Part shown: positions 1 through 64,000 of the stretch, piece by piece
Layout: each line of letters opens with the position of its first letter
How positions within the stretch are numbered: position 1 is the first letter of the stretch
Assembly (NCBI GenBank): GCA_963677745.1
Contig: OY782391.1
Coordinates: 800,001 to 864,000 of the forward strand
Length of the DNA stretch: 64,000 nt
Reading direction: 5' to 3'
From: Candidatus Altimarinota bacterium
GTDB lineage: Bacteria; Patescibacteriota; Gracilibacteria; UBA1369
The notes under the pieces: generated by a model
Databases searched by the model: none
Told to the model about the DNA's origin: nothing
The model's input: the letters and a program-made list of their open reading frames with translations, nothing else
Made by a program: the position numbers and the translations under genes

Positions 1-1005
1 CGCGCCCAGATGGCCGAGCTCACCACCGAAACCGAAAAACCCGATTTCTGGAATGACCCGGAAACCGCCAAGGCAAGCAGTAAACAACTGGCGGCTTTGC
101 AAAAAGAATTTAACGACTGGGAGAAACTCGGCACGGATTGTGCCTACCTGAAAGAGCTCTCTCCCACCATCAATATGGATGAGGATCCGGCTACCGGTGA
201 GGAATTCAAAAAGCTGGTGGACGATCTGGAAAAACACTGGCGCAAACTGGAAGTGAAAACTTTTCTGGGCGGCAAATATGATCAAGGGGACGCGATCCTG
301 TCCATTCATGCCGGCACCGGTGGCAAGGATGCCATGGATTTTGTCGGTATGCTGCTTAGAATGTATCTGCGCTGGGCCGAGGAACAGGGCTATTCAACTG
401 AAATCCTGGAACGTTCCGACGGGGAAGAAGTCGGTATCAAATCGGTTACCGTCAGCGTGGTCGGACCTTTCGCCTACGGTTATTTGCGTTGCGAAAAAGG
501 CGTGCACCGCCTGGTGCGGAATTCTCCCTTCAACGCCAAGAACTCGCGCGAAACAAGTTTCGCGCTCGTTGAAGTAATGCCCGACGTCGACGTCAGCCAT
601 CAGGCCAAAATCAACAAAGACGACCTGAAAGTGGACACTTTCCGTTCCGGTGGGGCCGGTGGGCAGAATGTCAATAAAGTTTCCAGCGCCGTGCGCATCA
701 CCCATCTGCCCACCGGCCTGGTGGTCGCCTGCCAGACTGAACGCTCCCAACTCCAGAACAAAGACCGTGCCATGAAAATACTCACCGCCAAACTGGTTGA
801 TCTGGCCGAAAAACAGCAGGTGCAGGAACTGTCCAAACTCAAGGGAGAACCTGTACAAATGAGTTGGGGTAATCAGATCCGTTCCTACGTATTGCATCCT
901 TACACCATGGTCAAAGATCACCGCACCGACCACGAGGAGCACGACGTTAACGCCATTCTGGATGGCGCCATCGACGGTTTTATCGAAGCGGAACTGAAAA
1001 AGTAA
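1..1005 (+). CDS. prfB: Peptide chain release factor 2 (5' end upstream of window)
   Basis: GGQ motif (SGGAGGQNVNK), SPF tripeptide, HRLVR and WGNQIRSY motifs; frame is open from base 1. Confidence 0.97.
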   Translation, partial: RAQMAELTTETEKPDFWNDPETAKASSKQLAALQKEFNDWEKLGTDCAYLKELSPTINMDEDPATGEEFKKLVDDLEKHWRKLEVKTFLGGKYDQGDAILSIHAGTGGKDAMDFVGMLLRMYLRWAEEQGYSTEILERSDGEEVGIKSVTVSVVGPFAYGYLRCEKGVHRLVRNSPFNAKNSRETSFALVEVMPDVDVSHQAKINKDDLKVDTFRSGGAGGQNVNKVSSAVRITHLPTGLVVACQTERSQLQNKDRAMKILTAKLVDLAEKQQVQELSKLKGEPVQMSWGNQIRSYVLHPYTMVKDHRTDHEEHDVNAILDGAIDGFIEAELKK

Positions 1006-1015
1006 AACCCGGCAA

Positions 1016-1807
1016 TTATTCGCACACCGGCAGCATGAACGATCTTGCCCACATCAGCTTTTTCGGATGGACTGGATCTTTTATCCCGATTTGTGCCAGC
1101 AGGGAAGCTTCCGTTTTTTTATCCTGGCAATTATAATAAAAATACATGATTGATGGATCTTTTTCGTCCATCGTCCTAGCTCTGTAATTCAAACCCTCCG
1201 GTACAATCAGACGAAAAGCGTTGGCGCCGACATTTGGGTTAATGATCTTCACCGCCACCAGCAGTTCTTTTTGGTCGGTTCTGGTAATTCTTTCCCGGAC
1301 GGGCCGCCATCTAAATTGGCTGCCTGTGGAAGAGTCAGGAGTTTCCTGGGGAAGCAGAAAAACCGCCTTGGCCTGAAGTTCCGCCCGGCCGGTTTCAAAA
1401 TCAAAATCCTTCGCTGTGGCTTTGATTTTATGGATTTGGAGTGCATTTTTCAGATCCTGATTGGAGCGGATTGTTTCGGGGATATCCGTATTATCGGATG
1501 ATTCCGCGGAAGCGCTGCCGGACGGAACGCCGCTGGCTTCGGTTTGTGTCACACCTGCGGAAGAATCCGGGGCAAACGGGAATTTCTTATTGATATATTG
1601 ATAACCCAATGTGGCGATTGATCCTCCAGTGGCCAGGCTGATACACATCACGGCAATCACGCTGCAACCGACGCCTTTCCGCGTTTCCTGGATTTCGGTG
1701 CCGGGGATTTCAATTTTATCCGATTTAATCCTGATGGTCGGGGCAAATTCCATCGAATCTGGAGGTGTAGCGAGGGTTTTTTGCTCCGAATTGTGCTTTT
1801 CAGTCAT
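1016..1807 (-). CDS. Hypothetical single-pass membrane protein
   Basis: 263-aa ORF; hydrophobic segment at about aa 45-70, then a Ser/Ala linker and a globular domain. Confidence 0.7.
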   Translation of the reverse strand: MTEKHNSEQKTLATPPDSMEFAPTIRIKSDKIEIPGTEIQETRKGVGCSVIAVMCISLATGGSIATLGYQYINKKFPFAPDSSAGVTQTEASGVPSGSASAESSDNTDIPETIRSNQDLKNALQIHKIKATAKDFDFETGRAELQAKAVFLLPQETPDSSTGSQFRWRPVRERITRTDQKELLVAVKIINPNVGANAFRLIVPEGLNYRARTMDEKDPSIMYFYYNCQDKKTEASLLAQIGIKDPVHPKKLMWARSFMLPVCE

Positions 1808-1958
1808 ACTAATATTGTTTACATTTTCTGTAATTCATTACTTAAAAGACAGTTTCGGCCGAATAATTACAGAGAAAAGTGATTATGCCAAATTTTTATG
1901 GGCGTGTTTGACTACCCATTGCCCCTATTGTATCATTCCACCTTCATTATAAATTTAT

Positions 1959-2690
1959 ATGGCCGGTTTGAAAACGTTACCCGACGAACTGCCCCTGGAG
2001 ACCGACGAATACCAGATGGATCGCTATCTGCTGGATCTGGTCGATCTGACCACGGAACGAATTTGCGAGCGCGCCAATGCCATTGTCCCACCGGAGGCGG
2101 TTGATTATATCGGCCGGGAAAGATCCGCCATGAACGAAAAGATCCACGTAATCAGTGAACTGGGTTTTCAGATGAGAAACTGTTTTGCCAAATCCCTTGA
2201 CCGCGAAAAACTGAATGAATCTATCAGAACTCTGGTTTCTGCTTCCTCCAATCCCGCCCAAAGCATGGCAATAATTTCCCGCATGTGGAAACATTTGGCC
2301 TATAACGGTAACATCCCTTTCAAACCGAAATGGAATTTTATGGAATCTCCCTGCTTTTACCCGGTTTTGGCCGATTACGCCCGCCAGCAGAATTTATCGC
2401 CACTAAGTGTGGCCGAAGACAGTGAATTATGCTTCGACATCAGGACCTGGAAAGACGGCACATCGCCGGAACGGATTTTAAAAAAGCTTGATGCGGAAAT
2501 CCGGAAAACGGAACAGGCGGATGCAACAGCTGAACGTGCTTTAAACACTCCTGCCCGCCGCCAAAGAAGGCACCGGAGTCGTATGCGCGAACACATGGTT
2601 TCCAGGGTTTACATCAAACGCCTGCTGGAAATAAGAGCCTTCCTCGAAAAACTCTTTCAGAAAAAAGACCAGGTCTCTGACCATCGTTAA
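1959..2690 (+). CDS. Hypothetical protein, paralog of 2724..3506
   Basis: 243 aa; shares LPDELPLE, VPPEAV and AMNEKI motifs with the next ORF. Confidence 0.85.
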   Translation: MAGLKTLPDELPLETDEYQMDRYLLDLVDLTTERICERANAIVPPEAVDYIGRERSAMNEKIHVISELGFQMRNCFAKSLDREKLNESIRTLVSASSNPAQSMAIISRMWKHLAYNGNIPFKPKWNFMESPCFYPVLADYARQQNLSPLSVAEDSELCFDIRTWKDGTSPERILKKLDAEIRKTEQADATAERALNTPARRQRRHRSRMREHMVSRVYIKRLLEIRAFLEKLFQKKDQVSDHR

Positions 2691-2723
2691 ATTGTTTTAC
2701 ATAATCCTTTACTCATAATTTAT

Positions 2724-3506
2724 ATGGCCGATTTGAACAAATTGCCCGACGAACTTCCCCTGGAAGTGGACAATCATCAGGTGGAACAATATATCTTACA
2801 GCTGGCCGAACTTACCACAGATCATATCCGGCGCAGGCCGAACTCTCTGGTTCCTCCAGAGGCGGTAGAATTTATTGGGAAAGAGCGCGTGGCAATGAAT
2901 GAAAAAATCAACGCGATAGTCCAAATGTCTTTTCAAATGCAGGAAGCAATACGCGAAACCGGCAAAACAGAAACTTTATGCGAACAGGCGTTGCCGGGCC
3001 CGGATGAGAAGATCGGGGACGCCAATCCCAGGATAATAAAACTCAACGAAATGATCAGATCTTTGGTATCTTTTTCAGTTGATCCGGCCTTAAGCATGTC
3101 CTTAATCTCCCGGCTCTGGAAATATCAAAAAGTGACGATGGAAACACCCTATGACCCGAAGGAATATCGCCTGAGTCCGTCGACTTTTCATATGAATCTG
3201 GAAAGATACGCCCGTGAGCGCAATCTGCCGCCGTTTACCGAAAACGAAAAATTCCAGCTGTTCTCCGCAATCAAAGACTGGAAACTGGGCAAGCCTCCTG
3301 AACAAATTTTAAAAATGCTCGGCTACTCAATCGATGCCGCTTCCCACCGTGCGAGCTTCCCCACCCGTGCTTCCCGTGAATATGCCCGTAACCGTGGCAT
3401 TAATCGTGCCGCTCTCAGCGAAAACGTCTATCGTCTGAGGGAGATTGAGACTTTTCTCAAAGATCTGTTCCGGCAAAAAAAAGATCCACCCGTCTCCCCT
3501 TCTTAA
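2724..3506 (+). CDS. Hypothetical protein, paralog of 1959..2690
   Basis: 260 aa; end-to-end similarity, both ending ..L.EI..FL..LF..K. Confidence 0.85.
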   Translation: MADLNKLPDELPLEVDNHQVEQYILQLAELTTDHIRRRPNSLVPPEAVEFIGKERVAMNEKINAIVQMSFQMQEAIRETGKTETLCEQALPGPDEKIGDANPRIIKLNEMIRSLVSFSVDPALSMSLISRLWKYQKVTMETPYDPKEYRLSPSTFHMNLERYARERNLPPFTENEKFQLFSAIKDWKLGKPPEQILKMLGYSIDAASHRASFPTRASREYARNRGINRAALSENVYRLREIETFLKDLFRQKKDPPVSPS

Positions 3507-3596
3507 CAGCACCGGCGACAATCGTAAAGGTAAGAAAATCTTACGTTTACCTAAACCGCAGGTGCCACTCGGCACCCCCAAAAATAGAATGCTTTT

Positions 3597-3833
3597 TTAT
3601 CCGTTCTTTTCCACCTTGATTATCCGCACCGGGCAGGCTTCGGCGGCCTGGACGTTGGCACGGTGGTCATGTTCCTGAATTTCCAGTACGTCACATTTCC
3701 CTTTGTGTTCGCCGCCGATTAATTCGGCGCGGCCGGTTTTCATGTTCATCCGCCAATGCCCCGGGGCAATCAGGCAGCAGGAATTACAGCCAATGCAGTT
3801 TTCCGGATAATGTATTACTTTAATTTTGGCCAT
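3597..3833 (-). CDS. Ferredoxin (single-cluster Fe-S type)
   Basis: CIGCNSC...AAEACP cysteine pattern, 78 aa. Confidence 0.9.
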   Translation of the reverse strand: MAKIKVIHYPENCIGCNSCCLIAPGHWRMNMKTGRAELIGGEHKGKCDVLEIQEHDHRANVQAAEACPVRIIKVEKNG

Positions 3834-3847
3834 GATTAACTTTCAAT

Positions 3848-5152
3848 TTATTTATAATTTACCCGCTCGGTGATTATGTAAATCTTATCGTTCAGACGGA
3901 CTTTTTCAGCCAGGGGAATAGTCACGACGGTATTTTTTTCAGCCGTTTTCAAAGTCACCCCGTCCTTTATGATTTTGCTGACAACGCCTCGCACCACTCC
4001 GGTCTGCCGTCCGACAAACATCAGCCGGTCGCCCAGTTTCAGCCGGGAGCTTTGCAGCTTGATTTCAGCAACTTTGGCCTTTGGATAATAATGGACGACC
4101 ACACCCAGATGGGTTTTCTCCTCGGTAGCCTGACTACCCGAACTTCTGGCCCACTCGGGCAGCGGTTTGCCCATATAATATCCTTCGGCAAAGCCGCGAT
4201 TATAAACGGATTTCAGGCGCTTCATCAGCTTATTGATCAGGGCCGCGCCGAACTTTCCAGCGGCAATTGCGTCGACCGCCTCCCGGTACACTCCCACCAC
4301 CACGCTCACATACTCGGGCGCGCGGCCCCTTCCCTCGATTTTAAAAACGTCAATCCCCGCCTCCGCCAGTTTGTCCAGAAAAGGCAGGGTGCACAAATCG
4401 GCGGGACTTAAAACAAATCCGTCCTGCACCACAAATTCGGCCTGGGTTTCCTCATCAATAATCCGGTATTTTTTGCGGCATTCCTGCAGACAGGCACCCC
4501 GCTGCGCGGAGGTATTGCTCTGGATCAGGCTCATCTGGCAGCGTCCGCTCTGGGCTATACAAAGGGCTCCGTGCACGAACGCTTCAATCTTGACCGGTTT
4601 GCCGGAAGGCCCGCACACTTTTTCTTCGCGGACACCTTTTACAATCGACTCAATCATTTTCAGATCCAGCTCGCGGGCCAGCACAATCGTATCGGCAAAT
4701 TGTGCATAAAATTTTACGCTTTCCAGATTGGAAATCGACAGCTGGGTTGAGGCCTGTACCGATACTCCCTTGCTGCGCGCATAAAGTACCGCTGCCATAT
4801 CCTGCGCAATCACGGCGCTGATACCGGCTTTTGCGGCCGCATCGACAATCCGCCGCATCAAAGTCATGTCGTGCGGGTAGAGCAGAGTGTTCAGGGTGAG
4901 ATAGGATTTGACTCCGGCTTTTCGGCAAATCTTTGCCACCTCCGGCAAATCCTCCAGACAAAAATTATTGGCCGAACGGGCCCGCATATTCAGATGCTGC
5001 ACCCCGAAATAAACGCTGTCGGCGCCGGCCTTAATCGCTGCGGCCAATGATTCAAATGATCCGGCCGGCGCCATAATCTCCGGCTTTTTCAACTTCTGCC
5101 CGGCGGACTTGCGCGACCTGGCCGATCTGCGCGGCTTGGTAATTTTTTTCAT
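3848..5152 (-). CDS. U32 family protein (TrhP/RlhA-like Fe-S RNA hydroxylase)
   Basis: EIMAPAG, GADSVYFG, EAFVHGALCIAQSGRC, GACLQECR and KIEGR motifs; C-terminal beta-barrel. Confidence 0.92.
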   Translation of the reverse strand: MKKITKPRRSARSRKSAGQKLKKPEIMAPAGSFESLAAAIKAGADSVYFGVQHLNMRARSANNFCLEDLPEVAKICRKAGVKSYLTLNTLLYPHDMTLMRRIVDAAAKAGISAVIAQDMAAVLYARSKGVSVQASTQLSISNLESVKFYAQFADTIVLARELDLKMIESIVKGVREEKVCGPSGKPVKIEAFVHGALCIAQSGRCQMSLIQSNTSAQRGACLQECRKKYRIIDEETQAEFVVQDGFVLSPADLCTLPFLDKLAEAGIDVFKIEGRGRAPEYVSVVVGVYREAVDAIAAGKFGAALINKLMKRLKSVYNRGFAEGYYMGKPLPEWARSSGSQATEEKTHLGVVVHYYPKAKVAEIKLQSSRLKLGDRLMFVGRQTGVVRGVVSKIIKDGVTLKTAEKNTVVTIPLAEKVRLNDKIYIITERVNYK

Positions 5153-5158
5153 TCCCAG

Positions 5159-5674
5159 TCAGATATTTAAATGTCTTTCTCTTTTTTCCATCTGTTCCAG
5201 CACGTTGTTTTCGCGTTTTTCGATCTTGTCCACAAACAGCACTCCGTCCAGATGATCAATTTCATGTTGCACCACCCGGGCATTTAGTTCCGAGAGTTTG
5301 AGCATCTGTGATTTCCCTTTTTTATCCAGGAATTTAACGATAATATCGCGGTAACGCCGTACCGGTTCAAATACTTTTGGAATGCTCAGGCAGCCTTCCG
5401 TATCCACCTCGGTTTCCTCGGAATGAAAAACAATTTCCGGATCTATCATCGGCAGATTCACCTCTTGGTCTGTCTGCTGATTCAGTTTCACGATAATTAT
5501 TCTCCTGGACTCCCCTACTTGTGGAGCAGCCAGTCCGCAGCCGTTTCCCTCCTCCATGGTCTGTTCCATATCCTGAACCAGTTTCAGGATTACCCGGTCG
5601 ATTTTTTTAACCGGCTTGGCCGTTTTTCTCAGTACCCGATTGTCTGTACCCGTTTCGATTTTAAGTCTGGACAT
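5159..5674 (-). CDS. def: Peptide deformylase
   Basis: GCGLAAPQVG, EGCLS and QHEIDHLDG motifs. Confidence 0.97.
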   Translation of the reverse strand: MSRLKIETGTDNRVLRKTAKPVKKIDRVILKLVQDMEQTMEEGNGCGLAAPQVGESRRIIIVKLNQQTDQEVNLPMIDPEIVFHSEETEVDTEGCLSIPKVFEPVRRYRDIIVKFLDKKGKSQMLKLSELNARVVQHEIDHLDGVLFVDKIEKRENNVLEQMEKRERHLNI

Positions 5675-5879
5675 GTCCTCTGATAAATGTCTTTGGATAA
5701 TTGATTCTAGACGGATGGTACTTGAAAATCAACAAAAGTCGAGTATGATTGCACCTTCTTTGTCACTTTTCGGACAGGCCGTCAGGGTCTGCGAAAGCGT
5801 AACAGGGAGATCAAAGTCTTTCGCCTAACGGATCCTTGACATCCTGAATTTCTGATAAACCACGACCTGGAGGGAAATC

Positions 5880-7022
5880 ATGAAGGCTTCTCACCTCAAA
5901 TGGCTGGCACTGTATCTGGTCCTGCTGTTGGCGGGTGTGATTGTTTTCATTACCCTCGACGGCTGGCCTCGCCAATACCTGATGATGATCCTGGTGGGAG
6001 GGGCTCTGGTAGAGACCCTTCACCTGATCACACCGCCCTGTCTGCTCAAGTACGTCGGAACCTGGCCGTTTGGTGCACCCAACTGGCAGTCCATCGAGAG
6101 GGTCCCGATAACGCTTTTGGCCTTTCTACTTGTCTACGGGGCTGGCGGTGATCCGTTCATACTCTGGACCGGTTTGCTGATCGGCATCGTCGGCATCTAC
6201 ATGGACCGGCTGGACGGCAAAACGGTCAAGAGCCTACTTGCCCGTCTGCGCATTCTCAAGGAGATCCAGATCATCAAGCCGGATGGCAGGAGAATCACCG
6301 CTTCACCGGAAGTGGCCGAACCTCCCCTTACCAAATCCGGAGAACTCTGGGCCTGGTTCGAGATGGAACAGAAGGTCAAAAAGGTGGTCAGGAAAACTCA
6401 GGTCAGGGTGCTGGTAGAAGACTGGCTCTACTACCTGAAAAGTCCCGGCACCAGATTACCCATGTTCCAGCTGGACAGGAGCGAAGATCCCCGCTACCCG
6501 GGCTTGCGTCTTTCCCTGACCGGCTTGGGAGAGGTGATCGATCCCCTGGCGGACAAGGGCTGTTTCATACCCGCCTTCATCCATCTGGCTCAGGCCGGCT
6601 TGGTGAATCCCTGGGTGGCCGCTCTGATGATTCTCTCCGACCTGATCAGCACGGTTTTCCGTCGGCCCTTCGACCGGCTGCCGGTTTTCCGCCACCTGCA
6701 AAGGCTGGTCAAAAATGACCAGACTTCCGGCTATGGCAAGCCGAAGAAGGAAGAAAAAGCCTCCGCTTTCGGTAAAACGAAGGTGGTCTGGCAATTCATC
6801 GTTCTTCTGGCGACCCTGCCGGCCTCCGCCGGCTGGTTGAATCCGGTGGAGATGTACTGGAGCAGATCGATCGCTTCCTGGACCCTCGGATTGGGAGTAC
6901 TGGCCGGCGTGTTCAGCACTCTGTCCCGGCTCAAGATCTGGCAGGTGATTCTGAGGCGGTTCGGGCTGCGGCGCTGGAATCAGAATTTCAAGGAGGTCTT
7001 CGACCACGATGTGGAGGACTGA
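5880..7022 (+). CDS. CDP-alcohol phosphatidyltransferase family membrane protein with large insertion
   Basis: DRLDG ... GEVIDPLADK motif halves, a GKTKVVWQ PgsA-like motif, several TM helices, GGAGG RBS. Confidence 0.75.
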   Translation: MKASHLKWLALYLVLLLAGVIVFITLDGWPRQYLMMILVGGALVETLHLITPPCLLKYVGTWPFGAPNWQSIERVPITLLAFLLVYGAGGDPFILWTGLLIGIVGIYMDRLDGKTVKSLLARLRILKEIQIIKPDGRRITASPEVAEPPLTKSGELWAWFEMEQKVKKVVRKTQVRVLVEDWLYYLKSPGTRLPMFQLDRSEDPRYPGLRLSLTGLGEVIDPLADKGCFIPAFIHLAQAGLVNPWVAALMILSDLISTVFRRPFDRLPVFRHLQRLVKNDQTSGYGKPKKEEKASAFGKTKVVWQFIVLLATLPASAGWLNPVEMYWSRSIASWTLGLGVLAGVFSTLSRLKIWQVILRRFGLRRWNQNFKEVFDHDVED

Positions 7023-7023
7023 A

Positions 7024-7055
7024 AACAGGCGGGTGCGCATGCGCGCCCGCCTGTT
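7024..7055. terminator. Hairpin between convergent genes
   Basis: aacaggcgggtgcgc-at-gcgcgcccgcctgtt inverted repeat just after the stop codon. Confidence 0.7.
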
Positions 7056-7077
7056 CAGCGAATTAAATTTTAATCAT

Positions 7078-8364
7078 TCAGGAAGGATTGGCAGGTGTAA
7101 TCCCTCCGGGTCCCGTTGTCTGTCCCGGTCCCGGACCGGCGGTGGTTGGTATTCCCTTATTTTTCAGCACCATAAATACTACCGCCAATACGATGATTAT
7201 GGCCGCCACCAGGGCAACGACATTGTGAAAAACCATTGCCACCAATATTGTGACGCCGCTTAGTACCAGTGCAGTGACAAAAGTGATTATTCCAATCAAT
7301 CCTCCGCTGATCATTCCTAAAAACGGCAGGAAATCCGTCAGTACTTTGATCGGCGCCAGGATCATACTGAGGCCTATCCACATCATCAAAAATCCAATGC
7401 CTCTGACTATCCAGATCCACATTACGTAGGATTGATGAAGCGATACAATTGCCTCTTCCTTTGTTCCCAGAAAGAGCTGATAGAAACGGTTGTTGTTACC
7501 ATCAAGATACGGCCCGAAAGTTTTGTCATTCAGTTTCCCGAACAGGGTAACTTTTGTCTCATTGTTTAACACACGGTAGCTGATCCGTATATCTCCGATC
7601 TGGGGAGCGGCAAAGCTGGCTCCCTGAGACCGGCTGATGTAGAGGAATTCCCCGTTCATCAGCTGGGGGGTGTTGGGGGCGGCATTACCGGGCTGTGCCA
7701 ATACGGCGGGAGTGACAGAGGAAAGAGCGGCGGTATTTACATTATTAATCAGAGGCAGATCGACGGTTTTTAAATCGGTATTTTCCGCAGTCAGAGTCAG
7801 TTTATTTAGCTCCGGTAGAGTGATGCTTTGCATGTCCACATTATACATTCCGATGGTGGCGTCGCTTACCCTTTTCTGCAGCTGCCCGAAAGGCAAAGAC
7901 GGATTACTGTGATCAGCGGGATACCTGAAATCCGCGGAATTTTCAGGAGAACTGCTCCAGGTTTTTTTATATTCATAAGTTCTGGTGGTGGTCTCTGACC
8001 CCCCGGCACTGCTTTGGGTGGAGGTTTTTTCGTCTTCCTCCCAGGAATACATTTCTACTTTTCTTTCCAGAACCAGATATTTTCCGGGCTTTAAAAACTG
8101 TCCGTCATCCAATGTTTCGGCAGAGATCAGAGGCGCAGTGGTGACCAGCAGTTTTTCACTCATTGCCGGATCGGTAACTGCAGTATCGGCTTTTATTTCC
8201 ACGGCGGTTTTGGCGATCTGTGAATAATCGACGCTGCCCTCGTTGTTATACAGCACTATGAAAGAACCGAAAAAAAACAAAACTCCCACAATGATTCCCC
8301 CGATGGAATTGGAAATTCTCTTCCCGTAACCGGTGGTGGTTACTTCGGTAAAACGATCTGCCAT
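7078..8364 (-). CDS. TMEM43/DUF1625 family membrane protein
   Basis: N-terminal TM then NEG, R-KVEMYSW-E, PQIGDIRISY motifs; three C-terminal TMs. Confidence 0.85.
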   Translation of the reverse strand: MADRFTEVTTTGYGKRISNSIGGIIVGVLFFFGSFIVLYNNEGSVDYSQIAKTAVEIKADTAVTDPAMSEKLLVTTAPLISAETLDDGQFLKPGKYLVLERKVEMYSWEEDEKTSTQSSAGGSETTTRTYEYKKTWSSSPENSADFRYPADHSNPSLPFGQLQKRVSDATIGMYNVDMQSITLPELNKLTLTAENTDLKTVDLPLINNVNTAALSSVTPAVLAQPGNAAPNTPQLMNGEFLYISRSQGASFAAPQIGDIRISYRVLNNETKVTLFGKLNDKTFGPYLDGNNNRFYQLFLGTKEEAIVSLHQSYVMWIWIVRGIGFLMMWIGLSMILAPIKVLTDFLPFLGMISGGLIGIITFVTALVLSGVTILVAMVFHNVVALVAAIIIVLAVVFMVLKNKGIPTTAGPGPGQTTGPGGITPANPS

Positions 8365-8395
8365 GTTTATAAAACGTTAAGGATATTAATGGGTA

Positions 8396-8938
8396 TTACA
8401 AGTTCTCATAGATCTCGTCCAAACTTTTTTTTAAGGCTTCAATATCGCCGTCATTAGTCACCAGATAGTCGGCAATGGCTATCGGACCTCCCTTTTCGGA
8501 ATTTTCAATTTCGGCTTTGTCGCGGCCGAAGGCCTCCTCGTTATTCAGAGGTCTTACCTTACGCATGGACAGTCTTTGATAACGGATTTTCCTGGTTGTA
8601 TAGACTGCCAATACCGTCAAAATACCGGGGAATTTTTCCCGTAAAACTTTGTATTCGGACCAGCTGTATAATCCGTCGATTATCACGCTTCCCTGGATCA
8701 GCGCGGCTTCGATTTTGGGCAGGTTGATCAGGGCGTAGGCAGCCATCCCCAGCTGCTTGCGCAGGTCTTCCCGCACCAGCTTTTCATTGGTTTCATTAAC
8801 CTCCAGACCGCGCTTTTTGACTTCCTCCAGAGTAGCGCCCCCAAAATAGACGGACTGATATCCTTTCTGTTGAAAGAATTCATTGACCACCGATTTTCCC
8901 GATCCGGTCATTCCCACCAAAGCGATTATTTTATTCAT
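8396..8938 (-). CDS. P-loop kinase, UPF0200/dephospho-CoA kinase-like
   Basis: GMTGSGKS Walker A, IIDG, R..RL..R lid and ADY.V.N motifs. Confidence 0.8.
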   Translation of the reverse strand: MNKIIALVGMTGSGKSVVNEFFQQKGYQSVYFGGATLEEVKKRGLEVNETNEKLVREDLRKQLGMAAYALINLPKIEAALIQGSVIIDGLYSWSEYKVLREKFPGILTVLAVYTTRKIRYQRLSMRKVRPLNNEEAFGRDKAEIENSEKGGPIAIADYLVTNDGDIEALKKSLDEIYENL

Positions 8939-10055
8939 GGACGGCTTGATTGTCTTTGACTAATAGTTTTTGGACCTGCAGACCCTGTACAAAGGCCTTG
9001 CCCCCAAAATATATCTTCCCGATATTACCTGTAAAAGATCCTGTCGTAAGGGCTTTTTCTATCGAATCAAAATCCCCGTTATTTTCCGAAATCAATTTTA
9101 CCAGCAGGTCCAGGGCGTCGATCGTGGCAGCCGTATAAAAAACATTTATTCTTTCCATAGGGCCTTTTTCGGCCATCAGTTGATTGCGGTAATCGATGAA
9201 CTTGGCATCCGCCACCACCGGCGAATCAAGGATTATCATTCCGTTAACCACCTGCGGGGCTCTCGACAGTACATCGGGATCATTATAGGAGGCCTCACCC
9301 AATAATTGTATTTTTAGATTGGCTTTTTCTACGGCTTTCAGCATATTCAGGGCCATCTCATGCGTACTGGGATTTAGCCATAATATTTCCGCACCGCTGG
9401 ATTTAATTTTTGCCATTATTTCATCGAAATCTTTTGTCTCCGGCGGGACTTTTTCGTCAACGGCAATTTTTAGATCTTTGTACTGGCTGTACAGTAAGTT
9501 ATCCAGATCCTCTTCATACGTGGTGGAATCCAGAGATTTTTCGGAAAGAGTGGCGATTATTTTATACTTCGCCAATTCCCGGGCGGTCGCTTCGTTGATC
9601 AATGAAACCGGGTATGAAAGAGACATCGTTCTGGGACTGGTTCCCTCCAGACTCGAATTGGAGGTGGTGGCGGAAAGCAATATGACTTTTTTCTCTTTGG
9701 TGTAGGGCGCGGCGGCAAAAGTGGCCGCAGAACAAAGCCCGCCGATTACATACTGAATTTTTTCGTCTTCCACCAGCTTTCTCATGCTCTCGGCCGCCGC
9801 GCCTACTTCGCATTGTCCGTCTTGATAGACCAGCTCCACCTGAAAATCATTTTTATCGTTTATTTCTTTAACACGGTAATCCAGTACGTTTTTCTGTTCC
9901 AGGCCAAACGGAGCAAACTCCCCGCTCAGCGGCGTGATTACCCCGATCTTATAGACTTTCCCCAGCTTTTTGGAATCGGGGCTGCTATCCGAACAGGCTG
10001 ATAAAAAAAGCACTCCAACCAGTAACAGGGCGCTTATTGAAGACTTATTAAACAT
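8931..10055 (-). CDS. ABC substrate-binding lipoprotein (LivJ/K branched-chain amino acid type)
   Basis: Lipobox LSAC after ATG at 10055; KIGVITPLSG and GGLCS motifs. Confidence 0.85.
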   Translation of the reverse strand: MFNKSSISALLLVGVLFLSACSDSSPDSKKLGKVYKIGVITPLSGEFAPFGLEQKNVLDYRVKEINDKNDFQVELVYQDGQCEVGAAAESMRKLVEDEKIQYVIGGLCSAATFAAAPYTKEKKVILLSATTSNSSLEGTSPRTMSLSYPVSLINEATARELAKYKIIATLSEKSLDSTTYEEDLDNLLYSQYKDLKIAVDEKVPPETKDFDEIMAKIKSSGAEILWLNPSTHEMALNMLKAVEKANLKIQLLGEASYNDPDVLSRAPQVVNGMIILDSPVVADAKFIDYRNQLMAEKGPMERINVFYTAATIDALDLLVKLISENNGDFDSIEKALTTGSFTGNIGKIYFGGKAFVQGLQVQKLLVKDNQAVHE

Positions 10056-10159
10056 ATTTTTTAGGGTAACAAACCTTACAAACTCAAAGACTATCACCAG
10101 AATTCAAAAAAGCCAAATCCACAAGCGGAAAGACTGTAATTAAAGAACATAAATTCGTT

Positions 10160-10188
10160 TTGACAACAACGCCTGAAAGATGTATCTT
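10160..10188 (+). promoter_or_regulatory. Sigma70-like promoter for the RND operon
   Basis: TTGACA-17 nt-TATCTT. Confidence 0.55.
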
Positions 10189-10212
10189 TGGCGCTCCTAA
10201 ATTATTGATTAC

Positions 10213-11952
10213 ATGAAAAAATTTCGCGCCCTTATCTTTATCATCTTATTTCTGGGAGCAATTGGCTTGCTGATCTGGTATTTATCCGGCTTCATCAACA
10301 GTCAGCTGGATGCTCCGTCAAACACCAAAGAGTCCCAATCAGTCTCTACTCCAACCGCCACAGATAGCTCTTCGCCCTCAGCAGCCACTCCCGGTGAATC
10401 ATCCGATCTCGCCGAAGTAACCACGACCCGTCTTTCCTCTCTGGGAAATTCCTACTTTGAAACTATCGGCACCGTGACTTCCCGTGGCACTGTCAGCGTC
10501 TATCCACTGGCCTCGGGCTCGGTTAAAAAAGTCAATTTTCAGGAAGGTGATTATGTCAAAGCAGGTGACGTCCTGCTGGAAATAACCGGCGCCAATCTGT
10601 CCGATCATCTTGCGACTACACAGCTGCAGATTGCTCAGACTACTCTCGCCAATGCCAGGGCTTCCTATGAAAATCTTCAGAAAACCAGCGCCGAGAGTCT
10701 CCGCACTGCCGGTCTTCAATTGCAAAGCGCCACCAATCAGGCTTCCGCCATTCAGTATGACCTGGCGGTGATTGAAAACAACAGATCCGCTTTGGAAGAT
10801 TCTCTGGGCCTCCTGCAGGATTCTTTCAACAACACCGAGGATAAAAACAACCGTGATCAGTACAAAGCTGAACGGGATATCGACAATCTGATTTTCACAC
10901 TGAATGCCGCCCAGGACGACCGTTCGCGTAATCAGCGGCAACTGGATGATCTGGAAAATCAGTTGCAGAATCTCCAGTCACAGACATCCGATCCGGCCAA
11001 TCCGCAGATTGCAGCTCTGCAGACCAGTATTTCCAAAATTGAAACCGCCCTGGCCGCCCAGGACAAAGGTATCGAAGAATTATATGTTGCCATAGATAAA
11101 GCCCGTTACGGCTACAGTACCGCCGAGAATGGCGCCAACCTTGGAGAAAATACCGTGCAGGGACAAATAGTCACTGCGGAAAACCAGGCCCGCGTTCTGG
11201 ATCTTACCCTGGAATCAACCAGGACCAAGCTCGGTTATACCGGCGATTCCAGTGATGCTTTGCTGCTTGCCAGGCAGGCTTACCAGGCCACCAAAGTCCA
11301 GTTGCAAACCGCCTTGGACAGCGCCGAAAACGCCATCAAACTGGCCGAACTGAATGTTGAACTGGCCAACAATCAGGCCGCCGCCCTCCAGGTCAAAGCC
11401 CCTTTTGCCGGCATCATCACCGTCCTCGATCTCTATCCCGGTCAGTCCGTCAACCCCCAGCTGGCGGCGGCCGAAATCATTGATCCACAGAGCTTCCAGC
11501 TCAAAGCCGGCGTTGATATCAGTACCGCTGAACGGATCTCCTCAACTTCACCCGCTTTGATCGAACTGGGCGGACGCACCATCGAAGTACCCGTTAAATC
11601 GGTTTCCCTGAAAGTGGATGACAAAACCAAACTGGTCAATGTAACGCTGGCTCTGCCCAATATCTTCTTCAAGATCAATCAGAATCTGAAAGTTAAATTA
11701 CCTCTCTCCACCGCTTCCGGTCTTTCGTCCGGAACCAGTTATCTGCCTTTGGATGCCGTTGTCATCGGGACGGAGAGCCAGTTTGTGTATATCAATGACG
11801 GCGGAAAAACCAAAAAAGTTGAGGTGAAAATAGGCCAGGTTTCCGGTGACCAGATTGAAATTCTTTCCGGACTGCCCGCCGACGCCGAAATAATCCTGAC
11901 CGGAGCCAAGAATCTGGCCGAAGGGCAGGAAATCAAAGTTGTAAATTCCTAA
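10213..11952 (+). CDS. RND efflux membrane fusion (adaptor) protein with long coiled coil
   Basis: N-terminal TM, lipoyl halves (GDYVKAGDVL; VKAPFAGII), C-terminal V.IG...IEILSGL. Confidence 0.9.
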   Translation: MKKFRALIFIILFLGAIGLLIWYLSGFINSQLDAPSNTKESQSVSTPTATDSSSPSAATPGESSDLAEVTTTRLSSLGNSYFETIGTVTSRGTVSVYPLASGSVKKVNFQEGDYVKAGDVLLEITGANLSDHLATTQLQIAQTTLANARASYENLQKTSAESLRTAGLQLQSATNQASAIQYDLAVIENNRSALEDSLGLLQDSFNNTEDKNNRDQYKAERDIDNLIFTLNAAQDDRSRNQRQLDDLENQLQNLQSQTSDPANPQIAALQTSISKIETALAAQDKGIEELYVAIDKARYGYSTAENGANLGENTVQGQIVTAENQARVLDLTLESTRTKLGYTGDSSDALLLARQAYQATKVQLQTALDSAENAIKLAELNVELANNQAAALQVKAPFAGIITVLDLYPGQSVNPQLAAAEIIDPQSFQLKAGVDISTAERISSTSPALIELGGRTIEVPVKSVSLKVDDKTKLVNVTLALPNIFFKINQNLKVKLPLSTASGLSSGTSYLPLDAVVIGTESQFVYINDGGKTKKVEVKIGQVSGDQIEILSGLPADAEIILTGAKNLAEGQEIKVVNS

Positions 11953-11977
11953 GTCCCCAGCGACACCACACAGCATC

Positions 11978-14900
11978 ATGATGCCAAATCCCCCCACCAA
12001 TGAACGGCCCGAAAAAGAGCAAAAAGACTCTGACTCAATCTACCTGAGCCAGCTCACTTTCGATCCGGCCAAGGCCAACAAATTTCTTAATTTTCTGCTG
12101 ACCAATGTCCGGGTAATTGCACTTTTCATCATCGGCATTCTACTCTGGGGATTTTATTCTTTTAATGTCCTGCCGCTTGAATCCATGCCGGAGGTAAAGA
12201 TACCTTACGCCATTGTCTCGGTCAGCCTGCCGGGGGCCAGCCCCTCTGATGTGGAGGAATTGGTGGTGAAAAAAATCGAAAACAAAATCGCCAACCTTTC
12301 GGGGGTAAAAACCATGTCTGCCACGGCTATGAATTCTTTTGCCAGTGTCAGGGTGGAATTCCGCGCCGAGGAGGATTTAAAAGAAGCTATCCGCAGATTG
12401 CGTGACGCTGTGGCCAATCTCAAGGCAGACCTTCCGAGTGACGCTTCCGAACCGGTAGTCAGCGAAGTGGCCATCAGCAACTCCCCCGTCTGGACTATGG
12501 TCATGACCGGACCCTATGATAATTTTGCTTTACGCCGCTACGCCCAAGATCTCAAAGATGAATTTCTTAAACTCCCGGGAACCAGTGAGGTGAATATCAG
12601 TGGCGGGGATGAAACGGAAATACGGGTTACCTACGACCCTCAAAAACTGGATCTCTATGGTCTTTCCATGGATCAGATTAACGCCGTGGTAAAAGCCAAC
12701 AACATTACTTTGCCGCTTGGCACCATCAATGTCGGCAACTTTGAATATACGCTGCGGCTGGACGGCAAATTTAAAAACGTCGCGGAATTGAGGGACCTGC
12801 CGGTTGGTACTTTCGGGACTTCCGTTATTTATTTAAAAGACGTCGCGGACGTGGTGGAGCGGGCGGCGGAGCGCAAGTCGACCACCCATTTTTCCATCGC
12901 CGGCGGCCAGCCGCAAAACGCCGTCTCGATCAGCTTGGTCAAGAAAACCGGTTTTTCCATCGTCGAGCTGATTGACCAGGGAAAAGTTAAGATCGAGACT
13001 CTGAAAAAAGACCATTTCCCCGCCGACCTGTACGTTGAAACCACTTACGACATGTCGGACACCATTCGCGAGGATTTCAACAATCTCAGTCATGAAGCAC
13101 TCAATACCATTATTCTGGTGACCATCATCCTGTTCCTGTTCGTCGGACTCAAAGAAGCTTTTACCGCCGGTATTGTTATTCCTCTGGTATTCGCTTCGAC
13201 TTTTGGATTGATGGCCGCCGCCGGTCAGACTTTGAACTTTCTTTCTCTCTTTTCCCTGATACTTTCGCTTGGTTTGCTGGTGGACGACGCCATCGTCGTG
13301 GTACAGGCCACCAAACAGTATATGTCTACCGGCAAATTCACGCCGGAGGAAGCGGTGTTACTGGTTTTCAAAGATTTCTTTGCCATTATTCTGACCACCT
13401 CTCTTACCACCATCTTTGCCTTTTTGCCCCTGGTACTGGCCACCGGAATTATCGGACAGTTCATCCGCGCCATTCCTATCACCACTTCACTCACTCTGGC
13501 CGCTTCCACCATCATTGCCATCACTATCAACCATCCGATGGCGGCCATACTGGAGAGATTCAGGATGACCAGAAAATCATTCAAAATAGCCATTATAATT
13601 TTTATTGCGCTGTTTGTCTGGTCACTGCTATCGGCTATTCAGGGGTCTGTGATTGCCATTGTTTTGACGGCCATTTTCCTCTTTTTGATCATATCTCTTC
13701 TGCTGGCTTATCGCCGCGCGCTTAAACAATATTTTCTGGAAAACGAACGGCATCTGCTGGAAGAGCAGGCCTTGCCGGAAAAAATCAGGGAAAAACTGCA
13801 GCATCATTATGCTCCGGAAACCCAGAAAAACTGGTGGGTGAAAGCAACCAGCGGTCTGGTCAAACTGGAAAAAATCATGCCGTCCTACGAAAGACTGCTC
13901 AACAGCTTTCTGAAAAATAAAATCCGTTCCTACCTCCTGATTGTTGTCCTAATCATTATATTTCTGGGATCGCTCCTGTTACCGGCCACCGGCATTCTCA
14001 AATCCGAATTTCTGGCCGCCTCGGACCAGGATCTGATGTACTTGAGCATCGAGGGCCCACCCGGATTACTGCTGGAAGATACCCAGAAAATTGCCGACCA
14101 GGTGCAGCAAATATTATTGGAAGAAAAACAGCTTAAAAATTTCTCCGTGACCGTGGGGGCAGCCGGTGTCAGTCTGAAAGGCGGAGGATTGACGGGGGGA
14201 GGAGCGGGCAGTGGAGGACAGACTAATAAAGCCCAATTCGCCATCAATCTCCTGCCGGAAAATGAACGTCCGGTTAAACAAAAATCCTATGTTTATGCCC
14301 AGGAATTGCGTAAAAAACTGGCCGGTATAAAAGGTGCCACGATTACTCTGGAAGAGCTGAGTGGAGGGCCTCCATCCGGATCGGATTTTGAAGTCCGTTT
14401 CAGCGGTGAGGATCTGGTTAAGCTGGAACAGCTGGCCAATCAATACAAAGGATATCTGGCGGACATACCGGGAACCGTCAACATCAAGACCAGTCTGTCC
14501 CTCAGTCCCGGAGAATTTACCATCAAGCTCAAACCGCAGGAAATGCAACTCAGGAGTATCACTCCCGCTCAACTGGCCGGCACTTTGCGCACTGCCGTTT
14601 CCGGAGGAGATCTGGCCAAAATTATTGAAGGCGAGGATGAAATTCAGATCAAGGCTGAATATGCGGAAAACTCTGTCAACAGTCTGGATGCTTTAAAATC
14701 ACTTCCCCTCATTAACAGCAAAGGACAAAAATTCCAGTTCTCCGAGGTGGCCGAGATCAGTCTGGGGTCATCACTCACTTCCATTAGCCGTATGGACCAG
14801 AAGCGCGTGGTGGTCCTGTCAGCCAGCGTAGTCAAACCTGTGCTGCCCGGAGAGGTACTGGCTAAATTCCAGAAAATTCTCAATGAAAAACCTTTGCCCC

Positions 14901-15500
14901 AAGGCTACACCGCCATTTTCGGCGGCCAGGCCGACACCAATACCGAATCGATTTATTCCATCTTCCGCGCCATGATTGTGGCATTTATCCTGATTATTTC
15001 CATATTGGTCATCCAGTTTAATTCTTTCCGCAAAGCCATGCTGGCCCTTATGACTATTCCTCTGGCCATGTCCGGAGTGTTTTTCGGCCTCACTCTGGCC
15101 GGCTTTACTCTTTCTTTCCCGACCCTGATCGGTATCCTGGCATTGTTTGGCATTGTGGTGAAAAACGCCATCATTCTGATCGACAAAATCAATCTCAATC
15201 TGCGCGTCGGCATACCTTTTCAGGAATCCATTATTGACGCCTCCAAATCCAGGCTGGAAGCCATCTTTTTGACCAGTACCGCTACCATCATCGGTATGCT
15301 GCCGATTACCTTCTATGACGAAACCTGGCAGGGACTGGGGGGCGGCTCTCATTTTTGGCCTCTCCACCTCCACCGTTCTGACCCTGCTCTTGATCCCCGT
15401 TCTGTTCAATCTGATCTTCGCCAAAACCGCCGCCCGTGACGCCCAAATTCAGAAAATTCGGAGAGCAGCGGCAGAAAGCCAAAAAACATCGGTTAAATAA
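11978..15500 (+). CDS. RND permease (AcrB family), frameshifted near the C-terminus
   Basis: PGASP..VE, GLLVDDAIVV, GIVVKNAI and SRLEAIFLTS motifs; last TM continues in another frame (GAALIFGLSTSTVLTLLLIPVLF) after the G6 run at 15337-15342. Confidence 0.93.
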
Positions 15501-15544
15501 TCCCGAAAAACAACCGGTTCCCGGAGCTGAATAATTCTCAACCC

Positions 15545-15571
15545 ACCCGCTTCCAAAAAAGCGGGTTTTTT
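15545..15571 (+). terminator. Rho-independent terminator
   Basis: acccgctt..aagcgggt stem followed by a T run. Confidence 0.7.
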
Positions 15572-15579
15572 GGTATAAT
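15571..15579 (+). promoter_or_regulatory. Extended -10 promoter
   Basis: TGGTATAAT about 35 nt upstream of the ATG at 15615. Confidence 0.55.
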
Positions 15580-15614
15580 ATTCAGAATATATTTAAATCA
15601 ATAAATAACTTCCC

Positions 15615-16394
15615 ATGACACCAGAAAAAGCAGCCGCGGAACAGTATCCGGATCCGGCCGGAGAATTGGAAGCCGAACAGGCCGACCGCCCGGCCAATGA
15701 TAATGCCGAAGTTGCTGCCAATGACAATGCGGAAAAACCAAAAAACAACACCGAAGCGGCAGCAGACCTTGTAAACAGCGATAAGGGCAAAGCCGCCCTG
15801 GATAAAATAAAAAAATGGGCCGAAGATCCTAAATCCGTTGAAGGTATCGGCAAATCCCTCAGCTGGCTGGACACCAGTGCTCCCATGAGGTCTTTCCGCG
15901 CCTGGTGGAACAGACGAAGCCGCCTGGCCCAATGGGCTATCATGTACGGCAGTACCGCCGCGGTTACCCCGACCCTGCTCGTACAAAACAGCGGAATCAT
16001 CCAGACCATGATAAAATTTGGCTTTATTACCTACAAGGGACATGTCAGCGAAAGCGGAGAGCCTCTGGAAGATGCCAAAAAGATGGAAGATGAAATCGAC
16101 CGGATGGGAGGTATGAGCGATTTCCTGGTCAAATATGGAGTCAAAGTCGGCAAGTATGTCTACCCGGAATTGGAAGCCGTCGAGCCATTTATTGAACCTC
16201 TGATGTCGGCCAAAGGCAGCGCCAACAAAGGTCTGCGCAACCTGCGTGCCAACATCCGCCGCCGCCGGGGCAAATTTGAACGCGAAAATTTAAAACCCGC
16301 TGATGTCGCCAATGACACCGAAGCGGCAGTTGATGATACGATCCGGCACCCGGCCATTACCGAAAGAGCCCCGGAGGAAGACCTGGCAGCCTAA
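15615..16394 (+). CDS. Hypothetical protein with ANDN motifs and C-terminal LAA
   Basis: 259-aa ORF; acidic disordered termini and a central weakly hydrophobic segment. Confidence 0.8.
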   Translation: MTPEKAAAEQYPDPAGELEAEQADRPANDNAEVAANDNAEKPKNNTEAAADLVNSDKGKAALDKIKKWAEDPKSVEGIGKSLSWLDTSAPMRSFRAWWNRRSRLAQWAIMYGSTAAVTPTLLVQNSGIIQTMIKFGFITYKGHVSESGEPLEDAKKMEDEIDRMGGMSDFLVKYGVKVGKYVYPELEAVEPFIEPLMSAKGSANKGLRNLRANIRRRRGKFERENLKPADVANDTEAAVDDTIRHPAITERAPEEDLAA

Positions 16395-16404
16395 TTTAAA
16401 ATTC

Positions 16405-16911
16405 TTGACCAACAACACACTCCAAAATCAGTCGCTGCAGTCTCTTCTGGAAATTTCCAGAAGCGTCAGACTTCTTTTGCCCGCTTACCGCCAGGTTCTG
16501 AACGAATTGGCGGCGGGTGACAATCTGGCCATGCAGAAGGCTGTCTTGATGATCCTTAAAAGGGAAAAACCCGCCGATCTGCAAAGCGTTTATTTTACCG
16601 AGGAAGTGTTGAGGAATTTTGTGGAGAAAAATCTCCAAATATCACAAACGCCTGGCTTGCTGCAGGAGTACCGGGATTACGCCCGCCAGCTGATCAACAA
16701 TTTTTTGTTTTTCAATGAAAAAGAAAAAGCCGAAATCCTCCCCTATCTTGACACTCTGGATTTGGCGGGGCTGAAAAAACTGATTGAACTTTACCGGCTG
16801 GGTCATCACAAACAGGCCCAGTATTTACAGACTTTCGCTGAAAAAGATCCCAAAACAGCAGTGAAGTTCAGCGTCATTTTGCATCAAAACACCAAAACAA
16901 CGAAAGAATAA
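16405..16911 (+). CDS. Small alpha-helical hypothetical protein
   Basis: Part of ORF 16303..16911; TTG at 16405 chosen because it follows the upstream stop and an AT-rich spacer. Confidence 0.7.
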   Translation: MTNNTLQNQSLQSLLEISRSVRLLLPAYRQVLNELAAGDNLAMQKAVLMILKREKPADLQSVYFTEEVLRNFVEKNLQISQTPGLLQEYRDYARQLINNFLFFNEKEKAEILPYLDTLDLAGLKKLIELYRLGHHKQAQYLQTFAEKDPKTAVKFSVILHQNTKTTKE

Positions 16912-16925
16912 CAAATATTTTCCCG

Positions 16926-19900
16926 ATGGCACCAGGCGACCAACAACAACAGCAACCGCAATTGCCGGATCCGAATTCTCCGGAGGCCCGCGAACGTGCC
17001 CAGAAAGAAGGTGCGGCAGAAAAAAAAGAAGACCTGCGCGCCGAGACATTGAGCTCTCTGCAGGCCAACGCCAAAACCGAGGTGACCAAATCGGCGGCCG
17101 AGCTGGCTTCTTCCGGCCAGAAAGACGTGGAAGGACCGGTGATCAGTCATCTGCAGACCTATTTTCAGGGAAACATTGATCGCTTTGATGCCGACAAGGA
17201 CGGCCGTATCAGCAGACCGGAAGCCGACGCTTTCAGGGACAAAATGATGGCCAAGACCCGGGAGCTTTTGGGCGGTTTGAAAAAAGGGGCCGAAGAGCAG
17301 AAAAAAACGGCGGAAGCTGTTTCCAAAGTCGAAGCATTGAGTGCCAAAGAAGTTTCCGACAACCTCAATTCGGTAAAAGATTTGCCCGAAAACGCGGGCT
17401 ATCAGGAATCAATGCAGCAGCTTCAGGCTATCCAGATGCAGAATACCGCTTTCCAGCAAAGCGTCGGGGAACAAATTTCCTCGATCCGGGAATTTGGCGC
17501 AAGTTACCAGAAATTTCAGGAACAGCAGTCCGGCTGGCATGCCTGGGGACAGGTTTGGGATGCGGTTTTCAATAGTTCCAAACGGGACCAGTGGATAGCC
17601 GAAATGAATGGCAAACTGGAAAGCACCAAAGCCGCCGCCAACCAGGCTTTATCCCAGCTGGAGGCAAAAAATAAAATTCTGACCGCCAACGGCCAAAAAA
17701 TTCAGAAGGCCATTGCCGCCGAGCGTGCCAAAGCCATTGAAACCCGTGACCGGCAGGCCGCCGAAATTGAGGCCCAGAAAGGAAAAATGGGCAAAGAAGT
17801 GGATGAAAAAAAGGCCAAATACGGTGAACTGGAAAAAGCCAAACAGGGAATGGAAGGCCGCAAAAAAGAAATAATTGAAAAACAGGCCAAAAACGCCGAC
17901 CTGAAAAAAGCCTGGCAGGGTACCAAAGAAGAGGAAAATCTGAATCTCAAACAGCAGGAATACCAGTCCTCCCGAGGAGAAATCGAGGAGCAGGTCAAGG
18001 CCTATGAACTTATTTTAAATGATCCCAATGTACCCAAGGAGGCCAAGGACCAGATCCAGCCGGAATATCAAAAAGCTCTTAAAAATCAGAAAGACGTCAA
18101 TACAGGACTGCAGGTTATTGATTTGAAACAAAAACGCGGCCAGCAGGTCGACGTGCAGATGGATCAGGGCCAGCAGGCAGCCGCCAAAGAACTGGAAACG
18201 GCCGAAGGTCATCTCCGCAGACAGGGTGAAACGCTGACCTCACTCGGAACAAATATCCAGAGAATGGAGGAACTGCAACTCCAGTACGCCACGGAGTCGG
18301 AGCAGGTAAACACATACTATAACGGCAAGGTTACCGAACTTGATAAATTGAGCGAAGACATCTCCGGCTATGTGCTGGACAGCGCCATGGGGCGCAATCA
18401 GGCTATCGGCGTTCTCCGCACCGCCACCGAAAGTATCAACAACCTGAAGGTGGAAGTAAACAGTGCCTGGAACCCCCTCAATCTGGTTCAGGGAACTTTC
18501 TCCGGAGTTGCCGGCTGGTTTTCGGATTTCGGCAAATGGATAGATGGAGGAATGCACAATGCCGCGCAGGAATCTTCCGGTGTGACACATGTCCTGGTTC
18601 AGGTCGGGCAGTTCTTTACCGGAATAGTCAGCGGAGCCAGTGAAATGGTCGGAGGTCTTTTTACCATGGTAGCCCACCCTCTCGACACACTCAAAGGGCT
18701 TGGCACATTGGTTGGAATAGATGCCAACGAAGGCACCTGGACGGTCAAAACACTTGGTGAAGGATGGAAAAATCTTTTTAAAACTTTATTTGCCTTTGAG
18801 GATTTTGAAAAAGGAGATGTCGGTACCGGACTCGGAAAAATCGGGATAAACGTTGCTTCGATGTTTATCGGCGTCGGTGAAGTTGGCGGGGCTGCCAAAG
18901 TTGGGGCGGCCGCAGCCAAAGTCGGTTCCGTCGCCGCTGCCAAGACCGCGGCTGCGGCCGCCAGGATCGCCGCCATCGATGCCGCCAAGGCGGCCGCCCT
19001 GGCCGGCGGCAAAGTGGCCGCTGGAACAGCCGTCAAGGTTGGCCGATTCACAGGGGTTGGCGCGGCCACCTGGGCTTTTGCCAAAACTCTGGTCACCGAA
19101 ATGAAACCGCAGTTCGCCGTCAGAGCCGGAGAAGATGCAGCAGTGGCCGCCAGACTGGGCGAAAACGCCACCTGGGCAGCCACCAAAAGTGTTGCCTCCT
19201 CTGCCTGGAGCGGGGTTAAAGCTATCCCCTCGGCTACCAAAAACTTTGTAGTCGACACCTTGCCCAAAGCAGCCAAAAGCGCCGTGAAATCGAGTGCCAA
19301 AATGGCCGGCGACCTGGTGATGTTTCCACCCAAAGTTCTCTACAATACCGGAAAAACTATTTACAAACTGGCCCGCGACGGATTCCGTCCGGGAACCTCT
19401 GAAGCTGTCCAGAAGGCCGCTCGCGTTTCCAAGGCCACCAGGGCTCTGGAAGAAGCCACTGAAAACGGCCGTTATGTGGAAGCCCGTCAGAGAATAGACG
19501 AGGTGATTTCCAAAGACACCGCTAAAGGCGGTCTGGCCGAAAGGGCCGCTGCCATTGATCAGCAAATAGCCAAAACACCTCAAATCAATTTATCCGAGCA
19601 CAGCCGGCTGGCCATGGAAAGAGCCTCAGTGGAAGCCGAAGCGGCCTCCCGATTGGCTTCCACGGCCGAAGGTGCGGCCCTGGCCGATAGCTATGTCAAA
19701 GTCAGACAGGGCAGCGAAGTCCTTCAAAAAGAAATGGATGATCTGGCGGCAGCCGCAGGCAAAGAAGCCGAAGCGGTTACTTCCAACCAGCGTTATAAAG
19801 TTGATTTTGAAGAGCATGAAGCCTTGAGGACACAAAGAAATTCAGCCCAACATGAATTGGACAGATTGAAAAAAGATCCCGCCTCCGATCCTGCTTTGCT

Positions 19901-22808
19901 GCAGCAGGCAGAACAAAAACTGCAACAGGCGCAGCAGCAATTACAGGCTTTCCCTCCGGAACGGACTTCCAATGCCAGACAGTATCGAGCCGCCCGCGAA
20001 CAGATCGACCAGATTGCCGAAATTCAGAAACAGCGGGCCGCCCTCAATGACCAATACCTTGCCAGTCCCCATCAGAGCCCCGATATCGCCCGTCTGGACA
20101 GCGATATTTTGGAGGCCCGGCGCGCCACCGCCACCGATTCAAGAATTGGTACCTCCTATAGTAACACTCCCAAATTCGCCGAGGAATTTGTTAAGAAATA
20201 TGAACAGGCCTTGGCGGCGGGTGACGATCTGGCCAGACAGCAGTTGATTCGCGATTCGCTGGGCGGTGTACACCATGGAGGACCGCTGGAGGAAGTATTG
20301 GAAGGGTTGAAGCTGAAGAGTGAACGCAAGATTCCCCGTGAACCGGAAATGCCGGCAGAATTTCTGGCGCAGCGCGACAAGGTGATGAACATGATGGAGC
20401 ATAATCTGGGCACCGGCAGAGAACTGGAGGTATTGGATAGGCTGAAAAAGACTCCCCAATACGCCAATGCTGCCCAGTATTTGGACTGGATGCAGGATGT
20501 TTATCTTAGGCCGGGTATCTCCCCCGCCGACGCCCGCAGCATCATCCGCACCGATGCCGCCACCTTCAGAAAAGCACTTTTGGATAACCACAAAACCAGT
20601 ATTGCCAAAGTCGACCAGTACCGCCAGCTTCTGGCAGAGGGCGATCGCGCCAGGATTGAACAGTTTACTAAAGAATGTCCTGAAAGCTGGGGCAAGGCTC
20701 TGGAGCAGATACGCGAAAGAAACACCTTTATCAACAGAAACAAAGAATTGGCGCATCAAATGTCCGCCCAAAAAATCAAAGCGGAACTGCCGCAGGTTAT
20801 CACCGACAGTCTCACTACCCGTGAGGCTGCCGATGCCGTTGCCAAACGTTACTCCCGGGAAACTTCACCCACCACGGGTACCGGCCGTCTGGAAATGGAA
20901 ACCAGAACTTTGCAACAGGGGCAGTGCAAGGTAGTACTGATGCCTGATGGTGAGGTAAGGATTTTCAATGCTCAAAACGAGCTGATTCCAACCGGCAAAG
21001 AAGCCGCCAAACTGCAGAAGAATCTCAAAATCAAAAAGACCACCAAAGCGGAGGAACTGGCCGACAATCTCTACGGCAAAAAAGTCGACCGCCCGGCTTC
21101 CCTTCCCGGCGGCGATCCGGTCTTTATTGCCGACGATCTGGTACTGGAAAACGGCCAGAAATATTCGCTCAAACTGAGCGCCGACAACGAACTGCAATTA
21201 TTTGATTCTACAGGGACACAGGTGCGCGGACCAAAAGCTCAGGCCGCTCCGGCCCCTGCACCCACCGCCGCACCCACCGCGGCTCCCGCAGCAGTTCCCT
21301 CCTCCCCCCTGGTCAAACAATACGAACAAACCCGGGCGACTATTCAGAGTCATGTGGAAAACGACCCGCGGCTCAAAGCAATCAGTGAAAAAAGTGATGC
21401 GGGCGCGCGATTGGCCGAGGCCCATGCCGAGGTCAAAATCAATCTCGACCGTAACGAAAGGGTTTACGAAAAATTATTGGAGAGGGAAAAAGCGGCTGCC
21501 GAGAAACTTCAAAAAACTCCCAACACCGCTGCCCGCGAATTCAAAGCCGCACAGGATGAATTGCAGAAAGCCGCTGACGCCCGCGTCGAATTCGAAAAGA
21601 AACTTTCCACCGAGCGTCAATTTGCTCAGGAACTTGATCAACACCTCCAGACTATCGAAAGCAATCCGCAGGGGCTGGGCGCCGCCGAAATCGAGAAATT
21701 CCACAAGGACCGCTTCAACACCTCTCTCCGGCGGCGCCTGGAGAGCCAGTCCGCCGACGATGTGGCGGAAATGCTGGCCCGTGAAAAACCGCTCGCCGTA
21801 GCGGGACAAAAAGGTTCGCTGGAATTGGGCGAACTGAAATTGAAAGACAAACAAACTTATAAAGTCCGCCTCACGGAAGAGGGCCAATATGAATTAATAA
21901 ATGAAAGCGGGGTTCTGCATACGGCTCCTTCTGCGGCGGCCGTCCCGGCCGCCGCCCCTGCGGGTGGCCGCCTGAACCGGGCTTATGAAAGAGTCAAAGG
22001 AGCCAGAGAGGCCGCCGTTCAAAAAATTGAACAGGCCAAGAAAGCTTTCAGAAACAATCCCGACCGGATTATTGAAATGGAAAAACGCAAAATGCAGCTG
22101 GAGAAAGATCTGGAATCGGCCCAAAAAACCGATCCGAATTCCCCTGCCGCCAGGAGTTATCAGCAGCAGCTTGATGACTTGACCCTGGAGCAGGAAGCTC
22201 TCCTGAAAGAACTGGGAACAGCCAGAGAGGGCATCTGGGGAGCTCGATACGACCGCATGGCCAACCGTTTCAAACAGAACGGCCTGGGTGCCGCCAAAAA
22301 AATTGTCGACGGTTACACGGGAGTACAAAACCGTCTGGAAAAAATGTCCGGCCGGCTGGCTTCTGCTTCCCGGACAGTCTGGGATATCGCCAAGGCTCCT
22401 TTCGAAGGGCTCCGCAATGCATATAACGGCCAGTGGACCATTGCCCGTTCCCCTGCCAATTTGTTTAAAATCACGTTGGCCGCACAGGTCGGCAAACAGG
22501 TGGCCGAACAGTTGGAAAAGGTCCATGAAGTTGCCGGGGATCAACCCGACATAGCTGCTGATTTGCAACAGCTGGCTCAGGAACAATATGAGATCCTGCA
22601 TGGACTGACCGAAGGTGAAGATCCTTCCATTATCGGACTTCCGGCTCCCGATCAATTCACCGCACTTTCGGCGAAAGATAAAATTGCCGTCTTAAATTCC
22701 GCCTATTCACAATTACGGGGAATAGATTCCCTAACGTCCGGCGCCACGGCTGCCCCTTCACCAGCTCCGGCTGCGGGGAGTGACCGTCAACCCGGGCCAG
22801 CCAAATAA
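16926..22808 (+). CDS. Giant (1960 aa) coiled-coil / EF-hand / pre-toxin-like protein
   Basis: Uninterrupted ORF; EF-hand loop DADKDGRISRPE, about 400 aa of coiled coil, Gly/Ala-rich hydrophobic core, repeated beta modules. Confidence 0.9.
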   Translation: MAPGDQQQQQPQLPDPNSPEARERAQKEGAAEKKEDLRAETLSSLQANAKTEVTKSAAELASSGQKDVEGPVISHLQTYFQGNIDRFDADKDGRISRPEADAFRDKMMAKTRELLGGLKKGAEEQKKTAEAVSKVEALSAKEVSDNLNSVKDLPENAGYQESMQQLQAIQMQNTAFQQSVGEQISSIREFGASYQKFQEQQSGWHAWGQVWDAVFNSSKRDQWIAEMNGKLESTKAAANQALSQLEAKNKILTANGQKIQKAIAAERAKAIETRDRQAAEIEAQKGKMGKEVDEKKAKYGELEKAKQGMEGRKKEIIEKQAKNADLKKAWQGTKEEENLNLKQQEYQSSRGEIEEQVKAYELILNDPNVPKEAKDQIQPEYQKALKNQKDVNTGLQVIDLKQKRGQQVDVQMDQGQQAAAKELETAEGHLRRQGETLTSLGTNIQRMEELQLQYATESEQVNTYYNGKVTELDKLSEDISGYVLDSAMGRNQAIGVLRTATESINNLKVEVNSAWNPLNLVQGTFSGVAGWFSDFGKWIDGGMHNAAQESSGVTHVLVQVGQFFTGIVSGASEMVGGLFTMVAHPLDTLKGLGTLVGIDANEGTWTVKTLGEGWKNLFKTLFAFEDFEKGDVGTGLGKIGINVASMFIGVGEVGGAAKVGAAAAKVGSVAAAKTAAAAARIAAIDAAKAAALAGGKVAAGTAVKVGRFTGVGAATWAFAKTLVTEMKPQFAVRAGEDAAVAARLGENATWAATKSVASSAWSGVKAIPSATKNFVVDTLPKAAKSAVKSSAKMAGDLVMFPPKVLYNTGKTIYKLARDGFRPGTSEAVQKAARVSKATRALEEATENGRYVEARQRIDEVISKDTAKGGLAERAAAIDQQIAKTPQINLSEHSRLAMERASVEAEAASRLASTAEGAALADSYVKVRQGSEVLQKEMDDLAAAAGKEAEAVTSNQRYKVDFEEHEALRTQRNSAQHELDRLKKDPASDPALLQQAEQKLQQAQQQLQAFPPERTSNARQYRAAREQIDQIAEIQKQRAALNDQYLASPHQSPDIARLDSDILEARRATATDSRIGTSYSNTPKFAEEFVKKYEQALAAGDDLARQQLIRDSLGGVHHGGPLEEVLEGLKLKSERKIPREPEMPAEFLAQRDKVMNMMEHNLGTGRELEVLDRLKKTPQYANAAQYLDWMQDVYLRPGISPADARSIIRTDAATFRKALLDNHKTSIAKVDQYRQLLAEGDRARIEQFTKECPESWGKALEQIRERNTFINRNKELAHQMSAQKIKAELPQVITDSLTTREAADAVAKRYSRETSPTTGTGRLEMETRTLQQGQCKVVLMPDGEVRIFNAQNELIPTGKEAAKLQKNLKIKKTTKAEELADNLYGKKVDRPASLPGGDPVFIADDLVLENGQKYSLKLSADNELQLFDSTGTQVRGPKAQAAPAPAPTAAPTAAPAAVPSSPLVKQYEQTRATIQSHVENDPRLKAISEKSDAGARLAEAHAEVKINLDRNERVYEKLLEREKAAAEKLQKTPNTAAREFKAAQDELQKAADARVEFEKKLSTERQFAQELDQHLQTIESNPQGLGAAEIEKFHKDRFNTSLRRRLESQSADDVAEMLAREKPLAVAGQKGSLELGELKLKDKQTYKVRLTEEGQYELINESGVLHTAPSAAAVPAAAPAGGRLNRAYERVKGAREAAVQKIEQAKKAFRNNPDRIIEMEKRKMQLEKDLESAQKTDPNSPAARSYQQQLDDLTLEQEALLKELGTAREGIWGARYDRMANRFKQNGLGAAKKIVDGYTGVQNRLEKMSGRLASASRTVWDIAKAPFEGLRNAYNGQWTIARSPANLFKITLAAQVGKQVAEQLEKVHEVAGDQPDIAADLQQLAQEQYEILHGLTEGEDPSIIGLPAPDQFTALSAKDKIAVLNSAYSQLRGIDSLTSGATAAPSPAPAAGSDRQPGPAK

Positions 22809-22816
22809 TTTAAAAA

Positions 22817-23134
22817 ATGAACGAACCAAAATTTACAATTGAAAATCTCCGCAGTCTGATGGCCACTTCACCGGCCTATCAGGGACTGCCGCAGGAACAG
22901 AAGGACAATATCGAAACCTATATCAGACAAAACAATAAAAGGGTTTTGCTCTACGTATACCAACAGCTGCGGGAGGAAGCAGGAGCTCATCAGATCGCCC
23001 GTGAGAGTCTGGCCAAAAAAATTCTGACAGTGAAACCCGCCGATCTGACATCAGTCCGGGAGGACATCAAAACGGATTTCTCCGACTCCCGAAAAACGCA
23101 GTCATCCAGCCCAAAAACTTTAAATGACCTCTAA
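22817..23134 (+). CDS. Small alpha-helical hypothetical protein
   Basis: 105 aa, 8 nt after the giant gene; resembles the N-terminus of the 16405 protein. Confidence 0.75.
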   Translation: MNEPKFTIENLRSLMATSPAYQGLPQEQKDNIETYIRQNNKRVLLYVYQQLREEAGAHQIARESLAKKILTVKPADLTSVREDIKTDFSDSRKTQSSSPKTLNDL

Positions 23135-23138
23135 AACT

Positions 23139-23147
23139 TGCTATAAT
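23139..23147 (+). promoter_or_regulatory. Extended -10 promoter
   Basis: TGCTATAAT upstream of the ATG at 23169. Confidence 0.55.
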
Positions 23148-23168
23148 ATATAGATTAACTATCCGACA

Positions 23169-26100
23169 ATGTTCATTCGCCATCAAAATCAGAATTCCCC
23201 GCTGCAGCCGAACCGACTGGTTTTTCAGAACTATGACATGCCCAGGGCTTCCACGGACAAACTGGATAGTCAGGAATTTGAGAATAAGAAACAGGAAATT
23301 TACCAAAAAAAACTTGACGGATTAAACGTCAAAATCGCCGATCTGGAAAAAGCCGGCAAAGACACCCAGCAAATCAAGGATGAACTGAAAAAAGAAAAAG
23401 AGCAGCTGATCATTGAGAGTATCAATCAGGCCCTGATTGACCTGAAAATCGAGACTCTGGACGATCAGCGCAGACCGGTACAGGCTACCTATGATCTGAT
23501 GATGAAGGACTTTGATCCGCGTATTGCCAGACGCGCCTCAAATTATCGGGACGCCCTCGCGGTCAATTATGAAAAGGATGTTGATAAAGCAGTAGATGAT
23601 TATTTTGCCCAGAAAGGCGCCGCCACCAAGAAAACCCAGGTAGCCCTGGGGGCTCTGCCCGCGCCAACCGAACAGGTTGACCTGAAATCGGCCAATGATG
23701 AGACAGCCAAACTGCAGGAAGTTCTGTCCAAAAGTCAGGAAACCAAATCCAAAGCCGCCGAGGAAAGGGCTGCTCTTTCCCGTGAAGTTAAGCAGAACTA
23801 CCACACCCGCATGGAAATTGCCGACCGCTTGACTGCTCCCGAAGGCGGGATAGTCGACGATTATGACGATGGCTGGACCGGCCCCGAGACTGATTCTACC
23901 GCTTCCACGCGCATGCGCCTCAACGGTTATCTTTACGCCAGCGACATCTTTTATGGAGGCAGTGTCAGTGGAGAAGCAGCAGTCAACGAAGCCATCCAGG
24001 AAGCTGTTCCCCTGTACAAATCCAGTATGTGGGATCACATTTTCAAGAAAACGGATCTGGAAGACGGTCTGGGTTTGCGTTCCTACATCAATGAAGCCAC
24101 CCGTTTTGCCCCGGCCGCCAATAACCGCGTCATTGGAACGATTGCCGGTCTGCTCAAATTCACCGACCGCATTGCCATCGATTCCAAGGAATATCCTTTC
24201 AACAGAAAATACAAGGAATATCTGAACAGTCAGTTTAGTAAACTGAAGAGTTTCAGGGACGAGGAAAAACAAATGGAATTTCTCTATACAATCCGTTCTT
24301 TTCCCGAGTTTATCGGTTCCGATCTGGATTGGAAGGGCTCTTTCGCCCAGGTCCAGGAAAAAACCGATCCCAACCGCGTCGGCGATGATGTTATTGATGA
24401 TTATCGCGAAGCTTCGGAAGGAGACAAGGATAACAAAGATAATAAGGTTCGCAACACCCTCAACGGCTATCTCTATGCCGCCTACGTTTTTGGAGACAAA
24501 GATCAGGTGGCCATGGATAACGAATACAAACGTGCCTACAATATTTACAAACACGATGCCACTTTCGGCACAATTCTCAATTGGGATCATCTCACCAGAA
24601 AATCGCAGGGAACCGACGGCGACGAGGATGGTTTTGATCTGAAAAACTGGCTGGATGAAGCCGCTCCTTACTCCAAATTTGACGATGTCAGGGGATTCAT
24701 TGCCGGTGTCAAAAAAATTGCCTTTGATAAGCTCTCCGACCCTGCCTATACCCAGTACAACAATTATCTGATGGGTATTATCGAAACGCTCAATCCTTCC
24801 CAAAGCCGCGACGCCCAGATGATGACTTTGAGCAGAATCAAATCTCCCGATAAATTCAAGGAATACCAAACCTCCCAGGAACACGAGAATTTGGTTAATA
24901 TGTTGATCGAGGCAACCAGACAGCATAATCAGTTTACTCCGGCTCCCGGCACCAAAGAGATTCTGGCCCTGCCTATGGATCAGCAAAATTCAGACATTCT
25001 GAAAGCTGAGGCCGCCAAAAATAAAATCCAGATGAATTCATTCATCCTGGCCCATTCCGGCAAAGCCCGCAATGATCTGGACAGCAAATTCAAACTGCTC
25101 AAGGATCTCAATTCCAAGCTCCCCGAACCGCTTTATAACACGCAGGAATTGGATCCGCTGGACAAAAATATCCGCAATAATATCGACAGCTTTTTCAAGA
25201 CCGAAACTGTTGTCAAAGAACCTGATTTCTCGGGAGCCGTTTACAAAGGTTATCTGAAGGATCTGTCCGAAGCCGAAGGGGTGTACTACAGCCTGGCCGA
25301 AGAACTGGATGCCAAACTGAAAGAAGTGGACGACCAGTCCAAAGCTCCCCCAAAACCCAATGTCGTCCCTGTCCCCGTTCCCGGACCGGGCGAGACCGAG
25401 CCGAATCCGGAGGCCAAGGAAGAAGATGAGGTGTTATCCAATTGGAAAGAGGCTAAAAATGTTACTCCCGAACTGGGTGATTATGTCGGAGCTCTGATTG
25501 TCGACAGCAGCTCGGATACCGAAAAAGTGGCTGCACGCAATGCCAATGGAGGGGTAATCAAAGAACTGGATAATCGTACCGAAGTGACCAGGACGGAAGA
25601 AGACAAGAAAGTTCCGGGTAAAGAGGTTAAATATCAGGATGCCTCATTAACTTATATTCAGGTGCATCTGGACGGCAAAGCGATCTGGCTGCCGGAACAG
25701 CAGCTTTATAAAAAAGAAGAATACGAAATCCCCGCCGTTCCCGCCACGCCCGAAACTCCCAAAACACCCGAAACTCCCAAGACTCCGGAAAAAAACGCTG
25801 AAGTCCCCCGTTATTCCCCCAGTTATTTTGACGGCCTGTTTGACCGCCTGAAAAAAGAGGTGGCCACGACACCCGGCGGAATCCCCTTTGAATTGGGTTA
25901 TGACGGCATCAATGCCGGCTGCCGCGTTGAAAAGGTCGGCGGCGGTTTTAATCTGAATGTTAATCATGCCGAGGCCGGCTCCTTTGTACTCACTTTCAAA
26001 AGTCTGGACGAAATGCGGGATTATCTGGAGACCCTGCAATTGCGTCAATATATGGCCATAGCTTCCCTCAATAACCGTAAAAACTGGGAACGCCCGAGTT

Positions 26101-26807
26101 GGACGCCCGCCTGGAAGCCCGACATCAAGAAACTGGAAAACAAAGGTCCCAACTCCTTTTTTGCCGAATTGGACTGGCACGGAGGAGGAGCTTTTGATAC
26201 CGGCAACGCCAAAGTTAATCTGGACGTCAATCCGGACGGACGCATTCATTTTTTGATCCGCGCGCCCCATGTCGGTCCCGGAGGGGAAGATCAGCGCGAG
26301 GGGTATGTCAATGACATGGAACAGTTGCAGGAAATGCTCTCACATTGCCGGAACTGGTCCGAAGGCTATCACCGGCTGGAAGGCAGCGATGCTTTTGAAA
26401 CACAAACTACCCGGGAAAAAGTCTTTAGCGAACTGATGAACGGCAGCACTTTTGACAGGCTTTATCCCAAGATCGGTGAAAAATATCTGTTCAATAACTT
26501 CTCCTGGAGCGGTTATGCCCATATGTATCTGAACTGGGATGGAACGTCCAATATCTATGACCGTCACCGGGCCACCGCCAATCCCCTGCTGGAAGTTAAA
26601 TTGAACGCCGACAATACCATCAGCTGGAAACTGGTCAGCCGCACCGGTCCTGACGGCAGTGAAGTGGGGGTAGCCGGACAGGCCAGGGATATTGATGATT
26701 TGGGCAATCGTATTGCCCAGGTCAAGCGCAATCCCAAAGCTGCCATGACTGTTCCCGCCCAAAACCTGGTCAATCTGGGTGGAGCCGGATTCAACCTGTA
26801 TCTTTAG
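23169..26807 (+). CDS. Large (1212 aa) modular repeat protein with SH3b-like domain
   Basis: Two LNGYLYA repeats, Pro-rich linkers, an SH3b-like segment and C-terminal repeats. Confidence 0.88.
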   Translation: MFIRHQNQNSPLQPNRLVFQNYDMPRASTDKLDSQEFENKKQEIYQKKLDGLNVKIADLEKAGKDTQQIKDELKKEKEQLIIESINQALIDLKIETLDDQRRPVQATYDLMMKDFDPRIARRASNYRDALAVNYEKDVDKAVDDYFAQKGAATKKTQVALGALPAPTEQVDLKSANDETAKLQEVLSKSQETKSKAAEERAALSREVKQNYHTRMEIADRLTAPEGGIVDDYDDGWTGPETDSTASTRMRLNGYLYASDIFYGGSVSGEAAVNEAIQEAVPLYKSSMWDHIFKKTDLEDGLGLRSYINEATRFAPAANNRVIGTIAGLLKFTDRIAIDSKEYPFNRKYKEYLNSQFSKLKSFRDEEKQMEFLYTIRSFPEFIGSDLDWKGSFAQVQEKTDPNRVGDDVIDDYREASEGDKDNKDNKVRNTLNGYLYAAYVFGDKDQVAMDNEYKRAYNIYKHDATFGTILNWDHLTRKSQGTDGDEDGFDLKNWLDEAAPYSKFDDVRGFIAGVKKIAFDKLSDPAYTQYNNYLMGIIETLNPSQSRDAQMMTLSRIKSPDKFKEYQTSQEHENLVNMLIEATRQHNQFTPAPGTKEILALPMDQQNSDILKAEAAKNKIQMNSFILAHSGKARNDLDSKFKLLKDLNSKLPEPLYNTQELDPLDKNIRNNIDSFFKTETVVKEPDFSGAVYKGYLKDLSEAEGVYYSLAEELDAKLKEVDDQSKAPPKPNVVPVPVPGPGETEPNPEAKEEDEVLSNWKEAKNVTPELGDYVGALIVDSSSDTEKVAARNANGGVIKELDNRTEVTRTEEDKKVPGKEVKYQDASLTYIQVHLDGKAIWLPEQQLYKKEEYEIPAVPATPETPKTPETPKTPEKNAEVPRYSPSYFDGLFDRLKKEVATTPGGIPFELGYDGINAGCRVEKVGGGFNLNVNHAEAGSFVLTFKSLDEMRDYLETLQLRQYMAIASLNNRKNWERPSWTPAWKPDIKKLENKGPNSFFAELDWHGGGAFDTGNAKVNLDVNPDGRIHFLIRAPHVGPGGEDQREGYVNDMEQLQEMLSHCRNWSEGYHRLEGSDAFETQTTREKVFSELMNGSTFDRLYPKIGEKYLFNNFSWSGYAHMYLNWDGTSNIYDRHRATANPLLEVKLNADNTISWKLVSRTGPDGSEVGVAGQARDIDDLGNRIAQVKRNPKAAMTVPAQNLVNLGGAGFNLYL
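25743..25793 (+). repeat. Degenerate 9/18-bp coding repeat (PETPKT linker)
   Basis: cccgaaactcccaaaacacccgaaactcccaagactccggaa encodes TPETPKTPETPKTPEK. Confidence 0.7.
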
Positions 26808-27889
26808 CGTCCGCTGAACATTTTGCGTAGCCGGATCAGCCAGTACCACAGCGGCTGATAGACTTTTTCCATGCCCGGGAAAAAATCCACTTTCCGTCCC
26901 CCGAATTTCAGTTTGAATTCTGTCACGCCGGCCCAGGCATGTTTCGAATCATAGTTATATTCCCCGTTTTCTTCCGCCAGCGGAGCGGTACCCAGAAAAT
27001 CATACCAGTCCTGGCCGTTCTTTTTAGCCTGTTTTACAGCTTCCCACTGCAGCAGATAGGGGGCCATGACATTGCGGTATTGATTGGCCGATGCTCCAAA
27101 ATAGTAAATGGCAAGGTTCTTGTAAAAAGTTACAATTATCCCTGCAATAAATTTCCCCTCATATTGGGCAAGATATAATTTCACCTGATCTTCTCCGAGC
27201 TTTTCCAGCATTTCCAGATAATAATTGGCCGGATGCCCGGAAAAGCTGTCGCGGCTGGTGGTTTCGGAGAGCAAAGTATAAAACTCCTTTACGGCATCCT
27301 GAAGCGGCAAATCGGTACCAGCCAACAGCACTTGTATGCCCTTTTTTTCGGCCAGTTTGATATTGTAACGGCCTTTCGGTTTCATCTGGGCCAGAATATC
27401 CTTTTCGGTTCCCCTTAAATCCAGCACCAGTGTCTGTTCCGGCTGGTAATGGGCATGGGCGGGTCGGAAACCGGTTTTCTTCCAGTCAAAAATCAGTTGT
27501 CTTCCCAGACCCTCCGGTCCGTGTTTGATCAGACCGGGTTCTACCCTTAAGAAAACCGCATTTTCCCGCTTGCCTAAACTCTGTAATTCTTGTAGAAGCA
27601 CATTTAACCGGTTTTCCGCCGATTTTTCATCATAATCCAGCAAAGGACCCTTGGGAAGATAAAGCCAGCACTTGCCAAAAGGCAGCTTCCTGCGCAAAAC
27701 CAGTGATCCCCCGCTTAAAATACCCTCCCTGAACAGTCCGATTATCCAAAAGCGCCATTCCGTGCCTCTGCCAGCCTGAAATTCCCCCCAACTGCTCAGC
27801 TGATGTAAGTCGGCAAGGCTGTGTGAAGCCACAAAAGCATCCCATTTTGGCCATTCCTCCTCTTTTAAAAGCCTTGCCTGATAGTCCAA
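26804..27889 (-). CDS. FemABX family lipid II peptidyltransferase
   Basis: Q...WG, PKGPLLD, K.RYNIKLAEKKG, PYLLQWE, YDFLG and FKLKFGG motifs. Confidence 0.93.
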   Translation of the reverse strand: MDYQARLLKEEEWPKWDAFVASHSLADLHQLSSWGEFQAGRGTEWRFWIIGLFREGILSGGSLVLRRKLPFGKCWLYLPKGPLLDYDEKSAENRLNVLLQELQSLGKRENAVFLRVEPGLIKHGPEGLGRQLIFDWKKTGFRPAHAHYQPEQTLVLDLRGTEKDILAQMKPKGRYNIKLAEKKGIQVLLAGTDLPLQDAVKEFYTLLSETTSRDSFSGHPANYYLEMLEKLGEDQVKLYLAQYEGKFIAGIIVTFYKNLAIYYFGASANQYRNVMAPYLLQWEAVKQAKKNGQDWYDFLGTAPLAEENGEYNYDSKHAWAGVTEFKLKFGGRKVDFFPGMEKVYQPLWYWLIRLRKMFSGR

Positions 27890-28011
27890 ATGTACTTGAA
27901 ATTAATGAGCACCATGCAGTATAAATAATAAGGATAGCAGCTTGGTAGTTGATTTTTAGCCAATTTATTGCTATCATATAGGGAAATAAGACAATTTAAA
28001 TCAAAATAAAT

Positions 28012-28392
28012 ATGAAAAGTCTCATTCAAAAAGCAAGCCTTGGTTTAACAACCATCGTTGGCAGCGCCCTTTACGGGATCAATGCTGTCATGGCTCAGAC
28101 CGGGTTTGGTGTAGATGCTCCTGAAAGCGTAAAGACCGCTACGGGTGGCGAAACCAGTGTCAGAGCTCTGATTCTGACCATCGTGAACTTCTTCCTGGGC
28201 TTCCTGGGTTTGATCGCCGTATTGATGATTATCTACGGAGGTATCCTGGTAGTTACTTCAGGAGGTGAAGCCGAAAAAGCCAAGAAAGGAAAACAGATTC
28301 TTATGTATGCCGCTATCGGTATCGTAATCATCTTGCTCTCTTTCGCTTTCGTATCAACCATCCTCAGCGCCGGTTCCGGTACAACAGCCTAA
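28012..28392 (+). CDS. CPR-type pilin (TrbC/VirB2-like)
   Basis: Signal peptide, two TMs, IIYGG..VTSGG...KKGK..L.YA.IG motif. Confidence 0.85.
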   Translation: MKSLIQKASLGLTTIVGSALYGINAVMAQTGFGVDAPESVKTATGGETSVRALILTIVNFFLGFLGLIAVLMIIYGGILVVTSGGEAEKAKKGKQILMYAAIGIVIILLSFAFVSTILSAGSGTTA

Positions 28393-28413
28393 ACGGCAGA
28401 AAATTGAGAATAG

Positions 28414-28443
28414 AGCGCCCCGCCGCACGGCGGGGCGCTTTTA
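28414..28443 (+). terminator. Rho-independent terminator
   Basis: agcgccccgccg-ca-cggcggggcgct followed by Ts. Confidence 0.85.
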
Positions 28444-28523
28444 GTATGCGACTTCCGATTACCACGCAATCTATTGACACAATGGGGCTGATTAGTGCAT
28501 AATACTCTCCAAATTTAAAAAAT

Positions 28524-29723
28524 ATGTCTGATTTCCCCAAAAAAAGAACAGACGAAAATCCCTGGAGGGCAGGAGCCATTATCCTGACCGAACAGGGTAT
28601 GATTATTGAGAAAGACCGGAAAGATAAACACATCGAGGAAAACTTGCGACAACTGCGCCGTGAGGAGGAAAAACTTACTCCCGAGAAAGCTACCGAGGAG
28701 ACTCTTTATTTTCTGCACCAGGTAATCGAGGATTTTAGCACCGGACGTTACTCTCTTCCTGGAGGAAAATTGGAAGAAGTAGATTATAAAAAAGCCAGGG
28801 CCAGAGGAATTATGGACATGCCCAGAAAAGAGATGACTGAACGGGAATATCGGATGTTTGAGGATGTCGGGCGCGAAGCCGCGATCAGGGAAGTTGGTGA
28901 AGAGCTTGGTTTGAAGATCAATCGGAACTCGGCCAGGAGGGCCAAAGAGATTAACGGCAAAGACCGCAATCATCTTATTTATCTGCTTCATGTGACGGGT
29001 CTTAACCGGAGAATAAGGATTTTCCCTGATGAAATCGAAGGTGTCGGTTTTCTCCAGAGGGATGACGGAATGTCGGTTTTATCGATGGAAGGATGTTATG
29101 TGCAGCATCACTTGATCGAGATAGCCCGTGATTTTATGAATACGAAGGAAGCGCTGAGACTGGCCCGCTCCTATCAATCCGAAATCAGTGTGGACTCCCA
29201 TCTGGTTCAAGACTGGCTGGGGACGCTTGGTAACATCTATGGATTCCGTTATCTGCGGGCCGAGGAGAAGTCCCGGTACAGAATCCCGACGCCGCAAAAG
29301 TTGATTTCGAGTCCGGTTTTTTCCATATTAAGGGTGGATGTGCATAATAACAAAACAAAGCGGGTAATAGTCGATTTTAGAGACCCTCCCAGCTTTACCA
29401 GAGGTAAGAAGTCTGTATTCATTCCCCGTGATGCCGAACCCCCCGAGAAAATCAGCCGCAGAAAAAGACGCAAAAAAAAGTCCCACTGCATGCGGTCGCC
29501 TGTCTTGGACCGGGAGATTCCGGAGCAGTCGGAAATCCTCCGCAAGGAATCACCCGCAATACCCCAAATTGCTCAAGAAGCCCACGCTGGAATATCCACT
29601 GCCTTGACCATTGAATCAACCGGCCCCCGCACCGCTCTTTGGGCCGTGCTGTCAAATGACCGGTCCAATTTCATTTGCACTCCGGACGGCGAAATAAACT
29701 TCAAACCTGACAAAAACGAGTAA
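28524..29723 (+). CDS. NUDIX hydrolase domain protein with insertions
   Basis: LPGGKLE ... AAIREVGEELGL Nudix box split by an insertion. Confidence 0.7.
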   Translation: MSDFPKKRTDENPWRAGAIILTEQGMIIEKDRKDKHIEENLRQLRREEEKLTPEKATEETLYFLHQVIEDFSTGRYSLPGGKLEEVDYKKARARGIMDMPRKEMTEREYRMFEDVGREAAIREVGEELGLKINRNSARRAKEINGKDRNHLIYLLHVTGLNRRIRIFPDEIEGVGFLQRDDGMSVLSMEGCYVQHHLIEIARDFMNTKEALRLARSYQSEISVDSHLVQDWLGTLGNIYGFRYLRAEEKSRYRIPTPQKLISSPVFSILRVDVHNNKTKRVIVDFRDPPSFTRGKKSVFIPRDAEPPEKISRRKRRKKKSHCMRSPVLDREIPEQSEILRKESPAIPQIAQEAHAGISTALTIESTGPRTALWAVLSNDRSNFICTPDGEINFKPDKNE

Positions 29724-29725
29724 AT

Positions 29726-29802
29726 TGGTCGGGGAGCCGGGACTCGAACCCGGGACCTCCTGGTCCCAAACCAGGCGCGCTAGCCAACTGCGCTACACCC
29801 CG
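29726..29802 (-). tRNA. tRNA-Pro (TGG), CCA encoded
   Basis: Reverse complement CGGGGTGTAGCGCAGTTGGCTAGCGCG-CCTGG TTTGGGA CCAGG-AGGTC CCGGGTTCGAGTCCCGG CTCCCCGACCA; 77 nt. Confidence 0.97.
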
Positions 29803-29980
29803 ATTGGCTTAACAATATTCTTTCAGCGACCTTCGTACACCTTTCCTTTCGCCGAAAAGCGCCTGAATTTTAAGGTATGCGGCAGTTCAAGTCAAACATT
29901 CGGCAGGCTTTTTTCCCCGGTTGCCGAAACCCTGCTGATCTGCGACAATACTTGGGAAAACAAATAGTTTTGCCAAAAAT

Positions 29981-30556
29981 ATGTATTTATCCGCCCGCCA
30001 AATTGCCGGAAGCAAGGTGTTTGATTCCGAAGGGCAGCCGGTAGGCCGTCTGGCCAGAATAATCTTGGATCCGTCCAATGGTCGGATTTTGGCATTTGAA
30101 TTGATTCAAAAAGGTGAGAAATATCTTTCACCGCGCGATGTGATTTCCTGGAAAAAGAACTATCTGGTGCTTGGACAGCAATATGAAATCCACACAGCGG
30201 CCGATCTGGTCAGGCTTCAGAAAGTGATCAGTCAGGGACGGCTGGATCTGCTGGGAAGGCCGGTTCGCACCGAAAGCGGCATCAAACTAGGAAGGGTTAC
30301 CGACTATAGCCTTCATTGCGATCATTTCATGTTGGCCAGCATTACCGTACAAAAAAGTTTTCTGGGTTTATGGTCATTCGACACCAGACTGATCCATCAG
30401 ACCAGCATCGTTGAGATCAAACCCCGCGAAATCATTGTCCATGATTCCCTGCTCAAACTCCCCGCCCGACAAGGTTCTCCCGATGAATTTGCCTTACAAA
30501 AGTCGCCCACTTTCGACCGGGCATTATCCGTTCCTGAAGACCGAACATCTCCTTGA
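29981..30556 (+). CDS. PRC-barrel domain protein (two barrels)
   Basis: G.KV.D.EG..VG and LLG.PVRTESG.KLG.V.D repeats. Confidence 0.85.
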   Translation: MYLSARQIAGSKVFDSEGQPVGRLARIILDPSNGRILAFELIQKGEKYLSPRDVISWKKNYLVLGQQYEIHTAADLVRLQKVISQGRLDLLGRPVRTESGIKLGRVTDYSLHCDHFMLASITVQKSFLGLWSFDTRLIHQTSIVEIKPREIIVHDSLLKLPARQGSPDEFALQKSPTFDRALSVPEDRTSP

Positions 30557-30944
30557 AGGCGGCCGCACCTTCATGATCATAGCCGAAAATGTGCAGCAGC
30601 GAATGTACAAACAAAAATTCCAGCTCGTCTTTAAAACTAACGCCGTGTGCGGCCGCCTGTTTTCTTGCGGTTACGGGCTCGATAAATATTTCACCGACCA
30701 GATTGTCACCTGGAAAGCTTTGCTCCTTTAAAAACGAAAATGACAAAACATCAGTTACCCGGTCTTTGCTCCGGTATTGGCAGTTCAGCGAGCGGATTTC
30801 CGCCGGCGCGACAAAATACAATTCCAGCGCTCCCGTCAGTTTTGATTGCTTCAGTACTTCCTCAGTCCTTTTCAGCCAATAATCCAGGCGCAGTCGCGCC
30901 GGCAGTAAAACTTTTGTCTGATTTTCACGGTAAAGTTTTAGCAT
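30453..30944 (-). CDS. ybeY: rRNA maturation RNase YbeY
   Basis: LN.QYR.KD..TDVLSF, GEIFI and HSLLHIFGYDH motifs. Confidence 0.93.
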   Translation of the reverse strand: MLKLYRENQTKVLLPARLRLDYWLKRTEEVLKQSKLTGALELYFVAPAEIRSLNCQYRSKDRVTDVLSFSFLKEQSFPGDNLVGEIFIEPVTARKQAAAHGVSFKDELEFLFVHSLLHIFGYDHEGAAAFKEMFGLQERIMPGRKWATFVRQIHRENLVGRGV

Positions 30945-30965
30945 CAGCTATTATTTCTCCCGCGG

Positions 30966-31685
30966 TTAGAGTTTTATTTGAGCGCTTTCTGCAGTCACGT
31001 TGTCGAGTTGTCCATAGTTGTCCACCAGTGACGAGGTCTGTCCTCCGGCCACAATTTTATTGGCATTTTCCAGAATTTTCAGAAATTCGTTTTTGTTGAT
31101 TGTTGAATCGGCCTCTTCTTTGGTTATCGTTTCCAGTATGCCATTTTGAACAGCCGTGGCCAGGTAACGGCTATACCACCAGCGGTCGCCGTCAAAGCTG
31201 AAAGCAAACCAGTTGTTCTGGGAAAGGTTTATTTCAAATTTTTCCTTCCAGTCCAGCATCCCGGAAGCCCCCATCGCCAGTTTAAGCGCTTCCACCCTGG
31301 TAATCGGTTGTTCGGGACGGAAAGGACTGTCTTCGGTCTGATAATAGCCCCTCACCAGGTCCAGCTTGGTGGCCAGATTAATTGATTTGTGAAAACGGTA
31401 AGCCGGATAAACATCAGGGTAGAGGATCAGCGGCTTGAACATTATCTTTTCAAAGTTGGTGCGCGATTCAAAGGCAAACAGGCAGGTTTCCAAATCCCGG
31501 TCACATTCATTCAAAAACAAATCGTTATTCTTTTCCAAATCAAAAAACTTCACAGCCAGATCGGTCGCTTCGCCTCTGGAGAGGGAATCGGCGGGAAATG
31601 ACTCGGCATTGCCCGTTCCCGGCCAGCTCAAAAGGGAAAAGAGGGCTGCCGATAAACAAAATGTTAATACGAAAATTTTCCTCAT
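30966..31685 (-). CDS. S-layer homology (SLH) domain protein
   Basis: Signal peptide; YPDV, V.GY, FRPEQPITRVEA and WY..Y...A...GI motifs. Confidence 0.85.
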   Translation of the reverse strand: MRKIFVLTFCLSAALFSLLSWPGTGNAESFPADSLSRGEATDLAVKFFDLEKNNDLFLNECDRDLETCLFAFESRTNFEKIMFKPLILYPDVYPAYRFHKSINLATKLDLVRGYYQTEDSPFRPEQPITRVEALKLAMGASGMLDWKEKFEINLSQNNWFAFSFDGDRWWYSRYLATAVQNGILETITKEEADSTINKNEFLKILENANKIVAGGQTSSLVDNYGQLDNVTAESAQIKL

Positions 31686-31754
31686 TTATTTTTGTTTTGC
31701 CTGCAGATTATAAACAACAAAGTAATTCTTCACAAGTTCACAATAGGGGATTGC

Positions 31755-32101
31755 TGTCCGGCCAAAATCCGTGCAACTGTCGATGGACAGACATGGACAG
31801 GGGAGTCGGCCTGTAGTCTTTTTAAAAAAGCGACTGTCTCCGTTTGTCCAGTGTTGTCGTCTACTGTCCAATAGACAGAAGTAGTCAGAATGAGCTGGGT
31901 TTGTGGCTTGTAATAAAGGTTTGACTATGTAGTGTCTACAGCTGTCTACCCGGGGTGACTACGGGTGTCTACACATGACTATATATATAGTGTAAAAAAC
32001 GGTTAAAACATGCATTGGGATTGGATGTGCCTGTCTATAGACGACTATAGAAGGCGTATGACAAGTGTCTATAGACTTCTATAGACATCTTCAGATGTCC
32101 G
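31755..32101. repeat. Array of about 20 TG(T/A)C(T/C)A-type hexamers, direct and inverted
   Basis: Direct copies at 31845, 31865, 31922, 31933, 31943, 31956, 31966, 31976, 32032, 32066; inverted at 31784, 31794, 31872, 31882, 32082; GTCTATAGAC palindromes at 32033 and 32067; further near-matches. Confidence 0.85.
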
Positions 32102-32150
32102 TAATATAATTATTACGAAATTCCTTTTTTGAATAATTAAACATACTGAA

Positions 32151-32831
32151 ATGCAGGTGATAGACCGCAAACAGGCTGCCGATATGCTCAATGTTTCGAT
32201 CCGTACGGTGGATCGGTATATTCAAAAAGGCGAGCTGGAAAAGGAAGAGGTAAACGGACGTATTTTCATCAGAACCGTCGGGCTCAAGAAACTTCTGGAA
32301 AAGAAGAAATTACAGGAAAGATATCTGGCTGAAATCGAGACCCTTTCCCCTCCTCCCGAAAAGTCCGAAAGTTTCGACCGATCCCCTTCTTCCGAGCGGG
32401 ATGCTGCGATTGAAGCAAATTATACCGACGAGGGCAGTGGATACTATGGCGGCGGGGCTCCGGAGGACGGAAACATTTACAAAAAACTCTATGAAGAGTC
32501 ACAGGAAGAATTAAAGCTCAAACAGGAGCGTCTGGAAGGGGCTAATTACCGTGTCGGACAGCTGGAAGGTCTGCTCAAGGAAACCGTCCCCCTGCTCGAA
32601 TACAAGAAAGCCCTGGCCGAACAGGAGCGACAGCGCGAGGAACTGGAGGATTTACTAAAGACTTTTGAAAAAGACAATGAACTCCTGAGTCAGACCGTCG
32701 AATCCAAAAGCACCGAATTGGTTCAGATCGGAGAAAGGCTGAAAGGGGAGCGTTTCAACAAAAAAATATTTATCATCATCCTGATAATTCTGTTTCTGCT
32801 CCAGCCGTTATGGCTTATTTTTCCTGCGTAA
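32151..32831 (+). CDS. HTH (MerR/excisionase-like) + coiled coil + C-terminal TM protein
   Basis: RKQAADMLNVSIRTVDRYIQKGEL HTH; heptad region at about aa 108-200; TM IFIIILIILFLLQPLWLIF. Confidence 0.88.
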   Translation: MQVIDRKQAADMLNVSIRTVDRYIQKGELEKEEVNGRIFIRTVGLKKLLEKKKLQERYLAEIETLSPPPEKSESFDRSPSSERDAAIEANYTDEGSGYYGGGAPEDGNIYKKLYEESQEELKLKQERLEGANYRVGQLEGLLKETVPLLEYKKALAEQERQREELEDLLKTFEKDNELLSQTVESKSTELVQIGERLKGERFNKKIFIIILIILFLLQPLWLIFPA

Positions 32832-33462
32832 GCGGCTGCAAGTCGAGCTCTTCCTGTTCTGTTACGGAAATGCTGTATTCCGGTTTATATCCTTGTATCC
32901 TGGATACTATGCCTCCGGCCTGTTTGAGTGCTCCGGCCAAAGTTTTCTGATCCCCGATTGCCTCAAATCTGAAAGGGGGACTGAGTATTTCTCCTCCCAG
33001 CAGTATTTGTCCGTTGGGCATGGTGTCGAACCCCAGATTGTCGGGGGTAATTCTGATGTTATTGACACTTACCGCTTCGGCGCCGGCTGAATAAAGTTCA
33101 TTGACCATGTCGGTAAACCACAAAGCTTCCAGTTCCCCGCTGATTTCAATTTTTATTCCCGGGCCTTTGGCTGCCTTTCTGCCGGAAATAATATTATATT
33201 TTTCAATTTCCTTTCTGATATTTTCCAGGGTCTGTTCCTTGTCGCTGCTGGCCGCCAAATCCTTTTGTAATTCCTCGACCTGGTCATTTAAATTCTGATT
33301 GCTCTTTTTGACTATCTGGATTTCCTTGAAAACGCTGATACGGCTTTCTCTGTTGTAATATTCATTGGCCTGGCTGACCGATTTGGACTGAAAGGAAAAA
33401 AGCAGTCCCATCAGGAGCCCCGTGCCCAGCATCACCAAAAGTCTCGGCAGATTTTCTTTCAT
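32815..33462 (-). CDS. DUF881 family protein
   Basis: TM, coiled coil, GPGI.I, VNELYSAGAEAVSVN, PPF..EAIGD. Confidence 0.88.
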   Translation of the reverse strand: MKENLPRLLVMLGTGLLMGLLFSFQSKSVSQANEYYNRESRISVFKEIQIVKKSNQNLNDQVEELQKDLAASSDKEQTLENIRKEIEKYNIISGRKAAKGPGIKIEISGELEALWFTDMVNELYSAGAEAVSVNNIRITPDNLGFDTMPNGQILLGGEILSPPFRFEAIGDQKTLAGALKQAGGIVSRIQGYKPEYSISVTEQEELDLQPLTQEK

Positions 33463-34178
33463 ATTTGCACGTATTTTAAGAGGTAGTCTCCGTCATAGAT
33501 CGGCAGCACGGCCAGATTCATCTTTTCGATTTCAAAACCGACCTGTTTATTCTTGATGCGATTGTAGAGATCGGGATAAGACTGCTGGTCGCTCAGACGG
33601 TTGGCGATCAGTTCCGTGTCGCCTACTACGGTAATCTCGTAAGGTGAAACCACCTTCACTTTGTTGATTAATATCTCGCTGCCCAGGGCATTGACGGTCG
33701 AATTGGGTGTAATGCGCTGCCCGTTGATGCTGATTCCTTCCACCTTGGCGGTTCGCAGCAGGTTAATCAGATCCCGCAGATCGGCGGCATGGATCAGATT
33801 GGCTTCGTTGGAAGCGCTTTTATCGTTGGAATTCTCCCAGAATTTGATGCGGATTCCGCTGCCGCGCAATTTGGTCAATCCCAGCTCCTGCCTCAGTGTT
33901 TCCAGTGTATCGAGTTTGGCCTGGTCGGCAGTCAGCTGCAATTTTGCCTGGTTGTCCTCGATTTTTTTTCGCAGATCGGCAATGGTATTTTTCAGACTGA
34001 CCCGGTCTTCGTCAAAACTGGCCAACAGCTCTTTTTGTGCGTTTATTTCGTCAACAATGAAAGAATTGGCTGCCACCGAACTCTGGAATTGGGCAGCCAG
34101 TAAGACACCTATCAGCACTCCCGCCACCACAAAGCTGACGATCAGGGCATTGAATGATTTAAAGGCTTTCCAGTTCAT
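33459..34178 (-). CDS. DUF881 family protein
   Basis: G.GI.I, IH..DLRDLIN.L, ISINGQR, PYEI..VGD. Confidence 0.88.
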   Translation of the reverse strand: MNWKAFKSFNALIVSFVVAGVLIGVLLAAQFQSSVAANSFIVDEINAQKELLASFDEDRVSLKNTIADLRKKIEDNQAKLQLTADQAKLDTLETLRQELGLTKLRGSGIRIKFWENSNDKSASNEANLIHAADLRDLINLLRTAKVEGISINGQRITPNSTVNALGSEILINKVKVVSPYEITVVGDTELIANRLSDQQSYPDLYNRIKNKQVGFEIEKMNLAVLPIYDGDYLLKYVQI

Positions 34179-34198
34179 AGAACGATATTAAGACAAAT

Positions 34199-35623
34199 TC
34201 AGGCGCTTGCCAAATTTCTGACCGAATCTTTAAAAAGTTTTCCCCTTTCCTCAAAATTTTTAAACAGGTTGTAACTGGGGGACGCGCATGACAAAAGGCA
34301 GATGGTTCCGGACGGAGTGACCCGGTAGGCTTCTTTTGCGCAGTCCTGCATCGTCTGGCAATGAATCAGCAGGGGAGCGGGATGGCCGGTTTGCGGGAGG
34401 TTTTTAAGTAAGGTTTTTACCGCTTCCTCAATCTTAAATCCGGTTTCCGGCAGCAGAATCAGATTGGAAATTTTGGATTTGACGATCAGGGCGGCCATGG
34501 CTTCAAAATTATAACCTCTATCCAGGCCCCCGGCGATCAGCGTGCCAACCGGTTTTTCACGGACCAGCGCCTCCATGGCCGCCATGGTGGACTCGGGCGT
34601 GGTGGAAATTGCATCATTGTAAAAAGTAATTCCTTTAAATTGCCCCACCAGTTCCAGCCGGTGCTCCAGCGGGCTGAATTCGGACAGCGCTTTGACCAGC
34701 ACTGCATCATCGATTTTCAGAATTTCGGCTACCCGGATTACGGCCAGCATATTTTCAAGATTATGTCTGCCCTGCAGTTTGATCTGATCCTCGCGGACAA
34801 TAGTTTTTCCGCTTCTTCTGGCTACCAGCAATCCGTTTTCAGTCTCTACGCCGCTCCCGATTTTATCATTGAACGGCAATACGCGGATGTCCCCCTGGAA
34901 AGCGCGTGCATATTTTTCGAAATAATCCCTCAGTCTTTCCTGTGCGGCATTGTAGATCACGGTAAACCCCGGCTGTGGCTGGGCGACCAGTTTCATTTTT
35001 GCTTCAAAATAACTGTCCAGATCGCCGTGATAATCCAGGTGTTCGGGAAAAAAACTGACCAGCACTGCAATTTCCGCCCCTCCCCGAAAATCCTCCAGCT
35101 GATAGCTGGACATCTCAAAAACGTAAGTAATATCCGCTTCATCATTGGCCAGATAATCCAGTGAAGCCTTGCCGATATTACCGATCAGTTCGCTTTTGAT
35201 TCCGGCGGTTTTCAAAAGCTGCCAAATCAGACTGGCCGTGGTGCTTTTTCCTTTTGATCCTGTCACGGCAATCACCCTGCCCTTTTTATATTTGAAAAAA
35301 AGATTGGTGGCGGACTCCATTTTGACACCCGAAAGCTTGGCCTGCTCTATCTGTTTCTGCCGCGGATTGATGCCCGGCGATCTGATTATGGCGTCAAATT
35401 CACGCAGATGTCCCAGATAGCTTTCACCGAAAAAACGGTTTTCCATTTTCACGTCCGCCAATTGTCCCAGTTCCTCGCGCGTCAGTTTTGCAGATTCCTT
35501 CCGGTCGGCTACCCCGATTTCCAGGGCCGGCCATTTATTCTTCATAAAACGCAAAACGGATTGGCCTTCCCGGCCGAATCCCAGTATCAAAATCTTTTTT
35601 CCCGACCAGTCAAAATCATTCAT
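34199..35623 (-). CDS. murD: UDP-MurNAc-L-Ala--glutamate ligase (probably MurD2, L-Glu specific)
   Basis: G.GREG, RSPG, TGSKGKSTT, EMSSYQL, HLDYHG, HRLE, NDAISTTP and GGLDRG motifs; coupled to murL. Confidence 0.93.
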   Translation of the reverse strand: MNDFDWSGKKILILGFGREGQSVLRFMKNKWPALEIGVADRKESAKLTREELGQLADVKMENRFFGESYLGHLREFDAIIRSPGINPRQKQIEQAKLSGVKMESATNLFFKYKKGRVIAVTGSKGKSTTASLIWQLLKTAGIKSELIGNIGKASLDYLANDEADITYVFEMSSYQLEDFRGGAEIAVLVSFFPEHLDYHGDLDSYFEAKMKLVAQPQPGFTVIYNAAQERLRDYFEKYARAFQGDIRVLPFNDKIGSGVETENGLLVARRSGKTIVREDQIKLQGRHNLENMLAVIRVAEILKIDDAVLVKALSEFSPLEHRLELVGQFKGITFYNDAISTTPESTMAAMEALVREKPVGTLIAGGLDRGYNFEAMAALIVKSKISNLILLPETGFKIEEAVKTLLKNLPQTGHPAPLLIHCQTMQDCAKEAYRVTPSGTICLLSCASPSYNLFKNFEERGKLFKDSVRNLASA

Positions 35624-37001
35624 ATTTTTTCAATAATTGCCGGAATTTGGCAGGGATAAATGGGGCCTGCTGCCCGGCCAGAATTTTTTGCCGTTCTTTT
35701 TTCCAGTCTTTTTTTCCCAGTTTGGGCAAAATCTTTTCCCGGAAAAATTTCACCAGCATAGAATCCTCATATTCCTCTTTCTGGCTGATCATCCACATGG
35801 CCAGTTGGCTTTCCTCGGAAGTGCCCACGCATTCAAAAGGCTTGAAATTTTTGACTCCCAACAGTTCCTGCAGCAGCGGCAGCAGATCATGTCTTTCCAG
35901 CAGATTGGAACCGAAAATCAGCATCAGCGTGGCTTTGTCGATAAAAGGCGCCAGAATAATAAATACAAACAGACATTTCGGACAATCGCAGCACCACAGG
36001 GTGGTGGAGCCCGATTTGTGTATTTTAAAATTACCGTTGCAGCTGGTAAAGACGCCGGCATATCTGTCCAGGTTGGGCAGACCGGCAAACATCTCGGCAA
36101 TTTTCAGCTCGTTATAGCCGCGCAGCAGGCTGAAAAATTGCACGCCGGAATGGATGTATTTTTTAACGTATTCCCGGAAATCCGCCTCAAATTCTTCGCT
36201 TTTGGAATACTGATGGTTGATGTCCATTCCGTGAAAGATCAGCTGGCCGCTGTTGGCCGATTTTTCCAGCGACATCACCAGATATTTGTGTCCGTAAACA
36301 ATCGAACAGATTAGCAGCAGAAAAGAAATGTAGCCGGTGATCGGCACATGGCCGTTATAAGCGCCTTCTTCATTCAGTTTGAAGAGCAGGCTGTCCAGCT
36401 GCCTTTCCACCACGATCCTGGGGATTTCCAGCACATGGGCGGTATTGGCGATGGGGGCGGCATTGCGCAGTGAGATCAGGGTCATATCGACGCCCGCTTT
36501 CTTGAGTATTTCGGCTGTCACTATCGAATCCTTGCCGCCCCCAATCGGCACCAGGGCCGACTCATTAAGAGCGGTCCGCGCGGGCTTTGGGCCTTCCGCC
36601 AATCTCGAAACAGGAAAATTAATCAGTCCCCGGAAATCCAGTTTATTCCTGTAAAAAAACTCCCCCAAACCCCGCTCATAAACTTTTTTCCAGAACGACG
36701 CCTGTTCCGAGTCCAGTTCCAGACCGGCCATCTCTCCCGGCAAATAGGTTTTATAATAGCTGATGCCTCCGATGATGTGCAGGGCTGCCACGGCTTTATC
36801 CAGAGCCTTAACCAGTTCCGGCGGAATTACTTTCCAGTCCACCGGCAGCCCCAGTGTCTCCTGGAAAAAAACTTTTTTATCCAGACTGTAATGCAGATCG
36901 ATCAATAATTTGCCTTCGCCGTTCAGACGATAGGCCCATTTTTCAAACCAGAATTTATTGTATGTCTTTTCCGCGGGCACTTTTGACATTTTATTTGCCA
37001 A
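35616..37001 (-). CDS. murL: UDP-MurNAc-L-Ala-L-Glu epimerase MurL
   Basis: SYYK, GLGEFFY.N, GGGKDS, NGHVP, NHQYSKS, FTSCN, WC..CPKC and KPFECVG motifs; overlaps the murD start. Confidence 0.88.
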   Translation of the reverse strand: MANKMSKVPAEKTYNKFWFEKWAYRLNGEGKLLIDLHYSLDKKVFFQETLGLPVDWKVIPPELVKALDKAVAALHIIGGISYYKTYLPGEMAGLELDSEQASFWKKVYERGLGEFFYRNKLDFRGLINFPVSRLAEGPKPARTALNESALVPIGGGKDSIVTAEILKKAGVDMTLISLRNAAPIANTAHVLEIPRIVVERQLDSLLFKLNEEGAYNGHVPITGYISFLLLICSIVYGHKYLVMSLEKSANSGQLIFHGMDINHQYSKSEEFEADFREYVKKYIHSGVQFFSLLRGYNELKIAEMFAGLPNLDRYAGVFTSCNGNFKIHKSGSTTLWCCDCPKCLFVFIILAPFIDKATLMLIFGSNLLERHDLLPLLQELLGVKNFKPFECVGTSEESQLAMWMISQKEEYEDSMLVKFFREKILPKLGKKDWKKERQKILAGQQAPFIPAKFRQLLKKYE

Positions 37002-37045
37002 TTAAACGGACTTCATATTAGCATAAAAAGGATAAAAATCTATCA

Positions 37046-38251
37046 ATGTCCGAACAAAAAGCCGGTCTGCCTGAAAAAAAAGTTCTCTTCGGTCCGAATA
37101 CCTGGAAATGGCTGGTGGCTTTATGGGTTTTGCTGATTATTACCTTCTTTCTGGATAACTCACTGCTCCGGCGCGGCGTCGGACTGCGCTTTTCCTGGCT
37201 GGACGGGCTGATGCTTTATCTGACCGATTTCGGCATGTTCTTCTTTGCGGTTGTGATCACAATCAGTCTGCTTTTGCAGAAAAAATTCCGCTGGCTCGCT
37301 TTGCTCGCACTCAGCCTGGTGATCAGTTTTGAATTCAGTTATCTGCTCAAACTGATTTTCCAGAGTCCCCGTCCCTATTTCAATCTGGAAATTGCCATTA
37401 TTCCGCTTACCCAGGCGGCCGGCTATTCATTTCCCAGCCTGCATTCAGCGTTTTGTCTGGGCATAATTCCCTTCCTGGGCAAGATCTTTGAAAATCGCTT
37501 TAAACAATTGGCCGGTTTACTGATAGCTGTCATTATCGCCCTCAGCCGGGCCTATCTGGGCGTGCATTATTTTTCGGACATTTTGGCCGGGGGAGCCATC
37601 GGATTCCTGATTTCCCTGCTGGCGATACGCATTGAAGATACTTATCATTTCACCGAATGGTTCCAGGAGCACGTGAAAAGCAAGCTGGAACTGCGCCGAC
37701 AGATTGCCCATCTGGTGATCGGCAGCATACTGGTTTTTCTGATTGAACTTAAGCTGCTGACTGTGAATCTACTGGCCATTATTTTGATTGTCAGCGTCGG
37801 CCTGTCCCTGCTTTACCGCTACCGCCCGGTGCCGCTTATCCACGAGCTGCTGGGCTATCTGGAGAGAGAAAGGGACATTACCGTTTTTCCCGGAAAAGGT
37901 TTTATTTTTATGATATTGGGCGCGCTGTTATCGCTGTTTATTTTCCCCGTTACCATTGCCAAGGCGGCCATCATTGTGCTGGCGGTGGGGGATTCAATCT
38001 CCCACATTGTCGGCCGTTACTTTGGCAAGACGCGGGTGCCTTTCAGTAAAAACAAGATGCTGGAGGGAACCGTGGTGGCGATCGTCTTTGCCACGCTCTC
38101 GGCACTGCTTTTTGTCGATTTCCCCAAGGCCTTTCTGGCCTCTCTACTAACCGTTACTTTCGAATCCGTCTACCCGGAAAAGCTGGGCCGCTATTTGGAC
38201 GACAATCTGCTGGTCCCCCTTCTTGCCGGTACCATCATGGTACTGCTCTGA
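37046..38251 (+). CDS. PAP2 phosphatase fused to a CTP-dependent polyprenol (dolichol/phytol) kinase domain
   Basis: PAP2: K....PRP, SFPSLH, SRAYLGVHYFSD. Kinase: RR..H, GD....VG..FGK, K.LEG, DDNL.VP. Confidence 0.85.
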   Translation: MSEQKAGLPEKKVLFGPNTWKWLVALWVLLIITFFLDNSLLRRGVGLRFSWLDGLMLYLTDFGMFFFAVVITISLLLQKKFRWLALLALSLVISFEFSYLLKLIFQSPRPYFNLEIAIIPLTQAAGYSFPSLHSAFCLGIIPFLGKIFENRFKQLAGLLIAVIIALSRAYLGVHYFSDILAGGAIGFLISLLAIRIEDTYHFTEWFQEHVKSKLELRRQIAHLVIGSILVFLIELKLLTVNLLAIILIVSVGLSLLYRYRPVPLIHELLGYLERERDITVFPGKGFIFMILGALLSLFIFPVTIAKAAIIVLAVGDSISHIVGRYFGKTRVPFSKNKMLEGTVVAIVFATLSALLFVDFPKAFLASLLTVTFESVYPEKLGRYLDDNLLVPLLAGTIMVLL

Positions 38252-38422
38252 AGATTTTTGCCTAACCGGTCAGGAGACTTCCTTGACCGAAAGCTGGGGC
38301 AGGGGCCCCATTTGAGGGCAGGGAGGTCTCCTGACTGTCTTTGTGAATGAATTTGCAGCAGACAGCAGCAATGAGGTATATTTTACCCGCTGTTTTTGAT
38401 AAGTGCTTTTAATTATTAGAAC

Positions 38423-39979
38423 ATGACTGAAAATGTGGCCGCCCCCAATCCCTCCGCTCCCGTGCTCAACGAATTTGAAGAAAGAAGCAAGAAACTGACC
38501 GAACTGAAGGATCAGAAAATCCAGACTTATGTCGGACGGTATAAGCGTACCCATACCGCCGCTCAGGCACAGCAATTTGCCAAAACCACTACTCCCCGCC
38601 AGCTTGAGGAAATCGTGGCTGCCCCCAACGCCAAAATCAAACTGTCCGGCCGCCTGATGCTGATGCGTCCGCACGGTAAATTGACTTTTGCCCAGCTGCG
38701 GGACGTTACCGGGCAGATTCAGATCTGTTTCATGCAGGACTTCGTCGGCGCGGATGCCTATAAAATGTTGCGTAAAATCGACATTGGAGATTTTCTGGGC
38801 GTACAGGGCGAACTCTTTACCACCCGTCACGGAGAGACCACCTTGTTGGTAAAAACCTACACACTTTTAAGCAAAACACTTCGTCCCCTGCCTGAAAAAT
38901 TTCACGGCCTGGCCGATACGGAAACCAAATACCGTTATCGTTATCTCGATTTGCTGGCCGATCAGAACGCCTGGCAGAGATTCCATTTCCGCACCAGGCT
39001 GATTCAGGAAATCCGCCGTTTTTTGGATAAGCAGAATTTTGATGAAGTGGAGACCCCCATTCTGACCACTATTGCCTCCGGCGCCACGGCCAAGCCTTTT
39101 ACCACACATCACATGGCGCTGGATTTGCCCTGCTACCTGCGCATCGCACCGGAAACATATCTCAAGCGCTGTATTGTGGGCGGCTATGAAAAAGTCTATG
39201 AATTTGCCAAATGTTTTCGCAATGAGGGAATGGATCCCAGCCATCTGCAGGAATTCACCATGCTGGAGTATTACGCGGCCTACTGGGACTACAAAGACAA
39301 CATGAATTTTACCGAAAAAATGATCAAACATGTTCTCAAGAAATTGTTGGGAACACTGCAGATCGAGGCCCTGGATCGCGATGGAAATACCCAGGTGATC
39401 AACTTTGATGGCAAATGGCCCCGTCTGAAATTTGTCGATCTGATCAAAGGTGACTGCGGAATAGATATTATGAAGCATTATGGCGACGCCAAGGCCATGC
39501 TTTCGGAAATTCGCGCCAAAGGCATCCAGATCGAGAAAGCCGATACCATGGGGTACGGCAATCTTTGTGACGCGCTTTATAAAAAAGTCAGCCGTCCCAA
39601 GCTGATTCAGCCCTGCTTTGTGATCAAGCATCCCGTGGACACCAAACCTCTCGCCCGCCGCAGCGACCAGGATCACCGCATCGCCGACACCTTTCAGCTC
39701 CTGATCAATACCTGGGAGGTTATCAACGCCTATTCGGAGCTGGTCGACCCGCTTGATCAGCGCGAACGTCTGGAGAAACAGGTGGATGCTAAAAATGCCG
39801 GCGACGAAGAAGCCATGCCGATGGACGAAGATTATATTTATGCCATGGAACACGGCATGCCGCCGATCAGTGGCTGGGGCATGGGCATCGACCGCTTTAT
39901 GGCCCTGCTGACCAGACAGGACAATCTCAAAGACACCATTCTCTTTCCGTTGATGAAGCCCGAACGCGAAATTAAATAA
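38423..39979 (+). CDS. lysS: Lysine--tRNA ligase (class II)
   Basis: OB fold, YRYRYLDL, LRIAPE, FRNEG, EFTMLE and GMGIDR motifs. Confidence 0.98.
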   Translation: MTENVAAPNPSAPVLNEFEERSKKLTELKDQKIQTYVGRYKRTHTAAQAQQFAKTTTPRQLEEIVAAPNAKIKLSGRLMLMRPHGKLTFAQLRDVTGQIQICFMQDFVGADAYKMLRKIDIGDFLGVQGELFTTRHGETTLLVKTYTLLSKTLRPLPEKFHGLADTETKYRYRYLDLLADQNAWQRFHFRTRLIQEIRRFLDKQNFDEVETPILTTIASGATAKPFTTHHMALDLPCYLRIAPETYLKRCIVGGYEKVYEFAKCFRNEGMDPSHLQEFTMLEYYAAYWDYKDNMNFTEKMIKHVLKKLLGTLQIEALDRDGNTQVINFDGKWPRLKFVDLIKGDCGIDIMKHYGDAKAMLSEIRAKGIQIEKADTMGYGNLCDALYKKVSRPKLIQPCFVIKHPVDTKPLARRSDQDHRIADTFQLLINTWEVINAYSELVDPLDQRERLEKQVDAKNAGDEEAMPMDEDYIYAMEHGMPPISGWGMGIDRFMALLTRQDNLKDTILFPLMKPEREIK

Positions 39980-39994
39980 CATCAACAGGCCCCT

Positions 39995-41707
39995 ATGTCC
40001 CATCCCCGGGTGACCGGCACCCTGACACATCTCAAAAGTTTTTTAAGCAAGCGCAAAACGCCGCTTCTGGTAATCTTCTTTGTGGTGTTTTTTCTGACCA
40101 CCTTTGTCATTTCCGTGACCGGCGGACTGCGGGTGTTTTTCCCTTATCTGGGCGAATTGACGGGCTTCCCTTTCGGACAGAAAACTTATCTGGTGATATT
40201 TCAAAATAACAATGAGCTGCGGCCGGCGGGCGGATTCATTTCCTCTTTTGGCACCGTGCAGCTCACCGCCGGCCTGCCCACCCGCATTCAGATCGAAGAT
40301 GTTTACGGTACCATCGATGAACACGATCGCCTGCCCGCCCCCTGGCCGATGGAGAAACTTCTGGCCAACGAATGGTACAAGGGCTACACCTTCCGCGACG
40401 GCAATTACAGCCCAAATTTTCCCGATACGGCCGGTGAATTGCTGCGACTTTTTCATCTGACCCGTCCTGACGATAAAATCAACGGAGTGGTGGCAGTTAA
40501 TTTCCGCGTGCTGGAAGATTTGCTGGATGCTCTTGGGCCGATTGAGGTGGAAGGGAAATATCTTTCCAAGGACAATTTGTTTGAAGAGCTGACCAACCAG
40601 GTCAATGATGTCGACCGCCATAATCTGGAATCCCTGGCCAATCGCAAGTCTATCCTCAAATCGCTGGCCGACGCCATCATCAAAAAGATTGCTCTCAATC
40701 CTTTCAAACTGCGCAAGATTTCCGACGTAATCACCAGAAGCCTCAGCCGCAAGGATTTGCAGCTGTTTTTTTTCAATCAGAATCTGCAGCAGCTGGCCGA
40801 AAAGAACGGCTGGGCGGGGGAGTGGCCGGCCGCCGTCAGCGGCGATTTTCTGGCCATTAATGAGGCCAATCTGGGCGGAATGAAATCCGACCGGTATATC
40901 AACCGCCACATTACTTATCATGTGAAATTCACTGAAGATTATTTTACCTCAGACGCACTGCCAAGCGCCGAACTCACTCTCGATCTGAATCATTTCGGAA
41001 TTGAAAACATTCCATTGTCCGGGCCCTACACCGGCTATTTCCGTTTTTACAGCCGGCCGGAGCAGGTCAAGACGGCTTTCGCGGAGGGTCAGCCCGCCGC
41101 CATTTCCTCCGATCGCCCCTTGGAAGACCTGATCAAAATGAATCCCGGGGATTCCAAAACCGTTGTCAAATCCTACAACCTTTCCCGCAATGTGCTGACA
41201 GACAATCAGTATTCACTTTACATCCCCAAACAGGCCGGCACGGACGCCGACCTATATACCATCATTGTCGAATTGCCCCGCGGTTACCGCGTGGAAAGCG
41301 ATGATTTTGACAGCCGGGAAAATATCGGTTTCTGGCAGGGCCCCCTTGGCAAAGATCTCCGGCTGCAGTTAAAAGTGCTGGACGACCAGACCCCGCCCCG
41401 CGTAGTCCTGCAGGAAAATAACGGACTGAATCACATCGCCATTCACTTCAACGAAGACCTCAACCAGAATTTCGCCTCCGACCCTTTCAGTTACGAGGTT
41501 TCCGACTTGGATCTTAAACACCCCGAAACTACCGACCAAATCCGCATCCGCAAAGTGGAAACCACTTCCAAAGACGTGGATATTTATCTGACCGGGCAAA
41601 CCGCGCAGCCGGAAGAACGTTATGGCGTGCGCCTGAAAAACCTCCGCGACATTCACGGCAACGTGCTTTCCGACCGCCAGATTACGGTGGTTCAGAGGCT
41701 AAAATAA
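39995..41707 (+). CDS. DUF4012 domain protein with C-terminal Ig-like domain
   Basis: TM then YLVIFQNNNELRPAGGF, FRD.N.SP.FP and N.GG.KSD motifs. Confidence 0.8.
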   Translation: MSHPRVTGTLTHLKSFLSKRKTPLLVIFFVVFFLTTFVISVTGGLRVFFPYLGELTGFPFGQKTYLVIFQNNNELRPAGGFISSFGTVQLTAGLPTRIQIEDVYGTIDEHDRLPAPWPMEKLLANEWYKGYTFRDGNYSPNFPDTAGELLRLFHLTRPDDKINGVVAVNFRVLEDLLDALGPIEVEGKYLSKDNLFEELTNQVNDVDRHNLESLANRKSILKSLADAIIKKIALNPFKLRKISDVITRSLSRKDLQLFFFNQNLQQLAEKNGWAGEWPAAVSGDFLAINEANLGGMKSDRYINRHITYHVKFTEDYFTSDALPSAELTLDLNHFGIENIPLSGPYTGYFRFYSRPEQVKTAFAEGQPAAISSDRPLEDLIKMNPGDSKTVVKSYNLSRNVLTDNQYSLYIPKQAGTDADLYTIIVELPRGYRVESDDFDSRENIGFWQGPLGKDLRLQLKVLDDQTPPRVVLQENNGLNHIAIHFNEDLNQNFASDPFSYEVSDLDLKHPETTDQIRIRKVETTSKDVDIYLTGQTAQPEERYGVRLKNLRDIHGNVLSDRQITVVQRLK

Positions 41708-41717
41708 ATTCCTGAAT

Positions 41718-43082
41718 TTATTCCCCGAAATCCCCTTCGAAGGTGCGGGCTTTCTCCAGTGACAGGAATTTCATCTGTTCCTTTTTGAAGGCCAGTTCCA
41801 CGCGTCCGATCGGACCGTTTCTGTGTTTACGAATGTAAATATCGGTAATACCTGCTCTCTCGGAATCCTCTTCATAGTAATCTTCCCGATACATCATCAA
41901 CACCACGTCGGCATCCTGTTCAATAGCTCCGGATTCACGCAAGTCGGACAACTGGGGGACTTTGACCGGACGCAGTTCCACGGCGCGCGACAACTGTGAC
42001 AGGGCCAGAATCGGTACCCGCAATTCGCGCGCCAGTGATTTCAGGGAGCGGGAGATTTCGGAAATTTCATTGACGCGGTTATTCATATTGCCGGTCGAAC
42101 CGGTGACGGTCATCAGCTGCAGATAGTCGACGATTATCATATCCAGTCCGTTCTCCATCTGCAGGCGGCGGGCCTTGGAACGAAGTTCGGAAATAGAATT
42201 GCCTACCGAGTCATCGATAAAAATTTTCATGGCATAAAGTTCGTCCATGACCGAACCGATTCTCATGAAATCCTCTTCCGACAGTTTGCCGGATTTAATT
42301 TTCCAGGAATCGACGGACAGCAGTGAACTGAACATTCTTTCCACCAGCTGCTCCTTGCTCATTTCCAAGGATATCAGTCCCACGCTGCGGCCGGTTTTGG
42401 CCACGTTCTGGGCGATATTGAGGGCCAGAGCGGTCTTTCCCATGGAGGGACGGGCAGCCAGAATTACCAGATCGGAAGGCTGGAAACCGGTGAGGATATG
42501 ATCCAGATCGCGGAAACCGGTTGGCACGCCGCGGTATTTATCACGTGTTGCCGGATCATGAAGCTCGGTGATTTTGTCATAGGTGGAATTCAGAACATCT
42601 TTGATGTGTACAAATTTTTCCCGGATTGAAGCCTGTGAAACGCTGAACAGTGATTTCTCGGCCTGTTCCAGCAACATTTCCAGTGGATCAACTTCATTGT
42701 ATCCCAGTCCCATCACCACGTCGCCGCAACGGATCAGTTTCCTGAGCGTGGATTTCTGTTTAACGATCAGAGCGTAATTGAAAATGTGGGTGGAGGTGTG
42801 CACTTCATTGGCCAGAGTAGCCAGATAGCTGGCGCCCCCAATCATCTCCAGCTGTTTGCGGTCTTCCAGAATGGTTTTGGTGGTCAGCAGGTCAATCGGT
42901 GTCCGTTTTTCATAAAGATCCAGGATGGCGCGGTAAATCAGGCCGTGTACTTCGTGATAGTAATCCTCCTGCACCAGCAAATCGGCCACCTTGACGATGG
43001 AATCCTTGTCGATCAGCAGCGAGCCCAAAACCGCCCTTTCTGCTTCAATTGAATGTGGAGGTACCTTCAGTCCGCCTTCCAT
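41718..43082 (-). CDS. dnaB: Replicative DNA helicase
   Basis: PPHSIEAE, AARPSMGKT, SLEMS, DYLQL, SQLSR and DLRESGAIEQDAD motifs. Confidence 0.98.
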   Translation of the reverse strand: MEGGLKVPPHSIEAERAVLGSLLIDKDSIVKVADLLVQEDYYHEVHGLIYRAILDLYEKRTPIDLLTTKTILEDRKQLEMIGGASYLATLANEVHTSTHIFNYALIVKQKSTLRKLIRCGDVVMGLGYNEVDPLEMLLEQAEKSLFSVSQASIREKFVHIKDVLNSTYDKITELHDPATRDKYRGVPTGFRDLDHILTGFQPSDLVILAARPSMGKTALALNIAQNVAKTGRSVGLISLEMSKEQLVERMFSSLLSVDSWKIKSGKLSEEDFMRIGSVMDELYAMKIFIDDSVGNSISELRSKARRLQMENGLDMIIVDYLQLMTVTGSTGNMNNRVNEISEISRSLKSLARELRVPILALSQLSRAVELRPVKVPQLSDLRESGAIEQDADVVLMMYREDYYEEDSERAGITDIYIRKHRNGPIGRVELAFKKEQMKFLSLEKARTFEGDFGE

Positions 43083-43173
43083 GGAAAATATTTTAGGAAA
43101 TTTTCACAATTAGTTTATGACCTTCTTCTATACTTTTGGGTACTCATCTTATATTGACTAGTCAAAGATAATT

Positions 43174-43557
43174 ATGCCAAAGACCGATTTTAGGAAAAAA
43201 CTGGGGAATAAAGGGGAATTGCTTGCCTGTCAATTTCTACAGAAAAAAGGATATCGTCTGCTGCGGCAAAATTATCTGCTGCGGGGAGGTCAGATTGATT
43301 TGATCATGCATTCTCCCCAGGGCAATCTGGTTTTTGTGGAAGTGAAGACTCGGCTCGGCAGGAAGCCGGCCCAGGAAATCCGCCTGGGTGCGGGTCAGCT
43401 GCGCGCTATCAGGCGTACTGCCGGCCATTTTCTGTCCGCCTATAAATTTCCTTTCCTGTCTTGGCAATTGGACCTGATTTGGATACACTTGGAACCGGAT
43501 GCCAGACCTTCACCTCTGGCCAAAATAAAACACTATCAAAACATTCTGGAAACATGA
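43174..43557 (+). CDS. yraN: YraN (UPF0102) family nuclease-like protein
   Basis: G..GE..A..FL...GY, N....G.IDLI and LVFVEVKTR motifs. Confidence 0.88.
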   Translation: MPKTDFRKKLGNKGELLACQFLQKKGYRLLRQNYLLRGGQIDLIMHSPQGNLVFVEVKTRLGRKPAQEIRLGAGQLRAIRRTAGHFLSAYKFPFLSWQLDLIWIHLEPDARPSPLAKIKHYQNILET

Positions 43558-44618
43558 ATAACTGGAAAAAAATCAGGCAAATCCTGTTGATTCTCTTTCT
43601 GGTGGGAGGGCTGTTGTTCGTGATATTTGCGGTGTTTTTCAACCGGGCCGAACTGCAGATCAGCGCTGAAGCGCCATTCAATATTGACGTCGTAAATCAG
43701 CGTGGAAAATATTGCGAAGCTTCCCCCTGTTCCATCGTGCTGGCCCCGGGAACTTATCTGATCAATGTCAGTAAAACGGATTACCAGGACTACAGCGATG
43801 AAGTAACCTTGCCACTGGGCACCACCGTCAAAAAAGATTATCAGCTGGTGCGCCTGCCCAAGCTGGAAACTCTTGACGCCGCTTCAGTAGAAGCGGCGGA
43901 GCTGCAGGGGGTCTTAACCCATACCGGACTTTCCGGCCTGCCTCCGGACAATCAATATTTCTTTGCCCCCGACGGAACTACAGTCTATTTCCTGGCTGAC
44001 AATCCCGATACTTACCTGCCGTCTCTCTACCGGAAAAGTCTGGATGATCAGGAGCGTCCGCAGCTGCTGTTGAATTTTTTGCGTAAAGTAGAAAAACCTC
44101 TGATCAAAATCAATCCGGAACAGACCAAAGTTGCTTTGATCGACCAGTCCGATCCCCAGAACGCCAATCTCTACCTGTTGGATTTGGAAGCCAAATCACG
44201 GACGCTGATCGACCAGAATGACCTGATTACCGACGCCCTCTGGTTAGCGGCGGACGGAAACAGCCAGTACCTGCTCATCGAAAAGGTCAACCGGGTCACT
44301 CTGAACCGCTCTCTTTCCCTGATCGATACCGCCAATCCGGCCAGCCAGACAGCCCTGACCGCCCAAACCCTGATGACGGCGGTATTGCCTTATTCGGCTG
44401 ATCAGATCATTTATGCCGAGCTGTTTCCGCCCGCCGCGGACGGTTCAGCCGTCAAAGGCTTCAGCCTGAAACTTTTAAATCTGCGTACCCAGCTCTCCCA
44501 GAACATCTTTGATCTGCCCGGCTACAATCTTCCCCAAAAAATGAAATTCCAGAGCAAAAGCGGGATTTTGCTAATGCTAATTGACGGTGTGGTTTACAGT
44601 CTTTCCCCGATTCTCTAA
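43554..44618 (+). CDS. PEGA-domain membrane-anchored protein with beta-propeller-like region
   Basis: ATG at 43554, N-terminal TM, LAPGTY.I.VSK..Y.DY. Confidence 0.75.
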   Translation: MNNWKKIRQILLILFLVGGLLFVIFAVFFNRAELQISAEAPFNIDVVNQRGKYCEASPCSIVLAPGTYLINVSKTDYQDYSDEVTLPLGTTVKKDYQLVRLPKLETLDAASVEAAELQGVLTHTGLSGLPPDNQYFFAPDGTTVYFLADNPDTYLPSLYRKSLDDQERPQLLLNFLRKVEKPLIKINPEQTKVALIDQSDPQNANLYLLDLEAKSRTLIDQNDLITDALWLAADGNSQYLLIEKVNRVTLNRSLSLIDTANPASQTALTAQTLMTAVLPYSADQIIYAELFPPAADGSAVKGFSLKLLNLRTQLSQNIFDLPGYNLPQKMKFQSKSGILLMLIDGVVYSLSPIL

Positions 44619-44645
44619 GATAACAGGGTAAAATAAAAACCAACC

Positions 44646-45824
44646 ATGGAATTAAACCGGTTGCAAAAAGCCATTCAACAGAGAAAGGATGACGCCCAGT
44701 CCCTCACCAACCTGTCTTTTGCCGATTTCACCTTCCATGACAGTCTACTGACCCGCCGCAAGATCCAGAACGCCTTCGTCAATATTTTTAAATATCCTTA
44801 TTATTATCCCACCGCCCGCGGAGAGCAGGAGACTCTGGAAGCCGTCTGCGCCTACTATCGCAGGCTGGGGCAGGATGTGGATCCGGGCAGCCTCATTCTC
44901 ACCTCAACGCTTAATCAGAGTTATCTTTATCTGTTTAAAATATTTTCCAACGGCAACGGAGAAATTCTGGCGCCCACACCCCACAGTCCTTCGCTGGATG
45001 AAGTATCAGGATTCCTGGGCCTGGAGTTGAAGACTTACCCGCTCCTGGCTGAGCAGGGCTGGCAGATTGATTTGCAGCAACTGGAAAAAAACATCACCGA
45101 AAATACCCGGGCCATTCAGCTGATGTCGCCTCATTTACCAACCGGCGCGGTGCAAACAGCAGAAACTCTGGAAGGACTTCTGAAGCTCATTAAGGGGAAG
45201 AATATCGCTCTGATTGTCGATGAATCCCTCTCCGATTTTTATTTCGGGGAAGGCAAATTGCCGCTTATCACCGAGCTGGCCAAGTCCAAACAGCTGATCA
45301 TCACCTTGCAGTCCCTCAGCAATTCGTTCGCCCTGCCCGGTCTCAAGATCAGCTGGCTGCAGGTCAGCGGTCCCGCCGAACAGGCTGCCAATCTACTGCA
45401 GAGCATTGAGTTTCTGGCCGATACATTTCTGACACTGAGCCAGTTCAGCCAGACGGTTTTGCCGGAAGTGGTCAGATTCTCTAACAAATGGCGCCGGAAA
45501 TTCCAGAAAATTGTGGAAAAAAACCGCCACATCCTGGTTGGCAAACTTTCCAAATGCCCGCGCCTGCACTTTCATTTTCCGGAGGGGGGATTTTATGCTT
45601 TTATTAAAGTTCTGGCGGACCCCGAATCCCCCGGCGCTGTCCTTTCCGATGAAGATTTTGCCGTCGATTTGCTGGAAAAAACCGGCATCTACGTCCATCC
45701 CGGATATTATTATGCCCAGAAAGACGGCTGTTATTTTATGATCTGCTTCCTGCAGGACCCCGGTGTGTTGCGCACTTCATTGAAAAAAATCGTCAAATAT
45801 TTCCGCCCCCCGCGCAAAAAATAA
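44646..45824 (+). CDS. Class I/II aminotransferase-fold protein, catalytic Lys apparently absent
   Basis: P..PTG, IVDE, SLSNSFALPGLK, PEGGFY and V.PG motifs. Confidence 0.82.
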   Translation: MELNRLQKAIQQRKDDAQSLTNLSFADFTFHDSLLTRRKIQNAFVNIFKYPYYYPTARGEQETLEAVCAYYRRLGQDVDPGSLILTSTLNQSYLYLFKIFSNGNGEILAPTPHSPSLDEVSGFLGLELKTYPLLAEQGWQIDLQQLEKNITENTRAIQLMSPHLPTGAVQTAETLEGLLKLIKGKNIALIVDESLSDFYFGEGKLPLITELAKSKQLIITLQSLSNSFALPGLKISWLQVSGPAEQAANLLQSIEFLADTFLTLSQFSQTVLPEVVRFSNKWRRKFQKIVEKNRHILVGKLSKCPRLHFHFPEGGFYAFIKVLADPESPGAVLSDEDFAVDLLEKTGIYVHPGYYYAQKDGCYFMICFLQDPGVLRTSLKKIVKYFRPPRKK

Positions 45825-45912
45825 TTGCGCACGTCCCTCCCGCATCCGATTCCTTAGGAGAAAGTTGACAAAAACGAGTAAAGGTGATTAAATAAATTCC
45901 TTTATTGATTTT

Positions 45913-46665
45913 ATGTTGGAACAGGTCCTGAAAAACCAGGGGCTTACCGATAAGGAAACCGCTCTGTTCACCATGCTTCAGGAATGGGGTGAGCAACCGG
46001 CCAGTGTGCTGGCCAGAAAGGCCGTCTTGTCGCGTTCCTCCTGTTATGCTTCGCTGGAACAATTGCTGAAAAAAGGCCTGGTTTCGCGAGTTTATAAAAA
46101 CGGAATTTCTTATTTCCAGGGCAATGATTTGACGCCACTTCTGGACAGCCTGCAGCGTAGAAAAACGCAGGAAATCAAGGAAATAAGCCTTTTGAAGCTC
46201 AATTTAAAAACACGGAAAAAGCCGCCCGTCCCGGAACAGCAAAAATCATCTGCCCATTATTTCAGCGGGGAAGAAGGACTGGAAAATTTGATTAATCAAA
46301 TCCTGCGATATCCCTGCCCTGTCAAAAGAATTTATTTAAGTAAAAATCCTTACACCAGAACTTCTTTGAAAGATCGTCTGTCTGCGAATTCAGCGTCGAC
46401 CGCCGCTTCCAATGGAGCACTGAAAATTCTTTGCCAGGAAAAACTGTCTGAACTGCCTGGAGCGATTGCCAAGGGATTTCCGGCGGCTTTCGACCTGGGC
46501 ATTGACCTGATTATCAGCGGGGACAAACTTGCCCTGATCTGCTTCCCGGAAAATTTCGGACTCCTTATCGAAAGCCGCCTGATCACCAATGCTTTTGCCC
46601 GCGTCTTTGACCTGGTCTGGAAGTTCAGCCGTGCCGGAACCAATGCCGGTGCTGTTAACGGCTGA
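45913..46665 (+). CDS. TrmB family transcriptional regulator
   Basis: GLT.KE, AS.LARK....RSSCY..L..L..KGLV wHTH; G.EG; C-terminal LIES......FD.VW. Confidence 0.85.
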   Translation: MLEQVLKNQGLTDKETALFTMLQEWGEQPASVLARKAVLSRSSCYASLEQLLKKGLVSRVYKNGISYFQGNDLTPLLDSLQRRKTQEIKEISLLKLNLKTRKKPPVPEQQKSSAHYFSGEEGLENLINQILRYPCPVKRIYLSKNPYTRTSLKDRLSANSASTAASNGALKILCQEKLSELPGAIAKGFPAAFDLGIDLIISGDKLALICFPENFGLLIESRLITNAFARVFDLVWKFSRAGTNAGAVNG

Positions 46666-47725
46666 GAATTTCTCCGGACTTTTCGCCGATCAAAACAGTT
46701 TCCTGCAATTGCAGGTTTTGTCCTTCCATTTCCAGATGTGCCACCAGCGAAAGAGTCGTATTGGCCTGCAACTTTTCTTCGGTAAAAATCTCTTCGCCGA
46801 TATAGGGAAGATTGAGAATATTGAAACCGATGCTGTGTCCCAGGTATTTTTTATCCAGATGGCATTTGGACAGTCCTGCCCTGCGTAACTCGAATTCCAG
46901 CAGACCAGGCAGAATATGCAGTTCGATAGCCGGTTTGAGCGCCTTTACAAAAGCTTTGAAGGCCTTTTCCACCAGCGCGTATTTCTTTTGCCAAAGCGGA
47001 TTGTTTACAAAAAAGGTGCGTCCGATATCGGCAAAAAACCCTTCATGTTCCGCCCCGACATTCACATAGACAATATCCTTCGCCAGTATCTTGGCTTTCC
47101 AGCCGAGCAGACAGAGAATGTTTTTCTGTCCGTGAAAACTTTCCACCAGTGTCGGAAAGGCCAGAGCGTCGGCTTTTTTGAGGATCTCACGGTCCAGCTG
47201 TTCAGCCACCTGATCCATCCGCAGTCCGGGTTTGATTAGGCGCGCCGCCTTGTTCAAGGTTTCTGCCAGGATCCCGGTTACTTTTTTAACGGCTGCAATT
47301 TCAGCGGGACTTTTTTTATTTAAAACCGTCCACAAATCATCATCCAGAAACACCAGCTCGGCCGGCGTCAAACTGAAATGCACAGCCGGGGCGGGGCCGA
47401 TAATGCCGACCTTTCTGCATTTTTTCAGAAACCTCGCGAATTCCTGGGGAATCTTTTTTTCATCAAAAGTTTTCACATGGGGTTTATCCGAAAGTCCCAG
47501 GCGGTTAACCAGAAAGTGCGGGACAAAATAGCCTTTTTGCAGCCGGCCGCTGGGCCGGTCCAGAAACAAATAATGATAAAGTATGGGCTTCAGGCCGGTC
47601 AGGGCAAACCCGAAACTGAAATCCTGAGAGCTGGCGCAAATCAGCACAATATCCAGTTTTTTCTGCTGCATCACCGCGGCAATTTTCTGCCATCTGGCTG
47701 CCTGTATGTTTTGGTTTTTATTCAT
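46655..47725 (-). CDS. M24 (Xaa-Pro aminopeptidase) fold protein, degenerate metal site
   Basis: K...EI, G..ADIGRT and GHSIG motifs; several metal ligands are substituted. Confidence 0.75.
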   Translation of the reverse strand: MNKNQNIQAARWQKIAAVMQQKKLDIVLICASSQDFSFGFALTGLKPILYHYLFLDRPSGRLQKGYFVPHFLVNRLGLSDKPHVKTFDEKKIPQEFARFLKKCRKVGIIGPAPAVHFSLTPAELVFLDDDLWTVLNKKSPAEIAAVKKVTGILAETLNKAARLIKPGLRMDQVAEQLDREILKKADALAFPTLVESFHGQKNILCLLGWKAKILAKDIVYVNVGAEHEGFFADIGRTFFVNNPLWQKKYALVEKAFKAFVKALKPAIELHILPGLLEFELRRAGLSKCHLDKKYLGHSIGFNILNLPYIGEEIFTEEKLQANTTLSLVAHLEMEGQNLQLQETVLIGEKSGEILSR

Positions 47726-47767
47726 CCGTTCAATTTTCCGGGATATCCGGCAATTATACCATCAGTT

Positions 47768-49987
47768 TTATTTTGACTCCATTTTATAAACAAAATTCCA
47801 GTCCGGTTTGGGCGGGAATCGTTTCAAAAGTTCACAGCGCCCGGCATAGAAATTGGACAGCACGTCGGCCGGCCAGCGTGGGAAAACCTCTTTTTGGAAT
47901 ACTTCCAGGGCTTCAGCAAACTGTCTCTGAAAATAGAGCGCCAGGGCCTTGTTATAAGCCTGGATCAGCTGGCGTTGATCGTCGGAAAGCTGGTCTGCCG
48001 GGCAAATCAGTTCATAAACTTTAACCGGCTTCTGCTTGCCTTTGGGAGTCATCACGTCCAGGAAACGGCAGGAATATTTTGAATTGATCAGTTCATAGGT
48101 TGCCTCGGCAATCATCACATGGGTGCGGTATTTTTTATTGGCTCCTTCCAGACGTGACCCCAGATTCACAATGTCGCCGATCACCGTATACTGTATGTGT
48201 TGGCTAAAACCGATATTTCCGACCAGCGCCTCACCTGTGGAGATACCCACACGGAAATCGATTTCCGGTTTCTTTTCACCGCCCGGAAGCGGTGGATCGG
48301 TTTTCCATTTGGCGTTTAATTTGGGCAATTCCGCACGCATTTCCAGCGCCGCCTTGGCGGCGCGTTCGGCCTGCCCTGCGGGCCCCTGCTCTTTTTGTCC
48401 GGGTTTATCCTCAAAAAATGCCATCAGGGCATCGCCCTCATACTTATCAACTATGCCGCCGTTTTGGACTATCACCCTGCCCATGGCTTCAAAATATTCA
48501 TTTAAAAGAGCCACCAGCGATTGCGGCTGCAGGGATTCGGAAATAGTTGTGAACCCGAGTATATCGGTAAATATCACTGTTATCTGCCGTTTTTCCCCGC
48601 CGGTGTGAACCTGGGACTCATCACTGCCCAGCACTTGCTCGGCCACCCGGGTATTCACATATTGGCCAAGTGCCCCGGCTACCCTGGTCTTTTGGCGGGA
48701 CTCGCTCAGATAGCGGTAAGCATAACCGGCAATTGCAGCGGCCACCACCGAGAGCGGCGGATAAACCATATTTAAAATTAATCCCTGCGATCTGAACAAT
48801 AGCGGCGCTGCCGCCATCGTATATACGCCTATCAGTATCACCAGCAGAGGCAGAGCCCAGCCGATTTGCAGCAGAAACACCAGCGCCAGCGCCGCCGCCG
48901 CCATCAGGCCAATCGTGCCCACCCGCTCCGGCATGGTCTGATTCCGCAGCCAGGCCTGATCCAGAATGGTCTGAATCGCCTGCGCATGAATCATCACGCC
49001 GGGCTGAGCAACATTGGATTCCAATGGAATGAAATAATTATCTCCAGAATTGAAATATCCTAATCCGATTAATACGATTTTATCCTTTAGGAAGCTCCAA
49101 TCTTTGTTGTTATCATTATGTAAATCGAGGAATGAAATTACTCTGATCGCAGAGTCTTCCTGCTCAAGATTAAACATATTGCTGGGCTTCTCCGAAAAAT
49201 TTATCAGCATTTGAGAATTTTCCAGTGGAATATCCAAAGATTTTTGGCCAGACTTAATAGAAATTTGATTTTCTTTCCAATCAATTGACTCAATTGGCCA
49301 CATACCTTTTGAATACAGAACCGCGACTACCGGTAATGACAATACCCTTTGTTGTTTTTGGCCTCCCATTGCAGGTAACATACTTCTTAACAAATCCGTC
49401 GCATCCTTGTTGAATTTCGGATGAGCCAATAGATTATTCTCTCCAATAAGCTCTGGAATTGGATCTAAAAACTCAACCTGCAAATCAGAGAAATTCTTAT
49501 TTAAATTTGGATCAAACCTTACATTGGTTAAAAGAATAACATTACTAATTTTTTTTATCATTTCTCCCAAGGCAATATCATCAGGATGGGAGAATTTTTT
49601 ATCAAATCTTGTGATCTCTTCCGCAGGGTTTTCCGAATTTAGTACTTTCTCGACATCATCTTGGCACAACCCCTCGCTTTTACTTGAAAAAAGTACGTCG
49701 ATGCCAATTGCCGCCGGCTTATTTCCAGTCAGTTTTTCCAATACCGGCACATAATAAGTCCGGCACCAGGAACTGAATTTCCCGAGCCCGTCCTCACTGA
49801 TGCTCTCGTCATCAATCGCCACTACCACTACCTGATTTTTTGTGGGTCTTTCATAATAAAGGAAATTGGAGAGGTAAAGCTGCTGTTTTTCCAGGGGATT
49901 CCACCAGGCCAAAAGCGAGCTGCCGGCCGCTACCAGCAGCAGGATTATTGTTGCGCCGATCAGTCTGTTTATTTGAGCTTTTTGCAT
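47768..49987 (-). CDS. CHASE2 sensor adenylate/guanylate cyclase
   Basis: VAIDDES, IG.DVLF and GV.IHAQ (CHASE2); three TMs; FTDI.GFT, DKYEGDA and GD.VNL.SRLE cyclase motifs. Confidence 0.93.
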   Translation of the reverse strand: MQKAQINRLIGATIILLLVAAGSSLLAWWNPLEKQQLYLSNFLYYERPTKNQVVVVAIDDESISEDGLGKFSSWCRTYYVPVLEKLTGNKPAAIGIDVLFSSKSEGLCQDDVEKVLNSENPAEEITRFDKKFSHPDDIALGEMIKKISNVILLTNVRFDPNLNKNFSDLQVEFLDPIPELIGENNLLAHPKFNKDATDLLRSMLPAMGGQKQQRVLSLPVVAVLYSKGMWPIESIDWKENQISIKSGQKSLDIPLENSQMLINFSEKPSNMFNLEQEDSAIRVISFLDLHNDNNKDWSFLKDKIVLIGLGYFNSGDNYFIPLESNVAQPGVMIHAQAIQTILDQAWLRNQTMPERVGTIGLMAAAALALVFLLQIGWALPLLVILIGVYTMAAAPLLFRSQGLILNMVYPPLSVVAAAIAGYAYRYLSESRQKTRVAGALGQYVNTRVAEQVLGSDESQVHTGGEKRQITVIFTDILGFTTISESLQPQSLVALLNEYFEAMGRVIVQNGGIVDKYEGDALMAFFEDKPGQKEQGPAGQAERAAKAALEMRAELPKLNAKWKTDPPLPGGEKKPEIDFRVGISTGEALVGNIGFSQHIQYTVIGDIVNLGSRLEGANKKYRTHVMIAEATYELINSKYSCRFLDVMTPKGKQKPVKVYELICPADQLSDDQRQLIQAYNKALALYFQRQFAEALEVFQKEVFPRWPADVLSNFYAGRCELLKRFPPKPDWNFVYKMESK

Positions 49988-50051
49988 GGGTTCAGTTAAT
50001 CTTCAGATTATACCATAAACAGGCAGTAAAGACCATTGTTCGCACATTTTG

Positions 50052-50092
50052 AAAACACCCCGCTGCGACTTGACTAGGTCGGCAGCGGGGTG
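50052..50092 (-). terminator. GC-rich hairpin with T tail on minus strand
   Basis: caccccgctgc...gcagcggggtg preceded by aaaa on the plus strand. Confidence 0.6.
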
Positions 50093-50223
50093 CTGTGCGG
50101 CATTATGCCGCGGGGGTAGTCTTCCGGGCGCCTTCACCTTGCGGCAAAGAGCTTGGAAGCCAAAATGAGTGAGTCCCCGGCGCGAGCTTGTTCAGCTCAA
50201 GCGCAGAGGACAGGATTGTAAGG

Positions 50224-50281
50224 AAAAGAAAGTGGAGCGGGCGGGGCCTGCGAGGAGGGAGGTACAAACCCCGCCCGCTCC
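50224..50281 (-). terminator. Terminator after the myxobacterial-like gene
   Basis: ggagcgggcgggg...ccccgcccgctcc 13-bp stem with T-rich tail on the minus strand. Confidence 0.7.
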
Positions 50282-50295
50282 GGATTGGGTCTGTA

Positions 50296-52698
50296 CTACT
50301 GGCGGCGCCTTCGCACCATCACCAGCCCGGTCAGGAGGCCCAGCATCATGTAGAAGCCGCTGGAACCACCCTTGTGGCCGGTGCTGCAGGTGCTGCAACC
50401 GCCGTCGTCTCCACCGCCGTCGCCGGGGGGAGGGGTAACGGTGCTGCCAGCCGAACCGCCGACAGGACCGCCGGCGTCGCCACCAGCCGAACCACCGGTG
50501 TTCCCACCGCCGGTTCCGCCAGCTGCTCCGCCGCCCGCACCGGCATTGCCCGTGCCTCCGGTGCCACCAGTGCTTCCACCCGTGCCACCGGCGCCCGAAC
50601 CTCCGGTGCCGCCGCTGCCGCCTGCGCCGCCCGTTCCACCACCGCCCAATTCGTAAGGCGGGGTGGTGACTTCACCTGTCAGAACGTTCGCTTCCATGCC
50701 CCAGCCGGCAGGCAACTTGCCCTGCGCGAAGCTGGGAACGGTGAAGTTCAGGGGAGAACCGCCGAAGGACAGACCAATCTGCCCATCGGTGCAGGTGAAG
50801 AGGACTACCGGCCAAGCTTGTTCCTCGGCCGTGTAATCAGTCCCTTCGACTGCCAGATCAACACCGCCCGACCAGGCCAGCTCCCACTTGTTCCCATTGT
50901 CGACCACACTGCTGTGGCTGACGCCCTGAGGAACGGTGACGATCGTGGGCTGGCCCGAGGCCATCACGCCCACCAACAGCACCTTGCCGGCCGCCGCCGC
51001 CCATTGCAGGTTCACTGCTTGGACGGCGCCGATCGGCCAGTATTCGCCGGAGCAGATCGCCCCGGAGAACACCACGGACTGACTGGCTCCCGAGCCCCCG
51101 ATGCTGCACTGTCCGGTGAGGTTTTTGAGGCCCCAGGGGAAGGTGCAGTTGGAGGTGTTGAGCGTGCAGTTGCCGTTGCAGGTGACCGCGCCGGTCCAGC
51201 CGTTGCCATTCACACTGACGCAGGTTGCGCCGCCCAGCTGGGCGCCGTCGCATTCCTCGCCCACATCGATGTTGCCGTCATTGCAGGTGGGGGGTGCGAT
51301 GCAGGCTGAGGTTACGAACTGGCAGGAACCGTTGCAGGAGACATTCCCGGACCAGCCCGCCCCCAGCACAGTGGCACAAGTGCCACCGTTCAGGTTGAGG
51401 CCGTCGCATTGCTCGCTCGGATCGATGTCTCCGTTGCCGCAGCAGGCCCCGCAATCGCCGGGGCAGGTGCTGCAGGTCTCGCTGCCGTTGCAGGTGGTGT
51501 CCCCGCAGGTCGGCGGCGCGACGCAGTTGGCCGTGCCGATCACGCAGCTGGTGCAAGTCAGGCTACCCGTGTAGCCCGCACCCATCACGGAAGCGCACGT
51601 CGCGCCGCCATAATCGCTGCCATCGCACTCTTCGCTTCCCTCCTTGATGCCGTTGTTGCAGACCGGCGCGCCGCCCGTGCAGAGGCTGGTGTTCCAGGTG
51701 CAGCTTCCGCTGCACGACAGGTCGCCACCAGTGAATCCTCCCGGGACGGTCAGACAGGTCTGCCCGTTCAGTTGCACGTCGCACACTTCGCCGCCCGACA
51801 CGAACGTGTCGCCGCAGTTGGCATCTTTGCGGGAGATCACGAAGTCGCCGTTGGACCGCGAGGCGTAGAAGGTTCCCGTGAGGGCTCCCACCGCTGCGTA
51901 GTTGTCGGCGCCCGCGGAATCCAGTGCATTGTCCCAGCCCATCGCGCCGCTGATCAGGGCGCGTGAGTCGGTGCAGGCGCTGCCGTTCCAGGTGAACCGG
52001 TAGTACCCGACGATGCCGGCATTGTCGTAGGTGACGTAGAGGTGCTGTTCGCTGCCGCTGCCCGCCACAGATCCGTTCATGCCGGATGCCCAACTGATGT
52101 TGGAGCAGTTGGTGGGCTTGGTCGCGGTGCTGCCGGCGATGTCCAACGCATAGATCTGGGACTTGCTGTCCCCGAGTTGGAAGCCAGCCACCAGCACCTT
52201 CGTTCCATCCTTGTTAAGCCCAATTCCATTCTTGCTGTAGTTGGTCATGCCGGTGACGATCCACTCTGCGCAGCCCGTGAAATCCGAGGGGCTGTTCTTG
52301 CCAGTGCACCGGTAGATCTTGGACGCCATCGAGGTCGCCAAGATGTAGAAGCCCTTGTAGCCTCCACAACTCAGGTCATCGGGGCATGGCACGAACGCGT
52401 AGTTGAGGGTGCCGGCTTCATAGCCGACGATTCCCGTCAGTGTTGTCCAGACGGGGTTGGTGTTGAAGTTGTCGTTGGTGGTCAGAACGCCGAGCATTCT
52501 GGCCGCCTGTGAATTGTCCCTGCTGCTGCTGCCGTACACGTATACGGTCGAGCTGCCAGGAACTTCGACAACGGAGGAGACAAAGAAGTCCCCGCCGCTG
52601 GTGATGGTTTGCACGGGAGCCGCCTTAGCGGCGCTCACCGTGAACAGTCCGACCAGAAGAACGCAGACGCTTGCCCAGAGGGCCTTGGAAGTCTTCAT
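50296..52698 (-). CDS. Myxobacterial-type Cys-rich repeat surface protein with MYXO-CTERM-like tail
   Basis: Signal peptide; repeats C.(D/N)G.....E.CDG..L.G.TC; GGTGG linker; DDGGCSTC..TM..RRRR; markedly higher GC than the flanks. Confidence 0.88.
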   Translation of the reverse strand: MKTSKALWASVCVLLVGLFTVSAAKAAPVQTITSGGDFFVSSVVEVPGSSTVYVYGSSSRDNSQAARMLGVLTTNDNFNTNPVWTTLTGIVGYEAGTLNYAFVPCPDDLSCGGYKGFYILATSMASKIYRCTGKNSPSDFTGCAEWIVTGMTNYSKNGIGLNKDGTKVLVAGFQLGDSKSQIYALDIAGSTATKPTNCSNISWASGMNGSVAGSGSEQHLYVTYDNAGIVGYYRFTWNGSACTDSRALISGAMGWDNALDSAGADNYAAVGALTGTFYASRSNGDFVISRKDANCGDTFVSGGEVCDVQLNGQTCLTVPGGFTGGDLSCSGSCTWNTSLCTGGAPVCNNGIKEGSEECDGSDYGGATCASVMGAGYTGSLTCTSCVIGTANCVAPPTCGDTTCNGSETCSTCPGDCGACCGNGDIDPSEQCDGLNLNGGTCATVLGAGWSGNVSCNGSCQFVTSACIAPPTCNDGNIDVGEECDGAQLGGATCVSVNGNGWTGAVTCNGNCTLNTSNCTFPWGLKNLTGQCSIGGSGASQSVVFSGAICSGEYWPIGAVQAVNLQWAAAAGKVLLVGVMASGQPTIVTVPQGVSHSSVVDNGNKWELAWSGGVDLAVEGTDYTAEEQAWPVVLFTCTDGQIGLSFGGSPLNFTVPSFAQGKLPAGWGMEANVLTGEVTTPPYELGGGGTGGAGGSGGTGGSGAGGTGGSTGGTGGTGNAGAGGGAAGGTGGGNTGGSAGGDAGGPVGGSAGSTVTPPPGDGGGDDGGCSTCSTGHKGGSSGFYMMLGLLTGLVMVRRRRQ

Positions 52699-52843
52699 AA
52701 TTTACCCGCTTTCTTTCTTTTCCCTAGATGTTTTTGTCCGGCCCTCTGTGCCGCGACTCCCGAGTTTAGCCAAAAACGGTACCGGAATCCAGTTCCGGCC
52801 TTGGCTAATCAGAGGAATACGCAGGTTCAAAGAGCATGCCCAA

Positions 52844-52872
52844 TTGATACCATAAAACGGGGGACTTGTCAA
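52844..52872 (-). promoter_or_regulatory. Sigma70-like promoter for the 50296..52698 gene
   Basis: Minus strand TTGACA-17 nt-TATCAA with TG extension. Confidence 0.55.
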
Positions 52873-52882
52873 ATCCGCCTAT

Positions 52883-54217
52883 TCATTGTTGAATCACATA
52901 CTCCAACGAGGAGTTGTCATTGGGAGCTTTGACCTGCACGGTTTGGCTAAACACTCCGGCCTGGCCTTCGGCGGTAATGATATTGTCCTTGCTGACAGGA
53001 AACACGGAAGGTGTGCCGTTCAGGACCACCTGATATTCCAGATAGGGAATCAAATGGGGGACATAGGACTGATTTACGGAAGGATCGTCATTTGCCTGTA
53101 CGCAATAATCCTCTACCTTACAGCCGGTCAACGAATTAACCACGGACAGCGTCAATACCGGTTTTAGATAGTCGGCATTGTTGATGAAAGTCTCAATAGT
53201 TTTTTGTTCCTTGGTCTCCAGGTTAATCCCCTCTGGCAGCGGCGGGGGATAGCCGTTGGTAAAAGAGTTCAGTACATCAAAAGTTTTCAGATAATCCGGT
53301 CCGCGGTAATTGATTTTCCCCTCATACAATTGGGAATCATTATACTGATATATGCCGGAATCTGCATTTTCCAGCGGCTTCATGGAAACCGTTGAAAGAT
53401 CGGCCTTCTGGGCATTGATCTGCCACAGTACCACCACTTCCCCGCGTTTTGAATCATCAGAGTCCCCCAGACATTTCCTCTCATTTTGAAATCCCTTATC
53501 CCAGCAGTTCAAATCCATCCGTTGTTCCGGCAGGCAGAATTCCGCATTGCCCTTGCAGGGCGTGCGCAGTCTGACGCTAAAATCGCTGAATTTCATCACA
53601 TTGCTGTTGCCACTGTCCACGCCATACAGCGGAATAGTCACTTTCTCGCCCACCGACAATTTGCCCCAGTTGCAGGGATGCTCGATCGCCAGGGGGGGAG
53701 GATCCATTTGTTCAAAATTAAAAAACCTGGTGGGAGAGTCCGGTCCCGGCACCGGGGGTTTGTCAGGATTGCATCCGCCAACTTCCGGCGAAGCACCGTC
53801 CCCGTTCCAGGGCACATTGCCGGTCCAGGGAAATGGAATTATATATTTTTCGTTCACTGTCTTGTCGCTCAGAGTGGCTGTAGTTCCCTGTATCTTGAAA
53901 TTCACGGAGGAGGTTGTCCCGCCCAGGGCGGTTAGAGATCCGGTTTCATTGGCGCCCATCGAGGTGCCGCTGCTGGCCAGTTTTTGGTTAATCCAGAGGG
54001 CTTCCTCCAGACCGGCCTCCGCTGCATAATAGGCCGAAGTTCCCTGCCTGACATTGGAAGCCTGGCGGGAAGAGTCCGTTGCCATAATCGTTACCCCGAC
54101 CGAGAAAAGCACCAGCACGCAGATTATTAAAATGGACAGCAATACCGATAAGCCCTCCGATAACTTAAACAAATTTGTCAGAAACTTTGTTTGGGGCTTT
54201 TTACTGCTATTTTTCAT
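52883..54217 (-). CDS. PilX N-terminal domain (type IV pilus minor pilin-like) protein
   Basis: Basic leader, G|LSVLLS hydrophobic helix, AYYAAEAGLEEAL; ATG at 54217. Confidence 0.8.
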   Translation of the reverse strand: MKNSSKKPQTKFLTNLFKLSEGLSVLLSILIICVLVLFSVGVTIMATDSSRQASNVRQGTSAYYAAEAGLEEALWINQKLASSGTSMGANETGSLTALGGTTSSVNFKIQGTTATLSDKTVNEKYIIPFPWTGNVPWNGDGASPEVGGCNPDKPPVPGPDSPTRFFNFEQMDPPPLAIEHPCNWGKLSVGEKVTIPLYGVDSGNSNVMKFSDFSVRLRTPCKGNAEFCLPEQRMDLNCWDKGFQNERKCLGDSDDSKRGEVVVLWQINAQKADLSTVSMKPLENADSGIYQYNDSQLYEGKINYRGPDYLKTFDVLNSFTNGYPPPLPEGINLETKEQKTIETFINNADYLKPVLTLSVVNSLTGCKVEDYCVQANDDPSVNQSYVPHLIPYLEYQVVLNGTPSVFPVSKDNIITAEGQAGVFSQTVQVKAPNDNSSLEYVIQQ

Positions 54218-54367
54218 GTTTGTTTTGATTACCTGCCAACAGTTTAACATATTTCTGTCCGGGCACAAATTACCACTTCTCGACACCCTCATTTGAATCT
54301 GCTATAAATTTCTCCGTAATTGCGCCGCCCCCGCGGCTGCCCGAATACCCCCTAAGCAAAAGCAAAA

Positions 54368-55843
54368 ATGGCCAGCAAGAAAAAAATCACCCCCCGCTCC
54401 GAAGACTATTCTCAGTGGTATCTGGATCTGATTGAAGTGGCCGACCTGGCCGAAAATTCACCGGTCAAAGGCTGCATGGTGATCAAGCCCTATGGCATGG
54501 CCATCTGGGAAAATTTCCGCGATATTCTTGATAAAATGATCAAGGACACCGGTCATCAGAACGTCTATTTTCCATTATTGATCCCCAAATCTTTCCTGTC
54601 CAAAGAAGCCAGCCATGTGGAGGGATTCGCCAAGGAATGTGCTGTCGTAACTCACTATCGTTTGAAGGCTGAGGGAGGAAAAGTGGTAGTGGACCCGGAA
54701 GCCAAACTGTCCGAAGAACTGATCATCCGCCCCACTTCCGAGACCATTATTCACGATGCTTTTGCCCGCTGGATTTCCTCCTGGCGCGATCTGCCGGTGC
54801 TGATCAATCAATGGGCCAATATTGTCCGCTGGGAAATGCGCACCCGTCCCTTTCTGCGCACCACCGAATTTTTATGGCAGGAAGGCCACACCGCCCATGC
54901 CACCTATGAGGATGCCGAAGCAGAAGTAAAAAAGATGCTGGAAGTTTACCGTGTATTATCTGAGGACTATCTGGCCATACCGCTGACACTTGGACGAAAA
55001 TCGGAGTCGGAAAGATTCGCCGGTGCTCTGCATACCTATAGCATTGAAGCCATGATGCAGGACGGGAAAGCCCTGCAGGCCGGAACTTCCCATAATCTTG
55101 GCCAGAATTTTTCCAAGGCCTTCGAAGTCCAATATGCTGACAAAGAAGGCAAACTGCAGTATGTCTGGATGACCAGCTGGGGAATAACCACCCGTATGAT
55201 TGGCGGACTGATCATGTGCCATTCCGACGATAAAGGGTTGGTGCTTCCACCCAAAATCGCCCCCGTCAAAGTGGTTATTTTACCGATCTGGAAGGACGAA
55301 TCCAAGCGCGAGGAGATGCTGGCTCAGGCCCGCCAGCTGGCTGCGGGATTGTCCCATCTGGGCAACATCAAAGTCGACGAGCGCGATCATCTGACAGTCG
55401 GTGAAAAGTTTTATGAATGGGAGAAAAAGGGCGTGCCGGTACGCGTGGAAATCGGTGAACGTGAACTGGCCAAAAACGAGGTGGTTGTGGTGCGCAGGGA
55501 TAATGGTGAAAAGGTCAATCTTGCTCCCGCCAACCTGACCGCTTCAATTGAAGAAATGCTGGCTGACATTCAAAAATCCCTCTTTGAAAAAGCACTGGCT
55601 TTCCGCAAGGCCAACACCCATCAGATTGATGATTATGCCGAATTTAAAAAGCAAATGGAAGCTGCGGTACCCGGTTTTGTCTATTCACACTGGTGCGGCT
55701 CAGCCGACTGTGAAGCCCAAATCAAGGAGGAAACCAAGGCAACCACCCGCTGCATTCCCTTCGATCTTAAATCTCAGCCGGGTAAATGTATCAAATGCGG
55801 TAAGGACACCGATCAGACTATTATCTTTGCCAAGGCCTATTAA
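54368..55843 (+). CDS. proS: Proline--tRNA ligase (archaeal/eukaryote-like type)
   Basis: RPTSE, QWANIVRWE, FLRTTEFLWQEGH, GTSH.LGQNF; C-terminal Zn site and AKAY. Confidence 0.97.
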   Translation: MASKKKITPRSEDYSQWYLDLIEVADLAENSPVKGCMVIKPYGMAIWENFRDILDKMIKDTGHQNVYFPLLIPKSFLSKEASHVEGFAKECAVVTHYRLKAEGGKVVVDPEAKLSEELIIRPTSETIIHDAFARWISSWRDLPVLINQWANIVRWEMRTRPFLRTTEFLWQEGHTAHATYEDAEAEVKKMLEVYRVLSEDYLAIPLTLGRKSESERFAGALHTYSIEAMMQDGKALQAGTSHNLGQNFSKAFEVQYADKEGKLQYVWMTSWGITTRMIGGLIMCHSDDKGLVLPPKIAPVKVVILPIWKDESKREEMLAQARQLAAGLSHLGNIKVDERDHLTVGEKFYEWEKKGVPVRVEIGERELAKNEVVVVRRDNGEKVNLAPANLTASIEEMLADIQKSLFEKALAFRKANTHQIDDYAEFKKQMEAAVPGFVYSHWCGSADCEAQIKEETKATTRCIPFDLKSQPGKCIKCGKDTDQTIIFAKAY

Positions 55844-55909
55844 TTTACAGAAATTTTAAGTTCTGTTCATTTCGGACGGTTATGATTCTGCTGAATTTTA
55901 GCAATAATC

Positions 55910-64000: not shown

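Follow-up and report, generated by a model that had tools for sequence, protein, structure and literature searches.

Introduction

RacA of Bacillus subtilis binds about 25 dispersed, origin-proximal, GC-rich palindromes, and the centromere of plasmid pSK1 is a set of repeats lying just upstream of par. We know of no account of how the CPR bacteria organise and segregate their chromosomes, and the literature on Peregrinibacteria cell division and CPR chromosome segregation yielded no description of the present HTH protein family in these bacteria. RocS of Streptococcus pneumoniae consists of a wHTH, a coiled coil and a membrane helix and has been proposed to be a DNA-membrane tether (PMC11500499). 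The repeats of pSK1 are bound by a DNA-binding domain similar to that of RocS, and Par probably also has a membrane-binding amphipathic helix (PMC11500499). The DUF536 domain of Par-like proteins has three conserved glutamines. RicO of Staphylococcus aureus connects specific DNA sites with the membrane (bioRxiv 10.64898/2026.03.06.710092). An earlier note on this DNA named RacA and pSK1 Par as analogues and gave neither a TM anchor of its own; this view of the known analogues is outdated, since both RocS and RicO bear C-terminal membrane-binding amphipathic helices (PMC11500499; 10.64898/2026.03.06.710092). BldC of Streptomyces forms head-to-tail cooperative multimers on direct repeats (PMC5859096).

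The locus described here is from Candidatus Altimarinota bacterium (GCA_963677745.1, contig OY782391.1, positions 800,001-864,000 of the forward strand). The window, i.e. the whole stretch of DNA analysed, is 64,000 nt long, and the genome is closed, with 1,335,835 bp (~1.34 Mb) and 97.9% completeness.

Results

Locus and repeat array

A 465-bp spacer (31686-32150) separates a minus-strand gene starting at 31685 from the HTH gene starting at 32151. The features of the locus are:

30966..31735, minus strand: divergent gene for a secreted-looking protein with one SLH match (E 1.6e-6), and its promoter-like site
31755..32095, no strand assigned: array of TGTCTA-type half-sites in both orientations, the densest cluster of the motif in the genome
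31922..31981, plus strand: six same-strand TG(T/A)CTA(C/T) copies, spaced at about one helical turn
32032..32087, no strand assigned: promoter-proximal palindromes, TGTCTATAGAC at 32032 and TGTCTATAGACTTCTATAGACA at 32066-32087
32082..32110, plus strand: predicted promoter, of sigma-70 type, for the HTH gene (-35 TAGACA, 17-nt spacer, -10 TATAAT)
32151..32345, plus strand: MerR/Xis-type winged HTH followed by one helix, residues 1-65 (Pfam, AlphaFold2, Foldseek)
32346..32465, plus strand: variable disordered linker, residues 66-105 (pLDDT <50 for 69-103)
32466..32762, plus strand: long helix, predicted coiled coil, residues 106-204, with the invariant block RLEGANYRVGQLE...SVPLL
32763..32831, plus strand: C-terminal TM segment (predicted tail anchor), residues 205-226 and stop, with conserved LLQPLW
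32815..34178, minus strand: two convergent DUF881 genes (E 1.8e-21 and 8.4e-31)
34199..35623, minus strand: Mur ligase gene, MurD-like (Mur_ligase_M, MurD-like_N and Mur_ligase_C matches)

The strict hexamer TG[TA]C[TC]A has 15 matches in 31686-32150, ten on the plus and five on the minus strand. The earlier note had described a 465-bp intergenic region with about 20 hexamers in both orientations; the length and the orientations were borne out by the recount, whereas a number near 20 is reached only if one-off variants such as TGTCGA and TGTCCG are included. The six direct copies at 31922, 31933, 31943, 31956, 31966 and 31976, with spacings of 11, 10, 13, 10 and 10, were found again, as were the GTCTATAGAC palindromes at 32033 and 32067. 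Repeat families D1-D6 and I1-I5 span the array region; D2 and D3 correspond to the direct copies, and the inverted repeats I1, I4 and I5 span the promoter-proximal palindromes. In contigs from four runs of two studies the array is identical save for an A>G at 32093. AT-rich stretches are found on its flanks. A known RNA element at the array was ruled out, as an Rfam search of 31400-32900 gave no match at E<=1, and the sole tRNA nearby is a tRNA-Pro at 29726-29802.

Against a background of 2.27 strict hexamers per kb in the 64-kb window (145 matches) and 1.96 per kb in the genome (2,617 matches), about 0.9 matches would be expected in 465 bp, compared with the 15 observed. The check on genome-wide hexamer density that had been suggested for this locus put the array first among all 465-bp windows, with 15 matches to 6 in the next-densest one. 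Exact GTCTATAGAC occurs twice in the whole genome, both times within the array (32033, 32067), and with one mismatch or fewer 3 of 17 genome copies are in the array, the others being scattered singly. A dispersed regulon of strong sites was ruled out by this distribution, and chance or low complexity by the genome-wide window scan together with the flank controls in relatives. Palindromes with at most one mismatch are similarly found at the locus in related genomes (5 of 5 in G033, 4 of 5 in G002, 4 of 7 in G020). In G020, what looked like a second cluster at 39.35 kb proved to be a pair of palindromes near the end of an NrdR-like frame, at the place that codes for SVYR, and hence no array.

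In the promoter scan, TAGACA-17-TATAAT in front of the HTH gene agrees with the consensus at 11 of 12 positions, and its -35 is the last, gene-proximal half-site of the array. TAGACA is itself one letter off the -35 consensus, and the scan shows more promoter-like sites within the array. A like layout, TGGACA-17-TATAAT, is readable in the related locus L003. Since the proximal site overlaps the predicted -35, autorepression would be at least part of the role of the array. On the other side, the SLH-like gene has a promoter-like site TTGTGA-17-TATAAT at 31735-31707, and the array begins about 20 bp past its -35.

The first DUF881 gene and the HTH gene share 17 bp, at the 3' end of the latter. 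The earlier placement of the locus beside DUF881 and mur genes agrees with the domain matches, and the two DUF881 genes lie downstream in 39 and 35 of 59 related loci. A relative of the SLH-like gene is upstream in 25 of 59; the array persists in loci without this neighbour, e.g. L030 and L033-L039.

The HTH protein

The gene at 32151-32831 encodes 226 residues on the plus strand. That the product would start with a MerR/excisionase-type HTH had been proposed from the letters alone, and was confirmed by Pfam matches to HTH_17 at residues 7-52 (E 1.4e-6, above the cut-off) and MerR at 7-30, and by the winged HTH in the AlphaFold2 model. A weak NCBIfam 'excisionase family' match was also obtained. 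The model (mean pLDDT 81) has a strand at 3-5, helices at 6-13 and 17-26, a beta hairpin at 31-41 and a helix at 42-65, followed by disorder at 69-103 and a single helix at 106-223 with pLDDT 89-98. This long helix, a hydrophobic periodicity in residues 106-200 that is strongest at 3.5 residues, and a Kyte-Doolittle 19-residue mean of 2.98 at 206-224 predict the long coiled coil and C-terminal TM helix that had been suggested. The hydrophobic segment has 21 residues, preceded by KGERFNKK and followed by only 2 residues. A homodimer prediction for residues 105-226 scored 0.40, with the mark at 0.42, and so weighs neither way on dimerisation.

Residues invariant in the family are found in the HTH (R6, R18, T19, D21, R22, G36, R37), the coiled coil (E129, A131, N132, Y133, R134, V135, G136, L138, E139) and the TM part (L217, Q218, P219, W221), and in the family representatives listed the profile match mostly reaches within a few residues of the C-terminus. 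Foldseek matched the model to Pukovnik Xis (4j2n, TMt 0.82), BldC (6amk, TMt 0.86), the RacA-DNA complex (5i44, prob 1.00, TMt 0.63) and the pSK1 Par DNA-binding domain (8csh, TMt 0.70, 31% identity over 48 columns), none of them at E<=1e-3. Based on the model, the HTH fold appears nearest to the DNA-binding domains of Xis, RacA, BldC and pSK1-Par. A 35-member profile searched against PDB sequences, with RacA as the member of the RacA/RicO/RocS family compared, showed no significant homology to that family; RacA was the best match to the HTH, the only part matched, at a non-significant E of 0.21. DUF536 gave no match at E<=1 in the protein itself and was absent from the 25 top families (of 96) for 35 members. 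An Atlas look-alike cluster named DUF536 (score 0.91) is a lead only.

Array and gene in relatives

Of 61 relatives, 56 carry the HTH gene, as do 135 of the 201 genomes of the class. Around its start (-400 to +400) the core motif reaches 17.4/kb in 59 loci, compared with 1.28/kb in the flanks, and 45 of the 59 have at least 8 core sites there. For 106 unique loci the values are 17.0/kb around the start and 1.40/kb in the flanks, and 85 of these loci have 8 or more core sites in that region. Same-strand spacing in the 59 loci peaks at 9-12 bp (mode 11) and then at 22-24, 32-33 and 43-45, and 53 pairs at spacing 6 form abutting palindromes, TGTCTA|TAGACA, in the related loci. The half-site does not change from locus to locus, nor does the ~11-bp phasing. 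By their joint occurrence, array and HTH gene are a conserved cis/trans module.

The earlier note had named homologs lacking upstream arrays as evidence against its idea. Arrays accompany the gene in 85 of 106 loci, whereas the inspected TGA-recoded deep homologs are without one: among 20 distant loci fetched, 6 were inspected closely, of which L061, L066 and L071 have no array and L062 has a small operator only. The protein family is older than the array, and since distant homologs do without a big array, the conserved core function cannot depend on it. Covariation of motif and recognition helix, also suggested earlier, was seen as a trend in array size. Loci with a hydrophobic residue at helix position 3 (n=75) have group medians of 11-17 sites, and those with Thr (n=29) a median of 6, with L015, L054, L056 and L159 as exceptions that have Thr and yet large arrays; the trend is weak and confounded by ancestry, and motif and helix are both near-invariant.

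A new observation is that the array of most relatives continues past the start codon: 34 of 59 loci have 4 or more sites within the first 400 bp of the gene. The genome studied here has 0 core motif matches in the first 400 bp of the HTH coding sequence, and its linker is without motif copies. In the relatives, ATGTCTATAGACA codes for peptides of the linker, MSIDK and VDMSID among them. The codons for SID are TCTATAGAC in 35 of 52 linker cases and in 0 of 41 cases elsewhere in the same loci, and VD is encoded by GTAGAC in 98 of 205 linker cases compared with 48 of 473 elsewhere in the same loci. By these counts, codon choice in the array copies inside the coding sequence shows selection at the DNA level.

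Chromosomal position and partition genes

The array locus (~832 kb) is 599 kb from dnaA, i.e. 44.8% of the chromosome, and 120 kb from the nearest GC-skew change point. The detrended skew has its extremes at 711.5 and 89.1 kb, not at 832 kb, and GC skew is one-signed in this genome as well as in G033, G241 and G214. In the comparison with GC skew that had been proposed, the locus thus lies away from dnaA and from the skew change points. Among closed genomes of the class the locus is anywhere between 1% and 49% of the chromosome away from dnaA.

No match to ParB_N (PF02195) or to the ParA/MinD families AAA_31 (PF13614) and CbiA (PF01656) was found in the genome studied here (97.9% complete), and none to DivIVA or SMC_hinge; FtsK is present. 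Across the class ParB_N was found in 43 of 201 genomes, most of the matches being in frames of 420-480 aa that may not be chromosomal ParB. It occurs in 24 of 52 genomes of the three families without an HTH match (f25, f26, f37) and, e.g., in 0 of 21 (f28), 0 of 9 (f17) and 2 of 22 (f29) genomes of other families. The complementary distribution of the HTH gene and ParB_N is a loose trend only.

Discussion

The reading towards which we lean, if only slightly, is that the array is the tail-anchored HTH protein's own dense binding platform and that the coated locus is attached to the membrane, as an anchor of the RacA/RicO/RocS/pSK1-Par kind. We infer that the HTH protein binds the array and that the complex sits at the membrane. 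Coiled-coil oligomers would bind the TGTCTATAGACA palindromes as symmetric pairs, and the ~11-bp phased TGTCTA direct repeats could be bound head-to-tail on one face of the helix, as they are by BldC and Xis, so that several hundred bp might be coated. The last half-site being the promoter's -35, its occupancy is proposed to repress the HTH gene. The C-terminal TM helix would fix every bound protein in the membrane, and the coated locus would thereby become a single membrane-attached point of the chromosome. A role in chromosome positioning or segregation is a tentative further step, and a rather doubtful one. Several observations speak against the reading as a whole. There is one site per chromosome, far from dnaA, unlike the origin-proximal multi-site systems of RacA, RicO and ParB, and its distance from dnaA varies widely across the class. 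The distant loci L061, L066 and L071 have no array, and HTH and motif are both nearly invariant. TAGACA differs from the -35 consensus by one letter, with more promoter-like sites inside the array, and the genome has genes for two OmpR-type regulators, whose class likewise binds direct repeats of ~11 bp.

A bolder form of the anchor can be imagined, in which the locus is an NTPase-free, self-contained 'kinetochore' of ultrasmall cells that gave no match to ParABS, SMC hinge, MinD or DivIVA; we think this unlikely, though worth stating. As the array lies over the binder's own gene, the N-terminal HTH of the nascent chain could load in cis. The tail anchor would then pin the locus, giving each chromosome copy one membrane-fixed handle, and the copies would be separated by growth and division. 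The DNA motif would have rewritten the linker (MSID and VD repeats), making room for the platform.

It is possible, and to our minds somewhat unlikely, that the arrangement is plain extended autoregulation: a membrane-held transcription factor with a long operator, perhaps acting also on the divergent SLH-like gene, and with no positioning role. The last half-site is the -35 of the 11/12 promoter, some 20 bp separate the other end of the array from the -35 in the promoter-like site of the SLH-like gene, the locus is a single site and near neither dnaA nor a skew change point, and distant homologs have few sites or none; all this would suit such a regulator. However, 15-30 sites over 350-800 bp, some as far as 400 bp inside the coding sequence, where codons are bent to fit, go well beyond what promoter occlusion requires. 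Nor is a signal input evident for a regulator with one target and an invariant TM anchor and coiled-coil block, as the protein has only about 2 residues beyond the membrane. Moreover, the studied proteins of the same architecture, RocS and RicO, are anchors according to the cited excerpts (PMC11500499; 10.64898/2026.03.06.710092).

Binding of the array by another factor, e.g. a response regulator of the OmpR/PhoB type, is improbable. In this case the adjacency would reflect regulation of the HTH gene only. The 10-11-bp spacing of the direct repeats would fit, and the genome has two genes for Trans_reg_C (OmpR-type) proteins, one at 870.2 kb and one at 13.3 kb. Abutting TGTCTA|TAGACA palindromes, on the other hand, suit a symmetric HTH dimer and not tandem response regulators, the array is in essence the only genomic target of the motif, and it tracks the HTH gene across families and even into its coding sequence.

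Quite improbable, too, is a replication cis element (origin repeats or iterons) with the protein as an origin-membrane attachment or control factor. In closed Peribacter genomes short repeats, which may or may not be the same as TGTCTA, have been described near the skew-defined origin with DnaA-box-like sequences nearby (PMC4736985). The array flanks are AT-rich, L003 has a perfect DnaA box within its array and L057 an ssb-like gene between two arrays. However, no DnaA box with one mismatch or fewer was found within 2.5 kb of the array studied here, no cluster of DnaA boxes in the genome was above chance, dnaA is 599 kb away and the skew extremes (711.5 and 89.1 kb) are not at 832 kb, and arrays within coding sequence would be odd for an unwinding region.

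A mobile-element remnant, i.e. an excisionase-like protein with attachment-site repeats, is hardly credible in spite of HTH_17, the weak 'excisionase family' match and phage Xis as the best fold match, for the gene is in 56 of 61 relatives, mostly at a single locus with conserved ybeY / SLH-like / DUF881 / murD neighbours, it carries a coiled coil and TM anchor, and no recombinase was seen among the neighbour genes examined.

The conserved pairing of a putative tail-anchored DNA binder and an array that occurs once in the genome, at the binder's gene, provides a concrete and cheaply testable hypothesis for chromosome organisation in CPR bacteria. If the membrane-anchor reading is true, it may describe how these small uncultured cells fasten their chromosome to the membrane, and DNA-to-membrane anchors of the RacA/RicO/RocS/Par kind would reach beyond the Firmicutes, with a new type of anchor. 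The array-in-gene layout is a clear natural case of codons dictated by a DNA-binding motif. It helps in considering how codes overlap and why metagenome assemblies break at such loci.

Among known systems, ParABS uses ParB (ParB_N) and a ParA-type ATPase, neither of which was matched in the closed genome. Classical MerR regulators have a C-terminal effector-binding domain and act at promoters with 19-20-bp spacers, whereas the protein here has no effector domain, its order being HTH-linker-helix-TM, and the spacer is 17 nt. BldC and phage Xis share the small MerR-like wHTH fold and line up head-to-tail, in cooperative filaments, on direct repeats of variable number (BldC: PMC5859096); they consist of the wHTH alone, without coiled coil or membrane anchor, and BldC has many chromosomal targets. 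RacA (5i41/5i44) resembles the present protein in its wHTH, coiled coil and repeated centromere-like sites, but it is sporulation-specific and anchored via DivIVA, to which this genome has no match.

RicO has the same kind of small HTH domain, coiled coil and membrane anchor (10.64898/2026.03.06.710092). By binding a specific motif it links DNA with the membrane, as the present protein would, and it needs arginine 18 for binding (10.64898/2026.03.06.710092); R18 is invariant in the present family, a likeness by residue number. Unlike the one dense array far from dnaA, its nine ricS sites are dispersed over ~700 kb around oriC, and it belongs to a Firmicutes family with an amphipathic helix instead of a TM segment (10.64898/2026.03.06.710092). 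RocS likewise combines an N-terminal MerR-type wHTH, a central coiled coil and its own C-terminal membrane anchor, in a host without ParA, to which the genome studied here has no match either (PMC11500499). Its anchor is an amphipathic helix that needs oligomerisation and it has DUF536 (PMC11500499), whereas the protein described here has a hydrophobic TM segment and no DUF536 match. An array of sites at its own gene, as found here, is not mentioned in the excerpts on RocS (PMC11500499).

pSK1 Par is a single-protein system with a wHTH of similar fold and a coiled coil; it is plasmid-borne and has DUF536 and a probable amphipathic helix (PMC11500499), whereas the gene described here is a chromosomal core gene encoding a TM anchor. 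A further difference is that the relatives' arrays enter the coding sequence. The layout, a site array at the binder's own gene, is nevertheless most like that of pSK1 par, the array at 31755-32095 being directly upstream of the gene and ending in its -35. By analogy in architecture and layout, RacA, RicO, RocS and pSK1-Par together are the closest known kind.

The hexamer array and the promoter of the HTH gene

The 465 bp between the start of a minus-strand gene (31685) and that of the plus-strand HTH gene (32151) contain 15 hexamers of the pattern TG[TA]C[TC]A, ten on the plus strand and five on the minus strand. The same pattern occurs at 2.27 per kb across the window and 1.96 per kb across the closed genome (1,335,835 bp, G+C 47 %), where no other 465-bp window holds more than six. 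The window corresponds to bases 800,001-864,000 of this genome. The earlier note had counted about 20 copies; the cluster is real, and the strict pattern gives the lower number. Spacings of 11, 10, 13, 10 and 10 bp between the six same-strand copies (31922-31976) are confirmed, and the GTCTATAGAC palindromes lie at 32033 and 32067 as described, with zero further copies in the genome. The assembled array is the same in contigs from four runs (two studies), except for one A>G at 32093. The array region matched no Rfam family. The features of the locus are:

31735-31707, minus strand: promoter-like site of the divergent, SLH-like gene (promoter scan)
31755-32095: array of half-sites
32082-32087, plus strand: -35 element TAGACA, the last half-site of the array (promoter scan)
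32151-32831, plus strand: HTH gene
32815-32831: 17-bp overlap of the 3' end of the HTH gene with the first of two downstream, convergent DUF881 genes
Beyond the two DUF881 genes: Mur ligase gene

The predicted promoter of the HTH gene, TAGACA-17-TATAAT, matches 11 of 12 consensus positions. Two more promoter-like sites were called within the array (32044-32071 and 31978-32006, both minus strand), because TAGACA differs from the -35 consensus by one letter and CTATAG resembles a -10 element. The abutting arrangement with DUF881 recurs in relatives, e.g. at locus L003. Two ORFs of 461 and 399 aa (35616-37001, minus strand; 28524-29723, plus strand) lie among cell-envelope genes (FemAB, PAP2, Mur ligase, YbeY), and neither had a Pfam match at E<=1e-3.

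Conservation of the array

Relatives of the gene are found in records named Candidatus Peregrinibacteria, Peribacteria or Gracilibacteria. Of 61 relatives, 56 have the gene, as do 135 of the 201 genomes sampled from the class, TGA-recoded lineages included. In a library of 1.84 billion proteins, 674 representative clusters match the family at E<=1e-3; among the 150 of these that were listed, lengths are mostly about 130-310 residues (range 101-313) and the match extends to the C-terminus in most.

The expectation that homologs carry arrays was borne out: among 106 unique loci (search-derived loci plus those from named records), 85 have at least eight and 94 at least five matches to the core motif TGTC[T/C/G]A, with a density of 17.0 per kb near the start vs 1.40 per kb in the flanks. 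For 59 loci the density was 17.4 per kb within 400 bp of the start codon vs 1.28 per kb in the flanks (13.6-fold), and 45 had at least eight matches. A DUF881 gene lies downstream in 39 of these 59 and an SLH-like gene upstream in 25, the array being kept at loci without the latter. TGTCTA/TAGACA is the commonest upstream hexamer in most close relatives, and TGTCGA is preferred in one genus. Across the 59 loci, which share ancestry and whose in-frame arrays bias spacing toward multiples of three, the modal same-strand spacing is 11 bp, additional peaks lie near 22-24, 32-33 and 43-45, and the commonest opposite-strand arrangement is an abutting inverted pair forming a 12-bp palindrome. Near-perfect palindromes are concentrated at the locus in genomes G033 (5 of 5), G002 (4 of 5) and G020 (4 of 7), and are less confined to it in G241 (1 of 2) and in G214 (0 of 1), whose array is built of TGTCGAC-type sites.

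Of twenty distant loci retrieved, six were looked at in detail. TGTCGA arrays are present at L075 and L077, a small operator at L062, and no array at L061, L066 or L071. The core function of the protein family therefore predates the big array, which counts against the function proposed below.

Many draft contigs start inside the array or at most a few hundred bases 5' of the gene (L004, L005, L019, L029, L122, L126, L133, L136, L143, L163, L192), so the repeat seems to break assemblies. At L005:1-424 the array has turned into regularly repeated tandem units of ~44 bp (GTCAGTAGACACGGACTGACACAGGTAGACAAATGTC...); this repeat is duplicated in turn, and the contig begins within it. At L057 (G062:C1:681492-685106) a single-strand-binding-protein-like gene lies between two arrays, one of ~16 sites 800-950 bp upstream and one of 9 sites at the promoter of the HTH gene.

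Arrays within the coding sequence

In the clade of the window (L002-L014) the array lies entirely upstream of the coding sequence. At 34 of 59 loci at least four sites fall within the first 400 bp of the coding sequence, and the variable linkers of such proteins contain the peptides MSIDK, VDMSID or TSVD because these are encoded by motif DNA such as ATGTCTATAGACA. SID is encoded as TCTATAGAC in 35 of 52 cases in linkers vs 0 of 41 elsewhere in the same loci, and VD as GTAGAC in 98 of 205 vs 48 of 473. Outside linkers the top choice for VD is GTTGAT (136 of 473); linkers seldom use it (13 of 205). This difference in codon usage shows that selection in the linker-coding arrays acts on the DNA and not on the peptide.

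The protein

The product has 226 residues, with Pfam HTH_17 at residues 7-52 (E 1.4e-6) and also MerR. The AlphaFold2 model (35-sequence alignment, mean pLDDT 81) gives:

Residues 3-41: winged HTH
Residues 42-65: helix
Residues 69-103: disordered stretch
Residues 106-223: single helix

The C-terminal 21-residue segment is highly hydrophobic (Kyte-Doolittle mean 2.98), with basic residues before and only two residues after it, and the protein is therefore predicted to be tail-anchored. Three blocks are conserved family-wide: HTH residues R6, R18, T19, D21, R22, G36 and R37; RLEGANYRVGQLE...SVPLL; and LLQPLW within the TM segment.

Proposed function

The protein would bind its own array, as symmetric pairs on the palindromes and chained head to tail along the phased direct repeats; occupancy would repress the gene's own promoter, and the coated locus would be held at the membrane because each molecule is fixed there. 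This four-step scheme is most likely, being the simplest reading that covers array, protein, promoter and conservation. Putative binding, autoregulation and membrane attachment, taken jointly, appear slightly more probable than their failure. The two OmpR-type regulators encoded in the genome count against binding of the protein to its own array. Covariation of the motif with the recognition helix, suggested earlier as a check, is a weak test, since HTH and motif barely vary; it gave some association, with exceptions. Ignoring kinship and dropping two of the 106 loci in which a recognisable helix is missing, group medians of array size are 11-17 with a hydrophobic residue at helix position 3 (n=75) and 6 with Thr (n=29); the median share of TGTCGA, again regardless of kinship, is 0.38 with Val vs 0.20 with Ile.

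That the module truly serves to position or segregate the chromosome is less likely than not. The earlier note proposed checking position relative to the GC-skew origin/terminus; the locus lies 44.8 % of the chromosome from dnaA, and the nearest change point of the skew is 120 kb off, which speaks against the anchor reading. The distance from dnaA is 39-42 % in four closed relatives, ~37 % in G062 (not closed) and 1-49 % in ten closed genomes of other lineages. In support of the anchor reading, searches of the closed genome (97.9 % complete) for ParB_N, AAA_31, CbiA (ParA/MinD type), DivIVA and SMC_hinge yielded no match; SMC_N matches are limited to frames of 227-971 aa, and an 829-aa frame at 414 kb represents FtsK.

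In three closed, TGA-recoded genomes of family f40, from three genera (G093, G125, G081), the gene is nearly opposite dnaA (48.5-49.2 %), and its distance in family f29 is 2.6-26.5 %. GC skew lacks the usual sign change in the whole genome studied here and in sampled stretches of G033, G241 (positive in 20 of 20 samples) and G214 (-0.19 to -0.39 in 20 of 20). The title of a paper on another candidate-phyla genome names a comparable strand disparity as its subject (PMC7143001). Here the plus-strand skew is ~-0.13 over 89-711 kb and ~-0.03 elsewhere, and no change point coincides with dnaA (233.5 kb).

Comparison with known systems

In pSK1 par the repeats are placed at the binder's own gene, as in the module described here. 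Foldseek matches cover the HTH only (Pukovnik Xis, the RacA-DNA complex, GlnR, BldC, the pSK1 Par DNA-binding domain and RdfS; target TM-scores 0.6-0.86, E-values all short of 1e-3), and the top hit of a profile search of PDB sequences, RacA, was non-significant (E 0.21). BldC, which has the same fold, is documented to form such head-to-tail chains and is compared with RacA and Xis in the same paper (PMC5859096). Holding of DNA to the membrane is proposed for RocS (PMC11500499) and reported for RicO (bioRxiv 10.64898/2026.03.06.710092), and these two supersede the earlier statement that no analogue has its own membrane anchor. The module appears to resemble the RacA/RicO/RocS/Par class in its way of working but to fall outside it: the protein has no significant sequence match to the class and lacks the DUF536 of pSK1 Par, it has a TM helix where RocS and RicO have an amphipathic helix, and a single cis array takes the place of dispersed origin-proximal sites. 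Relative to this class the predicted tail anchor is a new feature, and so is an array overlaid on the coding sequence of its own binder.
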